From an uncultured Tenacibaculum sp. (GTDB lineage: Bacteria > Bacteroidota > Bacteroidia > Flavobacteriales > Flavobacteriaceae), in contig CANLQH010000002.1 in assembly GCA_947493285.1 (NCBI GenBank), positions 450,062-514,061 on the forward strand: DNA of 64,000 nucleotides. The letters run 5' to 3'. A model generated the notes under the pieces. That model saw only the letters and a list, made by a program, of their open reading frames with translations, made no database searches and was not told the DNA's origin. The translations under genes were made by a program, and so were the position numbers. Of the stretch, positions 1 through 64,000 are shown piece after piece; within the stretch, counting starts at the first letter, position 1; every line of letters starts with the position of its first letter.

Positions 1-8
1 TTGAGGTA

Positions 9-983
9 TTGTATATGGACTTTATAAAAAAACACAGTGCCGAAATTTTAATTCATATTTTATTTTGGTCGTTATTTACATTTATCTCGCTATTTGTATT
101 TACTCAATACTATTGGGCGGAAAACCCTTTTTTACAGTATTTTTTTATTTTAGTGGTTATTGTTTACACCAATAATCAGGTGTTACTTCCTTTTTTTGTT
201 AAAAAGAAATGGTACGTTTTTTACGGTTTCATTTTTATACTAATTTCTTTCTTAGCAACTCAGTTGTATTGTTATGTTTTTACTCGATGTGGTTGTACAA
301 TAATGAAATGTTTAAGTGATTATTTGTGGCAAACTATAACTCCGCTTTTGTTTTTCTCTTTTATATGGGTGCTTTTCAGGTATATCGATCAATCTAAAGA
401 AGTAGAACAAATTCAGCAAGAGCGAACGGAAATGGAATTGAAGTTTTTAAAATCACAAATCAATCCGCATGTTTTACTAAATAACTTAAACACCATTTAT
501 TCTTACGCCATTGAAAAGCCAAATAAAGCTCCAGATTTAATTTTAAAGTTATCCGACAACCTAAAGCATGTCTTATATGAAAGCAACACTAAAAAGGTCG
601 CATTATATAAAGAAATACAGTTTATAGATAACTATGTAGCTTTTCAAAAAATAAGAACTGAAGGGATTAAAAAAGTTGACTATAAAAAGACAATAGATTC
701 TGATAAACATTCAATCGCACCTTTATTATTAATTACACTTATTGAAAATACATTTAAACACAGTGTTTTAAATAGCACAATTTTTATAGAAATTAAAGTA
801 GAAAAAGGTAAATTAACCTGTATGTGTTCTAATAGTTTTGATGCTAGTAAAAAGAATGGTAATGATACCATAGGGTTGAATAATCTTAAAAAAAGATTGA
901 ATTTGTTGTACCCAAACAGTTATGATCTTGTAATTGAAGAAAATAAAGATTTTAAAGTAATATTACAATTAGATTTAAATTAG
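9..983 (+). CDS. LytS/YehU-family sensor histidine kinase (N-terminal TM segments, His_kinase and HATPase domains)
   Basis: Hydrophobic N-terminus; LKSQINPHVLLNNLNTIY H-box; PLLLITLIENTFKH; IGLNNLKKRL; directly upstream of a LytTR regulator. Confidence 0.9.
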   Translation: MYMDFIKKHSAEILIHILFWSLFTFISLFVFTQYYWAENPFLQYFFILVVIVYTNNQVLLPFFVKKKWYVFYGFIFILISFLATQLYCYVFTRCGCTIMKCLSDYLWQTITPLLFFSFIWVLFRYIDQSKEVEQIQQERTEMELKFLKSQINPHVLLNNLNTIYSYAIEKPNKAPDLILKLSDNLKHVLYESNTKKVALYKEIQFIDNYVAFQKIRTEGIKKVDYKKTIDSDKHSIAPLLLITLIENTFKHSVLNSTIFIEIKVEKGKLTCMCSNSFDASKKNGNDTIGLNNLKKRLNLLYPNSYDLVIEENKDFKVILQLDLN

Positions 984-987
984 AGCT

Positions 988-1665
988 ATGAATTGTATTA
1001 TTATAGAAGATGAATTACCTGCACAAATTGTTTTAAAAAGTTATATCAGAAAAGTACCTGACATTAACTTATTAGAAACATTTCAAACAGCTTTAAGCGC
1101 TAATAGCTACTTAAAAGAAAACTCTGTTGATGTTATTTTCTTAGACATTAATTTACCTGATATTTCTGGTTTAGATTTTATAAAAACAGTTAAAAATCCA
1201 CCTAAAATAATTATTACAACAGCTTATCCTGATTATGCAGTTTCAAGTTTTGAATTAGAAACCATCGTAGATTATTTGGTAAAGCCTTTTTCTTTTGACC
1301 GTTTTTTAAAAGCCATAACAAAAGCAGAAAAGCGTTTAAATAAAAAAGAAGAAGCAGTAGAAAGAGAAATAGTCCTTTTAAATATTGATAAAACAATACA
1401 CAAAATATTTCTTGAGGATATTTTATACATTGAGTCTGATAGAAATTACCTTACTTTTTTTACAGAAAACAAAAAACTAACAATAATAGATTCCTTAAAA
1501 AAATGGGAAGAGCCTTTAAGTAAAAAAGGATTCATGCAAATTCATAAATCCTATATTATAAATAGTAAAAAAGTTGAAAAATTTACCGGATCTTACGTAA
1601 TAATATCCAATAAAAAATTGCCTATAGGTAGGACTTTTAAAATAAAAACAAAGGCAAGCTTATAA
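988..1665 (+). CDS. LytTR-family response regulator
   Basis: REC domain (IIEDE, DVIFLDINLP, TTAY, YLVKP) plus LytTR domain (ILYIES, FMQIHKSYIIN). Confidence 0.92.
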   Translation: MNCIIIEDELPAQIVLKSYIRKVPDINLLETFQTALSANSYLKENSVDVIFLDINLPDISGLDFIKTVKNPPKIIITTAYPDYAVSSFELETIVDYLVKPFSFDRFLKAITKAEKRLNKKEEAVEREIVLLNIDKTIHKIFLEDILYIESDRNYLTFFTENKKLTIIDSLKKWEEPLSKKGFMQIHKSYIINSKKVEKFTGSYVIISNKKLPIGRTFKIKTKASL

Positions 1666-1681
1666 GCTTGCCTTTGTTTTT
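1644..1681. terminator. Bidirectional intrinsic terminator
   Basis: Inverted repeat AAAAACAAAGGCAAGCTT/AAGCTTGCCTTTGTTTTT between convergent genes. Confidence 0.85.
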
Positions 1682-1689
1682 ACTAATGG

Positions 1690-2835
1690 TTAATCCCAAG
1701 TATTCTCTGCAGCATCTCCTCCCCAGATTAACGTAGCTAAATAAGGATTATCAATTATTGGGTTTCTATTTCCTTGCTTAGTTGCAATAACATTGTTACG
1801 ATTCTTCTCAAAATCAGAAACTGGATCTTCTTTATTCCATTCTAATAATAAATTAATCATATTACTATCTGATGAATTAACTGTACCAATGGCAACGTTT
1901 TTAGGTAGACATTGATCACCATAGCGTAAATACATGTACATCATCATACGAGCAACATCACCTTTCCATTCATCACCTGGATACCATCCTCCAGAAATAT
2001 CACCTGCATTTCCAGAACCATCAACGAATTTTTTACTCCCTCTATTCGAATTCATTTTAACATCAGAGGGTCTTAAGTGGTGTGGATCTGCACCAGGACC
2101 TGAAGTACCTAAATTAGGGTCTCCTAATGCCTTAGGATATACGTGTTCTCTGTTCCAATCTGAACCTTGAGTACCACCTGTCTCATTTTTATCTCTGCTC
2201 CTATCAGTTATATAATTTCCATCATTGTCACTGTATCCGTAGATTAATAATACTTTTGTATTATCTGTTGGGTCTATGTCTGATTCTTTTAATACATCCC
2301 AACCATAACTTAAAACTGTAGTATGCTCATTTATAGTTTTTGTAGCTAAAGCATCCATTAATGAAGAACCTGTTAGAGTTAAGTCTACATCGTTATAGTA
2401 GTTTTGCAAATCTGTTGGAATGTTAAAACTCCCTGTATTTCCACCTCCTGAATTTGAAGTATCTTCTTTAACAGTAATAGTAACTGTAGCAGTAGAACAG
2501 CTACTAGTTGTAATTGTACTACAAATAGTATACTTAAATGAATCTGTTCCAAAAAAATCTGATGCTGGAGTGTAAGTATATTCATCGTTATTTTTAACTA
2601 CTTTACCATTTTTAGCTGTAGTAGCCTCAAAAGTCACCTTAACATTACCTGTTGTGTAGGTGTCATTAGTTAAAAAATCTGGTAAAACAACTGGCGTATT
2701 TTCGTCTGCTTGGAAAGAATCATTCACAGCGATTACTTTATCTTCTGGTGTTGGCTTTACAATTTCATCATCACTTCCGCCACAGTTTATAAAAAAAGAA
2801 ACTATGATTCCTAAAACTAATACTCTTTTCATCAT
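1690..2835 (-). CDS. Endonuclease I-family lipoprotein with Ig-like (Big_9-type) domain
   Basis: Start moved to MMKRVLVLG (signal peptide, lipobox FINC); AVNDS...FFGTDSFKYTIC Ig-like domain; WNREHVYPK, DPHHLRP, NSNRG, KGDVARMMMYM, RNNVI..KQGNRNP nuclease motifs. Confidence 0.88.
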   Translation of the reverse strand: MMKRVLVLGIIVSFFINCGGSDDEIVKPTPEDKVIAVNDSFQADENTPVVLPDFLTNDTYTTGNVKVTFEATTAKNGKVVKNNDEYTYTPASDFFGTDSFKYTICSTITTSSCSTATVTITVKEDTSNSGGGNTGSFNIPTDLQNYYNDVDLTLTGSSLMDALATKTINEHTTVLSYGWDVLKESDIDPTDNTKVLLIYGYSDNDGNYITDRSRDKNETGGTQGSDWNREHVYPKALGDPNLGTSGPGADPHHLRPSDVKMNSNRGSKKFVDGSGNAGDISGGWYPGDEWKGDVARMMMYMYLRYGDQCLPKNVAIGTVNSSDSNMINLLLEWNKEDPVSDFEKNRNNVIATKQGNRNPIIDNPYLATLIWGGDAAENTWD

Positions 2836-2851
2836 TCTAATATTTAAAAAA

Positions 2852-3457
2852 TTATTTTTTATCGTGTACTTTCGTTGGAATTTGATCATTCCAAATAGTT
2901 AATATATCGGTTGCAACACTTGCGCCACTTCCTGCTGCGATAGCAAATTGACTACGCCAACCTGCTAAAGTTCCGCAAACATACAAACCTTTTTTTATTA
3001 AATGGTTAAAATTTCGCAATTGAACCCTGTCCTTCATTGAATTAGCTCTCATATGAGGTTCAATATATTGCTCTAACCCACTTATTTCAAACGGTTTTGA
3101 ATAGTTAAGAGCTATAACTACATTTTTGCTCAAATATTCATCCTTATTTGTGATTACCTTATATCCTTGTTCGTCACCTAAAACGGCTATTACTTTCTCG
3201 TTTGCAATTTGATTTACATCTGGATATTGAGTTTTTAATTGCTCCTTTCCTTGATTTAAGATATCTTCTCCTAAGGTTCCAGCTGATAAACCTAAAACAT
3301 TATTAAATAATGCATTTTGCAAATGAGATGATCGCTGATGCAAAATTATACCAATTTCTTTATTTTTAGCATACTCTTTTGTTTGAGCAGATCCTAATAC
3401 CAACGCACATTGCATTCCTGAAACTCCTCCTCCAACAATTAAAACATCAAAAATCAT
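2852..3457 (-). CDS. FAD-dependent oxidoreductase (short thioredoxin-reductase-like)
   Basis: DVLIVGGGVSG Rossmann motif; GLYVCG...SQFAIAAGSGA C-terminal FAD motif. Confidence 0.8.
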   Translation of the reverse strand: MIFDVLIVGGGVSGMQCALVLGSAQTKEYAKNKEIGIILHQRSSHLQNALFNNVLGLSAGTLGEDILNQGKEQLKTQYPDVNQIANEKVIAVLGDEQGYKVITNKDEYLSKNVVIALNYSKPFEISGLEQYIEPHMRANSMKDRVQLRNFNHLIKKGLYVCGTLAGWRSQFAIAAGSGASVATDILTIWNDQIPTKVHDKK

Positions 3458-4038
3458 TATGCTAGTAACACTTTAATATTCGTCGCAAATAATTTAACTG
3501 CAATTGCTAATAATATTACTCCAAATATTTTTCGAATTATTTTTATTCCATTGTTACCTATCATCTTCTCTATTTTTGAAGATGTTTTTAACACTATATA
3601 TATCACCAATACATTTAATAAAACAGCTATAATGATATTTCCAATGTTAAACTCTGCTCTTAAAGAAAGTAATGTGGTTAAGCTACCTGGACCAGCAATT
3701 AAAGGAAAGGCTAGAGGAAATACTGTTGCTGTTAATGTTTCATCTTCATCATCTTTATATAAAGTAATCCCTAAAATCATTTCTAAAGCAATAAAAAACA
3801 AAATAAAAGCACCTGCAACTGCAAATGAATGCACGTCTATTCCTATTAAACTTAATAATCGTTCTCCTATAAAAAGAAACAAAATCATAATAAAGCCGGC
3901 AATAACTGAAGCTTTTTCAGATTGAATATGACCTACTTTTTTTCGTAAATCTATAATAATAGGAATGTTTCCAATAATATCAATTACAGCAAACAATACC
4001 ATGAAAGCAGTGAAAATTTCTTTTAAATTAAAATTCAT
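3457..4038 (-). CDS. MarC-family membrane protein
   Basis: LFAVIDIIGNIP; FPLAFPLIAGPGSLT; six hydrophobic segments. Confidence 0.88.
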   Translation of the reverse strand: MNFNLKEIFTAFMVLFAVIDIIGNIPIIIDLRKKVGHIQSEKASVIAGFIMILFLFIGERLLSLIGIDVHSFAVAGAFILFFIALEMILGITLYKDDEDETLTATVFPLAFPLIAGPGSLTTLLSLRAEFNIGNIIIAVLLNVLVIYIVLKTSSKIEKMIGNNGIKIIRKIFGVILLAIAVKLFATNIKVLLA

Positions 4039-4148
4039 ATTATGTTGTTTTTCGGGTACAAAATTAGATAAGTAATGTTACAATCTAGTATTTTTGCATC
4101 TAAATTTACGTGAAGTTTATGTAAACTTCTAACTTTAAAATATATTTT

Positions 4149-4721
4149 ATGTTTCAATTAGGAAAAACCATCGTTTCTGAAGACCTTATAGAAAAAGAAT
4201 TCGTTTGTAATTTATCTGCTTGTAAAGGTGCTTGTTGTATTGATGGAGATGCTGGTGCTCCACTAGAAGAGGAAGAAACTAAAATTTTAGAAGAAATATA
4301 TCCAAAAGTAAAGCCTTTTTTACGTAAAGAAGGTATTGATGCTATCGAAAAACAAGGAACTTGGATTAAAAGTGATTTTGGTGAGTTAGAAACTCCTTTG
4401 ATTAATGATGCTGACTGCGCCTATGTTATTTTTGATGATAAAGGAACGGCTTTATGTGCAATTGAAGAGGCCTATAATCAAGGATTAGTGGATTGGAAAA
4501 AACCTGTTTCTTGTCATTTATACCCAGTAAGAGTTAAAGATTTTAGTGAATTTTCGGCGGTAAATTACCACAAGTGGGAAATTTGTGATGATGCTTGTTC
4601 TTTAGGAAAAGAATTACAAGTACCTGTTTATAAATTTGTAAAGCAAGCTCTCGTAAGAAAGTTTGGACAAAATTGGTATGATGAATTAGAAAAAATGGCA
4701 GAAAAGCATTTGAAGAAATAA
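4149..4721 (+). CDS. DUF3109-family Cys-rich protein
   Basis: FVCNLSACKGACCIDGDAGAPL; KPVSCHLYPVR. Confidence 0.85.
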   Translation: MFQLGKTIVSEDLIEKEFVCNLSACKGACCIDGDAGAPLEEEETKILEEIYPKVKPFLRKEGIDAIEKQGTWIKSDFGELETPLINDADCAYVIFDDKGTALCAIEEAYNQGLVDWKKPVSCHLYPVRVKDFSEFSAVNYHKWEICDDACSLGKELQVPVYKFVKQALVRKFGQNWYDELEKMAEKHLKK

Positions 4722-4861
4722 CTTTTTATATGGTTCTAAAATATGTTAATAGATTATTAATTGTGTTTTTCACCAGATACTTATATTAAGTACATTTAAC
4801 CTATTTCTTATCTGTGAATAAGTCTATTTTACACCAGGTTATTTCAGTGTGAAGCATATTC

Positions 4862-4895
4862 AAAAAAAGCATCTAAAATTTTAGATGCTTTTTTT
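4862..4895. terminator. Perfect 34-bp palindromic bidirectional terminator
   Basis: AAAAAAAGCATCTAAAATTTTAGATGCTTTTTTT. Confidence 0.85.
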
Positions 4896-4940
4896 ATACT
4901 TAAGGGAATAACAATTAATAAGGGGTTTATTTATTGTCAG
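4862..4940 (-). ncRNA. Candidate C-loop sRNA (about 80 nt)
   Basis: Minus-strand TATATTTG promoter at 4952-4945; hairpin 4938-4910 with ACCCC loop; single-stranded ATTCCCTTAA; then terminator. Confidence 0.5.
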
Positions 4941-5034
4941 AAAACAAATATATATTAATTTCAACAATCACCAAATATTATTACATTTTTCTTATTAAAG
5001 AATTTCAATCATTAAGTTTACTTTAATAAATCGT

Positions 5035-5688
5035 TTATTTATTTCCATTCCATTCATTTTTAAACTGACTTAAAAACACTTCCATAAACTGATGTCTTTC
5101 TTCAGCTAATTTCTTTCCTGTTTTAGTATTCATTTTATCTTTTAGTAATAATAATTTCTCGTAAAAATGATTAATCGTAGGAGCTGTAGAATTTTTATAT
5201 TCCTCTTTCGTCATATGTAAGTTTGGCGAAATTTCTGGATTGAATAATTCACGATTTTTAAATCCTCCATAATTAAAACAACGCGCGATACCTATCGCTC
5301 CAATCGCGTCTAATCGGTCAGCATCTTGAATAACATCTAACTCAGGTGATGAAAATTTTTGCTTAAAATTCCCTCCTTTAAAAGATATGTTTTTAATGAT
5401 ATTTTCAACATGAATAATAACACCTTCAACTACATTCTCTTCTGTTAAAAACGCTCTTGCCTTTTTAGGACCTACTGTTTCATCTCCATCGTGAAATTTA
5501 CTATCAGCTATATCATGTAATAAGGCTCCAAGAGAAACCACAAAAACATCAACATTTTCATTTTTAGCTATTAACAACGAGTTTTTGTACACTCTTTCAA
5601 CATGAAAATAATCATGTCCACCTTCTGCTCCTTTTAATGTATCCTTTACAAACTCTATAGTGTTTTGTATAATCTGTTCTTTATTCAT
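5035..5688 (-). CDS. HD-domain phosphohydrolase
   Basis: GHDYFHVERV, ALLHDIAD, IQDADRLDAIGAIG. Confidence 0.9.
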   Translation of the reverse strand: MNKEQIIQNTIEFVKDTLKGAEGGHDYFHVERVYKNSLLIAKNENVDVFVVSLGALLHDIADSKFHDGDETVGPKKARAFLTEENVVEGVIIHVENIIKNISFKGGNFKQKFSSPELDVIQDADRLDAIGAIGIARCFNYGGFKNRELFNPEISPNLHMTKEEYKNSTAPTINHFYEKLLLLKDKMNTKTGKKLAEERHQFMEVFLSQFKNEWNGNK

Positions 5689-5752
5689 ATTTCAAAAATA
5701 AAAATCCTGTACTAATAAGCACAGGATTTTAATATTATTATAACCTTTATTT

Positions 5753-6760
5753 TTAAACCACAACTGATGCTTTAACTAAATTATTTGCTACTAAATATTC
5801 AGCTATTTGAACCGTATTTGTAGCTGCTCCTTTTCGTAAATTATCAGAAACAATAAACATATTTAAAGCATTTTCCCTTGATAAATCTCTACGGATTCTA
5901 CCTACAAAAACATCATCTTTTCCTTCCGAATAAAAAGGCATTGGATATTCGTTATTCTCAGGGTTATCTTGAACTGTAACTCCATCTGTTTCCGACAAAA
6001 TATTACGTACTTCATCAACAGTAAAATGATTATCAAACTCAATGTTTACAGCTTCTGAATGACCTCCTACTACAGGAATACGAACACAAGTTGCCGTAAT
6101 TGCAATACTTGGATCATTTAAAATTTTGTGTGTTTCACGCACTAATTTTAATTCCTCTTTAGTATAACCTGCTTCTTCAAAAATATCACAATGCGGTAAT
6201 GCATTTTTATGAATTTGATGTGGATAAGCATTATCTCCATCTACACCATTAGCTTCGTTTTCTAACTGACGTACTGCTTTTACTCCTGTACCAGTAATAG
6301 ATTGATAAGTAGAAATAACCAAACGATTAATTTCATATTTTTTATGCAACGGAGCTAATGCCAATACCATTTGTATAGTAGAGCAATTAGGATTAGCTAT
6401 AATTTTATCTTCTTCCGTTAACTCAGATGCATTAATCTCAGGAACGATTAATTTTTTCGACGGATCCATTCTCCAAGCAGAAGAATTATCAATAACTGTG
6501 GTTCCAATTTCAGCAAATTTAGGAGCCCATTCTAACGAAGTACTTCCTCCTGCAGAAAACAAAGCGATATCTGGCTTCATTTCAACAGCTGTTGCTAAAC
6601 CTACAACCGTATAATCAGTTCCTTTAAATGCTATTTTATTTCCTACCGAACGTTCTGATGCCACAGGAATTAATTCTGTTACAGGAAAATTACGTTCTGC
6701 TAATATTTGTAACATTACATTACCTACCATACCGGTAGCGCCTACAACTGCTACTCTCAT
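5753..6760 (-). CDS. asd: Aspartate-semialdehyde dehydrogenase
   Basis: VVGATGMVG, IIANPNCST, SDNLRKGAATN. Confidence 0.97.
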   Translation of the reverse strand: MRVAVVGATGMVGNVMLQILAERNFPVTELIPVASERSVGNKIAFKGTDYTVVGLATAVEMKPDIALFSAGGSTSLEWAPKFAEIGTTVIDNSSAWRMDPSKKLIVPEINASELTEEDKIIANPNCSTIQMVLALAPLHKKYEINRLVISTYQSITGTGVKAVRQLENEANGVDGDNAYPHQIHKNALPHCDIFEEAGYTKEELKLVRETHKILNDPSIAITATCVRIPVVGGHSEAVNIEFDNHFTVDEVRNILSETDGVTVQDNPENNEYPMPFYSEGKDDVFVGRIRRDLSRENALNMFIVSDNLRKGAATNTVQIAEYLVANNLVKASVVV

Positions 6761-6967
6761 TTTGTGTGTTGTTTTATATTGAAGTACAAAGGTTTAAAAA
6801 AATCGAATTAGTTGTATCTCTTTTTATTAAAATTTTTAATTAAAGTTGAAAAAACATCATATTTAATGTAAAAAGTAATATTTTAAACACTAAAAATCAA
6901 AAAAATAGTACATTTGCATCGATTTTAAAGAATCGCAACATATTTTGTTTAACTAAAAAAGTATAGC

Positions 6968-7999
6968 ATGCAACTGTACAACAAGTTAAGCGCTGAAGAA
7001 CGCGCTAAATTAATAGACGAAGCCGGAAAAGACCGTTTAACCATCTCTTTCTATCAATATTTCAAGATAGAAAATCCAACTTTATTTAGAAATAAATTAT
7101 TCCTTGAATGGGACGCCTTAGATGTTCTAGGAAGAACTTATGTTTCTTACGAAGGTATCAATGCACAAATATCAGTTCCTTCTGAAAATTTCTTAGCACT
7201 AAAAGATCAATTAGATGCTATTTCGTTTTTAAAAGATATTCGATTAAATGTGGCTGTTGAGCAAGACAATAAATCTTTTTTAAAGTTAAAAGTTAAAGTT
7301 CGTAACAAAATTGTTGCTGATGGTTTAAATGACAATACATTTGATGTAACTGATAAAGGAGTACATTTAAATGCAAAAGAATTTAACGAGATGTTAGCGA
7401 ACCCAAATACGGTTTGTGTTGATATGCGTAATCATTACGAAAGTGAGATAGGTCATTTTGATGGGGCTGTAACACCAGATGTAGATACATTTCGTGACTC
7501 TTTGGATATTATTGAAGAAGATTTAAAAGATCATAAAGAAGATAAAAACCTATTAATGTATTGTACAGGTGGTATTCGTTGCGAAAAAGCATCTGCATAT
7601 TACAAGCATAAAGGATTTAAAAACGTTTTTCAGTTAGAGGGCGGAATTATAGAATATACTCGTCAGGTTAAATCTGAAGGAATTGAAAATAAGTTCATCG
7701 GTAAAAATTTTGTTTTTGACCATAGAAGAGCTGAACGAATTACTGATGATGTAATTTCTAATTGTCATCAATGTGGAAAAGCTTGTGATGAGCATACAAA
7801 TTGTGCGAACGAAGGTTGCCATTTATTATTTATCCAATGTGATGAGTGTTCAGAAAAAATGGAAAACACTTGTTCTACTGAGTGCCAAGAAATAATTCAA
7901 TTACCATTCGAAGAACAAAAAGCTTTACGTAAAGGAAAACACGCAAGTAATAAGATCTTTAAAAAAGGACGTTCTGAAAAGTTAAAATTTAAAAATTAA
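6968..7999 (+). CDS. trhO: tRNA uridine(34) hydroxylase / rhodanese-domain protein
   Basis: DMRNHYESEIGHF, MYCTGGIRCEKA, QLEGGIIEY, GKNFVFD, C-terminal Cys cluster. Confidence 0.9.
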   Translation: MQLYNKLSAEERAKLIDEAGKDRLTISFYQYFKIENPTLFRNKLFLEWDALDVLGRTYVSYEGINAQISVPSENFLALKDQLDAISFLKDIRLNVAVEQDNKSFLKLKVKVRNKIVADGLNDNTFDVTDKGVHLNAKEFNEMLANPNTVCVDMRNHYESEIGHFDGAVTPDVDTFRDSLDIIEEDLKDHKEDKNLLMYCTGGIRCEKASAYYKHKGFKNVFQLEGGIIEYTRQVKSEGIENKFIGKNFVFDHRRAERITDDVISNCHQCGKACDEHTNCANEGCHLLFIQCDECSEKMENTCSTECQEIIQLPFEEQKALRKGKHASNKIFKKGRSEKLKFKN

Positions 8000-8081
8000 C
8001 TTTATAAATAACTATTTAAAAGCTCTCTTTCGAGAGCTTTTTTTGTTTAAAAACTGTAATTTTAGCTAAAATCAATAAAAT

Positions 8082-8480
8082 ATGTCTGGCGTAAAAAATT
8101 TACAAACGTTAATTAAAGAAATGAAGCCATATTTGAATAATGGCGAATATGTTTTTACTACAGTTAGTCATTTAAAAGATATTAACCCAGAAGATATTAT
8201 TGGGCAATTCAAAGAAAAAGAAGGAATAACATTGATTTTAGAGCGTAAAAAAGCTGATCATCTGAACCTTACTTATAATTTCATTGCTTCGTGGATTACC
8301 TTAGAAATCCATTCAGCTTTAGATGCTGTAGGATTAACTGCTACTTTCTCTTCTGAACTTACGAAATACAATATTAGCTGTAATGTTATTGCTGGTTTTT
8401 ACCATGACCATATTTTTGTTAATAAAAAAGATGAAGCTAAAGCAATTGAAGTTTTAGTCAACTTATCTAACAAGTTTTAA
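8082..8480 (+). CDS. ACT-domain protein (DUF2241-like)
   Basis: EKEGITLI, ITLEIHSALDAVGLTA, CNVIAGFYHDHIFV. Confidence 0.8.
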   Translation: MSGVKNLQTLIKEMKPYLNNGEYVFTTVSHLKDINPEDIIGQFKEKEGITLILERKKADHLNLTYNFIASWITLEIHSALDAVGLTATFSSELTKYNISCNVIAGFYHDHIFVNKKDEAKAIEVLVNLSNKF

Positions 8481-8487
8481 AATTATA

Positions 8488-9570
8488 ATGGAGTTACAAC
8501 CACCATATCGTAAAATTATTCATGTTGACATGGATGCTTTTTACGCATCAGTTGAGCAATTAGACAATCCTGATTTAATTGGTAAAGCGGTTGCCGTTGG
8601 AGGAAATGAAATTAGAGGAGTGGTTTCTGCCGCAAGTTATGAAGCTCGTAAATTCGGTGTACGATCTGCAATGAGCGGATTTTTAGCAAAAAAAAAATGT
8701 CCCCATTTAATTTTCGTCCCACCTAGATTTGATCGTTACAAAGAAATCTCATCAAAAATTAGAGCTATTTTTTATGATTATACCGATTTAGTAGAACCGC
8801 TATCTTTAGATGAAGCCTATTTAGATGTAACTGAGAATAAAAAAGGAAATGCTTCAGCAAGTATGATTGCTCAAGAAATTCGTAAACGTATTTGGGATGA
8901 ATTAGAATTAAAAGCTTCAGCAGGAATATCTATTAATAAATTTATCGCTAAAGTAGCTTCAGATATTAATAAGCCTAACGGGCAAAAAACCATAAACCCA
9001 GAAGATGTCATTCCTTTTTTAGAAGAACTTCCTGTAAATAAATTTTATGGGGTCGGTAAAGTAACTGCTGCTAAAATGCATAACCTAGGAATCTTTACAG
9101 GATTAGATTTAAAGAAAAAAACGTTAGAAGAGCTTTCTGTTTTATTTGGAAAATCAGGGGTTCATTATTTTAATATTGTTAGAGGAATCCACAATAGTAA
9201 AGTAAAACCTAATCGAGTTCGAAAATCTATTGCTGCCGAACGTACTTTTAATGAAAATCTATCTTCAGAAGTTTTTATGCTAGATCGTTTGGATAAAATT
9301 GCTGAGGAATTAGAACGAAGAATGAAAAAATCGAATACAAAGGGTAAAACGGTTACTTTAAAAATCAAATACAGCGACTTTACACAACAAACTCGTAGCA
9401 AAACTACCAATCATTATATTCAACTAAAAAAAGAGTTTTATCCTATTGTTAAAGAGCTGTTGTATCAAGAAAAACTTAAAAACTCCGTACGCCTTTTAGG
9501 AATTTCTTTCAGTAATTTAAATACAGAGAAAAAAGATCCTATTTGGGTACAATTAAAATTCGATTTTTAA
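8488..9570 (+). CDS. dinB: DNA polymerase IV
   Basis: IIHVDMDAFYASVEQ, SYEARKFGVRSAM, SLDEAYLD. Confidence 0.96.
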   Translation: MELQPPYRKIIHVDMDAFYASVEQLDNPDLIGKAVAVGGNEIRGVVSAASYEARKFGVRSAMSGFLAKKKCPHLIFVPPRFDRYKEISSKIRAIFYDYTDLVEPLSLDEAYLDVTENKKGNASASMIAQEIRKRIWDELELKASAGISINKFIAKVASDINKPNGQKTINPEDVIPFLEELPVNKFYGVGKVTAAKMHNLGIFTGLDLKKKTLEELSVLFGKSGVHYFNIVRGIHNSKVKPNRVRKSIAAERTFNENLSSEVFMLDRLDKIAEELERRMKKSNTKGKTVTLKIKYSDFTQQTRSKTTNHYIQLKKEFYPIVKELLYQEKLKNSVRLLGISFSNLNTEKKDPIWVQLKFDF

Positions 9571-11483
9571 ACTATCGGAAGCATTAAAGATACTTTTGTT
9601 CCGTTTGGTTTTCCTTTTTCATCAACCAAATCTACATACTCTAAAGAATAAGTATTTATAAATTCATTTGAAAAATTCTTTAGCCTTTCTTTTGTTAAAT
9701 CAATTCCTATCGACTTTCTGTTTAAAGACTTACTGTTCTTTATTTTAAAAGCAGCATCTCTACCGATACCGTTATCTATAATATTAATTTCGATAAATTC
9801 TTTTGAAAATTTCTCAATGGTTAAATCTACCTTCTTTTCTCCTTTCTTTGATGACAATCCGTGCCAAATAGCGTTTTCAAGAAAAGGCTGTAATACTAAT
9901 GGTGGTAATTTAATTCTCTCTAAATTTAAATCATCCGCAATATTTTCTTTATATGTTATTTCATTAGAGAATCGAATATTTTCAATACTCATGTAAAGAT
10001 TCATTGTTTTCAACTCTTCAGAAAGAGCAACTTCTTTTACTGTTGTAGATTCTAGAATATTACGAATTAGTTTAGAGAACTTATTTAAATAATAAACCGC
10101 ATTTTTCTGCTCATTATTTATAATATAAAGTTTAATTGAATTTAAAGCATTAAATACAAAATGTGGATTCATTTGAATTCTAAGCGCTTCTTGTTCTAAT
10201 AATAAAATCTGTTTGTCGTTTTTTAATAAACGTTGTCTGTAAATTGAATATAATAATACTCCAAATAAAGCAATAGAAACCAGCGAAATAATTAAAATGT
10301 TTCTATTTCTTAGTAGTTTAAGCTTTGAAATCTCATTCTCTCGTGCTAAACTTTTTAATTTATTATTACTTACTTCACTATCATATTTGTTAATTAAACT
10401 ATTTACATAACGAATGGTTTTAGCGTTAAATGTTTTATTTTTAACTTCAATTGATTTTTTAAAAAACTCTAAAGACTCCTTATAATTTCCTTCCTTCTCA
10501 TTTAGTTCAGATAAATGATCATATGATAATACTAAACTTGAGGGAATATTATTGTCTATCCCTATTTTTAGTGCTTTATCTAAATAGTCTCTGGATTCTT
10601 TTAACCTATTTAATTTTAAAAGCGACCATCCTAAAGTATTATAAACTTCAGATAAATAATACCTATTGCCTATTTCTTCTGCAGATTCAATAACTTCTGT
10701 AATATATTCGTAAGCTTCATTATATTTTCCTTGCTTAATTAAAATATCACTAATACTATTATGACATATAACTTTACCAAGCTTATCATTATTTAACCTG
10801 TTGTATTCTAAAGATTTTTGATAATTTTCTAAAGCTAAGTCTAAGTCTCCAATATTCTTGTGCGCGTACCCAATGTTTTGATGATTAATCGCTAGTCCCC
10901 TGCGGTCTTCTAATTGTTTTTGAAGCGCAATAGACTCGCTAAACTTTTCTAAGGCTCTTTCATATTGACCTAGCGTTAAATATATATTACCAATACTATT
11001 AATTGTAATACTATTACTAATCTTTATATCGTTAGTAGGATTTTCTACTTTTAAAATAATATCTAATGCTGATTGATGGTAATTTAAAGCTCCTCTTATT
11101 TTATCTTGTCTTCTACAGACTACTCCTAATTGATTTAAAGTTACAATTTCAGCTTCTATACTTTTTATCTCCTTAGATAAATTTAAAGCTTCCTTATACT
11201 TTTCAACAGCTTTATTATACTCAGTTACATTTCTATGTGAACGTCCTTGAACATTTCTAGCAAAAATCTCACCTATTACATAGTTGTTTTTTTGACTTTC
11301 ATTTAAAAGTTTTTCTATTTGTTCCTCTTTAAAACGTACTCTTTTAAAATGCTTTTGAAGTTTAAAATAACTTGATTCTTTTTTTTCAATTGCTGAGACA
11401 ATTAAACTATCTACATTCTTTTTTTGAGAAAAGCTTAATGTTGAAATTAAAAATAATAATATGGAAGTGTAAATAAATTTCAT
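9567..11483 (-). CDS. TPR-repeat periplasmic sensor histidine kinase (LytS-type His_kinase)
   Basis: Signal peptide, many TPR-like helices (TLNQLGVV, INSIGNIY, NHQNIGYAH), one TM segment, ALRIQMNPHFVFNALNSIK, LQPFLENAIWHG, IIDNGIGR. Confidence 0.9.
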   Translation of the reverse strand: MKFIYTSILLFLISTLSFSQKKNVDSLIVSAIEKKESSYFKLQKHFKRVRFKEEQIEKLLNESQKNNYVIGEIFARNVQGRSHRNVTEYNKAVEKYKEALNLSKEIKSIEAEIVTLNQLGVVCRRQDKIRGALNYHQSALDIILKVENPTNDIKISNSITINSIGNIYLTLGQYERALEKFSESIALQKQLEDRRGLAINHQNIGYAHKNIGDLDLALENYQKSLEYNRLNNDKLGKVICHNSISDILIKQGKYNEAYEYITEVIESAEEIGNRYYLSEVYNTLGWSLLKLNRLKESRDYLDKALKIGIDNNIPSSLVLSYDHLSELNEKEGNYKESLEFFKKSIEVKNKTFNAKTIRYVNSLINKYDSEVSNNKLKSLARENEISKLKLLRNRNILIISLVSIALFGVLLYSIYRQRLLKNDKQILLLEQEALRIQMNPHFVFNALNSIKLYIINNEQKNAVYYLNKFSKLIRNILESTTVKEVALSEELKTMNLYMSIENIRFSNEITYKENIADDLNLERIKLPPLVLQPFLENAIWHGLSSKKGEKKVDLTIEKFSKEFIEINIIDNGIGRDAAFKIKNSKSLNRKSIGIDLTKERLKNFSNEFINTYSLEYVDLVDEKGKPNGTKVSLMLPIV

Positions 11484-11484
11484 T

Positions 11485-12219
11485 TTAAAACTTTTCTAAG
11501 AAATCAGATTTTCTTTGACGTGATACAGGTATTTTATGGTTGTCTTCTAAAATCACATATCCATCAGACTTTAAGAACTCTTTTATTTTATTTAAATTTA
11601 TGACAAATGAATTATGGATTCTAAAAAAATGTTCATCAGGAAGCAATTCATTTATTTCTTTCAACTTTTTAGTAACCACAATTTTTTTATTTAATGTTGT
11701 GTGAATTGAACAATAGTTCCCATCTGATTCTACAAATAAAATTTCTGATTGATCTAAGAAAATAAGTTTTCCATCAGTATTAATAGTTATTTTTCTTCTA
11801 TTAAACTTCTGAGTAAAGCTGGATAATATTTTTTCGAATTTCTCACTGCTATTATTCTTACTATTATGATTTTTAATCCTATTAATAGTAGCTTCTAAAT
11901 CATCTGTATCGATTGGTTTTAACAAATAATCAATTGCTTCGTTTTTTAAAGCTTTAATTGCGTACTCATTATATGCTGTTGTAATAACTACCGCGAAATC
12001 CCTTTTATTTAATTTCTCTAATAATTGAAAGCCATCCATAGTTGGCATTTCAATATCTAAAAAAAGACAATCAATTGAACTCTCGTTAATATGTTTTATT
12101 GCTTTGTCTGCTTCTGTAAACGTATTTATAATTTCAATATCTTTATCAAAATTTGATAATTCCCAGGAAAGACTTTGTATAGCCTTTGGCTCATCATCAA
12201 CAATAATTGCTCTTAACAT
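11485..12219 (-). CDS. LytTR-family response regulator
   Basis: Start moved to MLRAIIVDDE; LFLDIEMPTMDG, TTAYNEYA, YLLKP; LytTR FFRIHNSFVINL, IPVSRQRK. Confidence 0.93.
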   Translation of the reverse strand: MLRAIIVDDEPKAIQSLSWELSNFDKDIEIINTFTEADKAIKHINESSIDCLFLDIEMPTMDGFQLLEKLNKRDFAVVITTAYNEYAIKALKNEAIDYLLKPIDTDDLEATINRIKNHNSKNNSSEKFEKILSSFTQKFNRRKITINTDGKLIFLDQSEILFVESDGNYCSIHTTLNKKIVVTKKLKEINELLPDEHFFRIHNSFVINLNKIKEFLKSDGYVILEDNHKIPVSRQRKSDFLEKF

Positions 12220-12330
12220 TTTGTAGGGATTTTCACCAAATGTAACTGATATAAGTGTAAAATTAAAATACCACATCAGTCTTTTACCCTATAGTTGAGT
12301 TCTCCTTTTACTTAAAAAAAAAGAATACCT

Positions 12331-12401
12331 ACCATTTATACATAAAATCAAACCATTTACACAAAAATAGATTTTAAAAATATTTTTTAACCTCATATTT
12401 G
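12331..12401 (+). promoter_or_regulatory. LytTR-type direct-repeat operator and -7 promoter element (unit A)
   Basis: ACCATTTATAC (12331) and ACCATTTACAC (12352), 21-bp period; CATATTTG at 12394, 42 bp after the second box. Confidence 0.75.
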
Positions 12402-12405
12402 CAGT

Positions 12406-12495
12406 ATAATACACAAGGGGATCATATTGATAAATTGGGGGATTAATCAATAATGACAAAATTTAAAAGACATCGTTATATAACGATGTCTTTTT
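12406..12495 (+). ncRNA. Candidate G-loop sRNA copy A
   Basis: 57-nt core identical to copy B; AAGGGGAT plus hairpin with TGGGGG loop; terminator AAAAGACATCGTT/AACGATGTCTTTTT at 12465-12495. Confidence 0.7.
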
Positions 12496-12528
12496 ATTTA
12501 TAACAAAATTACTTCTACCCTTTAATTT

Positions 12529-12599
12529 ACCATTTATACAAAAAATACTACCAACTATACATAACCATTTTTACCAAGTCTTTATTTATTACATATTTG
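12529..12599 (+). promoter_or_regulatory. LytTR-type direct-repeat operator and -7 promoter element (unit B)
   Basis: ACCATTTATAC (12529) and ACCAACTATAC (12550), 21-bp period; CATATTTG at 12592, again 42 bp after the second box. Confidence 0.72.
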
Positions 12600-12603
12600 T
12601 AGC

Positions 12604-12694
12604 ATAATACACAAGGGGATCATATTGATAAATTGGGGGATTAATCAATAATGACAAAATCAAAAAAAGCATTACATAGCGTAATGCTTTTTTT
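12604..12694 (+). ncRNA. Candidate G-loop sRNA copy B
   Basis: 57-nt core 12604-12660 identical to 12406-12462; different terminator AAAAAAAGCATTAC/GTAATGCTTTTTTT at 12662-12694. Confidence 0.7.
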
Positions 12695-12731
12695 ATGCAA
12701 CAATTTAAAATAAAAACTTTTTGATATACAA

Positions 12732-12762
12732 AAAAGCTCAAACGTTAAACGTTTGAGCTTTT
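12732..12762 (-). terminator. rplU-rpmA terminator
   Basis: AAAAGCTCAAACG/CGTTTGAGCTTTT inverted repeat downstream of rpmA. Confidence 0.8.
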
Positions 12763-12785
12763 AATCTATCTAATCAATTAGTTTC

Positions 12786-13046
12786 TTAAGCCTCGAATGG
12801 AGTTACTGAAACGTATGATTTGTTGTCTCTTTTCTTTCTGAATTCAACTACACCATCAACCTTAGCATGTAAAGTATGATCTTTCCCCATATAAACATTT
12901 TCACCTGGGTTGTGAGTTGTTCCTCTTTGACGAACGATAATGTTACCTGCAATAGCAGCTTGTCCTCCAAAAATCTTTACTCCTAGTCGTTTCGATTCTG
13001 ATTCTCTACCATTCTTCGAACTACCGACACCTTTTTTATGAGCCAT
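12786..13046 (-). CDS. rpmA: 50S ribosomal protein bL27
   Basis: [24 protein letters not shown]. Confidence 0.98.
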
Positions 13047-13068
13047 CTCTCTAAGTTTTTAAAGTTAA

Positions 13069-13554
13069 TTATTTGCTTAACGCTTCAATTAATTCAGCTT
13101 TCTTTAAAGAAGTGTATCCTTTAATACCTGCTTCTTTAGCTGCAGTTTTTAATTCTGCAACAGTCATTGAACTTAAATCAGTCGCTTCTGCTTTTGGTTC
13201 AGCTTTAGGAGCTTCTTTCTTAGCAGCTGCCTTTTTAGCACCTGAAACAGAAATTCCTTCAATTTGAATTTCAGTTAAATACTGTCTATGTCCATTTTTC
13301 TTTTTGTAACCTTTTCTTCTTTTTTTCTTGAAAACGATTACTTTATCACCTTTTAAGTGACCTAATACCTTTGCAGTTACTCCTGCACCTGCTATAGCTG
13401 GGGCGCCAATAGTTACGTTACCTTTATCTTCAACAAGCATTACATTATCAAAAGTTACTTTTGATCCTTCTGCCTCTTGTAAACGGTGTACGTATACTTT
13501 TTGGTCTTTTGCTACTTTAAATTGCTGCCCTGCTATCTCTACGATTGCGTACAT
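13069..13554 (-). CDS. rplU: 50S ribosomal protein bL21 with C-terminal Rho-N-like helical extension
   Basis: [29 protein letters not shown]; Ala/Lys linker then [34 protein letters not shown]. Confidence 0.96.
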
Positions 13555-13761
13555 ACTTTTTGTTTTGCGTTATACTTTATACACTTTCTTAGTGAAAATG
13601 CGGATGCAAATATACGAGTTTTTCAACAACAAACAACCTACAGTTCAGAAAATTACTTACTCTCTTATAAATTTTAAATATTTTTTCACTCATAAACGTA
13701 ACGAATGAGTTAATTTCACGTCAGATATATCAAAATCAGTTAAAAACTAAAAAATTTATTA

Positions 13762-15084
13762 ATGAAAAAAAGTGTTTTATCTCTTGCTTCAGCTATGTTA
13801 TTTGCATTTTCTGCAAATGCACAAAAAGTGGAGTTTGAAGAGTACGATTTAAGTAATGGAATGCATGTTATTTTGCATCAAGACAATTCAGCTCCTGTAG
13901 TTACTGTTGGAGTAATGTACCATGTTGGTTCAAAAGATGAAGTTGAAGGAAAAACAGGAATGGCTCACTTTTACGAGCATTTATTATTTACTGGAACCAA
14001 AAATATTGGTCGTGGTGAATGGAGTAAAATTGTAGCTGCTAACGGTGGTGCAGGTAATGCAAACACAACTTGGGATAGAACTTACTATTACGAAACCTTT
14101 CCATCAAATAATTTAGAATTAGGATTATGGATGGAATCTGAGCGTTTATTACACCCTACTATCGATCAAAAAGCAGTAGATACACAAAATGAAGTTGTAA
14201 AAGAAGAAAAACGTCAACGTATGGATAATGCTCCTTATGGAAAAATTATTTATGGTGATGTATACCGTCATATCTTTGACAAGCACAACTACAAAAACTC
14301 TTTAATAGGTTCTATGGAAGATTTAGATGGTGCTACTTTAGAGGAATTCAAAGCTTTTTACGACAAATGGTATATGCCAAACAATGCTGTTTTAGTTGTT
14401 GCGGGTGATTTTGAAACAAAAAACACTAAAAAGTTAATCAAAAATTATTTCGAATCTATTCCTGCTAGAACACTTCCAAAGCGTGTAACTACTGTTGAAC
14501 CAGAAAGAACACAAGAAAAAAGAGTAAAAGAATATGATTCTAATATTCAATTGCCTGCTATTTTATTAGCTCACAAAACACCTGCAATGAAAGAGCGTGA
14601 TGCTAAGGTGCTAGACGTAATTTCAACTATTTTAAGTAACGGAAAAAGTTCTAGACTATACAAAAAGTTAGTAGACGATAAGAAAAAAGCATTACAGGTT
14701 TTTTCTTTTGCTAGAAACTTAGAAGATTATAGTGTTTATAATATTGGAGCAATTCCTTTAGGTAAAACATCATTAGAAGACTTAATAAAAGAAATGGATG
14801 AAGAAATTTTAAAACTTCAAACCGAATTAATTTCTGATAAAGACTTACAAAAAGTTCGTAATAAGTTCGAAAATAATTTTGTTGCATCTAATTCTAATGT
14901 ACAAGGTATCGCTAATTCTTTAGCTAGAAACTATATGTTAATAGGAAACACTAATAACATTAATAAAGAATTAGAAATCGTAAATTCTATTACTAAAGAA
15001 GAAATTAGAGCGGTAGCTAAAAAGTATTTAGCAAAAGACCGAAGAATCGTAATTGAATATTTACCAGAATCAAAAAAGAAATAA
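13762..15084 (+). CDS. M16-family (pitrilysin-like) zinc peptidase, catalytic subunit
   Basis: Signal peptide; HFYEH (HXXEH); NANTTWDRTYY. Confidence 0.92.
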   Translation: MKKSVLSLASAMLFAFSANAQKVEFEEYDLSNGMHVILHQDNSAPVVTVGVMYHVGSKDEVEGKTGMAHFYEHLLFTGTKNIGRGEWSKIVAANGGAGNANTTWDRTYYYETFPSNNLELGLWMESERLLHPTIDQKAVDTQNEVVKEEKRQRMDNAPYGKIIYGDVYRHIFDKHNYKNSLIGSMEDLDGATLEEFKAFYDKWYMPNNAVLVVAGDFETKNTKKLIKNYFESIPARTLPKRVTTVEPERTQEKRVKEYDSNIQLPAILLAHKTPAMKERDAKVLDVISTILSNGKSSRLYKKLVDDKKKALQVFSFARNLEDYSVYNIGAIPLGKTSLEDLIKEMDEEILKLQTELISDKDLQKVRNKFENNFVASNSNVQGIANSLARNYMLIGNTNNINKELEIVNSITKEEIRAVAKKYLAKDRRIVIEYLPESKKK

Positions 15085-15102
15085 TCATCTAAACTGAATT
15101 TA

Positions 15103-17166
15103 ATGAAAACGAAAATATTATCAATCGTTACAATATTATTTCTATCATTTACTGTTTCAGCACAGATTGATAGAACAAAGCAACCTAAACCAGGACCTGC
15201 TCCAAAAATAAACTTAGGAACTCCTGAAAAATTCACTTTAAAAAATGGATTACAAGTTTTAGTTGTTGAAAATCATAAACTACCTAGAGTAACAGCTACT
15301 TTATCTATCGACAATCCACCAATGTCTTTTGGTAACAAAAAAGGAGTTGAAAATCTATTAAGTGGTATGTTAGGTACTGGTTCTAAAAATACTCCTAAAG
15401 CAAAATTTGATCAAGAAGTTGATTTCTTAGGTGCTAACATTTCTTTTTGGAATGAAGGTGCAAGAGCTAGCTCATTATCAAAGTACTTTCCTAAAGTTTT
15501 AGGTTTAATGGCTGATGCTGCTTTTAATCCTGTTTTTGAGCAAGGTGAGTTTGATAAACAAATGAAACAATCTCTTGACGGAATAAAAAGCAATGCTAAA
15601 AATGTAAAAGCTATTGCTAGAAGAGTAGAAAACGCTCTTACTTACGGTAAGAATCACCCTTATGGTGAGTTTACTTCTGAAGAAACTTTAAAAAATGTAA
15701 CATTACAAGACGTAAAAGACCTGTATAACAAAACTTACAAGCCAAATAATGCCTATTTAGTTATTATCGGTGATGTAAATTTTAAAGAGGTTAAAACTCA
15801 AGTTGAATCTTTATTTGGTAACTGGGCTAAAGGAAACTTAGTTGCTCAAACCTTACCTAAAGTAGAAAATCCTACAACTACAGAAATCGACTTTATTAAT
15901 ATGCCTAACGCTGTTCAATCTGAATTAGCAGTTATAAATGCTGTTGATTTAAAAATGGGTGATAAAGATTATTACGCAGCTTTATTAGCCAACCAAATTC
16001 TTGGTGGTGGTGGTACTGGTAGATTGTATAAAAATTTACGTGAAGACAAAGGGTACACATATGGTGCTTATTCTGGTATTGGAGATGATAGATATGCTTC
16101 AAGATTCAAAGCTTCTGCTTCAGTAAGAAACATGGTTACCGATAGTGCTATGGTTGAAGCAATGAAAGAAATCAACAAATTACGCTACAAAAAAGCAACA
16201 CAAGAAGAATTAGATATTGCAAAGGCTAAATACATTGGTTCTTTTGTAAGAAATGTTGAAAAACCAAGAACAGTAGCAAACTATGCTTTAAATATTTTAA
16301 CTAATAAATTATCTAAAGATTACTACAAGAACTATCTTAAAAATATTAATGCAGTTACTTTAGAAGATGTTCAAAATGCAGCTCTTAAATATTTTAGAGG
16401 TGATAAATCTCGTATTATTATTACTGGTAAAGGAATGGATGTTTTAAAGAACTTAGAAAAAACAGCTGATTATAAAATCAACTATTTTGATGCTAATGGA
16501 AATCCAACTACAAAGCCAGAAATGACTAAAGCAATTCCTGCTGGTGTTACTAAAGCTACTGTAATTAATAAATATTTAGATGCTATTGGTGGTGCTGATA
16601 AAATTAAAGGTTTAAAATCTTCTATGACAGTTTACGAAGGTTCTGCAATGGGTAATACTATTCAATCTACAGAAAAAAGAACTCCTACAAATTCATCTAC
16701 TGCAATTTCAATGGGCGGAAATGTTATGCAAAAGGTTTTAGTTAATAAAAATGCTGTTACTATGAATGGACAACCATTGCCTCCTATGATGGCAGATATG
16801 TCTAAAGACATGGCTAAAACATTAGGTACTTTTATAGAAGTTTCATTTTTAAACAATCCTGAAACTAAATTAACAGGAATAGAGAACATTAATGGTAGCG
16901 AAGTTTATGTAATTACACAAAAAGGAAAAATGGTAACTATTACAAGTTATTATGATGCTAAAACTGGTTTAAAAATTAAAGAAGTTCAAACAATTAATAT
17001 TGGCGGAAGAACTCAAAACCAAGAAGCAACTTTTAGTGATTATAAAGATTTTGGTGGTGTAAAATTCGCAACTAAAAAAACAGGCTCTATGGCTGGCCAA
17101 AAATTAAACTTTATATTAAAAGATGCTAAAGTAAACGAAGGCGTTTCTGATGCTGATTTTAAATAA
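15103..17166 (+). CDS. M16-family peptidase, non-catalytic partner with C-terminal extension
   Basis: Signal peptide; LKNGLQVLVVENHKLP; NLREDKGYTYG; no HXXEH; about 220-aa beta-rich tail. Confidence 0.88.
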   Translation: MKTKILSIVTILFLSFTVSAQIDRTKQPKPGPAPKINLGTPEKFTLKNGLQVLVVENHKLPRVTATLSIDNPPMSFGNKKGVENLLSGMLGTGSKNTPKAKFDQEVDFLGANISFWNEGARASSLSKYFPKVLGLMADAAFNPVFEQGEFDKQMKQSLDGIKSNAKNVKAIARRVENALTYGKNHPYGEFTSEETLKNVTLQDVKDLYNKTYKPNNAYLVIIGDVNFKEVKTQVESLFGNWAKGNLVAQTLPKVENPTTTEIDFINMPNAVQSELAVINAVDLKMGDKDYYAALLANQILGGGGTGRLYKNLREDKGYTYGAYSGIGDDRYASRFKASASVRNMVTDSAMVEAMKEINKLRYKKATQEELDIAKAKYIGSFVRNVEKPRTVANYALNILTNKLSKDYYKNYLKNINAVTLEDVQNAALKYFRGDKSRIIITGKGMDVLKNLEKTADYKINYFDANGNPTTKPEMTKAIPAGVTKATVINKYLDAIGGADKIKGLKSSMTVYEGSAMGNTIQSTEKRTPTNSSTAISMGGNVMQKVLVNKNAVTMNGQPLPPMMADMSKDMAKTLGTFIEVSFLNNPETKLTGIENINGSEVYVITQKGKMVTITSYYDAKTGLKIKEVQTINIGGRTQNQEATFSDYKDFGGVKFATKKTGSMAGQKLNFILKDAKVNEGVSDADFK

Positions 17167-17219
17167 TTAAAATATCTTTTCAAATTATTAAAGAGTCAAA
17201 GCCTATGCTTTGGCTCTTT

Positions 17220-18092
17220 TTATTTTGCCTTATTTACCAACCAAACCCCAAATAAAATTACGCCACCAGCTAACAACTGTATAACACTCAATTTTTCTCC
17301 ATCAATTATTCCCCAAACAACCGCTACAATTGGGATTAAATAGGTTACAGAAGATGCAAAAATCGGCGAGGAAATATGAACTAAATCATTAAATATCACC
17401 TTAGCGATTGCGGTTCCTAAAACCGATAAAATAATTATATATAATAATGCTGGTTTGGTTTCTGAATTCAATTCAAACTCCGTAAAAAAACCTGTATAAC
17501 CCAATATTATCAAAACAGGAATAATTATTAATAAAAAATGACCAACTGTAATGGAAAGTCCATCTAAGTCATGTAAATGTTTCTTTATAATATTTACATT
17601 AAAGGCATAACCAACTGAAGAAATAATTGGCAATAAGGCATACCAATAATTCTGATCAGGGTTTAAATCAGCTCCTTTTACAATTAAAACAAGTGTTCCT
17701 ATCAAACCGATTAAAATTCCTGTAAACTGACTTTTTTTAAAAGTAAAACCAAACACCAAAGCTCCAATGATAAAAGTATTAAACGGTGTTAACGAGTTTA
17801 ATATTGATGCTATAGAACTATCAATACCCTTAATAGCATAAGCGAACAAAAAAGCAGGAAAAAAAGTTCCTACTAAAGAACTAGCTAAAACATATTTCCA
17901 ATGTCTTTTTTTTATTTTTTGTAGACTTTTATATCCAACAATAAGTATAAATATAGCAGCAAAAAAAGTTCGTAAAGCAGCTACCTGTATTGGAGATATA
18001 CTTATTAGTGCCTTTTTCATTAAAATAAAAGAGCTTCCCCAAACTAGCGAAAGCACTATTAAATACAACCATTTTCGTTGTTGAACACTCAT
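17220..18092 (-). CDS. DMT/EamA-family transporter
   Basis: Start moved to MSVQQRKW; LSLVWGSSF; ten hydrophobic segments; VTYLIPIVA. Confidence 0.9.
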   Translation of the reverse strand: MSVQQRKWLYLIVLSLVWGSSFILMKKALISISPIQVAALRTFFAAIFILIVGYKSLQKIKKRHWKYVLASSLVGTFFPAFLFAYAIKGIDSSIASILNSLTPFNTFIIGALVFGFTFKKSQFTGILIGLIGTLVLIVKGADLNPDQNYWYALLPIISSVGYAFNVNIIKKHLHDLDGLSITVGHFLLIIIPVLIILGYTGFFTEFELNSETKPALLYIIILSVLGTAIAKVIFNDLVHISSPIFASSVTYLIPIVAVVWGIIDGEKLSVIQLLAGGVILFGVWLVNKAK

Positions 18093-18181
18093 TCTCAATC
18101 TATTTAAGTACAAAAGTCGGGTATTTCTATTTATAAATTTGATTTTATTAATAACTTTGCCAAATAACTCAATAAACAAAG

Positions 18182-18706
18182 ATGATGAAAATTCAAAAAA
18201 TAATATTCGCTTTAGCTTTTGTAAGTTTTTTAGCTGTTGGTTGTAAAAATGACGTTAAAAAAGATGAAGTTACTAAAGAACAAAAAACAGCAGTTGCTGC
18301 AAATGCAAAAGAACTTTCTTTAAACATTTCTGGAATGACTTGTGAGATAGGGTGTGCTAAAAAAATCGCTTCAGATTTAAATAAAAAAGAAGGTGTTTTA
18401 GAAGCTAATGTTGTTTTTAAAGATAGCATTGCAACTATAAAATACGACTCTAACATTACAAACAAAGCAGATTTAATTGCTTTTGTTGAAGGTATTGGTA
18501 GCGGAGATATGTACAAAGCTGCTGAAGGAGCTAAAAAAGTTTGCGAGAAAGATTGCAAAAAAGATTGTGGAGCAAAAACAGATGCTGAAGCTAAAGCTTG
18601 CAAAACAAACTGTAAAATGGCTTGTTGCTCAGAAAAAACTGAAGACAAAAAAGCTTGTGAAGAAGATTGCAAAAAAGAATGCTGCGCAGAAACTAAAAAA
18701 GCATAA
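18182..18706 (+). CDS. Heavy-metal-associated (HMA) domain lipoprotein with Cys-rich tail
   Basis: Lipobox LAVGC; ISGMTCEIGCAKKI; tail with repeated CxxxC and CC motifs. Confidence 0.85.
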   Translation: MMKIQKIIFALAFVSFLAVGCKNDVKKDEVTKEQKTAVAANAKELSLNISGMTCEIGCAKKIASDLNKKEGVLEANVVFKDSIATIKYDSNITNKADLIAFVEGIGSGDMYKAAEGAKKVCEKDCKKDCGAKTDAEAKACKTNCKMACCSEKTEDKKACEEDCKKECCAETKKA

Positions 18707-18792
18707 TTCAAGTTTTAATATAAAAATCAAGCTCCTTAATTAAGGAGCTTTTTTTATGCGTTTATCTTATCTTTGTAAAAACTTTTCTTCTG

Positions 18793-19833
18793 ATGAAAAA
18801 ACACTTTCCTCTCATAGTAAAAATTGCATTAATTTCAGTTTATCTTATTTTTTTAGCAGGATCTGTAGTTCGTATGACAGGATCAGGAATGGGGTGTCCT
18901 GATTGGCCAAAATGCTTTGGTTATTATATACCTCCAACATCTGAAGAACAAATTACTTGGCAGCCAAATACTGAGTATGAAGAAGGAATGATTATCGTTA
19001 AAGATGAAGCACTGTTTGTTGCTGAAAACAATTTAAAAACATCTGAAGAATTCAATTCTAATAATTGGACAAAATACACCAAACACAGTTATGCTAAATT
19101 CAACAAGTTTCATACTTGGACAGAATATATCAATCGATTAAGTTCTGCTTTAGCTGGAATTCCATTTTTGTTTTTAATTTTTGTTTCTACTAAATTTTGG
19201 AGAGAGAAGAAACTAATAACACTCTTATCTTTCGGAGCTTTCTTTTTAATGCTTTTTGAAGCTTGGTTAGGTAAAACAGTGGTTGATTCTAACTTAAAAC
19301 CAACCATTATTACAATTCATATGGTAGCTGGTTTAGTTATTGTCGCTTTGTTATTATGGCTGTTATTTATAGTTTCTGATCGTAAAAAAACAACTTATAA
19401 ATTCAACTCACTATTTAGTAAACTCGTAATTATATCGGCTGTTTTTTCGTTAATTCAAATAGCAATGGGTACTCAAGTTCGTCAATTTATTGATGAACAA
19501 GTAAAACTATTTGGTTTCGACAATAAACAGTTTAGCTTACTAGAACCTAATTTTAAATTCTATTTTCATCGCTCTTTTACTATTGCGATAGTCTTAATTA
19601 ATCTTGGTATATTCTATTTAAACCAAGTTAAGAATTTAGGATACAAACTAGTAAATTGGATTGTTTTCTTAATCTTTTTAGAAACGATTACTGGTATTTT
19701 AATGTACTATGCCGAATTCCCATTAGGAACACAAGCTATCCATTTACTTTCTGGAGCAGTATTATTTGGATTACAATTTTATTTGTGGTTGCAGAGTAGA
19801 AAAACTAACGATACATTTCTAAAACAATCTTAA
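18793..19833 (+). CDS. ctaA: Heme A synthase (COX15/CtaA)
   Basis: GSVVRMTGSGMGCPDWPKC, WTEYINR, TIHM, FHR, QAIHL. Confidence 0.92.
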   Translation: MKKHFPLIVKIALISVYLIFLAGSVVRMTGSGMGCPDWPKCFGYYIPPTSEEQITWQPNTEYEEGMIIVKDEALFVAENNLKTSEEFNSNNWTKYTKHSYAKFNKFHTWTEYINRLSSALAGIPFLFLIFVSTKFWREKKLITLLSFGAFFLMLFEAWLGKTVVDSNLKPTIITIHMVAGLVIVALLLWLLFIVSDRKKTTYKFNSLFSKLVIISAVFSLIQIAMGTQVRQFIDEQVKLFGFDNKQFSLLEPNFKFYFHRSFTIAIVLINLGIFYLNQVKNLGYKLVNWIVFLIFLETITGILMYYAEFPLGTQAIHLLSGAVLFGLQFYLWLQSRKTNDTFLKQS

Positions 19834-29965: not shown

Positions 29966-31738
29966 ATGCAAGAGCCAATTCAATTTTACAACGAAGAAAT
30001 AAATCAGCTAAACACAAAGTTTAACACACTTAAAAAACAATTGCTAACAACACGTATGTTACGCCTTTTAGCTTTTTTAGCTATTACTTTTACTATATAC
30101 TTAGCTTTTACAAAGTCAACATTTTTCTTTATTGGCTGTTTACTAAGTATTATTGCTTTTGTGTTTTTAATACTAAAACACGGACATCTAAAAAAACAGA
30201 AAAAACTTACCGAAATTAAGCTCCAAATTAACAAAACTGAAATTGATGTTTTAAAGGGTAACTTTTCTCATATAGAAGAAACAGGAAAAGAGTTTGTAAA
30301 TCCTGAACATTATTTTAGTAACGATATCGATTTATTTGATAGAGGGTCTTTTTTCCAGTACCTAAACAGAACAGCAACTTTTGAAGGAAAAAAATTAGTA
30401 GCAAACATTTTAACAAGTAATCATCTTAATAATATTGAGCAAAAACAAGAGGTTATAAAAGAGCTTTCTCTAAAAGTAAAATGGCGTCAACATTATACAG
30501 CAGTTGCCCGCTTGATTAAATCAAAAACAACCATATCTAGTATTATAAGTTGGATACACGCCTATGATCAAAGACTTCCTGCTTTTTTACCTTTATTTTC
30601 TTATGTTTTTTCTTTAGCATCTATTCTACTTATAGGGCTCTTAAGTTTTGAAATAATTTCATTCTCCTTGGTGTTAATCTGGTTTTTTATCGGCTTAGGA
30701 ATTACCGGTGCTTTTTTCAAAAAAACTCAAAAATTATATACCGAAACAAGTAATGCTAAAGAAACATTTAGTCAATATTACCAATTACTAGAATTAATAG
30801 AAAACCAAGAATTTACCAATCCTATTTTAAAAGAGAAACAGCAAAAAATTCAGTTAGAACAAAAAAAAGCATCTGCTATTTTTAAAGAGTTTTCTAAAAA
30901 ATTAGACGCATTCGATCAACGAAACAATGTAATAATAGCTGTGGTTGGAAATGGACTTTTTTTATGGGATATTCGAAATGCTGTGATTATTGAAAAGTGG
31001 ATTACTACCTATAAAAATACCGTAGAAGAATGGTCTGATGTGGTTTCTTATTTTGATGCTCAAAACTCATTTGCAAATTTTACATTTAACAAACCAGAGT
31101 ATACATTTCCTAAAATTTATAATGAAGAATCAACTATCAAAGCAACAAATTTAGGACATCCTTTACTAGATCCTTTAAAAAGAGTTGACAATGATTTTAT
31201 GATCGACAATGAAGAGTTTTTTATTATAACAGGAGCTAATATGGCAGGAAAAAGTACTTTTTTAAGAACCGTTTCTTTATCTATTGTAATGGCCAATTGT
31301 GGACTACCAGTTTGTGCAGATAGTTTCAATTATAAACCCGTTAAACTAATTACTAGCATGCGAACATCAGATTCATTAAACGATGATGAATCCTATTTTT
31401 ATGCTGAATTAAAACGATTAAAATTCATTGTAAACGAAATTAAAAACGAAAACTACTTTATCATTTTAGATGAAATTTTAAAAGGAACAAATAGCAAAGA
31501 CAAAGCCATTGGATCTAAAAAGTTTGTTGAAAAATTAAGCAGTTCTAACTCTAACGGAATTATTGCCACACACGATGTAAGTTTATGTGAGCTGGCTACC
31601 GAGTATTCAACTATTAAAAATTACTTTTTCGATGCAGAAATACTAGATAACGAATTACATTTCGATTATACCATGAAAAACGGTGTGTGTAAAAACATGA
31701 ATGCTTCCTTTTTATTAAAAAAGATGGAAATAGTATAA
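29966..31738 (+). CDS. MutS-related ATPase (MutS_V domain, N-terminal TM segments)
   Basis: ITGANMAGKSTFLR, SYFYAELKRL, LDEILKGTNS, ATHD; lacks the mismatch-binding domain. Confidence 0.88.
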   Translation: MQEPIQFYNEEINQLNTKFNTLKKQLLTTRMLRLLAFLAITFTIYLAFTKSTFFFIGCLLSIIAFVFLILKHGHLKKQKKLTEIKLQINKTEIDVLKGNFSHIEETGKEFVNPEHYFSNDIDLFDRGSFFQYLNRTATFEGKKLVANILTSNHLNNIEQKQEVIKELSLKVKWRQHYTAVARLIKSKTTISSIISWIHAYDQRLPAFLPLFSYVFSLASILLIGLLSFEIISFSLVLIWFFIGLGITGAFFKKTQKLYTETSNAKETFSQYYQLLELIENQEFTNPILKEKQQKIQLEQKKASAIFKEFSKKLDAFDQRNNVIIAVVGNGLFLWDIRNAVIIEKWITTYKNTVEEWSDVVSYFDAQNSFANFTFNKPEYTFPKIYNEESTIKATNLGHPLLDPLKRVDNDFMIDNEEFFIITGANMAGKSTFLRTVSLSIVMANCGLPVCADSFNYKPVKLITSMRTSDSLNDDESYFYAELKRLKFIVNEIKNENYFIILDEILKGTNSKDKAIGSKKFVEKLSSSNSNGIIATHDVSLCELATEYSTIKNYFFDAEILDNELHFDYTMKNGVCKNMNASFLLKKMEIV

Positions 31739-31812
31739 ATCTGTCATAGTTTACTATAAAACTATGATAAATGACAGTAAATATTTGACGCATTAATCCA
31801 TACCTTTACAGT

Positions 31813-32805
31813 ATGAGTAAACTTATTGATAATTTTGGTAGACAAATCAGCTATGTTCGACTAGCTGTAACCGATCGTTGCAACCTTCGCTGTCAATACT
31901 GTATGCCTGCTCAAGGAATTGATATTGTACCTAGAAAAGAGCTTTTAACCTATAAAGAAATGTACCGTATTATTCGTGTACTTACCGAGTTAGGTGTAAA
32001 CAAAGTTCGTTTAACAGGTGGCGAACCTTTTGCGCGTAAAGATTTTATGTCTTTTTTAGAAATGTTGTCGTATAACGATTTGCTAGATGCTATAAACATT
32101 ACCACTAACGGGGCTTTGGTTTCTAAGCACATTCATACTCTAGAAAAGCTTGATAAAATTAAAAACATCAATTTAAGTATTGACAGTTTACATGCGGATA
32201 AGTTTGCTAAAATTACGCGTCGTGATGTTTTTCCTGAAGTGTATAAAACCTTTGAATTATTAGAGAAAAGTTCGTTAAATTTAAAACTGAATATTGTGGT
32301 TCAGTCTGGGTTTAATACAGATGAAATTAATGATTTTGTTGCCTTAACAAAAGATAAAAACATTGCCGTTCGTTTTATTGAAGAAATGCCTTTTAACGGA
32401 AAAGGGCAGCGAGATACTCTAGAAAATTGGAATTACACTAAAATTTTAGATGAAATAAAATCTGAATACGACGTAAAAACAGTTGTTTCAGAAAAATCAT
32501 CAACATCACGTAATTTTTCTATCGATGGTCATGAAGGAACTGTAGGACTAATACCGGCGTTTACAAGAACTATTTGTAACGATTGTAATCGTATTCGTAT
32601 TACCTCAACCGGTACATTTAAAAACTGCTTATTTGATGATGGTGTTTTTAACCTACGTGATTTCATCCGTAACGGAGCGAGTAATGATGATTTAAAAGGA
32701 CTCTTTTTATCACTCATAAAAGAAAAACCCGAAAACGGATTTATTGCAGAAGCAAACCGAAAAAAAGGAAACGTGAGTGAAAGTATGAGTACAATTGGTG
32801 GATGA
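31813..32805 (+). CDS. moaA: GTP 3',8-cyclase (radical SAM)
   Basis: DRCNLRCQYCM, CNDCNRIR...KNCLF, C-terminal IGG. Confidence 0.96.
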   Translation: MSKLIDNFGRQISYVRLAVTDRCNLRCQYCMPAQGIDIVPRKELLTYKEMYRIIRVLTELGVNKVRLTGGEPFARKDFMSFLEMLSYNDLLDAINITTNGALVSKHIHTLEKLDKIKNINLSIDSLHADKFAKITRRDVFPEVYKTFELLEKSSLNLKLNIVVQSGFNTDEINDFVALTKDKNIAVRFIEEMPFNGKGQRDTLENWNYTKILDEIKSEYDVKTVVSEKSSTSRNFSIDGHEGTVGLIPAFTRTICNDCNRIRITSTGTFKNCLFDDGVFNLRDFIRNGASNDDLKGLFLSLIKEKPENGFIAEANRKKGNVSESMSTIGG

Positions 32806-32814
32806 TTTTAAATA

Positions 32815-33462
32815 ATGGAGAGAAACTATTACATATTAAATAAGGCTTTGACTACTAATTCTCAAGACTTAAAAATTGGCTCTAGAATCATTGCAGCACC
32901 TATAAGTTTTAATGAAAAATTTGAGGATGGTGATGGTCCTTTCAAAACATTGAATGAGTTAAAATCTAAGTCAAGTATTTACAAGAATCTTAAAAGAGAA
33001 GATTTATCAAGAGCCCAAAAAATTGTAGCTGAAAAGAATATTTTTTTTATTAAAGACACAATTACAACACCTGATGTTGACATTGATGCAAATACAATTA
33101 ATGCATTAATTCATTCAATAAAAGGGAGAGTTAAAAATAAAAATATAACTGGGGTACATTTTTATGATAAATCAAAAATCAGAATAACAAAACTTATTAA
33201 CCTTAATCTTAACGGTGTCTTTGAAGCTTATTTTGAGTTTTACAATAAAACAACAAATAAATGGATTGCGAAAAGAACATTCAGTACCTTCTTTCCAAAA
33301 AATTGGACAATACAAAGGTTATTTTGTGAAATAAATTATGCTATTTCTTTTATTAAAGTTGCTGAAGACGGAAATTATAACTCTTTAACTTTTTCTGGAA
33401 TTGAGGTCATCATCAATATAAAAGATGGAAAAGTAAAAACTTTATACCCAGTAATTAAATGA
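32815..33462 (+). CDS. Putative bacterial EndoU-type ribonuclease domain protein
   Basis: IHSIKG, TGVHF, K..FSTFFPKNW..QRL..EI..A and terminal TLYP pattern typical of EndoU_bacteria domains. Confidence 0.65.
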   Translation: MERNYYILNKALTTNSQDLKIGSRIIAAPISFNEKFEDGDGPFKTLNELKSKSSIYKNLKREDLSRAQKIVAEKNIFFIKDTITTPDVDIDANTINALIHSIKGRVKNKNITGVHFYDKSKIRITKLINLNLNGVFEAYFEFYNKTTNKWIAKRTFSTFFPKNWTIQRLFCEINYAISFIKVAEDGNYNSLTFSGIEVIINIKDGKVKTLYPVIK

Positions 33463-34679
33463 TTTCAGTAGAAGAAGCAAAACATATCATATTACAAAAT
33501 ACCGTAGATTATGGAATTGAAGAAATTCCGTTTATACAATCTGTTGGACGAGTTTTAAAAGAAGATATTGTTGCCGATAGAGATTTTCCTCCATTCAATC
33601 GTGTGGCAATGGATGGAATTGCTATTAACTATAACTATTTTAAAAACGGTCAACGAAGTTTTACAATAGAAGGAATTCAACCTGCGGGAAGCCCTCAACT
33701 TACCATGCAAAATTCTGAGAACTGCATTGAAGTAATGACAGGAGCAGTTTTACCAAACAATTGTGATACTGTAATTCGTTATGAAGACGTAACCATCGAA
33801 AACGGAATTGCAATTATTACTGTTAATAGTATTAACGATGGTCAAAATATCCACGAGAAAGGAAAAGACAAACAGCAAGATGATCTTTTAATTTCTAAAA
33901 ACACAATTATTTCTCCTGCCGAAATTGGCGTGATTGCTACTGTAGGTAAATCAACTATAAAAGTAGCAAAACAACCTAAAGTGATGGTTATTTCTACTGG
34001 TGATGAACTAGTAGATGTAGACGAAACTCCATTAGCTCATCAAATCAGGCGTTCGAATGTATATACCTTGGTTTCTTTATTAGGGAGTTTGAATATCCCG
34101 TCAGAAACCGCACATATTACTGACGATAAAGCTATTTTAAAAGAAAAAATTAATACCTACTTACAAGAATACGATGTGCTATTATTTAGCGGAGCTGTAA
34201 GTAAAGGAAAGTTCGATTTTTTACCTAAAGTATTAGACGAATTAGGTGTAGAAAAGCTATTTCATAAAGTAACACAACGCCCTGGAAAACCTTTCTGGAT
34301 GGGACGCACAGATACTTTAAGCATGAATAATAGTTCCAAAAACAAAACTCTTGTCTTTGCTTTTCCTGGGAATCCTGTATCAACTTTTGTGAATTGTGTT
34401 GTTTATTTTTACTCTTGGTATTATAAATCAATTGGGGTTCAAAAAAATAAACAAAGTGCTATTCTTCCAGAAGATGTAAATTTTAAACCCAACTTAACTT
34501 ACTTTTTACAAGTCAAGTTAGAAAACAAAGAAGGTCAGTTGTTTGCTACTCCAGTTAAAGGAAATGGATCTGGAGATTTAGTTAGTTTAACCGAAGCAGA
34601 TGGTTTTATCGAATTACCAAAAACTGAAAATATAGAATTTAAAAAAGGTAGTGTTTATCCTTTAATTAGATATAAATAA
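33459..34679 (+). CDS. moeA: Molybdopterin molybdotransferase
   Basis: PPFNRVAMDGIA, STGDELV, SGAVSKG, QRPGKP, PGNPVS. Confidence 0.95.
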   Translation: MISVEEAKHIILQNTVDYGIEEIPFIQSVGRVLKEDIVADRDFPPFNRVAMDGIAINYNYFKNGQRSFTIEGIQPAGSPQLTMQNSENCIEVMTGAVLPNNCDTVIRYEDVTIENGIAIITVNSINDGQNIHEKGKDKQQDDLLISKNTIISPAEIGVIATVGKSTIKVAKQPKVMVISTGDELVDVDETPLAHQIRRSNVYTLVSLLGSLNIPSETAHITDDKAILKEKINTYLQEYDVLLFSGAVSKGKFDFLPKVLDELGVEKLFHKVTQRPGKPFWMGRTDTLSMNNSSKNKTLVFAFPGNPVSTFVNCVVYFYSWYYKSIGVQKNKQSAILPEDVNFKPNLTYFLQVKLENKEGQLFATPVKGNGSGDLVSLTEADGFIELPKTENIEFKKGSVYPLIRYK

Positions 34680-35155
34680 TGAGCAATTTTACCCACATAA
34701 ACGAGCAAAATCAACCTAAAATGGTAAATGTTTCTGATAAAAAAATCACGAAACGAACAGCTATTGCAAAAGCAACCATGTATGTGGGTACAGAAATTAT
34801 TTCTCATTTTAATAACGAGGAATTAATTACCAAAAAAGGACCAGTTTTTCAAACAGCCATTATTGCTGGGATTCAAGCTGTAAAAAAAACATCAGATATT
34901 ATTCCCATGTGTCATCCGTTACTAATTAACGGAGTAGATATAGATATTAACATTATAGACACTGAAAACATTAACGTGTTTTGTAAAGTTACTATCGAAG
35001 GGAAAACAGGTGTTGAAATGGAAGCTTTAACAGGTGCTTCAGCTACTTGTTTAACCATTTATGATATGTGTAAAGCAATCAGTCAAGAAATGGTAATTAA
35101 AGAAGTGAAATTAATAGAAAAAACTGGTGGAAAATCAGACATTAAAAATGGATAA
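34679..35155 (+). CDS. moaC: Cyclic pyranopterin monophosphate synthase
   Basis: MVNVSDK, KKTSDIIPMCHP, TGVEMEALT, YDMCKA. Confidence 0.96.
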   Translation: MSNFTHINEQNQPKMVNVSDKKITKRTAIAKATMYVGTEIISHFNNEELITKKGPVFQTAIIAGIQAVKKTSDIIPMCHPLLINGVDIDINIIDTENINVFCKVTIEGKTGVEMEALTGASATCLTIYDMCKAISQEMVIKEVKLIEKTGGKSDIKNG

Positions 35156-35933
35156 AATAGCAATTATTGGTGCAGGGAAATTAGGATGTGCTATCGCAGA
35201 TGGACTTTTAGAAAGTGGATTGCATGCATCTAACTTAAGTTTATCTAGAAGAAAAACAACAACACTTAAAAAATATACTGAAGCGGGTGTTTTAGTTACT
35301 TCAAACAATAACGAAGCAGTTAAAAATGCTACGGTTATTTTACTATGTGTAAAGCCTCAAAAAACTGCTCAAGTTTTAAAAGAATTAGCTTCTGAAATTA
35401 CAAACCAAACAATAATTTCAACCGTTACTGGAATCTCTTTATTAGAATTAAAATCTATTATAAAAAAAGACCTTCCTTTGTTTAGAGCAATGCCAAATAC
35501 TGCAGCTGCAATTAAACAATCTATGACTTGTATTTCTACTATTGATAGTACTGATACACAAAAAAACACGGTAGAAAGTATATTCAAAAACTTAGGAGAA
35601 ACTGTTTTTATTGACGACGAATTAATGGCTTCGGCAACTGTTTTAGCAGCAAGCGGAATTGCATTTGCATTACGTTATTTAAGAGCCGCAATGCAAGGAG
35701 GTATCGAAATAGGTTTTAATTCTGAATTAGCGCAAAAAATAACTGCGCAAACCATTAAAGGTGCTGCCGAATTAATTTTGCAAAATGGAAATCATCCAGA
35801 AAGTGAAATTGACAAGGTAACAACGCCACAAGGAATTACGATTACAGGTTTAAACAAAATGGAACAAGAGGGATTTAGTTCTTCTGTTACTCATGGTATA
35901 TTGGCTTCTCAAAATAAAATTGAAAACTTATAA
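35148..35933 (+). CDS. proC: Pyrroline-5-carboxylate reductase
   Basis: IIGAGKLG, RAMPNTAA, VTTPQGITITGL; start moved to MDKIAII. Confidence 0.93.
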   Translation: MDKIAIIGAGKLGCAIADGLLESGLHASNLSLSRRKTTTLKKYTEAGVLVTSNNNEAVKNATVILLCVKPQKTAQVLKELASEITNQTIISTVTGISLLELKSIIKKDLPLFRAMPNTAAAIKQSMTCISTIDSTDTQKNTVESIFKNLGETVFIDDELMASATVLAASGIAFALRYLRAAMQGGIEIGFNSELAQKITAQTIKGAAELILQNGNHPESEIDKVTTPQGITITGLNKMEQEGFSSSVTHGILASQNKIENL

Positions 35934-37037
35934 ATGGCACATCAAAAACATACAAATATCACAAAAAAGCAAAACGATAATTTCGCAGTAAACGAAGTTG
36001 CTATTTTGGGTGCTAAATGTGGAATTATTGAAGATTTAGTTCATAAGGTTTCATCAAAACTATCAAACTATAATTTGGGTTATTTTGATGCTTCTCATGC
36101 TAAAGATATTGATCAAAACAATGTAACTAAATATACATTTCATCATGAAGGTAATTTACAAATAGATACCACATCTGTAATAAATAAGTTTGAACAACGC
36201 TTACAGTTTATTAATCACGATTTTGTGTTTATCAATGGAAATCATTATCAAGGTGCAAAACAAATTTTAATTTTAGACCCTGAGAAAGAAGCTTCAATAA
36301 AAAAGAGATTAGATCAAATAACAAACATTCAATTTGTGATAAAATTGAATCCAGATGTTGTCTACTTCGATTGTTTATTGGAGAAATTTCCAAATATTAA
36401 AAATATTACATCCTATACAATTGATGAAGTAGATAAAATTACCTCTCATATAAATCTTTTAATTCAAGAATACATTCCACCAGTAAAAGGGTTAGTTTTG
36501 GTTGGTGGAAAAAGTACTAGAATGGGAAGCGACAAATCTCAATTAGATTACTATGGAAAACCTCAAAAAGAACACGTAAAAGAACTATTAGAGTCAAATA
36601 ATTTAGACGCTTTTTATTCAGTTCAATATAACTCAAATAAAGAAGATGAAATTCACGATACATTTATAAATCTTGGTCCGTTTGGAGGTATTTGTTCTGC
36701 TTTTCAAAAAAATCCTAATACGGCTTGGTTAGTAATAGCTACAGATGTTCCTTTTGTAAACAATGAGCTCATTCAGCTTTTATTACAAAAAAGAAATCCC
36801 AGTAAAGTAGCAACAGCTATTAAAGGAAGCAGCAAAGAATTTCCAGAGCCTTTAATTACCATTTACGAGCCAAAAGCATACACTAAATTATTACAATATT
36901 TAACTCAAGGATATTCTTGTCCTCGTAAAATGTTGATTAATTCTGACGTAGAAATTGTTGAAGTTAATGATGCTTTAATTAGAAATATTAATACTCCAGA
37001 AGAGTTCGAAATTGCTAAAAAGGAAATTAATGGATAA
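35934..37037 (+). CDS. mobA: Molybdenum cofactor guanylyltransferase with N-terminal extra domain
   Basis: C-terminal half LVGGKSTRMGSDK, GPFGGI, ATDVPF, EPL..IY, NINTPEE. Confidence 0.85.
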   Translation: MAHQKHTNITKKQNDNFAVNEVAILGAKCGIIEDLVHKVSSKLSNYNLGYFDASHAKDIDQNNVTKYTFHHEGNLQIDTTSVINKFEQRLQFINHDFVFINGNHYQGAKQILILDPEKEASIKKRLDQITNIQFVIKLNPDVVYFDCLLEKFPNIKNITSYTIDEVDKITSHINLLIQEYIPPVKGLVLVGGKSTRMGSDKSQLDYYGKPQKEHVKELLESNNLDAFYSVQYNSNKEDEIHDTFINLGPFGGICSAFQKNPNTAWLVIATDVPFVNNELIQLLLQKRNPSKVATAIKGSSKEFPEPLITIYEPKAYTKLLQYLTQGYSCPRKMLINSDVEIVEVNDALIRNINTPEEFEIAKKEING

Positions 37038-37506
37038 TTTAATAATAATTGAAGGGCAGAAAAAACATTTTTTATATCGCCTTTTAGCATCTTTTTTATT
37101 TGCTACAGCTGTATTTGTTCTTGGGAAATTCTTTTTAAATACTCCTATATCAAATACAGAAAGCTTTAGATTAGCATTTTTAAAACTAATAAAATCTGAG
37201 GTTTACATTTTAATCTTTGCTATAGGTTTTTCAGTTGTTAGCCATCATCATTTTAATCTTAAAGAGAAAAAATATAGAGAATACTTTTCAGTTGCTAATA
37301 TTGGTTATGGAAAATGGAAATCGATAGATAATTTAAGTTATACTTCAGTATTTTTAAATAGTAAAGATATTTATGAAGTTAATATTTGGGATGAAAGCAA
37401 CAATCGTTTTAAAGTTTATTTTTATAATAAAGAAATTGACGCTATAGAAACAGCAAAACATTTAGCAAAAAAACTAAACATAAGCTATTACTCAAAAAAT
37501 GGATAA
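37030..37506 (+). CDS. Hypothetical membrane protein
   Basis: Two hydrophobic segments; overlaps neighbouring genes in operon fashion. Confidence 0.7.
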   Translation: MDNLIIIEGQKKHFLYRLLASFLFATAVFVLGKFFLNTPISNTESFRLAFLKLIKSEVYILIFAIGFSVVSHHHFNLKEKKYREYFSVANIGYGKWKSIDNLSYTSVFLNSKDIYEVNIWDESNNRFKVYFYNKEIDAIETAKHLAKKLNISYYSKNG

Positions 37507-38095
37507 AAAACTTCACATATTTTGTTCAAAAGAAGCACAAACTACTTTTAAAGAATCTAATATTGAAGGAGACTCTTTATTGTTTAAAGAAAACTTGCTA
37601 GAAGGACCTATAATTTCGGATGTTTTTTCTGATGAATTTTGGTCGAAACGTTACGAGTATTTCGAAAATACGTATCAAGTTTCAAGAGTTGATTATTTCG
37701 ACAATGCTATTAAATCAATAGTTCAGTTAGAGGATCTTGGTGAATATAAGGAAGTAGTTTTGTGGTTAGATTACACAAATCTTTCTCAAGTAAATTTAAT
37801 GGCTATAGGTAGCCACTTATCTAAATATTTTTCAAAAAACACACAGTTCTTTTTATTATGTTCAGGTAAACATAAAGGAAGAAATGAACTACAAAAATTA
37901 ACTGATTATAATTCTAAAGAATTTGAAATACTACATTCTTATAAGGTAAAACTCACTTTACCAAACCTTGAATATTTACAACAATGTTGGGAAGCTTATT
38001 CGGTAAAAAATAATACGTTTAACTATAGTCTTTTTTCAAATAAGTTTAGATATTTACAACAGGCTATCAATGGTTTGCTAATCTTCTTTAAATAA
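37499..38095 (+). CDS. DUF1835-like protein
   Basis: LHI, ENLLEGP, FWSKR, EVVLW...Q(V)NL pattern. Confidence 0.65.
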   Translation: MDKKLHIFCSKEAQTTFKESNIEGDSLLFKENLLEGPIISDVFSDEFWSKRYEYFENTYQVSRVDYFDNAIKSIVQLEDLGEYKEVVLWLDYTNLSQVNLMAIGSHLSKYFSKNTQFFLLCSGKHKGRNELQKLTDYNSKEFEILHSYKVKLTLPNLEYLQQCWEAYSVKNNTFNYSLFSNKFRYLQQAINGLLIFFK

Positions 38096-38134
38096 AAGTA
38101 AAAAGACATTTGTCACTCAGTAAAAAATAATCCT

Positions 38135-39397
38135 ATGGATACTTATACTATTGCAACTTTTCTTATTTTATTATCTGCTGTTTTTGGATATATAAATGTT
38201 AAGTTTTTAAAATTACCAAACACCATTGGTTTAATGCTTATTACTATTCTATATACCTTAGGCGTATTGGCATTAAGTTATTTTGATAGTACTCTATTAA
38301 ATGCCGAAATTGAATTCATTAAGCAAATTGATTTTAGAACTGTTTTATTAGATGAAATGTTAAGTTTCTTACTATTTGCAGGAGCCTTACACACCAATTT
38401 TCAACAGTTAAAAGTACAACGTTGGCCTATTTTAGTTTTTGCAACTATTGGCGTTTTAACCTCTACTTTTTTAATTGGAGGCACTATGTATTATGTGTTA
38501 CAATTATTAGGAATGAATATTGAATTCATTTATTGTTTATTATTCGGAGCATTAATTTCTCCAACCGATCCTATTGCTGTTTTAGGAATTTTGAAAAAAG
38601 CAGGAGCTCCTAAAAAACTAGAAACTAAAATTGTAGGAGAATCATTATTTAATGATGGTGTTGGTGTAGTTGTTTTCTTAACTATATTTCAAGTAGCTTC
38701 TTCTGGAAATTTTAATCCTGCAGATGTAGCAACTTTATTCGGACAAGAAGTAATAGGCGGTATTATTCTTGGATTAATACTTGGGTACCTTGCCTTTAAA
38801 ATGATAAAATCTATTGATGATTTTGAAATAGAAGTTATCATTACCATTGCATTAGTTATGGTAGGAAGCTTAATTGCGCGTAAACTTCATTTATCGGCTC
38901 CATTAGCTATGGTAACTGCTGGTTTAATGCTAGGAAATGATACTTCTAGAAACACTTCAATGTCTGAAACTACCGAAATGTATGTAGATAAATTTTGGGA
39001 ATTAGTTGATGTACTATTAAACGCAATTCTTTTCGTACTTATCGGTATGGAAATGCTGGTATTAGTATTTGAAGGAAAATATATACTTGCAGGATTATTA
39101 GCAATACCAATCACATTATTATGTCGCTATGTTTCTTTACTATTACCAATCAATTTCTTTAAAAAGAAACTCGATTTTGTTCCTAATACTAATTTAATGA
39201 TGACTTGGGGAGGCTTACGAGGTGGTATATCTATTGCATTAGCACTTGGTTTATCACAAGATATGCACCGAGAAATGTTTTTAGTAATTACTTATATCGT
39301 AGTAATATTTTCTATTCTAGTACAGGGATTAACTATTGAGCCTTTGTTAGAAAAACTCGGATTAAAATCAAATAAAACTACTAACTCCCATCATTAA
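38135..39397 (+). CDS. nhaP: Na+/H+ antiporter (CPA1/NhaP family)
   Basis: LFAGAL, FGALISPTDPIAV, GESLFNDG, WGGLRGGISIALAL. Confidence 0.92.
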   Translation: MDTYTIATFLILLSAVFGYINVKFLKLPNTIGLMLITILYTLGVLALSYFDSTLLNAEIEFIKQIDFRTVLLDEMLSFLLFAGALHTNFQQLKVQRWPILVFATIGVLTSTFLIGGTMYYVLQLLGMNIEFIYCLLFGALISPTDPIAVLGILKKAGAPKKLETKIVGESLFNDGVGVVVFLTIFQVASSGNFNPADVATLFGQEVIGGIILGLILGYLAFKMIKSIDDFEIEVIITIALVMVGSLIARKLHLSAPLAMVTAGLMLGNDTSRNTSMSETTEMYVDKFWELVDVLLNAILFVLIGMEMLVLVFEGKYILAGLLAIPITLLCRYVSLLLPINFFKKKLDFVPNTNLMMTWGGLRGGISIALALGLSQDMHREMFLVITYIVVIFSILVQGLTIEPLLEKLGLKSNKTTNSHH

Positions 39398-39440
39398 AAA
39401 TTAAATAAAAAAACCTCAACAAATTTGTTGAGGTTTTTTG

Positions 39441-39522
39441 TACTCGAGGCGGGAATCGAACCCGCACTCCCGAAAGAATTGGATTTTGAATCCAACGTGT
39501 CTACCAGTTCCACCACTCGAGC
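39441..39522 (-). tRNA. tRNA-Leu (CAA)
   Basis: Reverse complement GCTCGAGTGGTGGAACTGGTAGACACG-TTGGA-TTCAAAA-TCCAA-...-GGTTCGATTCCCGCCTCGAGTA; long variable arm; CCA not encoded. Confidence 0.97.
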
Positions 39523-39645
39523 AGTTTAATAGACTGCGAATTTATTAAATATTTTAATGATTTCATTTAAAAATATCTTTTAAACTCTCAAAATAGTTTT
39601 ACTTTTGTTGCCAACAACAACAGTAACTAAATATCACAACACTAA

Positions 39646-40587
39646 ATGGCTACAAATCAATTGAGTCCAAAGTTTTTTGCATGTTCACAAAGTATTGAAT
39701 TAGCAGAAGAAATTGCTAAAAATTATGGCTTTGAATTAGGAAAAGTAATCACCACTCATTTTAGCGACGGAGAATTTCAACCAGCTTTTGAAGAATCAGT
39801 AAGAGGACGTAGAGTTTTTATTATAGGATCTACCTTTCCATCTGCTGATAATTTAATGGAAATGTTATTAATGTGCGATGCTGCTAAACGAGCATCTGCA
39901 AGACATATTACAGCTGTAATGCCTTATTTTGGGTGGGCTCGTCAAGATAGAAAAGACAAACCTCGTGTAGCAATTGGTGCAAAATTAGTAGCAAAATTAT
40001 TAGAAGCTGCTGGGGCTACAAGAATTATGACAATGGATTTACATGCAGATCAAATTCAAGGGTTCTTCGAAAAGCCAGTAGATCATTTATTTGCTTCTAC
40101 TATCTTTCTTCCTTATGTAAAAAGCTTAGAATTAGATAATCTTACAATTGCTTCACCAGATATGGGAGGTTCAAAAAGAGCTTATGCTTATTCTAAATAT
40201 TTAGAAAGTGATGTGGTTATTTGTTATAAACAACGTGCAAAAGCTAATGTAATTTCTCATATGGAGTTGATTGGTGAAGTTGAAGGTAAGAATGTAATTC
40301 TTGTTGATGATATGATTGACACCGGAGGAACACTTACCAAAGCAGCAGATTTAATGATGGAACGCGGCGCAAAAAGTGTTCGTGCAATATGTACACATCC
40401 TATACTTTCTGGTAATGCTTATGAGCGAATTCAAAACTCAAAACTAGAAGAGCTAATTGTTTCAGACACAATTCCTTTAAAAAAGAATATATCTAAAATA
40501 AAAGTTGTAACTTGCGCGCCCTTATTCGCTGATGTGATGCGTAAAGTTCAAGACAACACATCCATTAGTGGACAATTTTTAATGTAA
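39646..40587 (+). CDS. prs: Ribose-phosphate pyrophosphokinase
   Basis: [38 protein letters not shown]. Confidence 0.97.
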
Positions 40588-40610
40588 ATAAATTTAATAA
40601 ACAAAAAGTA

Positions 40611-41198
40611 ATGAAATCAATTACAATCAACGGATCTCAAAGAGAAAGCGTAGGTAAAAAAGCAACAAAAGCCTTACGTAATGCTGGAAAGGTTCCTTGC
40701 GTATTATACGGAGGAGACAAGCCTGTTCATTTTTCAGCGGAAGCAAAATCGTTCAAGCCATTAGTATTTACTCCAGACGTATTTACTGCTACGATTGAAT
40801 TAGATGGTACAACATATAGTGCTGTATTACAAGATATCCAATTTCACCCAGTAAACGATAGTATTTTACACGTAGATTTCTACCAGTTATTCGACGACAA
40901 AGCGGTAACTATGGAAATCCCTGTAAAATTAACTGGAACTTCTCCAGGAGTTTTAAATGGTGGTTCTTTACGTTTTACTAACCGTAAATTAAAAGTAAAA
41001 GCTTTACCAGCTAAATTACCTGACTTTATTAGCGCAGATATTTCTGGTTTAAAAATTGGAAATAAATTATTTATTACTGAGTTAGCTAACGATGATTATT
41101 CATTTTTACACCCAGACAATACAGTTGTTGTTCAAGTAAGAACTTCTCGTAACGCTGTTAAAGAAGAAGAAACTGAAGAAGAAGTTGCTGCAGAATAA
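40611..41198 (+). CDS. rplY: 50S ribosomal protein bL25 / general stress protein Ctc
   Basis: [27 protein letters not shown]. Confidence 0.96.
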
Positions 41199-41261
41199 AT
41201 TTTGCACACATAAATTACAAAAAGCGTTACCATTGTGTAACGCTTTTTTTATTTTTGAGGC

Positions 41262-41903
41262 ATGATTTTTAACTCTTTTTTGAAAAGACTATTTAACTTT
41301 TCTAAAACACAATCAATAAGTATAGAAGAAGATCCGATGAAGAAATTTTTAATCGTAGGTTTAGGTAATATTGGTGAAAAATATCACAATACGCGTCATA
41401 ATATAGGTTTTAAAATAGTAGATGCCTTTGTAAAAGAGCATGATGCTAGTTTCGAAACTGAAAAACTAGGCGATGTAGCCAAATTAAAAATCAAAGGAAA
41501 AACTGTTATTGTTTTAAAACCTAGTACTTACATGAACTTAAGTGGTAAGGCTATACAGTATTGGATGAAACAAGAAAACATCAAAGTAGAAAATCTATTA
41601 GTAATTACTGATGATTTAAATATTGATTTCGGAAAGCTTCGTATTAAAGGCAAAGGTAGCTCTGGCGGACACAACGGATTAAAAGATATTCAAGAAAAAT
41701 TTAATACAGGTGCGTATCCTCGTTTTCGTTTTGGTGTTGGTGCCGATTACGGTAGAGGTCGTCAGGTAGACTATGTTTTAGGACAATGGAGTAAAGAAGA
41801 AGAAAGTGAAATGATTGAACGTATTCCAACCTCTGTAAAAGCAGTTACTTCTTTTATAACTTCCGGATTATCTAATACCATGAATGAGTTTAATGGAAAG
41901 TAA
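41262..41903 (+). CDS. pth: Peptidyl-tRNA hydrolase (alternative start 41337)
   Basis: LIVGLGNIG, TRHNIGF, TYMNLSG, GGHNGLK. Confidence 0.96.
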   Translation: MIFNSFLKRLFNFSKTQSISIEEDPMKKFLIVGLGNIGEKYHNTRHNIGFKIVDAFVKEHDASFETEKLGDVAKLKIKGKTVIVLKPSTYMNLSGKAIQYWMKQENIKVENLLVITDDLNIDFGKLRIKGKGSSGGHNGLKDIQEKFNTGAYPRFRFGVGADYGRGRQVDYVLGQWSKEEESEMIERIPTSVKAVTSFITSGLSNTMNEFNGK

Positions 41904-41907
41904 TAAC

Positions 41908-41988
41908 TTACTTTATCCCTAACATTTTATTAAACGTTCTTACCTCACATTGATAAAATTTCTTGATCGCTTTTAATAAATTTTCCAT
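41908..41988 (-). CDS. Possible 26-aa small protein (not in ORF track)
   Basis: Manual translation MENLLKAIKKFYQCEVRTFNKMLGIK; fills the gap downstream of queD. Confidence 0.35.
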   Translation of the reverse strand: MENLLKAIKKFYQCEVRTFNKMLGIK

Positions 41989-42047
41989 TGTACACTTAAT
42001 TAGTTATACTAATAAGTAGTGAAAAAAGTGAATTTGTTACAAAAAAA

Positions 42048-42497
42048 CTAATTATCGCTAGCAAACCACTCAGCAAAACTGGTTTCAGTTTCTTGTAACT
42101 TTATAGCGTGTAATTGAATATTTTCTGGTAATCTATTTTTAATTTTATCAGCAAAGTCAATTACCATCATTTCACTAGTTGGTTGATAATCTACCAAAAT
42201 AACATGGTGCCCACGATCTTTTAATTCTTTTGCTAACTCTACATGAGGTGTGTTTTTATTAAACACGGTAGCGTGGTCAAAAACATCAACAATCTCTTCT
42301 TTTACAATCCTTTTAAGATCGCTAAAGTCAATCACCATTCCATATTTTACGTTGGACGTATCGCTAATTGGTTGCCCCATAACGGTAACTGAAAGCTTGT
42401 AACTATGTCCGTGAACATTTTTACACTTTCCATCATAACCGTATAACGCATGACCGGTTTCAAAAGTAAACTGTTTTGTGATTCTAATATTACTCAT
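42048..42497 (-). CDS. queD: 6-carboxytetrahydropterin synthase
   Basis: FETGHAL, CKNVHGHSYKL, PTSE, ETETSFAEW. Confidence 0.93.
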   Translation of the reverse strand: MSNIRITKQFTFETGHALYGYDGKCKNVHGHSYKLSVTVMGQPISDTSNVKYGMVIDFSDLKRIVKEEIVDVFDHATVFNKNTPHVELAKELKDRGHHVILVDYQPTSEMMVIDFADKIKNRLPENIQLHAIKLQETETSFAEWFASDN

Positions 42498-42529
42498 ATT
42501 AAATTTATCCTTAAGAAGAAAAAACGATG

Positions 42530-42628
42530 TTACTTTCTTTTATGTTGTTTATTGCTTCTGTACTTATTGTAAAAATATACAATTGCTACACCTGCTGCCA
42601 ATATCGCAAATAAATAATCTCCACCCAT
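42530..42628 (-). CDS. 32-aa single-TM small protein (not in ORF track)
   Basis: MGGDYLFAILAAGVAIVYFYNKYRSNKQHKRK: hydrophobic helix plus basic tail. Confidence 0.6.
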   Translation of the reverse strand: MGGDYLFAILAAGVAIVYFYNKYRSNKQHKRK

Positions 42629-42644
42629 AATCTTAAATTTGTTT

Positions 42645-42800
42645 TTATTCGCCGAATGTACGAATTTGTTTTACAACTTTTGTTAATAACCAAACAAAGG
42701 CTACAGAAATAATAATTCCTATTAATATTGATAATACCGGATGATGGTATATCCATTTTCCTACTTCATACCCTGTTTTATAGGCTGAAGAATCTTTCAT
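42645..42800 (-). CDS. 51-aa single-TM small protein (not in ORF track)
   Basis: MKDSSAYKTGYEVGKWIYHHPVLSILIGIIISVAFVWLLTKVVKQIRTFGE. Confidence 0.6.
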   Translation of the reverse strand: MKDSSAYKTGYEVGKWIYHHPVLSILIGIIISVAFVWLLTKVVKQIRTFGE

Positions 42801-42821
42801 ATCTTGAATTAAAAACATTTA

Positions 42822-43589
42822 TTATTTTTTAAATTTCTCTAACGCTTTTTTTGTGAAATCTGACAACACTAATTTTCCAGAAGTTTCTGCTCTTTCTATC
42901 AATAAACTTCCCCAGTGCTCTGTATCTTTCCATAAAGCCTTTTTCATTTCAACTAAGGCTTCTGGGTTATATGAAGCTAATTTTTCTGATAAAATTTCTA
43001 CTTCTTTATCTAACTCATTTTTAGTTTCAAAAACACGAGCGTACAATCCTTTTTCTTTTGCCCAATACGCATTTTTCCAATTAGATGCATCTAATGTTAA
43101 CTCTGCTAATCCACTCACTCCTATTTTGCGCTCTACTGCAGGAGCAATAACAAACGGACCAATACCTATTGTAAACTCTGAAAGTTTAATAGAAGCGTGT
43201 TCTGTTGCCAATACATAATCGCAAGCTGCTGCTAAACCTACTCCACCACCAACTGTTTTACCCTGTACTCTACCAATAATTAATTTAGAACATCGACGCA
43301 TCGCATTAATTACATTCGCAAAACCAGAAAAGAAAGCTTTACCACTTTCTAAATCATCGATTGCAACTAATTCATCAAACGAAGCACCAGCACAAAAAGC
43401 TCTTTCTCCTTCTGACTTTAACACAACTACAGAAACCCCATCATTGTTTGATAATCCATCAAATTCGTTGGCTAAACGTGCTAATAATTCACTTGGAAAG
43501 GAATTACTAGCAGGATGTCCAAATTCTACTGTAGCAATGTTATTTTGAATATTGGTATATAAACTTCCGTTTTGTCGGGTTGTAGTCAT
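42822..43589 (-). CDS. Enoyl-CoA hydratase/isomerase family
   Basis: AFCAGASFDE, VGGGVGLAAACD, LSEFTIGIGP. Confidence 0.92.
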   Translation of the reverse strand: MTTTRQNGSLYTNIQNNIATVEFGHPASNSFPSELLARLANEFDGLSNNDGVSVVVLKSEGERAFCAGASFDELVAIDDLESGKAFFSGFANVINAMRRCSKLIIGRVQGKTVGGGVGLAAACDYVLATEHASIKLSEFTIGIGPFVIAPAVERKIGVSGLAELTLDASNWKNAYWAKEKGLYARVFETKNELDKEVEILSEKLASYNPEALVEMKKALWKDTEHWGSLLIERAETSGKLVLSDFTKKALEKFKK

Positions 43590-43612
43590 TTCTAATTATT
43601 TTATTCTCAAAA

Positions 43613-44947
43613 TTACACTTTTTGAGAGCGAGATAAAAACTTGTTTCTAAATTTAAAAATTAGTGGAACACTTCTAGCAATTATCCATCCATAAAAAGCA
43701 ATCCATATGGCATAGAGTTTACAATCTAATGAATCGAAAACCAACAATAACGGAATAAAAATTAAGGCTGTAGATACCAACAAGACATTACGCAAATATT
43801 TCATTTCTCCTAAACCTTTAAACATACCGTCATAAATAAATGCGATAGAACAAATAGGTTGCATTAACAAAACAATCCAAAATGTATCATAGAACTGTAT
43901 TAGCACTTCTTGTTCCTTGGTGAAAATTGTTCCAATAAAGTTATAAAAAGCGAATCCAATGAAAGCTAATAAGCTCCCAAAGACTAATCCGTAAATAATT
44001 AAATTATTCCCTAGTTTAATTAATGTTTTATAGGCTTTGGCTCCTAATAACTTACCAGATAAAATGTTTCCAGCAGATGAATAACCATCTATCATAAAAG
44101 CCCCCATTAACCATAAATTAAGTCCGATTGTATAAGCTGCAATATATTCTTTACCATAATCGGTAGCATACGAAGTGGCAAAATACAAAGCCACATTTAA
44201 AGCAATGGTTCTTACAAATAGGTTTAAAATCATATTTATAAACCTCGGAATTTCCTTATTAAATGGTAATTGAAACTTTAAAGATATTTTCGTTTTAGTC
44301 AACAATAAATACAATGCTATAACAGCCATCGTAATTTGTGCTATTACACTTGCATACGCAGCTCCTTGAATATTCATTGCAGGGATATAACCTTCAATTC
44401 CGTATACCAAAATAATATCTAAAACAATATTTACAATAGTACCGATAATAGCAATAATCATTGGATATACCGTGTTTTGTAATCCTCTAAACACTCCAAA
44501 AATTGCAATCACAAAAAGCGTGAACGGAAAACCAAAAACTCTAATTTTATAATATTCTACCGAGTACTCTAAAATGGTTCCTGATGCATTATAAAACTCA
44601 AAAATTTCTTTTGAAAACGGATAGCTTATTCCTAAAATAAACAAACTTGTAGTAACTACTAACACAATTGCTTGTGCTGGTAAGTTTTTAACTTCATCTA
44701 ACTTATTAGCTCCTAAATATTGAGAAATAATAGACGATATTCCACTCCTTGTTTGTCCAAACACCCAAATTAACATCGATAAAAAAGCGCCTACAATACC
44801 AATGGCTGCAATACTCTCTGTTGCATTAGTATCAATATTACCAATAATAGCTAAATCGGTTGTTGAAAGTAAAGGCTCGGCAACTCCTGCTATTAAAGCC
44901 GGTATTGCTAATTTATTAATGCGTTTAAAACTAATATCTTGATTCAT
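43613..44947 (-). CDS. MATE family efflux transporter
   Basis: LAIPALIAGVAEP, GVFRGLQNT, twelve hydrophobic segments. Confidence 0.92.
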   Translation of the reverse strand: MNQDISFKRINKLAIPALIAGVAEPLLSTTDLAIIGNIDTNATESIAAIGIVGAFLSMLIWVFGQTRSGISSIISQYLGANKLDEVKNLPAQAIVLVVTTSLFILGISYPFSKEIFEFYNASGTILEYSVEYYKIRVFGFPFTLFVIAIFGVFRGLQNTVYPMIIAIIGTIVNIVLDIILVYGIEGYIPAMNIQGAAYASVIAQITMAVIALYLLLTKTKISLKFQLPFNKEIPRFINMILNLFVRTIALNVALYFATSYATDYGKEYIAAYTIGLNLWLMGAFMIDGYSSAGNILSGKLLGAKAYKTLIKLGNNLIIYGLVFGSLLAFIGFAFYNFIGTIFTKEQEVLIQFYDTFWIVLLMQPICSIAFIYDGMFKGLGEMKYLRNVLLVSTALIFIPLLLVFDSLDCKLYAIWIAFYGWIIARSVPLIFKFRNKFLSRSQKV

Positions 44948-45077
44948 ATTCGAAGAACAAAGGAACAGCTATTCTTTTATTTCCTAAAGTAAAACACTAA
45001 AATTATCTGTTTTAAATATTATTTATCTTTGCAACTTCATAGTGTATTTAAAAACACTATGATTAAAAAAAGATTTT

Positions 45078-45872
45078 ATGAAACATATATTAGTTCCAAT
45101 CGGTTCTACCGAAAACTCAATAAACACCTTACAATACGCTATTAATTTTGCTGAAGCTACAAATGCAAAAGTCTTTGTAATGCGTGCCTATAAGGTTTTA
45201 ACAAAAGCTGGTGCCTTTGTTAATGCTGACGACACCATGCAACGTGAAACAAATTTATATTTAAGAGCTATGATTAATTCTGTTGATAGAAAAAATGTAG
45301 CCATTAAAATGATTACTGCAAAAGGTGATGTTTTAGAAAGTATTACTGCTATTGATAGAGAATTAGGAATGGACTTAATTATTATGGGCCCAAAAAGTAA
45401 TTCGATAAAAGAGGAAGTCTTTTTAGGAAACACCTCAGGTAGTGTTTTAAAACAAACCAACATTCCTATGTTAATTATTCCTGATGGCTATCAGTTTTCT
45501 CCAATAAAATCAGTATTAACTGCTTTTAAATCGGGAATTATGAACAAGGAAAATGTATTAAGTCCTTTAAATAAAATCTTAAAAACTTTTAAAGCTTCTT
45601 CTAATTTATTATTGGTAAAGACACCTAATTATACTGAAGATGATTTAGTTTTAGATTCTAATTTAGGAGATATAAAAAATGAATTAACCGTAACTGAAAA
45701 TGCCACTACTTTTCAAGGAGTTTTAGAACATTTTCAATCTCATAATCCTGATTTATTATGTGTATTTAGACGTAACCGTGGATTTTTTCAAAAACTTTGG
45801 GAAAAAAATACGATTCTAAAAAAAGAATTTCATTGTAATATTCCGCTACTAGTTTTAAGAGGAAAGTTATAA
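45078..45872 (+). CDS. Universal stress protein (tandem USP)
   Basis: MKHILVPI, DLIIMGP, FLGNTSGSV, IPMLIIP. Confidence 0.9.
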   Translation: MKHILVPIGSTENSINTLQYAINFAEATNAKVFVMRAYKVLTKAGAFVNADDTMQRETNLYLRAMINSVDRKNVAIKMITAKGDVLESITAIDRELGMDLIIMGPKSNSIKEEVFLGNTSGSVLKQTNIPMLIIPDGYQFSPIKSVLTAFKSGIMNKENVLSPLNKILKTFKASSNLLLVKTPNYTEDDLVLDSNLGDIKNELTVTENATTFQGVLEHFQSHNPDLLCVFRRNRGFFQKLWEKNTILKKEFHCNIPLLVLRGKL

Positions 45873-45906
45873 AGTATTTTAAAAGAGATTTCGTTTGAAA
45901 TCTCTT

Positions 45907-48534
45907 TTATTTTTTAACTAACATTCGTTTAATCTCATTCAGCTTCATTAAAGCTTCAATAGGTGTAAGTGTGTCAATATTCGTAGCTAAAATTTCTTCG
46001 CGAATATCTTCTAATAAAGGATCATCTAGTTGAAAAAAGCTCATTTGCATTTCTTCATGCTGAGTCTCTTTCAAAACTTCTTTTACTTCTTTATGCGCGT
46101 GATTCTCTTCTAGTTGTTTTAAAATTTTCTGCGCTCTATGAATCACCATATTCGGCATTCCTGCTAGTTTAGCTACATGAATACCAAAACTATGATTACT
46201 ACCACCAGCAACTAGTTTACGTAAGAAAATTATACTGTCTTTTAATTCTTTTACCGATACATTGAAATTCTTAATACGTTCGAATGTAGTGGTCATTTCA
46301 TTTAATTCGTGATAATGTGTAGCAAATAAAGTTTTTGCTTTCGATGGATGCTCATGTAAATACTCTGAAATAGCCCAAGCAATTGAAATCCCGTCGTAAG
46401 TAGAAGTTCCACGACCAATTTCATCTAATAATACCAAACTGCGTTCAGAAATATTATTTAAGATTGATGCTGTTTCATTCATTTCTACCATAAAAGTAGA
46501 TTCTCCCATCGAAATATTATCACTTGCTCCTACTCTTGTAAAAATCTTATCTACAATACCAATACGTGCATTTTGTGCTGGTACATAACTTCCCATTTGA
46601 GCCAATAAAACAATCAATGCTGTTTGACGTAAAATGGCTGATTTACCCGACATGTTTGGTCCGGTAATCATAATTATTTGTTGCTGATTTCGGTTTAAAA
46701 CAACATCGTTTGCAATATATTCTTCACCTATTGGTAATTGCTTTTCAATTACTGGATGGCGACCATTTTTAATTTCAATATCTGTACTTTCATCCATCAT
46801 CGGACGCACATAATTATTATCCATTGCCAAAGTGGCAAACGATAACAATCCGTCTATTTTAGCAACATTTTGAGCATTTTGCTGTACAGGTTGCACAAAA
46901 CCAATAATAAACTGCACTAATTTTACAAAAATCTCCGTTTCTAATTGCTGAATTTTCTCTTCAGCTCCTAGAATTTTAGTTTCATATTCCTTCAGTTCTT
47001 CCGTAATATAACGCTCAGCATTTACTAAGGTCTGTTTACGAATCCATTCTTCTGGAACATTGTCTTTATATTTATTTCTAACTTCAATATAGTAGCCAAA
47101 AACATTGTTAAAAGCTATTTTTAAGCTTGCTATTCCTGTTCGCTCCGTTTCACGAGCCAACATATTATCTAAATATTCTTTACCTGAATTAGAAATACTT
47201 CGTAACTCATCTAAATCTTTAGAAACGCCATTTGCAATCGCGTTTCCTTTATTTATATTTACTGGAGCTTCTTCAAATACACTCTCGGTAATTTTATCAA
47301 TTAACAACTTACAATCGTGTAGTTGTTTACCGATTTCTTTAACCGTTTTATTTTTACTTTTCTCAGCAGCTTCTTTTATTGGTAAAATCGCTTTTAAAGA
47401 GTTCTTTAAAAGAATTACTTCTCTTGGTGAAACTTTACCCGTTGCAACTTTAGATATCAATCGTTCGATATCAGAAATTTGTTTTAACTGATAGGTTACT
47501 GTTTCATGAAACTCATCATTATCAATTAAAAACTTCACCAACTCATGGCGTTGTTTAATCTGATTTATATCTTTTAATGGAAGCGCTAACCAACGTTTTA
47601 ACAAACGACCTCCCATTGGTGAAATAGTTTTATCAATAACGTTTAATAACGAAACTGAATTTACCGAATTACCTCCATACAACTCCAGGTTTTTAACAGT
47701 AAAACGATCCATCCACACATAATTATCTTCAGCAATTCTGCTGATGGATTGGATGTGATCTATTTTATTATGTTGTGTTTCTGATAAATAATACATCACT
47801 GCTCCACCTGCAATAACTCCGTATTCTAACTCATCAACACCAAATCCTTTTAAATTTTTAACTTTAAAATGATTGCTTAATAATTCGTTACCATATTCTT
47901 TTTGAAAAATCCAATCTTCTAAGTAAAATGCATGAAAACGATTGGTAAACAACTCTAAAAAGCGTTGTTTGTTTTTCTTTTCTACTAAGACTTCACTAGG
48001 TGAAAAATTCTGTAGTAATTTATCAATGTATTCTTCGTTTCCTTGAGCTATTAAAAATTCACCTGTAGAAACATCTAAAAAAGAAACTCCTAATAATTTC
48101 TTCCCGAAATGTACAGCTGCTAAAAAATTGTTGGATTTCGATTGTAAAACCTCATCGTTTAAAGCAACTCCTGGAGTTACCAATTCGGTAACACCACGCT
48201 TTACAATCTTCTTGGTCATTTTCGGATCTTCTAACTGATCGCAAATAGCCACACGTAAACCAGATTTTACCAGCTTAGGCAGATAGGTATTTAAAGAATG
48301 ATGCGGGAAACCAGCCAAGGCAGTTTCGCTCTCACTACCCGCACCTCTTTTGGTTAAAATTATTCCTAAAACTTCAGATGCTTTTACTGCATCTTCTCCA
48401 AAGGTTTCATAAAAATCTCCCACTCTAAAAAGTAACATTGCATCCGGATATTTTGCTTTAATTCCGTTGTATTGTTGCATTAGCGGAGTTACCTTTTTTG
48501 CCTTTGTTTTTGCCAAGTTTTTAGATTTTTTCAA
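45907..48534 (-). CDS. mutS: DNA mismatch repair protein MutS
   Basis: [38 protein letters not shown]. Confidence 0.98.
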
Positions 48535-48580
48535 TTAGTTTTGCGAAGATAAATATTCGATTTGAAAGTTAACATTTTTT

Positions 48581-49111
48581 ATGAGAAAACTAAAGAATAG
48601 CGAGTTAGGTAGAAAAACAGTTGAAGAATTTAAACAAACTAAAAAAACACCGATTATTGTGGTGCTCGACAATATCCGTAGTTTAAATAATATTGGTTCT
48701 GTTTTTAGAACTTCGGATGCTTTTTTAATCGAAAAAATTTATTTGTGCGGTATTACAGCAACGCCTCCTAACAAAGAAATTCATAAAACTGCTTTAGGAT
48801 CTACCGAATCGGTTGAGTGGGAATATATAGAAGATACGTTAACACTAGTTAATAAATTAAAAAGCGACGGTGTTTTTGTGGCTTCAATAGAGCAAGCTGA
48901 AAACAGTACCATGCTAAATGATTTTACACCTTTATCAGATAAAAAATACGCTATTGTAATGGGTAATGAGGTAAAAGGAGTGCAGCAAGAAGTAGTTTCT
49001 GCTTCTGATGCCTGTATTGAAATACCTCAATTAGGAACCAAACATTCTTTAAATATCTCGGTAAGTTGCGGAGTCGTGATTTGGGATTTATTTACCAAAA
49101 TTACCTTATAA
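48581..49111 (+). CDS. TrmH/SpoU-family RNA methyltransferase
   Basis: LDNIRSLNNIGSVFRT, GNEVKGV, IPQLGTKHSLNISV. Confidence 0.92.
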   Translation: MRKLKNSELGRKTVEEFKQTKKTPIIVVLDNIRSLNNIGSVFRTSDAFLIEKIYLCGITATPPNKEIHKTALGSTESVEWEYIEDTLTLVNKLKSDGVFVASIEQAENSTMLNDFTPLSDKKYAIVMGNEVKGVQQEVVSASDACIEIPQLGTKHSLNISVSCGVVIWDLFTKITL

Positions 49112-49247
49112 AGGTTAATTACTATCTATAATCAAAAAACAACCTTAAAAAGTTTGTTAATTTCTTGGCTTTCTCCCATAAACACTATACTTTAGAGACT
49201 TTATTTTTAGTCCCCCACAAAAATTGTTTAATTAAAACCCTATAATT

Positions 49248-49403
49248 ATGGAAAACAAAAATTTACAAGAAGTGGCAATGACGTTAAGTCCTGATACAGA
49301 CAACCCAACTACTGGTGATACAGGAGGAACAGGTGGCACAGAAAGACCAACTACTGGTGGTGGTGGAACCGGAAATGGTAATGACGATCCAACAAAATCT
49401 TAA
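49248..49403 (+). CDS. 51-aa Gly/Thr/Asp-rich peptide upstream of TPR sensor kinase (not in ORF track)
   Basis: MENKNLQEVAMTLSPDTDNPTTGDTGGTGGTERPTTGGGGTGNGNDDPTKS; A-rich start context; GC clearly above the surrounding intergenic DNA. Confidence 0.75.
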   Translation: MENKNLQEVAMTLSPDTDNPTTGDTGGTGGTERPTTGGGGTGNGNDDPTKS

Positions 49404-49450
49404 TTTAATTATAATAAAACCATCACTATATGTGGTGGTTTTATAATATT

Positions 49451-51298
49451 ATGCGTAATCTTCTTTTTTTCTTTTTTTTCACTTCATTTATTATTGCTCA
49501 AAACAAAAAAAACACTTTAAATAATGAGCAAGATTCCGTTGTATTTTCTAATACAATGATAAAAGCTTTATCTTTTTTTAGAGAAAAAAAACTGGATTCG
49601 TTCAAAAAATATAGTTTTAAGGCATTTTATCTTAGTAAAAAAAATAAAGACTTACAAAAAGTACATTTTTATCTAGCTACCTATTATAAATACGCTAAAA
49701 AACCAGATAGTGCTTACTATCATTACTATCAATCAAAAAATATTTTATTAGACCTCAATGATAGTATAACTGCGGGTAGAAGAATGTTTAGTATAGCCAA
49801 TATTAAACTTGCAGAAAATGATTTATTAGGTAGTGAAATATCATCTATAAACAGCTTAAAACATGTTGAAAACTCAAATTTACATAGAGTAAAACATCTT
49901 GTTTATGTAAATCTTGGGATTATTTCACATCGAAGAAAAGAACTCAATGATGCTTTAAAGTATTATAATTTAAGCTTAAAAGAGTTAGAAAATGACTCTT
50001 TACAAAACTTAGATTTACAGCTTAATGTAATCAATAATAAAGGTGTTTTATTTCAATCTTTCGAACAACATGAAAAAGCAATTCCTTTTTTTAAAGAAGG
50101 TTTAGCGTTTGATAGTATTAAAGAAAAGTACCCTACTCAATATGCTTTGTTATTAGAAAATTTAGCTTATAGCAATTATATGTTTGGAAATAAAAAAAAT
50201 GTTTTAAAGCAGTATGAAGAAGTATTAAAAATTAGAGAAAAAAGAAACAACCTTAGTGGGGCCAGTATTACACAAATAAATCTATCTAACTATTACAAAG
50301 ACCTTAATCAAAAAACAAAGGCAAAATTTCATGCTAATCGAGCTTTAAAATACGCCAAACAAACTCACAATAATAAAAAATGGTTAGAAGCTTTACAAAA
50401 TCTTTCAGAATTGACAACAGGTATACAATCAACAAAATATTTACAAGAATACATTACGCTAAACGATAGTTTATTTCAAAAAGAACGTTTGTTAAAAAAC
50501 CAATTTGCTAAAATAGAATATGAAACTGAGAAAAAAGAAAAAGAAAACACCGTTTTAAAAACTGAGAATGAAAAAAAACAAGCAGAAATTACTTACCAAA
50601 AACAGCAAAAAACAATCGGTTGGCTAGCTGCAGCCAGCGGTATATTGCTATTTGGTTTAAGTGTAATGTTTTATTTTCAAAGAAGGAGAAAATTACTGTA
50701 TCAAGCCCAGTTAGAAAGAGTACAGGCTAGAGAACACGAACGTCAACAAATTGCAAAATCTTTACATGATGAAGTTGCAGGAGATTTACGTTTATTACAT
50801 CAAAAGCTAGAGAAATCAAACCTATTAGAAGAAGCACAAAAACTAGATGCCGTTAAAGACAACGTACGTAATTTATCGCATCAGTTAAGTAGTGTTAGTT
50901 TTGATAAAGTTTCTTTTAAAGACCAAATAATTAATTTAGTTAGTGATTATTTTGAGCTTGATTTTAGAATATCAGTTAATGGTTTACATAAGTACGAATG
51001 GGAACCGATTAATGATGCTATTAAACGCTTGCTATATTTAAGTACTCGAGAAAGTATACAAAACAGCAAAAAATATGCTGAAGCAGATAAACTAACCATA
51101 GATTTTACCCTAGAAAAAAAATATGTACATTTGAATATTACTGACAATGGCATCGGTTTTGATACTAATACCAGTAAAAAAGGAATTGGTTTACAAAACC
51201 TACAAGAACGTGTTGAAGAGTTAAACGGAACTCTAAATATTGACAGCGAAGTAGGTAACGGAACCAAAACTAATATTCAAATACCCTTAAATGCTTGA
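49451..51298 (+). CDS. TPR-repeat periplasmic sensor histidine kinase (HisKA_3 type)
   Basis: Signal peptide MRNLLFFFFF; TPR helices; one TM segment; ERQQIAKSLHDEVAG; TDNGIGF, GIGLQNLQERV. Confidence 0.92.
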   Translation: MRNLLFFFFFTSFIIAQNKKNTLNNEQDSVVFSNTMIKALSFFREKKLDSFKKYSFKAFYLSKKNKDLQKVHFYLATYYKYAKKPDSAYYHYYQSKNILLDLNDSITAGRRMFSIANIKLAENDLLGSEISSINSLKHVENSNLHRVKHLVYVNLGIISHRRKELNDALKYYNLSLKELENDSLQNLDLQLNVINNKGVLFQSFEQHEKAIPFFKEGLAFDSIKEKYPTQYALLLENLAYSNYMFGNKKNVLKQYEEVLKIREKRNNLSGASITQINLSNYYKDLNQKTKAKFHANRALKYAKQTHNNKKWLEALQNLSELTTGIQSTKYLQEYITLNDSLFQKERLLKNQFAKIEYETEKKEKENTVLKTENEKKQAEITYQKQQKTIGWLAAASGILLFGLSVMFYFQRRRKLLYQAQLERVQAREHERQQIAKSLHDEVAGDLRLLHQKLEKSNLLEEAQKLDAVKDNVRNLSHQLSSVSFDKVSFKDQIINLVSDYFELDFRISVNGLHKYEWEPINDAIKRLLYLSTRESIQNSKKYAEADKLTIDFTLEKKYVHLNITDNGIGFDTNTSKKGIGLQNLQERVEELNGTLNIDSEVGNGTKTNIQIPLNA

Positions 51299-60111: not shown

Positions 60112-61386
60112 ATGAATATTTTAATTTTAGGTTCAGGTGGTAGAGAACACGCCTTTACTAAAAAGCTTTCTGAAAGCACTAAAATCAACAAACTGTTTGT
60201 AGCTCCTGGTAACGCAGGCACTAATGAAATTGCTACAAATCTTACTCTAAGTCCAACAAATTTTTCTCAAGTAAAAGAAGCCGTTTTACAACACAACATA
60301 AACATGGTTGTTGTAGGTCCTGAAGCTCCTTTGGTAGAAGGTGTACATGATTACTTTTTAGCTGACGAAGATTTGAAAAACATTCCTGTAATTGGTCCTA
60401 AAAAAGACGGAGCTTTATTAGAAGGTAGTAAAGATTTTTCGAAGCAGTTTATGATTAAACATAACATACCTACTGCAAAATATCAATCATTTACATCAGC
60501 TACTTTAAACGAAGGAAAGAGCTTCTTGGAAACATTAGAGCCTCCTTTTGTTTTAAAAGCAGATGGTTTAGCTGCCGGTAAAGGTGTTTTAATTTTAAAC
60601 GATTTAGAAGAAGCGAAATCAGAGTTAGAAGAAATGCTTTCGAATCAAAAATTTGGAGAAGCATCGTCTACTGTAGTTATCGAAGAGTTTTTAAAGGGTA
60701 TTGAACTTTCTGTTTTTGTTTTAACTGACGGAAAGAATTATAAAATATTACCTTCTGCCAAAGATTACAAACGTATTGGCGAAGGAGATACTGGTTTAAA
60801 TACAGGCGGAATGGGAGCTATTTCTCCAGTTCCTTTTGCTACTGATAATTTCTTACAAAAAGTAGAAGAATTGGTCGTAAAACCAACTATAGACGGTTTA
60901 CAAAAAGACGGAATAGATTATCGCGGATTTATTTTTATCGGATTAATGAATGATAACGGAAATCCATCAGTAGTTGAATACAATGTTCGTATGGGAGATC
61001 CTGAAACGGAAGTTGTTTTACCTAGAATCGAATCAGATTTAGTAGATTTATTTGAAGGAGTTGCCAACCAAAATTTACACGAAAAATCATATGAGGTTAC
61101 TCCACAAACAGCTACTACAGTAATGTTAGTTTCTGGTGGATATCCTGAAGCGTACGAAAAAGGAAAAGAAATTACTGGTTTTAATGCAGTAGAAGATTCA
61201 ATCATTTTTCATGCGGGAACTATTATAAAAGACGATAAAGTTGTTACCAACGGAGGTCGTGTAATGGCGGTTACTTCTTTTGGAGATTCAATCGAAGAAG
61301 CACTAGAAAAATCATACAAAAGCATCGATAAAATAACCTTTGATAAAATAAATTATCGAAAGGATATTGGATTCGATTTAGTATAA
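60112..61386 (+). CDS. purD: Phosphoribosylamine--glycine ligase
   Basis: GSGGREHA, KADGLAAGKGV, NTGGMGA, EYNVRMGDPE. Confidence 0.98.
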   Translation: MNILILGSGGREHAFTKKLSESTKINKLFVAPGNAGTNEIATNLTLSPTNFSQVKEAVLQHNINMVVVGPEAPLVEGVHDYFLADEDLKNIPVIGPKKDGALLEGSKDFSKQFMIKHNIPTAKYQSFTSATLNEGKSFLETLEPPFVLKADGLAAGKGVLILNDLEEAKSELEEMLSNQKFGEASSTVVIEEFLKGIELSVFVLTDGKNYKILPSAKDYKRIGEGDTGLNTGGMGAISPVPFATDNFLQKVEELVVKPTIDGLQKDGIDYRGFIFIGLMNDNGNPSVVEYNVRMGDPETEVVLPRIESDLVDLFEGVANQNLHEKSYEVTPQTATTVMLVSGGYPEAYEKGKEITGFNAVEDSIIFHAGTIIKDDKVVTNGGRVMAVTSFGDSIEEALEKSYKSIDKITFDKINYRKDIGFDLV

Positions 61387-61456
61387 ATTATAAAAAGTAT
61401 AATTTCGGATATCCTAAGAAAATATCCGAAATTAATTTAACTACTTCCTCTTTTTC

Positions 61457-62314
61457 TCAAAAATACTCTTCTAAAAATATAAAAATTTTATCAAAATGTT
61501 TTAATGGCTCTGTGTGTCCTCCTTTTATTGCAATATGGTCATAGTAATTACTATAATTATTAATTTTTAATCTATTTATCACTTTTTTTGCCATTAAGGT
61601 TGAAGGCCATAATTCATCTTCTGTTGCAGAAATTAATAATACATTAGCATTCATTTTTTCAACAGCAATCATCGCTTTTTCTTCAGCTTGTTCATTTTCA
61701 AGCATGATAGTATATGCTTCTTTCATTTCTCTTTTTAAAACTGAAGGAACAGCTCTCCAAGGCATTGGAATAAAAGGGAGCTCTTTATCTTCAAAACTCC
61801 AAGAAGATGTTGAAGCGTTTATCGTTGTAGAAGGGAAATTAGCATGACTTGGTACAATAGCAACAACTGCATTTATATCATTATAACGACTAGCAAGATT
61901 TAGAACTAACTCTCCCCCTTTAGAACCACCAATAACTGCAATCTTATTATTGTTTATTTTCGGGTTCTTAGCAATTTTAATAATAGAATCGTGTATGGCG
62001 TTTAAAGAAATCCTATCTAAAAATTGAGGTGTATTTTCCATTCCAAAATAACCCACTGCTAAAAAGGCGTAGCCCTTATTAATAAACCTATCTCGTGTAT
62101 CTTTCCAATAATCACTTGCCCAAGCATTACCTCCTTCTCCTCCTCCAAAACCAACAACTAAGGGTTGGTTTTCTGATTTACCTAAATATAATTTAGTATG
62201 TATTTTTCCATGGTTTAGAGATAATGATGGTTTATGAAACTCTAAAAACAAGAATAATCCTATTATTAAAATAGATATAAAAGCAACAGTAATTTTAAGT
62301 ATTTTTCTCAACAT
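61457..62314 (-). CDS. Acyl-CoA thioester hydrolase/BAAT-like alpha/beta hydrolase
   Basis: N-terminal anchor; GGSKGGELVL nucleophile elbow; SATEDELWPS; GGH. Confidence 0.85.
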   Translation of the reverse strand: MLRKILKITVAFISILIIGLFLFLEFHKPSLSLNHGKIHTKLYLGKSENQPLVVGFGGGEGGNAWASDYWKDTRDRFINKGYAFLAVGYFGMENTPQFLDRISLNAIHDSIIKIAKNPKINNNKIAVIGGSKGGELVLNLASRYNDINAVVAIVPSHANFPSTTINASTSSWSFEDKELPFIPMPWRAVPSVLKREMKEAYTIMLENEQAEEKAMIAVEKMNANVLLISATEDELWPSTLMAKKVINRLKINNYSNYYDHIAIKGGHTEPLKHFDKIFIFLEEYF

Positions 62315-62385
62315 AAATTTCTTTTTATTATACATTGCAATGTATGTATAGTTGCAAGAAATAAAAATTGACTTATATCAATTAA

Positions 62386-62949
62386 TTAAATATGCTTCCT
62401 TATCCTACTTAAAGTTTCTGGAGTAATTCCTAAATAGGAAGCAACCATTTTTAAAGGTATTCTGTAATATATACTCTTGTATGTTTTACAAAAGTGATCA
62501 TATTTTTCTTTTGCTGTAGTAAATCGTATAGAAGTGATTCGTTCCATTAAAAGTCCAAAAGAATTACCCATATCCATTCGGGCATATTTTTCCATTTCAG
62601 GGAAATTATCAAAAAGATAAATCAAATCTTTCACTGCTAATATAACAACTTCACAATCCTCTATAACGTCAATAGAGTAATGATCAATTTTTTGCTGCAT
62701 AAAACTTCTTGGGGAATTAATCCATTCTCCCAAACTACAAAAAAACTCACTAATTTCTTTTTCCTCTTTTATAAAATAAAGTCGCAGTATTCCTTTTTCT
62801 ATAAAATAACTATGCTGACAAACTTCATTTGCATAATGGATTATATCTCCTTTTTTAAAAGTTTTTATGGTTGTTCTTTTAGTAAGCTCTGTACGTAACT
62901 CTTTGGATAATTTTATACGCTTAGATATGTTTTCAAATAACTTAATCAT
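62386..62949 (-). CDS. Crp/Fnr-family transcriptional regulator
   Basis: FIEKGILRLY, cNMP-binding fold, IPLKMVASYLGITPETLSRIR. Confidence 0.92.
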   Translation of the reverse strand: MIKLFENISKRIKLSKELRTELTKRTTIKTFKKGDIIHYANEVCQHSYFIEKGILRLYFIKEEKEISEFFCSLGEWINSPRSFMQQKIDHYSIDVIEDCEVVILAVKDLIYLFDNFPEMEKYARMDMGNSFGLLMERITSIRFTTAKEKYDHFCKTYKSIYYRIPLKMVASYLGITPETLSRIRKHI

Positions 62950-62965
62950 TTAATTATAACATCAA

Positions 62966-64000
62966 TTACATCTCTTTTTCTAAAGTAAACGAGAATTCGG
63001 ATCCTTTACCAAAATCACTTTTTAAAAGAATGGTTTCGTTGTGGGCTTCAATGATATGTTTTACAATCGATAAACCTAAACCTGAACCACCTTGTTCGCG
63101 AGAGCGACTCTGATCTACTCTATAAAAACGTTCAAATAAACGAGAAACATGTTCTTGTTTTATCCCTTCACCATCATCAGATACTTTAATGATAAATTTA
63201 TTTGGGTTATACGACTCTATACTTACCGTTGTTGTCCCTCCTACTTTACCATATTTTATAGAATTTACAACTAAGTTGATTAGTACTTGTTCTATTCGTT
63301 CAACATCTCCTTTTACAAAATAAGGAAACTCATAAATACGATCGAAAACCAAATTAATATTTCGCTTTTTAGCTTTCATTTCAAATAAATCGAACACATT
63401 TTGTATCAGCTCTAAGATATTAAATGTTTCGATATTCATTTTCATTCCCTCTGTTTCTAATTTAGCAATCATGTCTAAATCTTTAATGATAGAGGTTAAT
63501 CTTTCTACTCCTTTATTTGCTCGGTTAAGGTATTTTGTTCGTATCTCTTCATCTTCTGCTGCACCTTCAATTAGTGTTAAAATATATCCTTGTACGGTAA
63601 ACAACGGTGTTTTTAATTCGTGTGCTACGTTTCCTAAAAAATCTCTACGAAAAGAATCTCGTTGAGTTAATAAAGCTATTTCTTCACTTTTTCCTTGTAC
63701 GTATTCTTGTACACTCTTGGTTAATGCTTCAATATCTGTTGTTACTTTTTTTCTTTCTAAATCGTTAACATCTAAAATAGAAATGTCTTCGTACAACTTT
63801 TTAACACGTTGATAAATAAAGTATTCCGCTCGATATTGTATGACAAAAAAAGATACCACAAACATTGCTACCCCAAAAACCAGTACAGTACCTACACCTA
63901 ATAAATTAACTAAAAAAAGGTAAGAAAGTAAAGCGATTATAACAGATAACGAGGTAGAATAAAATGCCGACCAAAGTGCATACCTGTATGTTTTTTTTAT
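62966..64000 (-). CDS. PhoR-like sensor histidine kinase, 5'-truncated by the window edge
   Basis: Frame stays open to 64000 (IKKTYRYALWSA...); FLGNVAHELKTPL, NLVVNSIKY, FERFYRVD, GSGLGLSIVKH. Confidence 0.92.
   Translation of the reverse strand: MKKTYRYALWSAFYSTSLSVIIALLSYLFLVNLLGVGTVLVFGVAMFVVSFFVIQYRAEYFIYQRVKKLYEDISILDVNDLERKKVTTDIEALTKSVQEYVQGKSEEIALLTQRDSFRRDFLGNVAHELKTPLFTVQGYILTLIEGAAEDEEIRTKYLNRANKGVERLTSIIKDLDMIAKLETEGMKMNIETFNILELIQNVFDLFEMKAKKRNINLVFDRIYEFPYFVKGDVERIEQVLINLVVNSIKYGKVGGTTTVSIESYNPNKFIIKVSDDGEGIKQEHVSRLFERFYRVDQSRSREQGGSGLGLSIVKHIIEAHNETILLKSDFGKGSEFSFTLEKEM

Follow-up and report, generated by a model that had tools for sequence, protein, structure and literature searches.

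Tandem small RNA genes with LytTR-type operators beside a divergent LytTR response regulator gene in an uncultured Tenacibaculum

The window analyzed here (the whole stretch of 64,000 nucleotides from an uncultured Tenacibaculum sp., referred to below as the 64-kb window) carries two tandem, paralogous sRNA genes next to a divergent gene for a LytTR-family response regulator (RR). We consider it probable that both genes code for trans-acting sRNAs of about 93 nt, that they are activated by the LytTR regulator, and that a G-run in the hairpin loop is their effector. Our results establish the anatomy of the genes, their conservation and, in a related species, the transcript and where it begins. 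Both units are equipped with a promoter and a terminator of their own, contain no conserved ORF, and match a discrete transcript with a defined 5' end in that species, which supports the original prediction that they are sRNA genes. Many bacteria use regulatory RNAs under two-component control as central switches (agr/RNAIII, Gac/Rsm, LuxO/Qrr). Post-transcriptional control in Flavobacteriia is barely charted, and we found no description of such a module from this group in the literature. The locus offers a concrete, testable module that comprises an extracytoplasmic TPR sensor, a LytTR regulator, a defined operator, a promoter with its transcription start site (TSS), and an abundant sRNA, and that has a probable homologue in many other marine Flavobacteriaceae.

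Anatomy, transcription, and conservation of the sRNA genes

Copy A (about 90-94 nt) lies at 12406-12498 and copy B (about 91 nt) at 12604-12694, both on the plus strand, and they score 87.5 and 86.3 bits, respectively, with CM R1, the covariance model of the class I RNA, as we name the sRNA family of the window. The 5' end of copy A is taken from an adapter junction described below. Copy A consists of an AAGGGGA motif (12415-12421), a hairpin (12422-12456) with a GGGGG loop (12437-12441), and a terminator (12465-12494) followed by a U run; in copy B the corresponding parts are at 12613-12619, 12620-12654, 12635-12639, and 12661-12695. The predicted fold, a 14-pair hairpin at 12422-12456 closed by a GGGG loop with AAGGGGA left single-stranded, agrees with the free AAGGGGA and stem-loop expected beforehand. 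The folding z-scores were -5.7 and -5.1 for the full transcripts and -2.5 for the core alone. Both terminators are predicted to be intrinsic. They had been described as unrelated, which holds for the stem interiors; the description fails for the outer parts, both of which read AAAAG.CAT...ATG.CTTTTT.

The two units were recovered by a repeat search that aligned 12330-12468 with 12528-12666 at a spacing of 198 bp and 81% identity. Their longest identical run, 12406-12462 and 12604-12660, matches at 57/57 positions, and both the 198-bp tandem duplication and its 57-nt identical core lie at the coordinates first reported. A pattern made from 51 nt of the core has exactly two occurrences in the 64-kb window and none in shuffled sequences. 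Outside the core, identity between units A and B is 25/32 in the box pair, 16/31 in the spacer, 10/12 from the -7 box to the TSS, and 17/36 in the 3' part. The core is conserved across species and the identical segment begins exactly at the mapped 5' end, which supports the suggestion that selection acts on the RNA sequence. Duplication of the gene has taken place independently at least three times, in the lineage of the window, L001 and L015, in L009, and in L014.

Transcript evidence comes from RNA-seq contigs of three runs (X32, X36, and X38) of one study on a related Tenacibaculum, which is not the organism of the window; a search for RNA runs with the window's own sequence found none. The sRNA contigs are 100% identical to positions 3722-3814 (minus strand) of the L008 locus, and their 3' ends at 3721-3723 lie past the U run, giving a length of about 93 nt. 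In X36, the junction with the Illumina RA5 5' adapter falls on L008:3814, equivalent to 12406 of the window, the first base of the identical core; the adapter adjoins the one base preceding window position 12407, and this base is the 5th nt after TTTG. In X32, the contig depths were 2000 for the sRNA, 64.5 for the RR, and 714 for rplU-rpmA, each being a mean over the whole contig, and the sRNA contig, which maps on 12615-12654 of the window (copy B), continues into 548 nt of unlike sequence. The ratio of sRNA to ribosomal-protein contig depth varied about 50-fold between runs. The RNA of about 90 nt whose detection had been proposed as a check is thus matched in a related Tenacibaculum by an abundant transcript of about 93 nt on the predicted strand and with the predicted 5' end.

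The RNA is kept at the same position in 18 Tenacibaculum species; the core is conserved across these species, neither absent nor freely mutated, which answers the refuting outcome named with the prediction. The CM R1 search returned 24 copies in 19 sources, every one promoter-proximal. In the alignment, 93.8% of the stem cells are paired, AU/UA swaps occur in 5 sequences, and the position of the bulge shifts between species. Because the apical stem is invariant, there is only modest covariation within Tenacibaculum. Conservation is strongest in the G-run loop of the hairpin, UUGGGGGAUUAAUCA, and the loop block shows no variation across the genus. The first G-run is lost in some species, such as T. 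aestuariivivum and T. dicentrarchi. Several fish pathogens keep the module as well: T. finnmarkense, T. dicentrarchi, T. maritimum, T. soleae, and T. discolor.

In Psychroserpens, Gelidibacter, and related genera, the corresponding position is taken by a probable homologue. The class I and class II RNAs are probably homologous; we do not word this more firmly because, of the comparisons made, only the alignment of the two consensus sequences was significant (p ~0.001), while nhmmer with the class II profile gave no class I match and CM R1 gave no class II match. Metatranscriptome contigs exist for one class II locus (L027), and they are weak evidence because their ends misfit the predicted transcript. 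In Rfam 15, the best score for the units was 23.6 bits (E = 0.87), compared with a gathering score of 48, and involved the terminators only, and no match near a gathering score was obtained for class II, the Polaribacter-type loci, or the second array of the window discussed below. No paper describing the class I RNA was found either. The class I RNA is a family missing from Rfam that is probably conserved across Flavobacteriaceae. A paper on vesicle sRNA of T. mesophilum (PMC11303789) proved unrelated.

Operators, promoters, and the adjoining two-component system

Each unit is preceded by a pair of direct repeats on the plus strand. Unit A carries ACCATTTATAC at 12331-12341 (about -75 to -65) and ACCATTTACAC at 12352-12362 (about -54 to -44), and unit B carries ACCATTTATAC at 12529-12539 and ACCAACTATAC at 12550-12560. 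The start-to-start distance is 21 bp in both pairs, as in all orthologous sites, and leaves a spacer of 10 nt between 11-nt boxes or of 12-13 nt between 9- or 8-nt cores. The consensus of 47 orthologous sites is ACCATTTATAC for both repeats. With a position weight matrix (PWM) built from the orthologous sites, the pairs of units A and B scored 40.7 and 43.1 bits, compared with 6.7 bits for the next real site in the 64-kb window and a shuffle maximum of 19.1, and the scan detected no further box pair in the window. Among Flavobacteriaceae, box pairs above 25 bits adjoin the orthologous RR in 77/83 loci, almost always in divergent orientation. In T. maritimum, the RR and the sRNA are separated by a gene for a thiol-activated cytolysin of the PfoA family.

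The -7 element of the Bacteroidetes promoter has the consensus TAnnTTTG, and an element of this type, CATATTTG, is located on the plus strand at 12394-12401 in unit A and at 12592-12599 in unit B. In both units it stands 42 bp past the start of box 2, so the phased box pairs and the promoter spacing were correctly anticipated. The same distance was found in 34 of the 47 orthologous sites across genera, with 41 bp in 3 more, and the length of this spacer is fixed though its sequence is unconserved. LytTR sites are composed of two 9-11-nt repeats with 11-13 nt between them (PMC4847170). From the YehT/BtsR probe oligonucleotide in that paper we read ACCGCTTA-N13-ACCACTCA, compared with ACCATTTA-N13-ACCATTTA here, and the two operators are similar in architecture, sharing a 21-bp period. 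The direct orientation and 9-11-nt length of the repeats, their period of about 21 bp, the fixed distance to the -7 element, and retention beside an orthologous LytTR regulator in many genera all agree with the assignment of the boxes as LytTR-type operators, and the RR probably binds them and activates the sRNA promoters. A graded response through a weaker second box in unit B was also put forward. It is unsupported because ACCAACTATAC is a common variant among orthologous sites, standing for example as both boxes in L023 and L038, and because the pair of unit B outscores that of unit A.

The RR (244 aa; 11485-12219, minus strand) is the first gene of an RR-HK operon and matches Response_reg (1.5e-23) and LytTR (PF04397; 3.7e-23) in Pfam. 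Its top NCBIfam match was BtsR (6e-41), under the family (equivalog) cutoff, and its orthologues across Flavobacteriaceae show 64-99% identity. The sensor histidine kinase (HK; 9567-11483, minus strand) has an N-terminal signal peptide, an extracytoplasmic TPR region (TPR_12, 4e-35), one TM segment, and a LytS/YehU-type His_kinase domain (PF06580, 4e-19); the signal peptide and TM segment were read straight off the sequence. Directly upstream of the RR start is ACCAAATGTAAC, which is kept in nearly all Tenacibaculum loci. Judged by the TAnnTTTG consensus, ACCAAATGTAAC/TACATTTG is a putative promoter element of the RR-HK operon, with TACATTTG as its candidate -7 element on the minus strand at 12237-12244. 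The neighbors of the locus are the TPR/His_kinase HK, DinB, an ACT-domain protein, and rpmA/rplU, and no agr-type genes (AgrD precursor, AgrB processing enzyme, or AgrC kinase) were present among them.

These components suggest the following course of events. The TPR-domain HK would phosphorylate the divergent LytTR RR and thereby turn the promoters on. A pair of RR molecules would bind the direct repeats ACCAnyTAyAC, which are 21 bp (two helical turns) apart and centered at about -70 and -49, at promoters of the Bacteroidetes type that appear to combine the -7 box CATATTTG with no more than a degenerate -33 element. Transcription would start at 12406 in copy A and at 12604 in copy B and stop at each copy's own terminator. 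The RNA would then display a single-stranded 5' AAGGGGA and a long A/U-rich hairpin with the loop UUGGGGGAUUA. As the effector site, the G-run loop would most likely pair with rare C-rich sequences (AAUCCCCC) in target mRNAs, and any particular base-pairing targets are speculative.

Comparison with known regulatory systems

The arrangement resembles the agr system of S. aureus, in which a LytTR regulator (AgrA, in the agrBDCA operon) adjoins a divergent regulatory RNA (RNAIII, transcribed from P3), direct repeats with a period of about 21 bp lie upstream of the RNA promoter, and the RNA is the main output. However, the window locus is without AgrB and AgrD, and its kinase is of the TPR/LytS type (PF06580) rather than AgrC. 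The RNA is non-coding and of about 93 nt here, whereas RNAIII is 514 nt long and encodes hld. Further differences are the unrelated box sequence, the -7/-33 promoter of the Bacteroidetes type, and the phylum, Bacteroidota. In C. perfringens, the LytTR system VirS/VirR acts through VirR boxes upstream of vrr (VR-RNA), virT, virU, and pfoA. A LytTR regulator, paired direct repeats, and small regulatory RNAs driven directly are common to that system and the window locus, but there is no sequence relationship between them. It is a curiosity in this respect that the cytolysin between the RR and the sRNA of T. maritimum belongs to the PfoA family, and no box pair was found ahead of its gene.

The E. 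coli systems BtsS/BtsR (YehU/YehT) and YpdA/YpdB are similar in that BtsR is the top match of the RR and the His_kinase domain is the same. In contrast, the sensor of the window has TPR rather than 5TM-Lyt/GAF, and the regulated gene is that of an sRNA, not of a transporter. OmrA/OmrB (OmpR-dependent), Qrr1-5 (LuxO-dependent), and PrrF1/F2 are examples of duplicated sRNAs with a single regulator. As in the tandem OmrA/B and PrrF1/F2 and in Qrr1-5, an identical effector segment is combined here with diverged remaining parts, and a two-component regulator is a further likeness, but the regulator families and RNA sequences are unrelated and those RNAs are Hfq-dependent. Within Flavobacteriaceae, the sRNAs Rfp13 and Rfp18 of F. 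psychrophilum, which have intrinsic terminators, also contain G-runs (GAUUUGGGGCAAAAA in Rfp13 and GAGGGGGUGG in Rfp18), and in the study that describes them deletion of rfp18 led to lower mRNA levels of two metalloproteases (PMC9723704). Local alignments of Rfp13 and Rfp18 with class I and class II gave scores within the shuffle range (p = 0.13-0.92). Rfp18 adjoins hppD rather than a LytTR regulator, and a LytTR link has been reported for neither RNA.

Alternative readings and the G-run motif

Many LytTR systems drive genes for pheromone or bacteriocin precursors, and it might be asked whether the units code for a short peptide. The box-promoter arrangement is the same in Maribacter and Saonia, where ORFs of 42-47 aa with a hydrophobic start follow it, and in the window two short frames begin at ATG codons, one of 16 codons at 12453 in unit A and one of 20 codons at 12651 in unit B. 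These ATG ORFs, however, cross the terminators and are wholly different between copies and between species. A TTG-started frame (MINWGINQ) is likewise interrupted, by a TAG stop in L002/L003 and by the loss of one nucleotide in L004, L011, and L013, and no ORF of at least 20 aa is conserved across species. The small-ORF reading was dropped because the frames are not conserved between species, and there is scarcely any chance that it is right. It is also very unlikely that the conserved block is mainly a DNA-level element, for instance extra regulator sites or a divergent promoter that autoregulates the RR-HK operon, with any transcript as a by-product. The distance from the boxes to the RR start codon is indeed no more than about 110 bp, and in some genera (L034, L035, L054, L066, L068, and L073) a further box pair faces the same way as the RR. 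But conservation peaks downstream of the TSS rather than in the promoter spacer, the position at which the identical core starts coincides with the mapped 5' end, the terminators are maintained despite their different sequences, in X32 the sRNA greatly exceeds the RR mRNA in abundance, and the T. maritimum boxes go with the sRNA and not with the RR.

A more serious alternative keeps the same genes and the same control and differs in the mode of action. In other bacteria, RsmY/Z and CsrB, driven by GacA/UvrY, sequester CsrA via GGA motifs, and the A/U-flanked GGGGA motifs might likewise titrate an RNA-binding protein. Each class I RNA has two GGGGA motifs. A second two-component system in the window, at 49.2-52.6 kb, is associated with three tandem predicted sRNAs bearing a motif of the GGGGAUUAAU type, with five (A/U)GGGGA(A/U) motifs in all, including CUAAGGGGAUUAAUAG. 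It is unrelated to the LytTR system, and the top NCBIfam match of its RR was the UvrY/SirA/GacA family, at a weak 8e-10. Metagenomic relatives retain the motif, and it is typical of sponge RNAs that a motif recurs in RNAs under different regulation. Since the G-run motif occurs under a different two-component system, a shared protein partner fits it at least as well as mRNA pairing does. On the other side, two motifs per RNA are few, the first G-run is dispensed with in the species named above, and Adams et al. (bioRxiv 10.1101/2021.04.27.441718) detected CsrA, Hfq, and ProQ in none of the Bacteroidetes genomes that they surveyed. On balance, titration appears unlikely as the mode of action, and trans-acting sRNAs with the G-run loop as effector are the reading we prefer.

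A broader and tentative idea, which we would sooner doubt than accept, is that several two-component systems of Flavobacteriaceae drive tandem G-run sRNAs of the GGGGAUUAAU type that converge on one partner. In the window these may be the LytTR system and the NarL/GacA-like system at 49.2-52.6 kb, with the A/U-flanked G-run as the only shared feature. The partner may be an RNA-binding protein, which would make a Csr/Rsm-like titration circuit. It may also be the normally sequestered anti-Shine-Dalgarno end of 16S rRNA, a candidate because GGGGG and AAGGGG can pair with CCUCC, or a small shared group of C-run leaders, for instance the UCCCCC(N)CCCCAAAAAUUG conserved in the 5' UTR of the second system's operon. 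If true, this would be a previously unrecognized post-transcriptional hub in Flavobacteriaceae, and the recurring G-run effector motif could lead to the missing RNA-binding partner in the phylum.

A search with RNAduplex for targets of the sRNA in the 64-kb window gave -18.3 kcal/mol (49191-49235) as the best site other than self-antisense, compared with -17 to -21 for shuffled queries; this complementarity, at 49208-49218, is no better than that of the shuffled queries. Feedback pairing with the RR's own leader (AAAAUCCCUAC) was rejected, as it would involve 7 bp only and most Tenacibaculum RR leaders lack the C-run. Another G-run RNA, at 54775, was likewise discarded, the site resembling coding sequence on the opposite strand. 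Of the plus-strand GGGG runs in the window, 9/31 are contained in about 600 nt of predicted sRNA sequence.

Tandem small RNA genes and their transcript

The tandem sRNA finding is real. A repeat search of the window revealed a 198-bp tandem duplication within 12330-12725, which comprises two plus-strand gene copies, units A and B. They are divergent from a minus-strand gene (11485-12219) coding for a response regulator of 244 aa that combines a receiver and a LytTR domain, followed on the same strand by a gene (9567-11483) coding for a histidine kinase of 638 aa, in which a signal peptide, TPR repeats and a single membrane segment accompany a His_kinase domain of the LytS/YehU type. The top NCBIfam match of the regulator was BtsR, under the family cutoff. 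The regulator shares 99% identity with its Tenacibaculum pelagium counterpart, and orthologues with 64-87% identity are found in Tenacibaculum, Polaribacter, Psychroserpens, Gelidibacter, Kordia, Maribacter, Arenibacter, and other genera. The rpmA and rplU genes lie past the units on their downstream side, in convergent orientation. The L21 ribosomal protein encoded at 13069-13554 (minus strand) carries a C-terminal extension matching Rho_N/SAP/HeH motifs (Pfam, 1.4e-09), and the L21 gene of T. finnmarkense and T. dicentrarchi codes for 211 aa with an HHH_5 match.

Unit A has its two boxes at 12331-12341 and 12352-12362, and unit B has them at 12529-12539 and 12550-12560; in both units, CATATTTG is found 42 bp past the start of box 2 (12394-12401 and 12592-12599). 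The units have 57 identical bases in common (12406-12462 and 12604-12660), and a 51-nt core pattern had exactly two occurrences in the 64 kb and none in shuffles. Identity between the units was 25/32 in the box pair, 16/31 in the spacer from box 2 to the promoter, 10/12 from the -7 box to the start site, 57/57 in the core, and 17/36 in the 3' part. The RNA is predicted to fold into an A/U-rich 14-pair hairpin (12422-12456) with a GGGG loop, leaving AAGGGGA unpaired on its 5' side, and intrinsic terminators are located at 12465-12494 (unit A) and 12661-12695 (unit B). The duplication, boxes, -7 spacing, core and fold are all present as the original prediction described them. Its view of the terminators as unrelated was overstated, as both follow AAAAG.CAT...ATG.CTTTTT, but their stem interiors do differ.

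An RNA of about 90 nt had been predicted, and a transcript of about 93 nt was found on the predicted strand in a related species. A search for RNA runs containing the window's own sequence found none, but the T. litoreum copy (locus L008) was present in four RNA-seq runs from one study of a related organism (X31, X32, X36, and X38). The evidence consists of assembled contigs from X32, X36, and X38, identical to L008 3722-3814. In one X36 contig, the Illumina 5' RNA adapter (GTTCAGAGTTCTACAGTCCGACGATC) was fused directly to the RNA; in window coordinates, a single base separates the adapter from 12407-12456, so the RNA 5' end corresponds to 12406. This base opens the 57-nt identical core and is the fifth past the TTTG of the -7 box, the position at which the Bacteroidetes promoter model places +1. 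By the same logic, copy B is predicted to start at 12604. On the 3' side, the contigs match through the terminator U run, giving the length of about 93 nt. A second adapter junction in X36, at L008 3788 (window 12431, 26 nt further in), suggests a processed species beginning UAAAUUGGGGG, just before the G-run loop. Contig depths, taken as whole-contig means, were 2000 for the sRNA, 714 for rplU-rpmA and 64.5 for the response regulator in X32, where the contig extends into unlike sequence, 500-1070 for the sRNA and 14165 for rplU-rpmA in X36, and 2500-4400 and 2184, respectively, in X38. The sRNA/ribosomal-protein depth ratio thus ranged about 50-fold between runs, suggesting that sRNA expression is regulated.

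The box pair as a conserved, probable operator

Orthologous loci were collected from species-representative genomes (80) and assemblies (3). Most of these 83 loci have a pair of ACCAnyTAyAC repeats, 21 bp in period, upstream of the regulator gene and on the strand opposite to it. When 47 clean sites were used to build a PWM, a site above 25 bits was detected beside the regulator in 77 of the 83 loci. Across the 64-kb window, the only scoring sites were the two unit promoters, with 40.7 (A) and 43.1 (B) bits, against 6.7 bits for the next independent site and at most 19.1 in shuffled windows. In 34 of the 47 sites, box 2 and the Bacteroidetes -7 element (TAnnTTTG) were 42 bp apart, and in 3 more they were 41 bp apart; the sequence between them showed no conservation across sites. 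LytTR sites have been described as two 9-11-nt repeats, 11-13 nt apart, without a common consensus (PMC4847170), and the box architecture of the units, as read from the sequence, matches this description. In the YehT/BtsR oligonucleotide probe printed there we read ACCGCTTA-N13-ACCACTCA, similar in form to ACCATTTA-N13-ACCATTTA in the window. We infer that the regulator binds these pairs, and the box pair is probably a conserved operator tied to the adjoining LytTR regulator. The proposal that box B2 (ACCAACTATAC) is a weaker site giving a graded response was not borne out: ACCAACTATAC is common among the orthologous sites and the unit B pair outscores that of unit A. A weak third half-site, ACCCTTTAATT, is present in phase at 12508-12518, 21 bp upstream of box B1; moving the unit B pair by one repeat (to 12508-12518 plus box B1) gave 15.9 bits.

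The regulator and sRNA genes of T. maritimum are separated by a gene for a thiol-activated cytolysin, and the box pair is kept with the sRNA gene (locus L081, 171-210(-), 297-466(-), and 797-2293(+)). A second strong pair (29.8 bits) beyond this sRNA, at 171-210(-), suggests another regulated transcript, cut by the locus end. In addition, six loci (L034, L035, L054, L066, L068, and L073) carry an extra pair of 25-27 bits at about 3898-3923 (+), in the orientation of the regulator gene and about 80-100 bp upstream of its start, suggesting autoregulation of the regulator in some genera.

Conservation of the RNA and its counterparts in other genera

The original prediction called for a search for the core across relatives. 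The same RNA follows the promoter in 18 Tenacibaculum species; Blast, a fuzzy pattern and a covariance model with 14 pairs (R1) detected 24 copies in 19 sources, all at the promoter position, and no further copies in 765 kb of loci or in the window. We refer to this RNA as class I. The UUGAUAAAUUGGGGGAUUAAUCAA block is nearly invariant, while the 5' AAGGGGA is less conserved and is absent from T. aestuariivivum and T. dicentrarchi. The lower stem is variable yet paired (93.8% of cells), with AU/UA swaps in five sequences, and the position of the stem bulge changes from species to species. The covariation score was 0.098 versus 0.064 in shuffles, and 2 of 500 shuffles reached it. As the apical stem is invariant, structural support for the predicted fold is moderate, not strong. 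The class I copies share no conserved reading frame: the sole frame through the core has a TAG stop in L002 and L003 and is shifted by indels in L004, L011, and L013, and an ATG near the core end opens a frame into unrelated terminators. Duplication has occurred independently at least three times (in the lineage of the window, T. pelagium and L015, in L009, and in T. aestuariivivum). The two copies differ by 1-2 core bases in T. pelagium and L015, so the perfect core identity of the window is not universal, but the core was always far better preserved than the flanks.

The transcript of the box-promoter varies by genus. In 21 loci of Psychroserpens, Gelidibacter, Aquaticitalea, Algicola, and relatives (L022-L027, L029, L034, L035, L038-L041, L045, L051, L053, L057, L060-L062, and L065, at about 3640-3860 (-)) it is a highly conserved sRNA, class II, with hairpins AGUGAUCGUGGGGAUUCACU and UUGAUUAAAUGCUAUUAAUCA and a conserved GUCAGG..CCUGAC terminator. 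Profile searches found no link between the two classes. Alignment of their consensus sequences (GGGGAAUCA-UA-UUGA-UAAAUUGGGGGAUUAAUCAAUAA vs GGGGAUUCACUAUUUGAUUAAAU---GCUAUUAAUCAUUAA) scored 35 versus 19.1 ± 3.7 in shuffles (p ~0.001), and common descent is probable. Directly past the class II terminator, a conserved element, UAGUUUUAGUUAGUUUAGUUAAUUAUUAGGGA, with its own terminator hairpin (L022 3640-3665(-), L023 3600-3625(-), L027 3627-3652(-), L025, L029, and L055) may be another small RNA. Hairpins with UUGGGGGAA and GUAGGGGGUU loops are present in three Polaribacter loci, and other Polaribacter and Kordia loci have secreted-protein genes at this position, coding for a DUF4412 protein, an LRR protein bearing a type IX secretion signal, and an FGE-sulfatase domain protein. 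The box-promoter of Maribacter and Saonia leads into an ORF of 42-47 aa whose N-terminus is hydrophobic, e.g., MKRCLLMFVFLLSLLLFAALVDDDDKKLPLQNNVLGVIEFKK (L054 3575-3703(-), L064 3520-3663(-), and L073); this ORF could code for a secreted peptide or small lipoprotein. Rfam 15 gave no match for the class I, class II or Polaribacter-type RNAs, the F. psychrophilum sRNAs Rfp13 and Rfp18 (PMC9723704) showed no similarity to class I or class II, and our literature search found no published LytTR-controlled small RNA in Flavobacteriia. Class I is a new small-RNA family.

Proposed circuit and effector

The kinase would detect an extracytoplasmic cue and phosphorylate the LytTR regulator, which would sit on the two repeats (about -75 to -65 and -54 to -44) and activate a promoter that has a good -7 box but no more than a degenerate -33 element; the two gene copies would then yield abundant ~93-nt RNA. 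This chain from kinase to RNA is well supported, with regulator binding presumed. The layout is like that of AgrA/RNAIII, and the module is a new instance of a circuit type already known. The absence of AgrB and AgrD and the different type of kinase mean that it is not an agr locus. The original interpretation was essentially right overall, with operator, promoter and transcript well defined; to these the module adds a recurring, unexplained G-run effector motif.

For the effector, we favour pairing of the G-run loop with rare C-run sites, because the loop is the conserved feature of the class I RNA, 9 of the 31 plus-strand GGGG runs in the window fall inside about 600 nt of predicted sRNAs, and none of the 59 window ORFs of at least 90 aa has CCCC between -80 and +20. 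A serious rival is that the RNA acts as a protein sponge, since a second two-component system uses the same G-run motif. This second module (49186-52600) contains a 51-aa Gly/Thr/Pro-rich ORF (49248-49403), a TPR histidine kinase (49430-51298), and a regulator of the NarL family (51291-51968), for which UvrY/SirA/GacA was the best match, though a weak one. Directly downstream of the regulator are three tandem units (51975-52600; starts 51975, 52152, and 52318), each of which combines a GCGGAAATCC direct repeat of 21-bp period and a -7 box with a short G-run transcript and a terminator. These transcripts contain CUUGGGGAAAA, UAAGGGGAAAAAUUAACC, UUAAGGGGAAUUU, AAUGGGGAAAUU, and CUAAGGGGAUUAAUAG. 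The module is conserved in metagenome loci L084-L086 and L089, and metagenomic relatives retain arrays of 2-4 units, including UUUGGGGGGAUUAUAA and CUGGGGAUUAAUUU.

As for possible pairing sites, the leader of the 51-aa ORF contains UUAGUCCCCCACAAAAAUUG (49208-49230), the only C5 run in a 5' UTR of the window and the only CCCC within -80 to +20 of any start codon. The class I loop could form 11 bp with it at an energy not above background, which makes this pairing a lead, not a result. The C-run lies directly past a TAnnTTAG element and is kept in two relatives, as AUCCCCCGUCCCCAAAAAUUG in L084 and AUCCCCCGCCCCAAAAAAUUG in L085.

Follow-up and report, generated by a model that had tools for sequence, protein, structure and literature searches.

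A run of cytosines near the predicted 5' end of the mRNA is, judging from orthologous leaders, a selected element of a peptide/kinase/regulator operon in part of the genus Tenacibaculum, and it is regarded here, tentatively, as the docking site for the GGGG(A) seeds of small RNAs (sRNAs) from two neighbouring two-component systems. The element was studied in a window, that is, a stretch of DNA of 64 kb with a G+C content of 30.6% (intergenic composition A 37%, T 38%) whose nearest relatives are Tenacibaculum genomes. A sequence-only reading of this window had pointed out that an 11-nt segment of the peptide gene leader (TTAGTCCCCCA/UUAGUCCCCCA, 49207-49217, plus strand, with the five-cytosine core at 49212-49216, ending 30 nt short of the ATG at 49248) is complementary to G-rich motifs of sRNAs encoded in the same window, and had proposed that a LytTR system could regulate the operon and that one of the operon-linked RNAs, RNA 3, could feed back on its own input. 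All of its sequences and coordinates were exact on re-reading. A generic interaction between G-runs and the C-run is plausible; cross-talk specific to the LytTR system and feedback through the particular site of RNA 3 are unproven.

The window holds two sensor systems, which are separate and have 37 kb between them. The LytTR-linked system includes a TPR histidine kinase and a LytTR response regulator (9567-12276, minus strand), divergent from two tandem sRNA copies on the plus strand (12406-12498 and 12604-12696), each of ~93 nt, with the loop UUGGGGGAUUAA at 12435-12446 in the first copy and the loop of the second at 12633-12644. The other system, on the plus strand, begins with the gene of a 51-codon Gly/Thr-rich peptide (49248-49403; N-terminus MENKNLQE), an ORF that is kept in relatives and that gave no match in a Pfam search. 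It continues with a TPR histidine kinase (49452-51298; Pfam TPR_12 and HATPase_c), listed as an ORF from 49430 and probably starting at the ATG at 49452 to judge from the N-termini of its orthologues, and with a response regulator of 225 aa (51291-51968; Pfam Response_reg) whose relatives are named NarL/FixJ family. The peptide and kinase genes are separated by a strong terminator-like hairpin (49410-49448, plus strand) of 13 bp, with arms AAAACCAUCAC...GUGGUGGUUUU and a minimum free energy (MFE) of -17.1 kcal/mol (z = -5.8 against shuffles); counterparts are readable in the loci L109, L111 and L115, the species named being T. insulae, T. gallaicum and T. holothuriorum. This hairpin is probably a terminator or attenuator setting the peptide:kinase ratio.

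Three RNA units (51974-52590, plus strand) follow the regulator gene, each headed by paired GCGGAAATCC repeats ~22 bp apart and by a TAnnTTTG -7 box. Five repeats of this type were located ahead of RNA units 1-3, at 51974, 51996, 52151, 52173 and 52339 (51974-52348), and similar repeats occur 3' of the regulator gene in nearly all orthologous loci; none was found in the promoter of the peptide gene. From their position after the regulator gene, they are putative operators of the operon's own regulator. RNA 1 (52042-52132) carries UUGGGGAA in a hairpin loop, RNA 2 (52218-52298) contains single-stranded UUUAAGGGGAAAAA with an opening energy of 0.4 kcal/mol, and RNA 3 (52386-52590) has three GGGG motifs, the third of which (52463-52471) is the 9-nt match to the leader and falls within a 33-codon ORF (52431-52532). 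GGGGAUU is common to the sRNA motifs GGGGAUUAA and to the operator when read on its complementary strand, GGGGATTTCCGC (51974-52348), and read-through from one RNA unit into the operator of the next would yield an RNA complementary to the seeds.

For a comparative anatomy of the promoter, 17 orthologous leaders were gathered from 22 genome loci recovered via the kinase, one close metagenome locus and four species recovered via the regulator protein; the metagenome scan, made with a regulator profile, gained one close leader (L029), the other hits being Polaribacter-type or unrelated regulators. Five cytosines are present in the window, L001, L002 (T. lutimaris), L004, L005 (T. ovolyticum), L008 (T. 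aestuarii), L009 (T. pelagium), L011, L029 and T. gallaicum, with six in one of these loci, and T. holothuriorum has four at the same position of a leader that is otherwise barely alignable, which makes a total of 11 leaders with the C-run in several species. Mean pairwise identity among six representative leaders is 0.88 in the run, 0.51 from the -7 box to the run and 0.64 from the run to the ATG. Lack of conservation of the motif had been named in the sequence-only reading as an argument against its proposal; the run is conserved in these 11 leaders while its flanks diverge. The run is located 11-16 nt 3' of the -7 box in every case and 31-58 nt from the ATG, and this combination of a steady and a variable spacing indicates that it is positioned relative to the 5' end of the RNA and not to the start codon.

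Such runs are rare in these genomes. In most loci the C-run is the sole C or G run of at least five in 7-10 kb, the background of runs of at least five amounts to ~0.035 per strand-kb with the leader hits removed, and no 5' leader of the 64-kb window other than that of the peptide gene contains a C-run of at least four. A second run of three to four cytosines occurs two to three bases further on in L002, L008, L029 and T. gallaicum. The orthologous leaders of L006/L007, T. adriaticum, T. geojense, T. insulae, L013, L017 and L021 have no C-run, and in loci that are devoid of the peptide gene (T. finnmarkense, L014, L018 and L033) a C-run is found ahead of the kinase gene.

Promoters of Bacteroidota are characterized by TTTG at -33 and TAnnTTTG at -7 (PMC7366714). 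The peptide operon has a -33-like TTG at 49165-49167 (plus strand), 20 nt 5' of a -7-like box (TACTTTAG, 49188-49195) that is one base off the TAnnTTTG consensus. The TTG is kept in most of the closer Tenacibaculum orthologous promoters and is missing from L006/L007 and the Polaribacter-type loci, and TTTAG/TTAG (TTTAA in two) occurs at the matching place in all 17 orthologous leaders, including those of the Polaribacter-type loci. This anatomy predicts a transcription start near 49200-49203, so that the C-run would span roughly positions +10 to +17 of the transcript, and from it we infer that the site belongs to the mRNA. Among sequencing runs, the locus was found in low-depth metagenome contigs, which carry no 5'-end information, and in no RNA run. 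Transcription starting only after 49217, which the sequence-only reading had listed as incompatible with its proposal, is unlikely according to this promoter prediction, and no -7-like box was detected from the C-run site to the ATG. Sigma-70 promoter and terminator scans of 48900-49600 gave no matches; the promoter type of this organism differs from that sought in the former, and the latter overlooked the hairpin at 49410-49448 that folding shows plainly. As no terminator follows the upstream SpoU methylase gene, read-through transcription would also cover the C-run site. Two other arrangements were rejected, namely a promoter nearer the ATG that would have the C-run as its operator on the upstream side, since TATAATTA overlaps the conserved start codon, and a LytTR operator in the peptide promoter, as CCATAAACAC resembles ACCATTTACACA but is single and not conserved.

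The 11-mer of the leader pairs with the loop TGGGGGATTAA/UGGGGGAUUAA of the two LytTR-linked sRNAs (12436-12446 and 12634-12644) over 11 nt (10 Watson-Crick, one G.U). Its pairing with GGGGATTAA/GGGGAUUAA of RNA 3 (52463-52471) extends over 9 nt. A match of 11 nt is at chance level for a search of 64 kb. TCCCCCA is found three times in the window (both strands) against 1.42 expected, two of these occurrences being antisense of the sRNA genes. When each 40-nt segment on both strands of the window was scanned for its pairing energy with the 23-nt LytTR loop region, the leader site ranked second (-18.3 kcal/mol) behind a site at 62707-62720 on the minus strand (-21.0 kcal/mol), and 12 dinucleotide shuffles of the window gave minima of -17.3 to -21.9 kcal/mol, 10 of them having several segments at or below -18. 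The TCCCCCA count and the shuffles justify the caution with which the sequence-only reading had treated one short match. The energy scan superseded a count in which G.U pairs were allowed without restriction (27 matches observed, 31 expected), which is uninformative because T-runs pair with the G-run. The top-ranking site belongs to a cNMP-binding/Crp-like gene (62386-62949, minus strand), within whose coding sequence GAUUAAUUCCCCAA forms a duplex of 14 nt, including one G.U pair, with UUGGGGGAUUAAUC of the LytTR-sRNA loop. The site may represent either a further target or a chance match, and -21.0 kcal/mol is attained by the shuffles.

The non-random features of the match are its placement and its conservation. 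Among 60 5' regions, the peptide leader ranks first against the LytTR loop (-18.3 kcal/mol; mean -8.0, sd 2.5) and also first for the third motif of RNA 3. Assuming that ~3 sites per window arise by chance and that leaders make up ~2-3 kb, the probability of a hit was estimated post hoc as ~0.05 for some leader and about 0.001-0.005 for the peptide leader specifically. Against the G5 loop, leaders with the C-run reach -12.9 to -18.6 kcal/mol and those without it only -2.6 to -7.2 kcal/mol.

In all of the sRNAs, no feature is better conserved across the genus than GGGG(A), which is located in predicted single-stranded parts, with seed opening energies of 0.4-4.9 kcal/mol; the exception to this conservation is the coding motif of RNA 3 at 52463. 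Nearly all the intergenic G-runs of the window sit in these two-component-linked sRNAs. The LytTR sRNA displays a 5' single-stranded CAAGGGGAU in addition to the hairpin loop UUGGGGGAUUAA. This loop recurs unchanged in L026, T. insulae, T. gallaicum and T. finnmarkense; T. ovolyticum has the variant UUGGGGAAUUAUU and T. holothuriorum the variant UUAGGGGUUAUU, GGGG(G)A being kept in the loop of six genomes. The motifs of RNAs 1-3 (UUGGGGAA, UUUAAGGGGAAAA and UUAAGGGGAAUU) are found from locus to locus in regions predicted to be open, and the Polaribacter-type loci encode one sRNA, which contains GGGAUUAAUUGC and the loop UUAGGGGCUU. Neither sRNA set matches an Rfam family, only a tRNA being recovered at the gathering threshold, and an E-value search of both sets against Rfam gave sub-threshold noise only.

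Matched sRNA/leader pairs from six genomes were used to compare the energies of each leader with its own and with foreign loops, and no co-variation was found among them. The C5 leader of T. ovolyticum pairs at -9.6 kcal/mol with its own G4 loop against -15.5 with the window-type loop, and the C4 leader of T. holothuriorum at -12.6 kcal/mol with its own loop against -13.3 with a foreign one; in the 8-bp pairing of the latter species (AGGGGUUA:UAACCCCU) the base adjacent to the run is changed on both sides with no energy advantage. Co-occurrence of the C-run with particular sRNA units as a rule was ruled out by T. insulae, which has the G5 LytTR loop and all three local RNAs without the C-run. 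G-rich sRNAs are kept without the C-run in T. insulae, L006/L007, T. adriaticum and T. geojense, and in L006/L007 the C-run, RNA 1 and RNA 3 are all missing. Opening of the 12-nt LytTR loop costs 4.9 kcal/mol and that of the C-run 5.4 kcal/mol in the window, where part of the run is predicted to pair in cis (0.1-5.4 kcal/mol across species). As a consequence of these costs the net energy of the LytTR loop with the leader is ~-8 kcal/mol, a modelled value that would be inside the usual range for real sRNA-target pairs and is not compelling. Neither an excess of complementarity nor co-variation was observed, which counts against classing the leader and the sRNAs as an sRNA-target pair. Regulation of the operon by the LytTR system is consistent with a promoter upstream of the site, a selected C-run, conserved G-motifs and the LytTR loop as the best partner in the comparison of 5' regions; the extent of 11 nt, which is at chance level, and a pairing that does not co-vary between genomes count against it, so that this part of the proposal stands only partially.

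The local RNAs pair with their own C-run leaders at -9.6 to -16.4 kcal/mol and with leaders devoid of the run at -1.7 to -7.8 kcal/mol. The feedback that had been attributed to 52463-52471 of RNA 3 is not supported by the comparison, given that this site corresponds to the codons K-G-L of a conserved 33-aa ORF and that its nucleotides are not kept in seven relatives (L002, L005, L008, L029, T. gallaicum, T. insulae and T. holothuriorum), with AAAGGGTTAAC, ACAGGAGTT, AAAGGCTTAA and similar sequences replacing them in other species. The site is conserved as protein-coding sequence and not as an RNA seed, for which it is weak, and the other motifs of the local RNAs reach just the G-C core of 4-5 bp.

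Were the C-run a docking site for GGGG(A) seeds, the operon's own regulator would drive RNAs 1-3, resulting in feedback, and the LytTR system would drive the tandem sRNAs, resulting in cross-talk. The C-run would sit at the extreme 5' end of the mRNA, outside the initiation footprint of the ribosome, and its fixed distance from the -7 box together with its variable distance from the ATG suggests that pairing would act on the 5' end and not by blocking ribosomes. Pairing in vivo, with whichever of these sRNAs is the partner, may alter the stability of the mRNA or the structure of its 5' end, with either a positive or a negative effect. Bacteroidota do not have classical Shine-Dalgarno sites and use A-rich leaders (PMC7366714), which makes 5'-end-dependent decay or leader structure likelier than an effect on ribosome binding. 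The hairpin at 49410-49448 suggests that much of the transcription may stop there, giving rise to a transcript of ~245 nt with the C-run at its 5' end. A broader proposition, to which we give a low probability, is that the LytTR-type and NarL-like systems converge, by means of shared GGGG(A)-seed sRNAs, on the C-run of a pheromone-like peptide mRNA; if true, this would be a quorum-sensing-like circuit of Bacteroidota with post-transcriptional feedback and cross-talk through a G-run/C-run code at the mRNA 5' end.

Other roles can be conceived for the C-run. It is unlikely, in our judgement, that the run acts in cis by pairing with GGU-rich Gly codons late in the peptide ORF, a long-range closing of the short peptide transcript that would affect its stability or translation and make the sRNA match incidental. 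For 8 of the 10 orthologues, the C-run is joined in the MFE fold to a G-rich part of the peptide ORF (through a GGUGG-type stretch, 100-133 nt past the AUG, in 7 of those), opening costs are 3-5 kcal/mol in most orthologues, and the strong hairpin that follows the peptide gene points to a short transcript of its own. However, the predicted pairs are short and bulged, any C-run would meet the Gly-codon tract, the pairing is absent from the folds of L004 and T. holothuriorum, and species without the C-run still have Gly-rich peptides; both sides of this pairing, being homopolymeric, are uninformative about covariation. A low probability is likewise assigned to a function of another kind, for instance as a protein-binding or RNase-related 5' element, the complementarity being then a coincidence helped by AU-rich flanks. 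The rarity of both G-runs and C-runs in this DNA is difficult to reconcile with such a coincidence, and G-runs in the two-component sRNAs along with the sole leader C-run in the operon of one of those same systems would be unexpected if they were unrelated, even though the match energy is at chance level, neither co-variation nor co-occurrence with particular sRNAs was found and the AU-rich composition eases pairing of the AUUAA-type flanks.

An element that operates on the DNA past the transcription start, either as a site for the regulator or another protein (autoregulation by roadblock) or through an effect of the initially transcribed sequence, is considered quite unlikely. The operators of the regulator read GCGG(A/T)(A/T)ATCCCC, and the leaders of L002 and L008 (ttGGTTATCCCCC and ttGGATATCCCCC), which contain GG(T/A)TATCCCCC, are operator-like except for GC. 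Just past the predicted start, ttGGTTATCCCCCg (L002, 3676-3691) and ttGGATATCCCCCg (L008, 3745-3760) resemble the half-site GCGGWWATCCCC, and AAATCCCCTTTT, which precedes the kinase gene in T. finnmarkense, is exactly the 3' part of the operator. The pattern of conservation is nevertheless reversed, in that GCGG is the invariant part of the operators, which often have lost their C-run (e.g., GCGGAAATAC and GCGGAAATCT), whereas in the leaders C5 is invariant and GCGG is absent from all. Moreover, the window's own leader shares just TCCCC with the operator, and it has one element where the operators are direct repeats ~22 bp apart.

Docking of GGGG(A) seeds on the C-run, the reading favoured here, would, if real, have relatives among known regulatory circuits. 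In enterobacteria a response regulator activates the tandem sRNA genes OmrA/OmrB, whose seed pairs with the 5' UTR of ompR-envZ. This system resembles the present one in the use of a conserved seed against the 5' UTR of its own operon, far upstream of the start codon, to form a feedback loop; the Tenacibaculum case differs in that it concerns Bacteroidota, a G-run seed, a C-run target at the 5' end and a peptide-first operon, and is known from sequence alone. We know of no Hfq-type partner for it. The Qrr sRNAs of Vibrio, which feed back on the luxO and luxMN mRNAs, are similar in that several near-redundant sRNAs from a two-component/quorum-sensing pathway pair with signalling mRNAs of that same pathway; they depend on a sigma-54/LuxO promoter and differ in seed and phylum, and a second input of the LytTR type may exist here. 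The agr system of S. aureus (AgrA and RNAIII) shares with the window a LytTR regulator divergent from an sRNA gene that it probably activates, a peptide/kinase/regulator operon and an RNA encoding a small protein (RNA 3 here, delta-toxin in RNAIII). In contrast, the seeds of RNAIII are C-rich loops acting on G-rich Shine-Dalgarno regions, which is the opposite polarity, the LytTR system and the peptide operon are here two systems 37 kb apart, and RNAIII is not known to us to target the agr mRNA leader. The RoxS/RsaE-type sRNAs of Firmicutes have seeds made of homopolymeric runs repeated in several single-stranded regions, and one of their known modes is pairing at the extreme 5' end of the target, altering its stability; their seeds are C-rich and act on G-rich ribosome-binding sites, unlike the G-rich seeds and C-rich target described above.

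To our knowledge, post-transcriptional control in Flavobacteriia is almost unexplored. The searchable literature describes no sRNA-target pair for Tenacibaculum and no comparable sRNA feedback pair for the phylum, in which Shine-Dalgarno sequences are largely missing (PMC7366714). Five conserved cytosines at the predicted 5' end, which share their regulatory neighbourhood with G-run sRNAs, offer a precise target. If the pairing is real, it would be the phylum's first case of an operon for two-component or peptide signalling that receives feedback or cross-talk from an sRNA, and an example of sRNA action at the 5' end where Shine-Dalgarno-based initiation is missing; if it is not, the C-run would still be a conserved leader element that lacks an explanation.

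The orthologous loci vary in their composition. In L005 (T. ovolyticum, 6380-7900) the regulator-linked array is enlarged to at least six units, comprising RNA 1, RNA 3 and at least four RNA 2-like units that carry an additional AUAUGGGGAUAUAAC motif, and is interrupted by an N stretch. L113 (T. finnmarkense, 680-1070) has no peptide gene and carries a duplicated remnant of the 3' end of the SpoU methylase gene upstream of the kinase, with AAATCCCCTTTT 9 nt ahead of the kinase ATG and a downstream array of two near-identical RNA 1-type units. At the kinase start of L007 (Tenacibaculum sp. A30, 4007-4522) there is just an ATG-initiated ORF of 171 aa, and the gene is possibly broken. L021/L022 (MAG OZ251501, 4142-5525) are two copies of the locus in which the kinase is split by a transposase-like ORF of 406 aa. 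In L013-L018, L020 and L033 one sRNA is located 3' of the regulator gene, with a conserved GGGATTAATTGC and the hairpin loop UUAGGGGCUU; the Polaribacter-type sRNA is preceded by one clear GCGGAAATCC repeat and is a more distant relative of the Tenacibaculum units.
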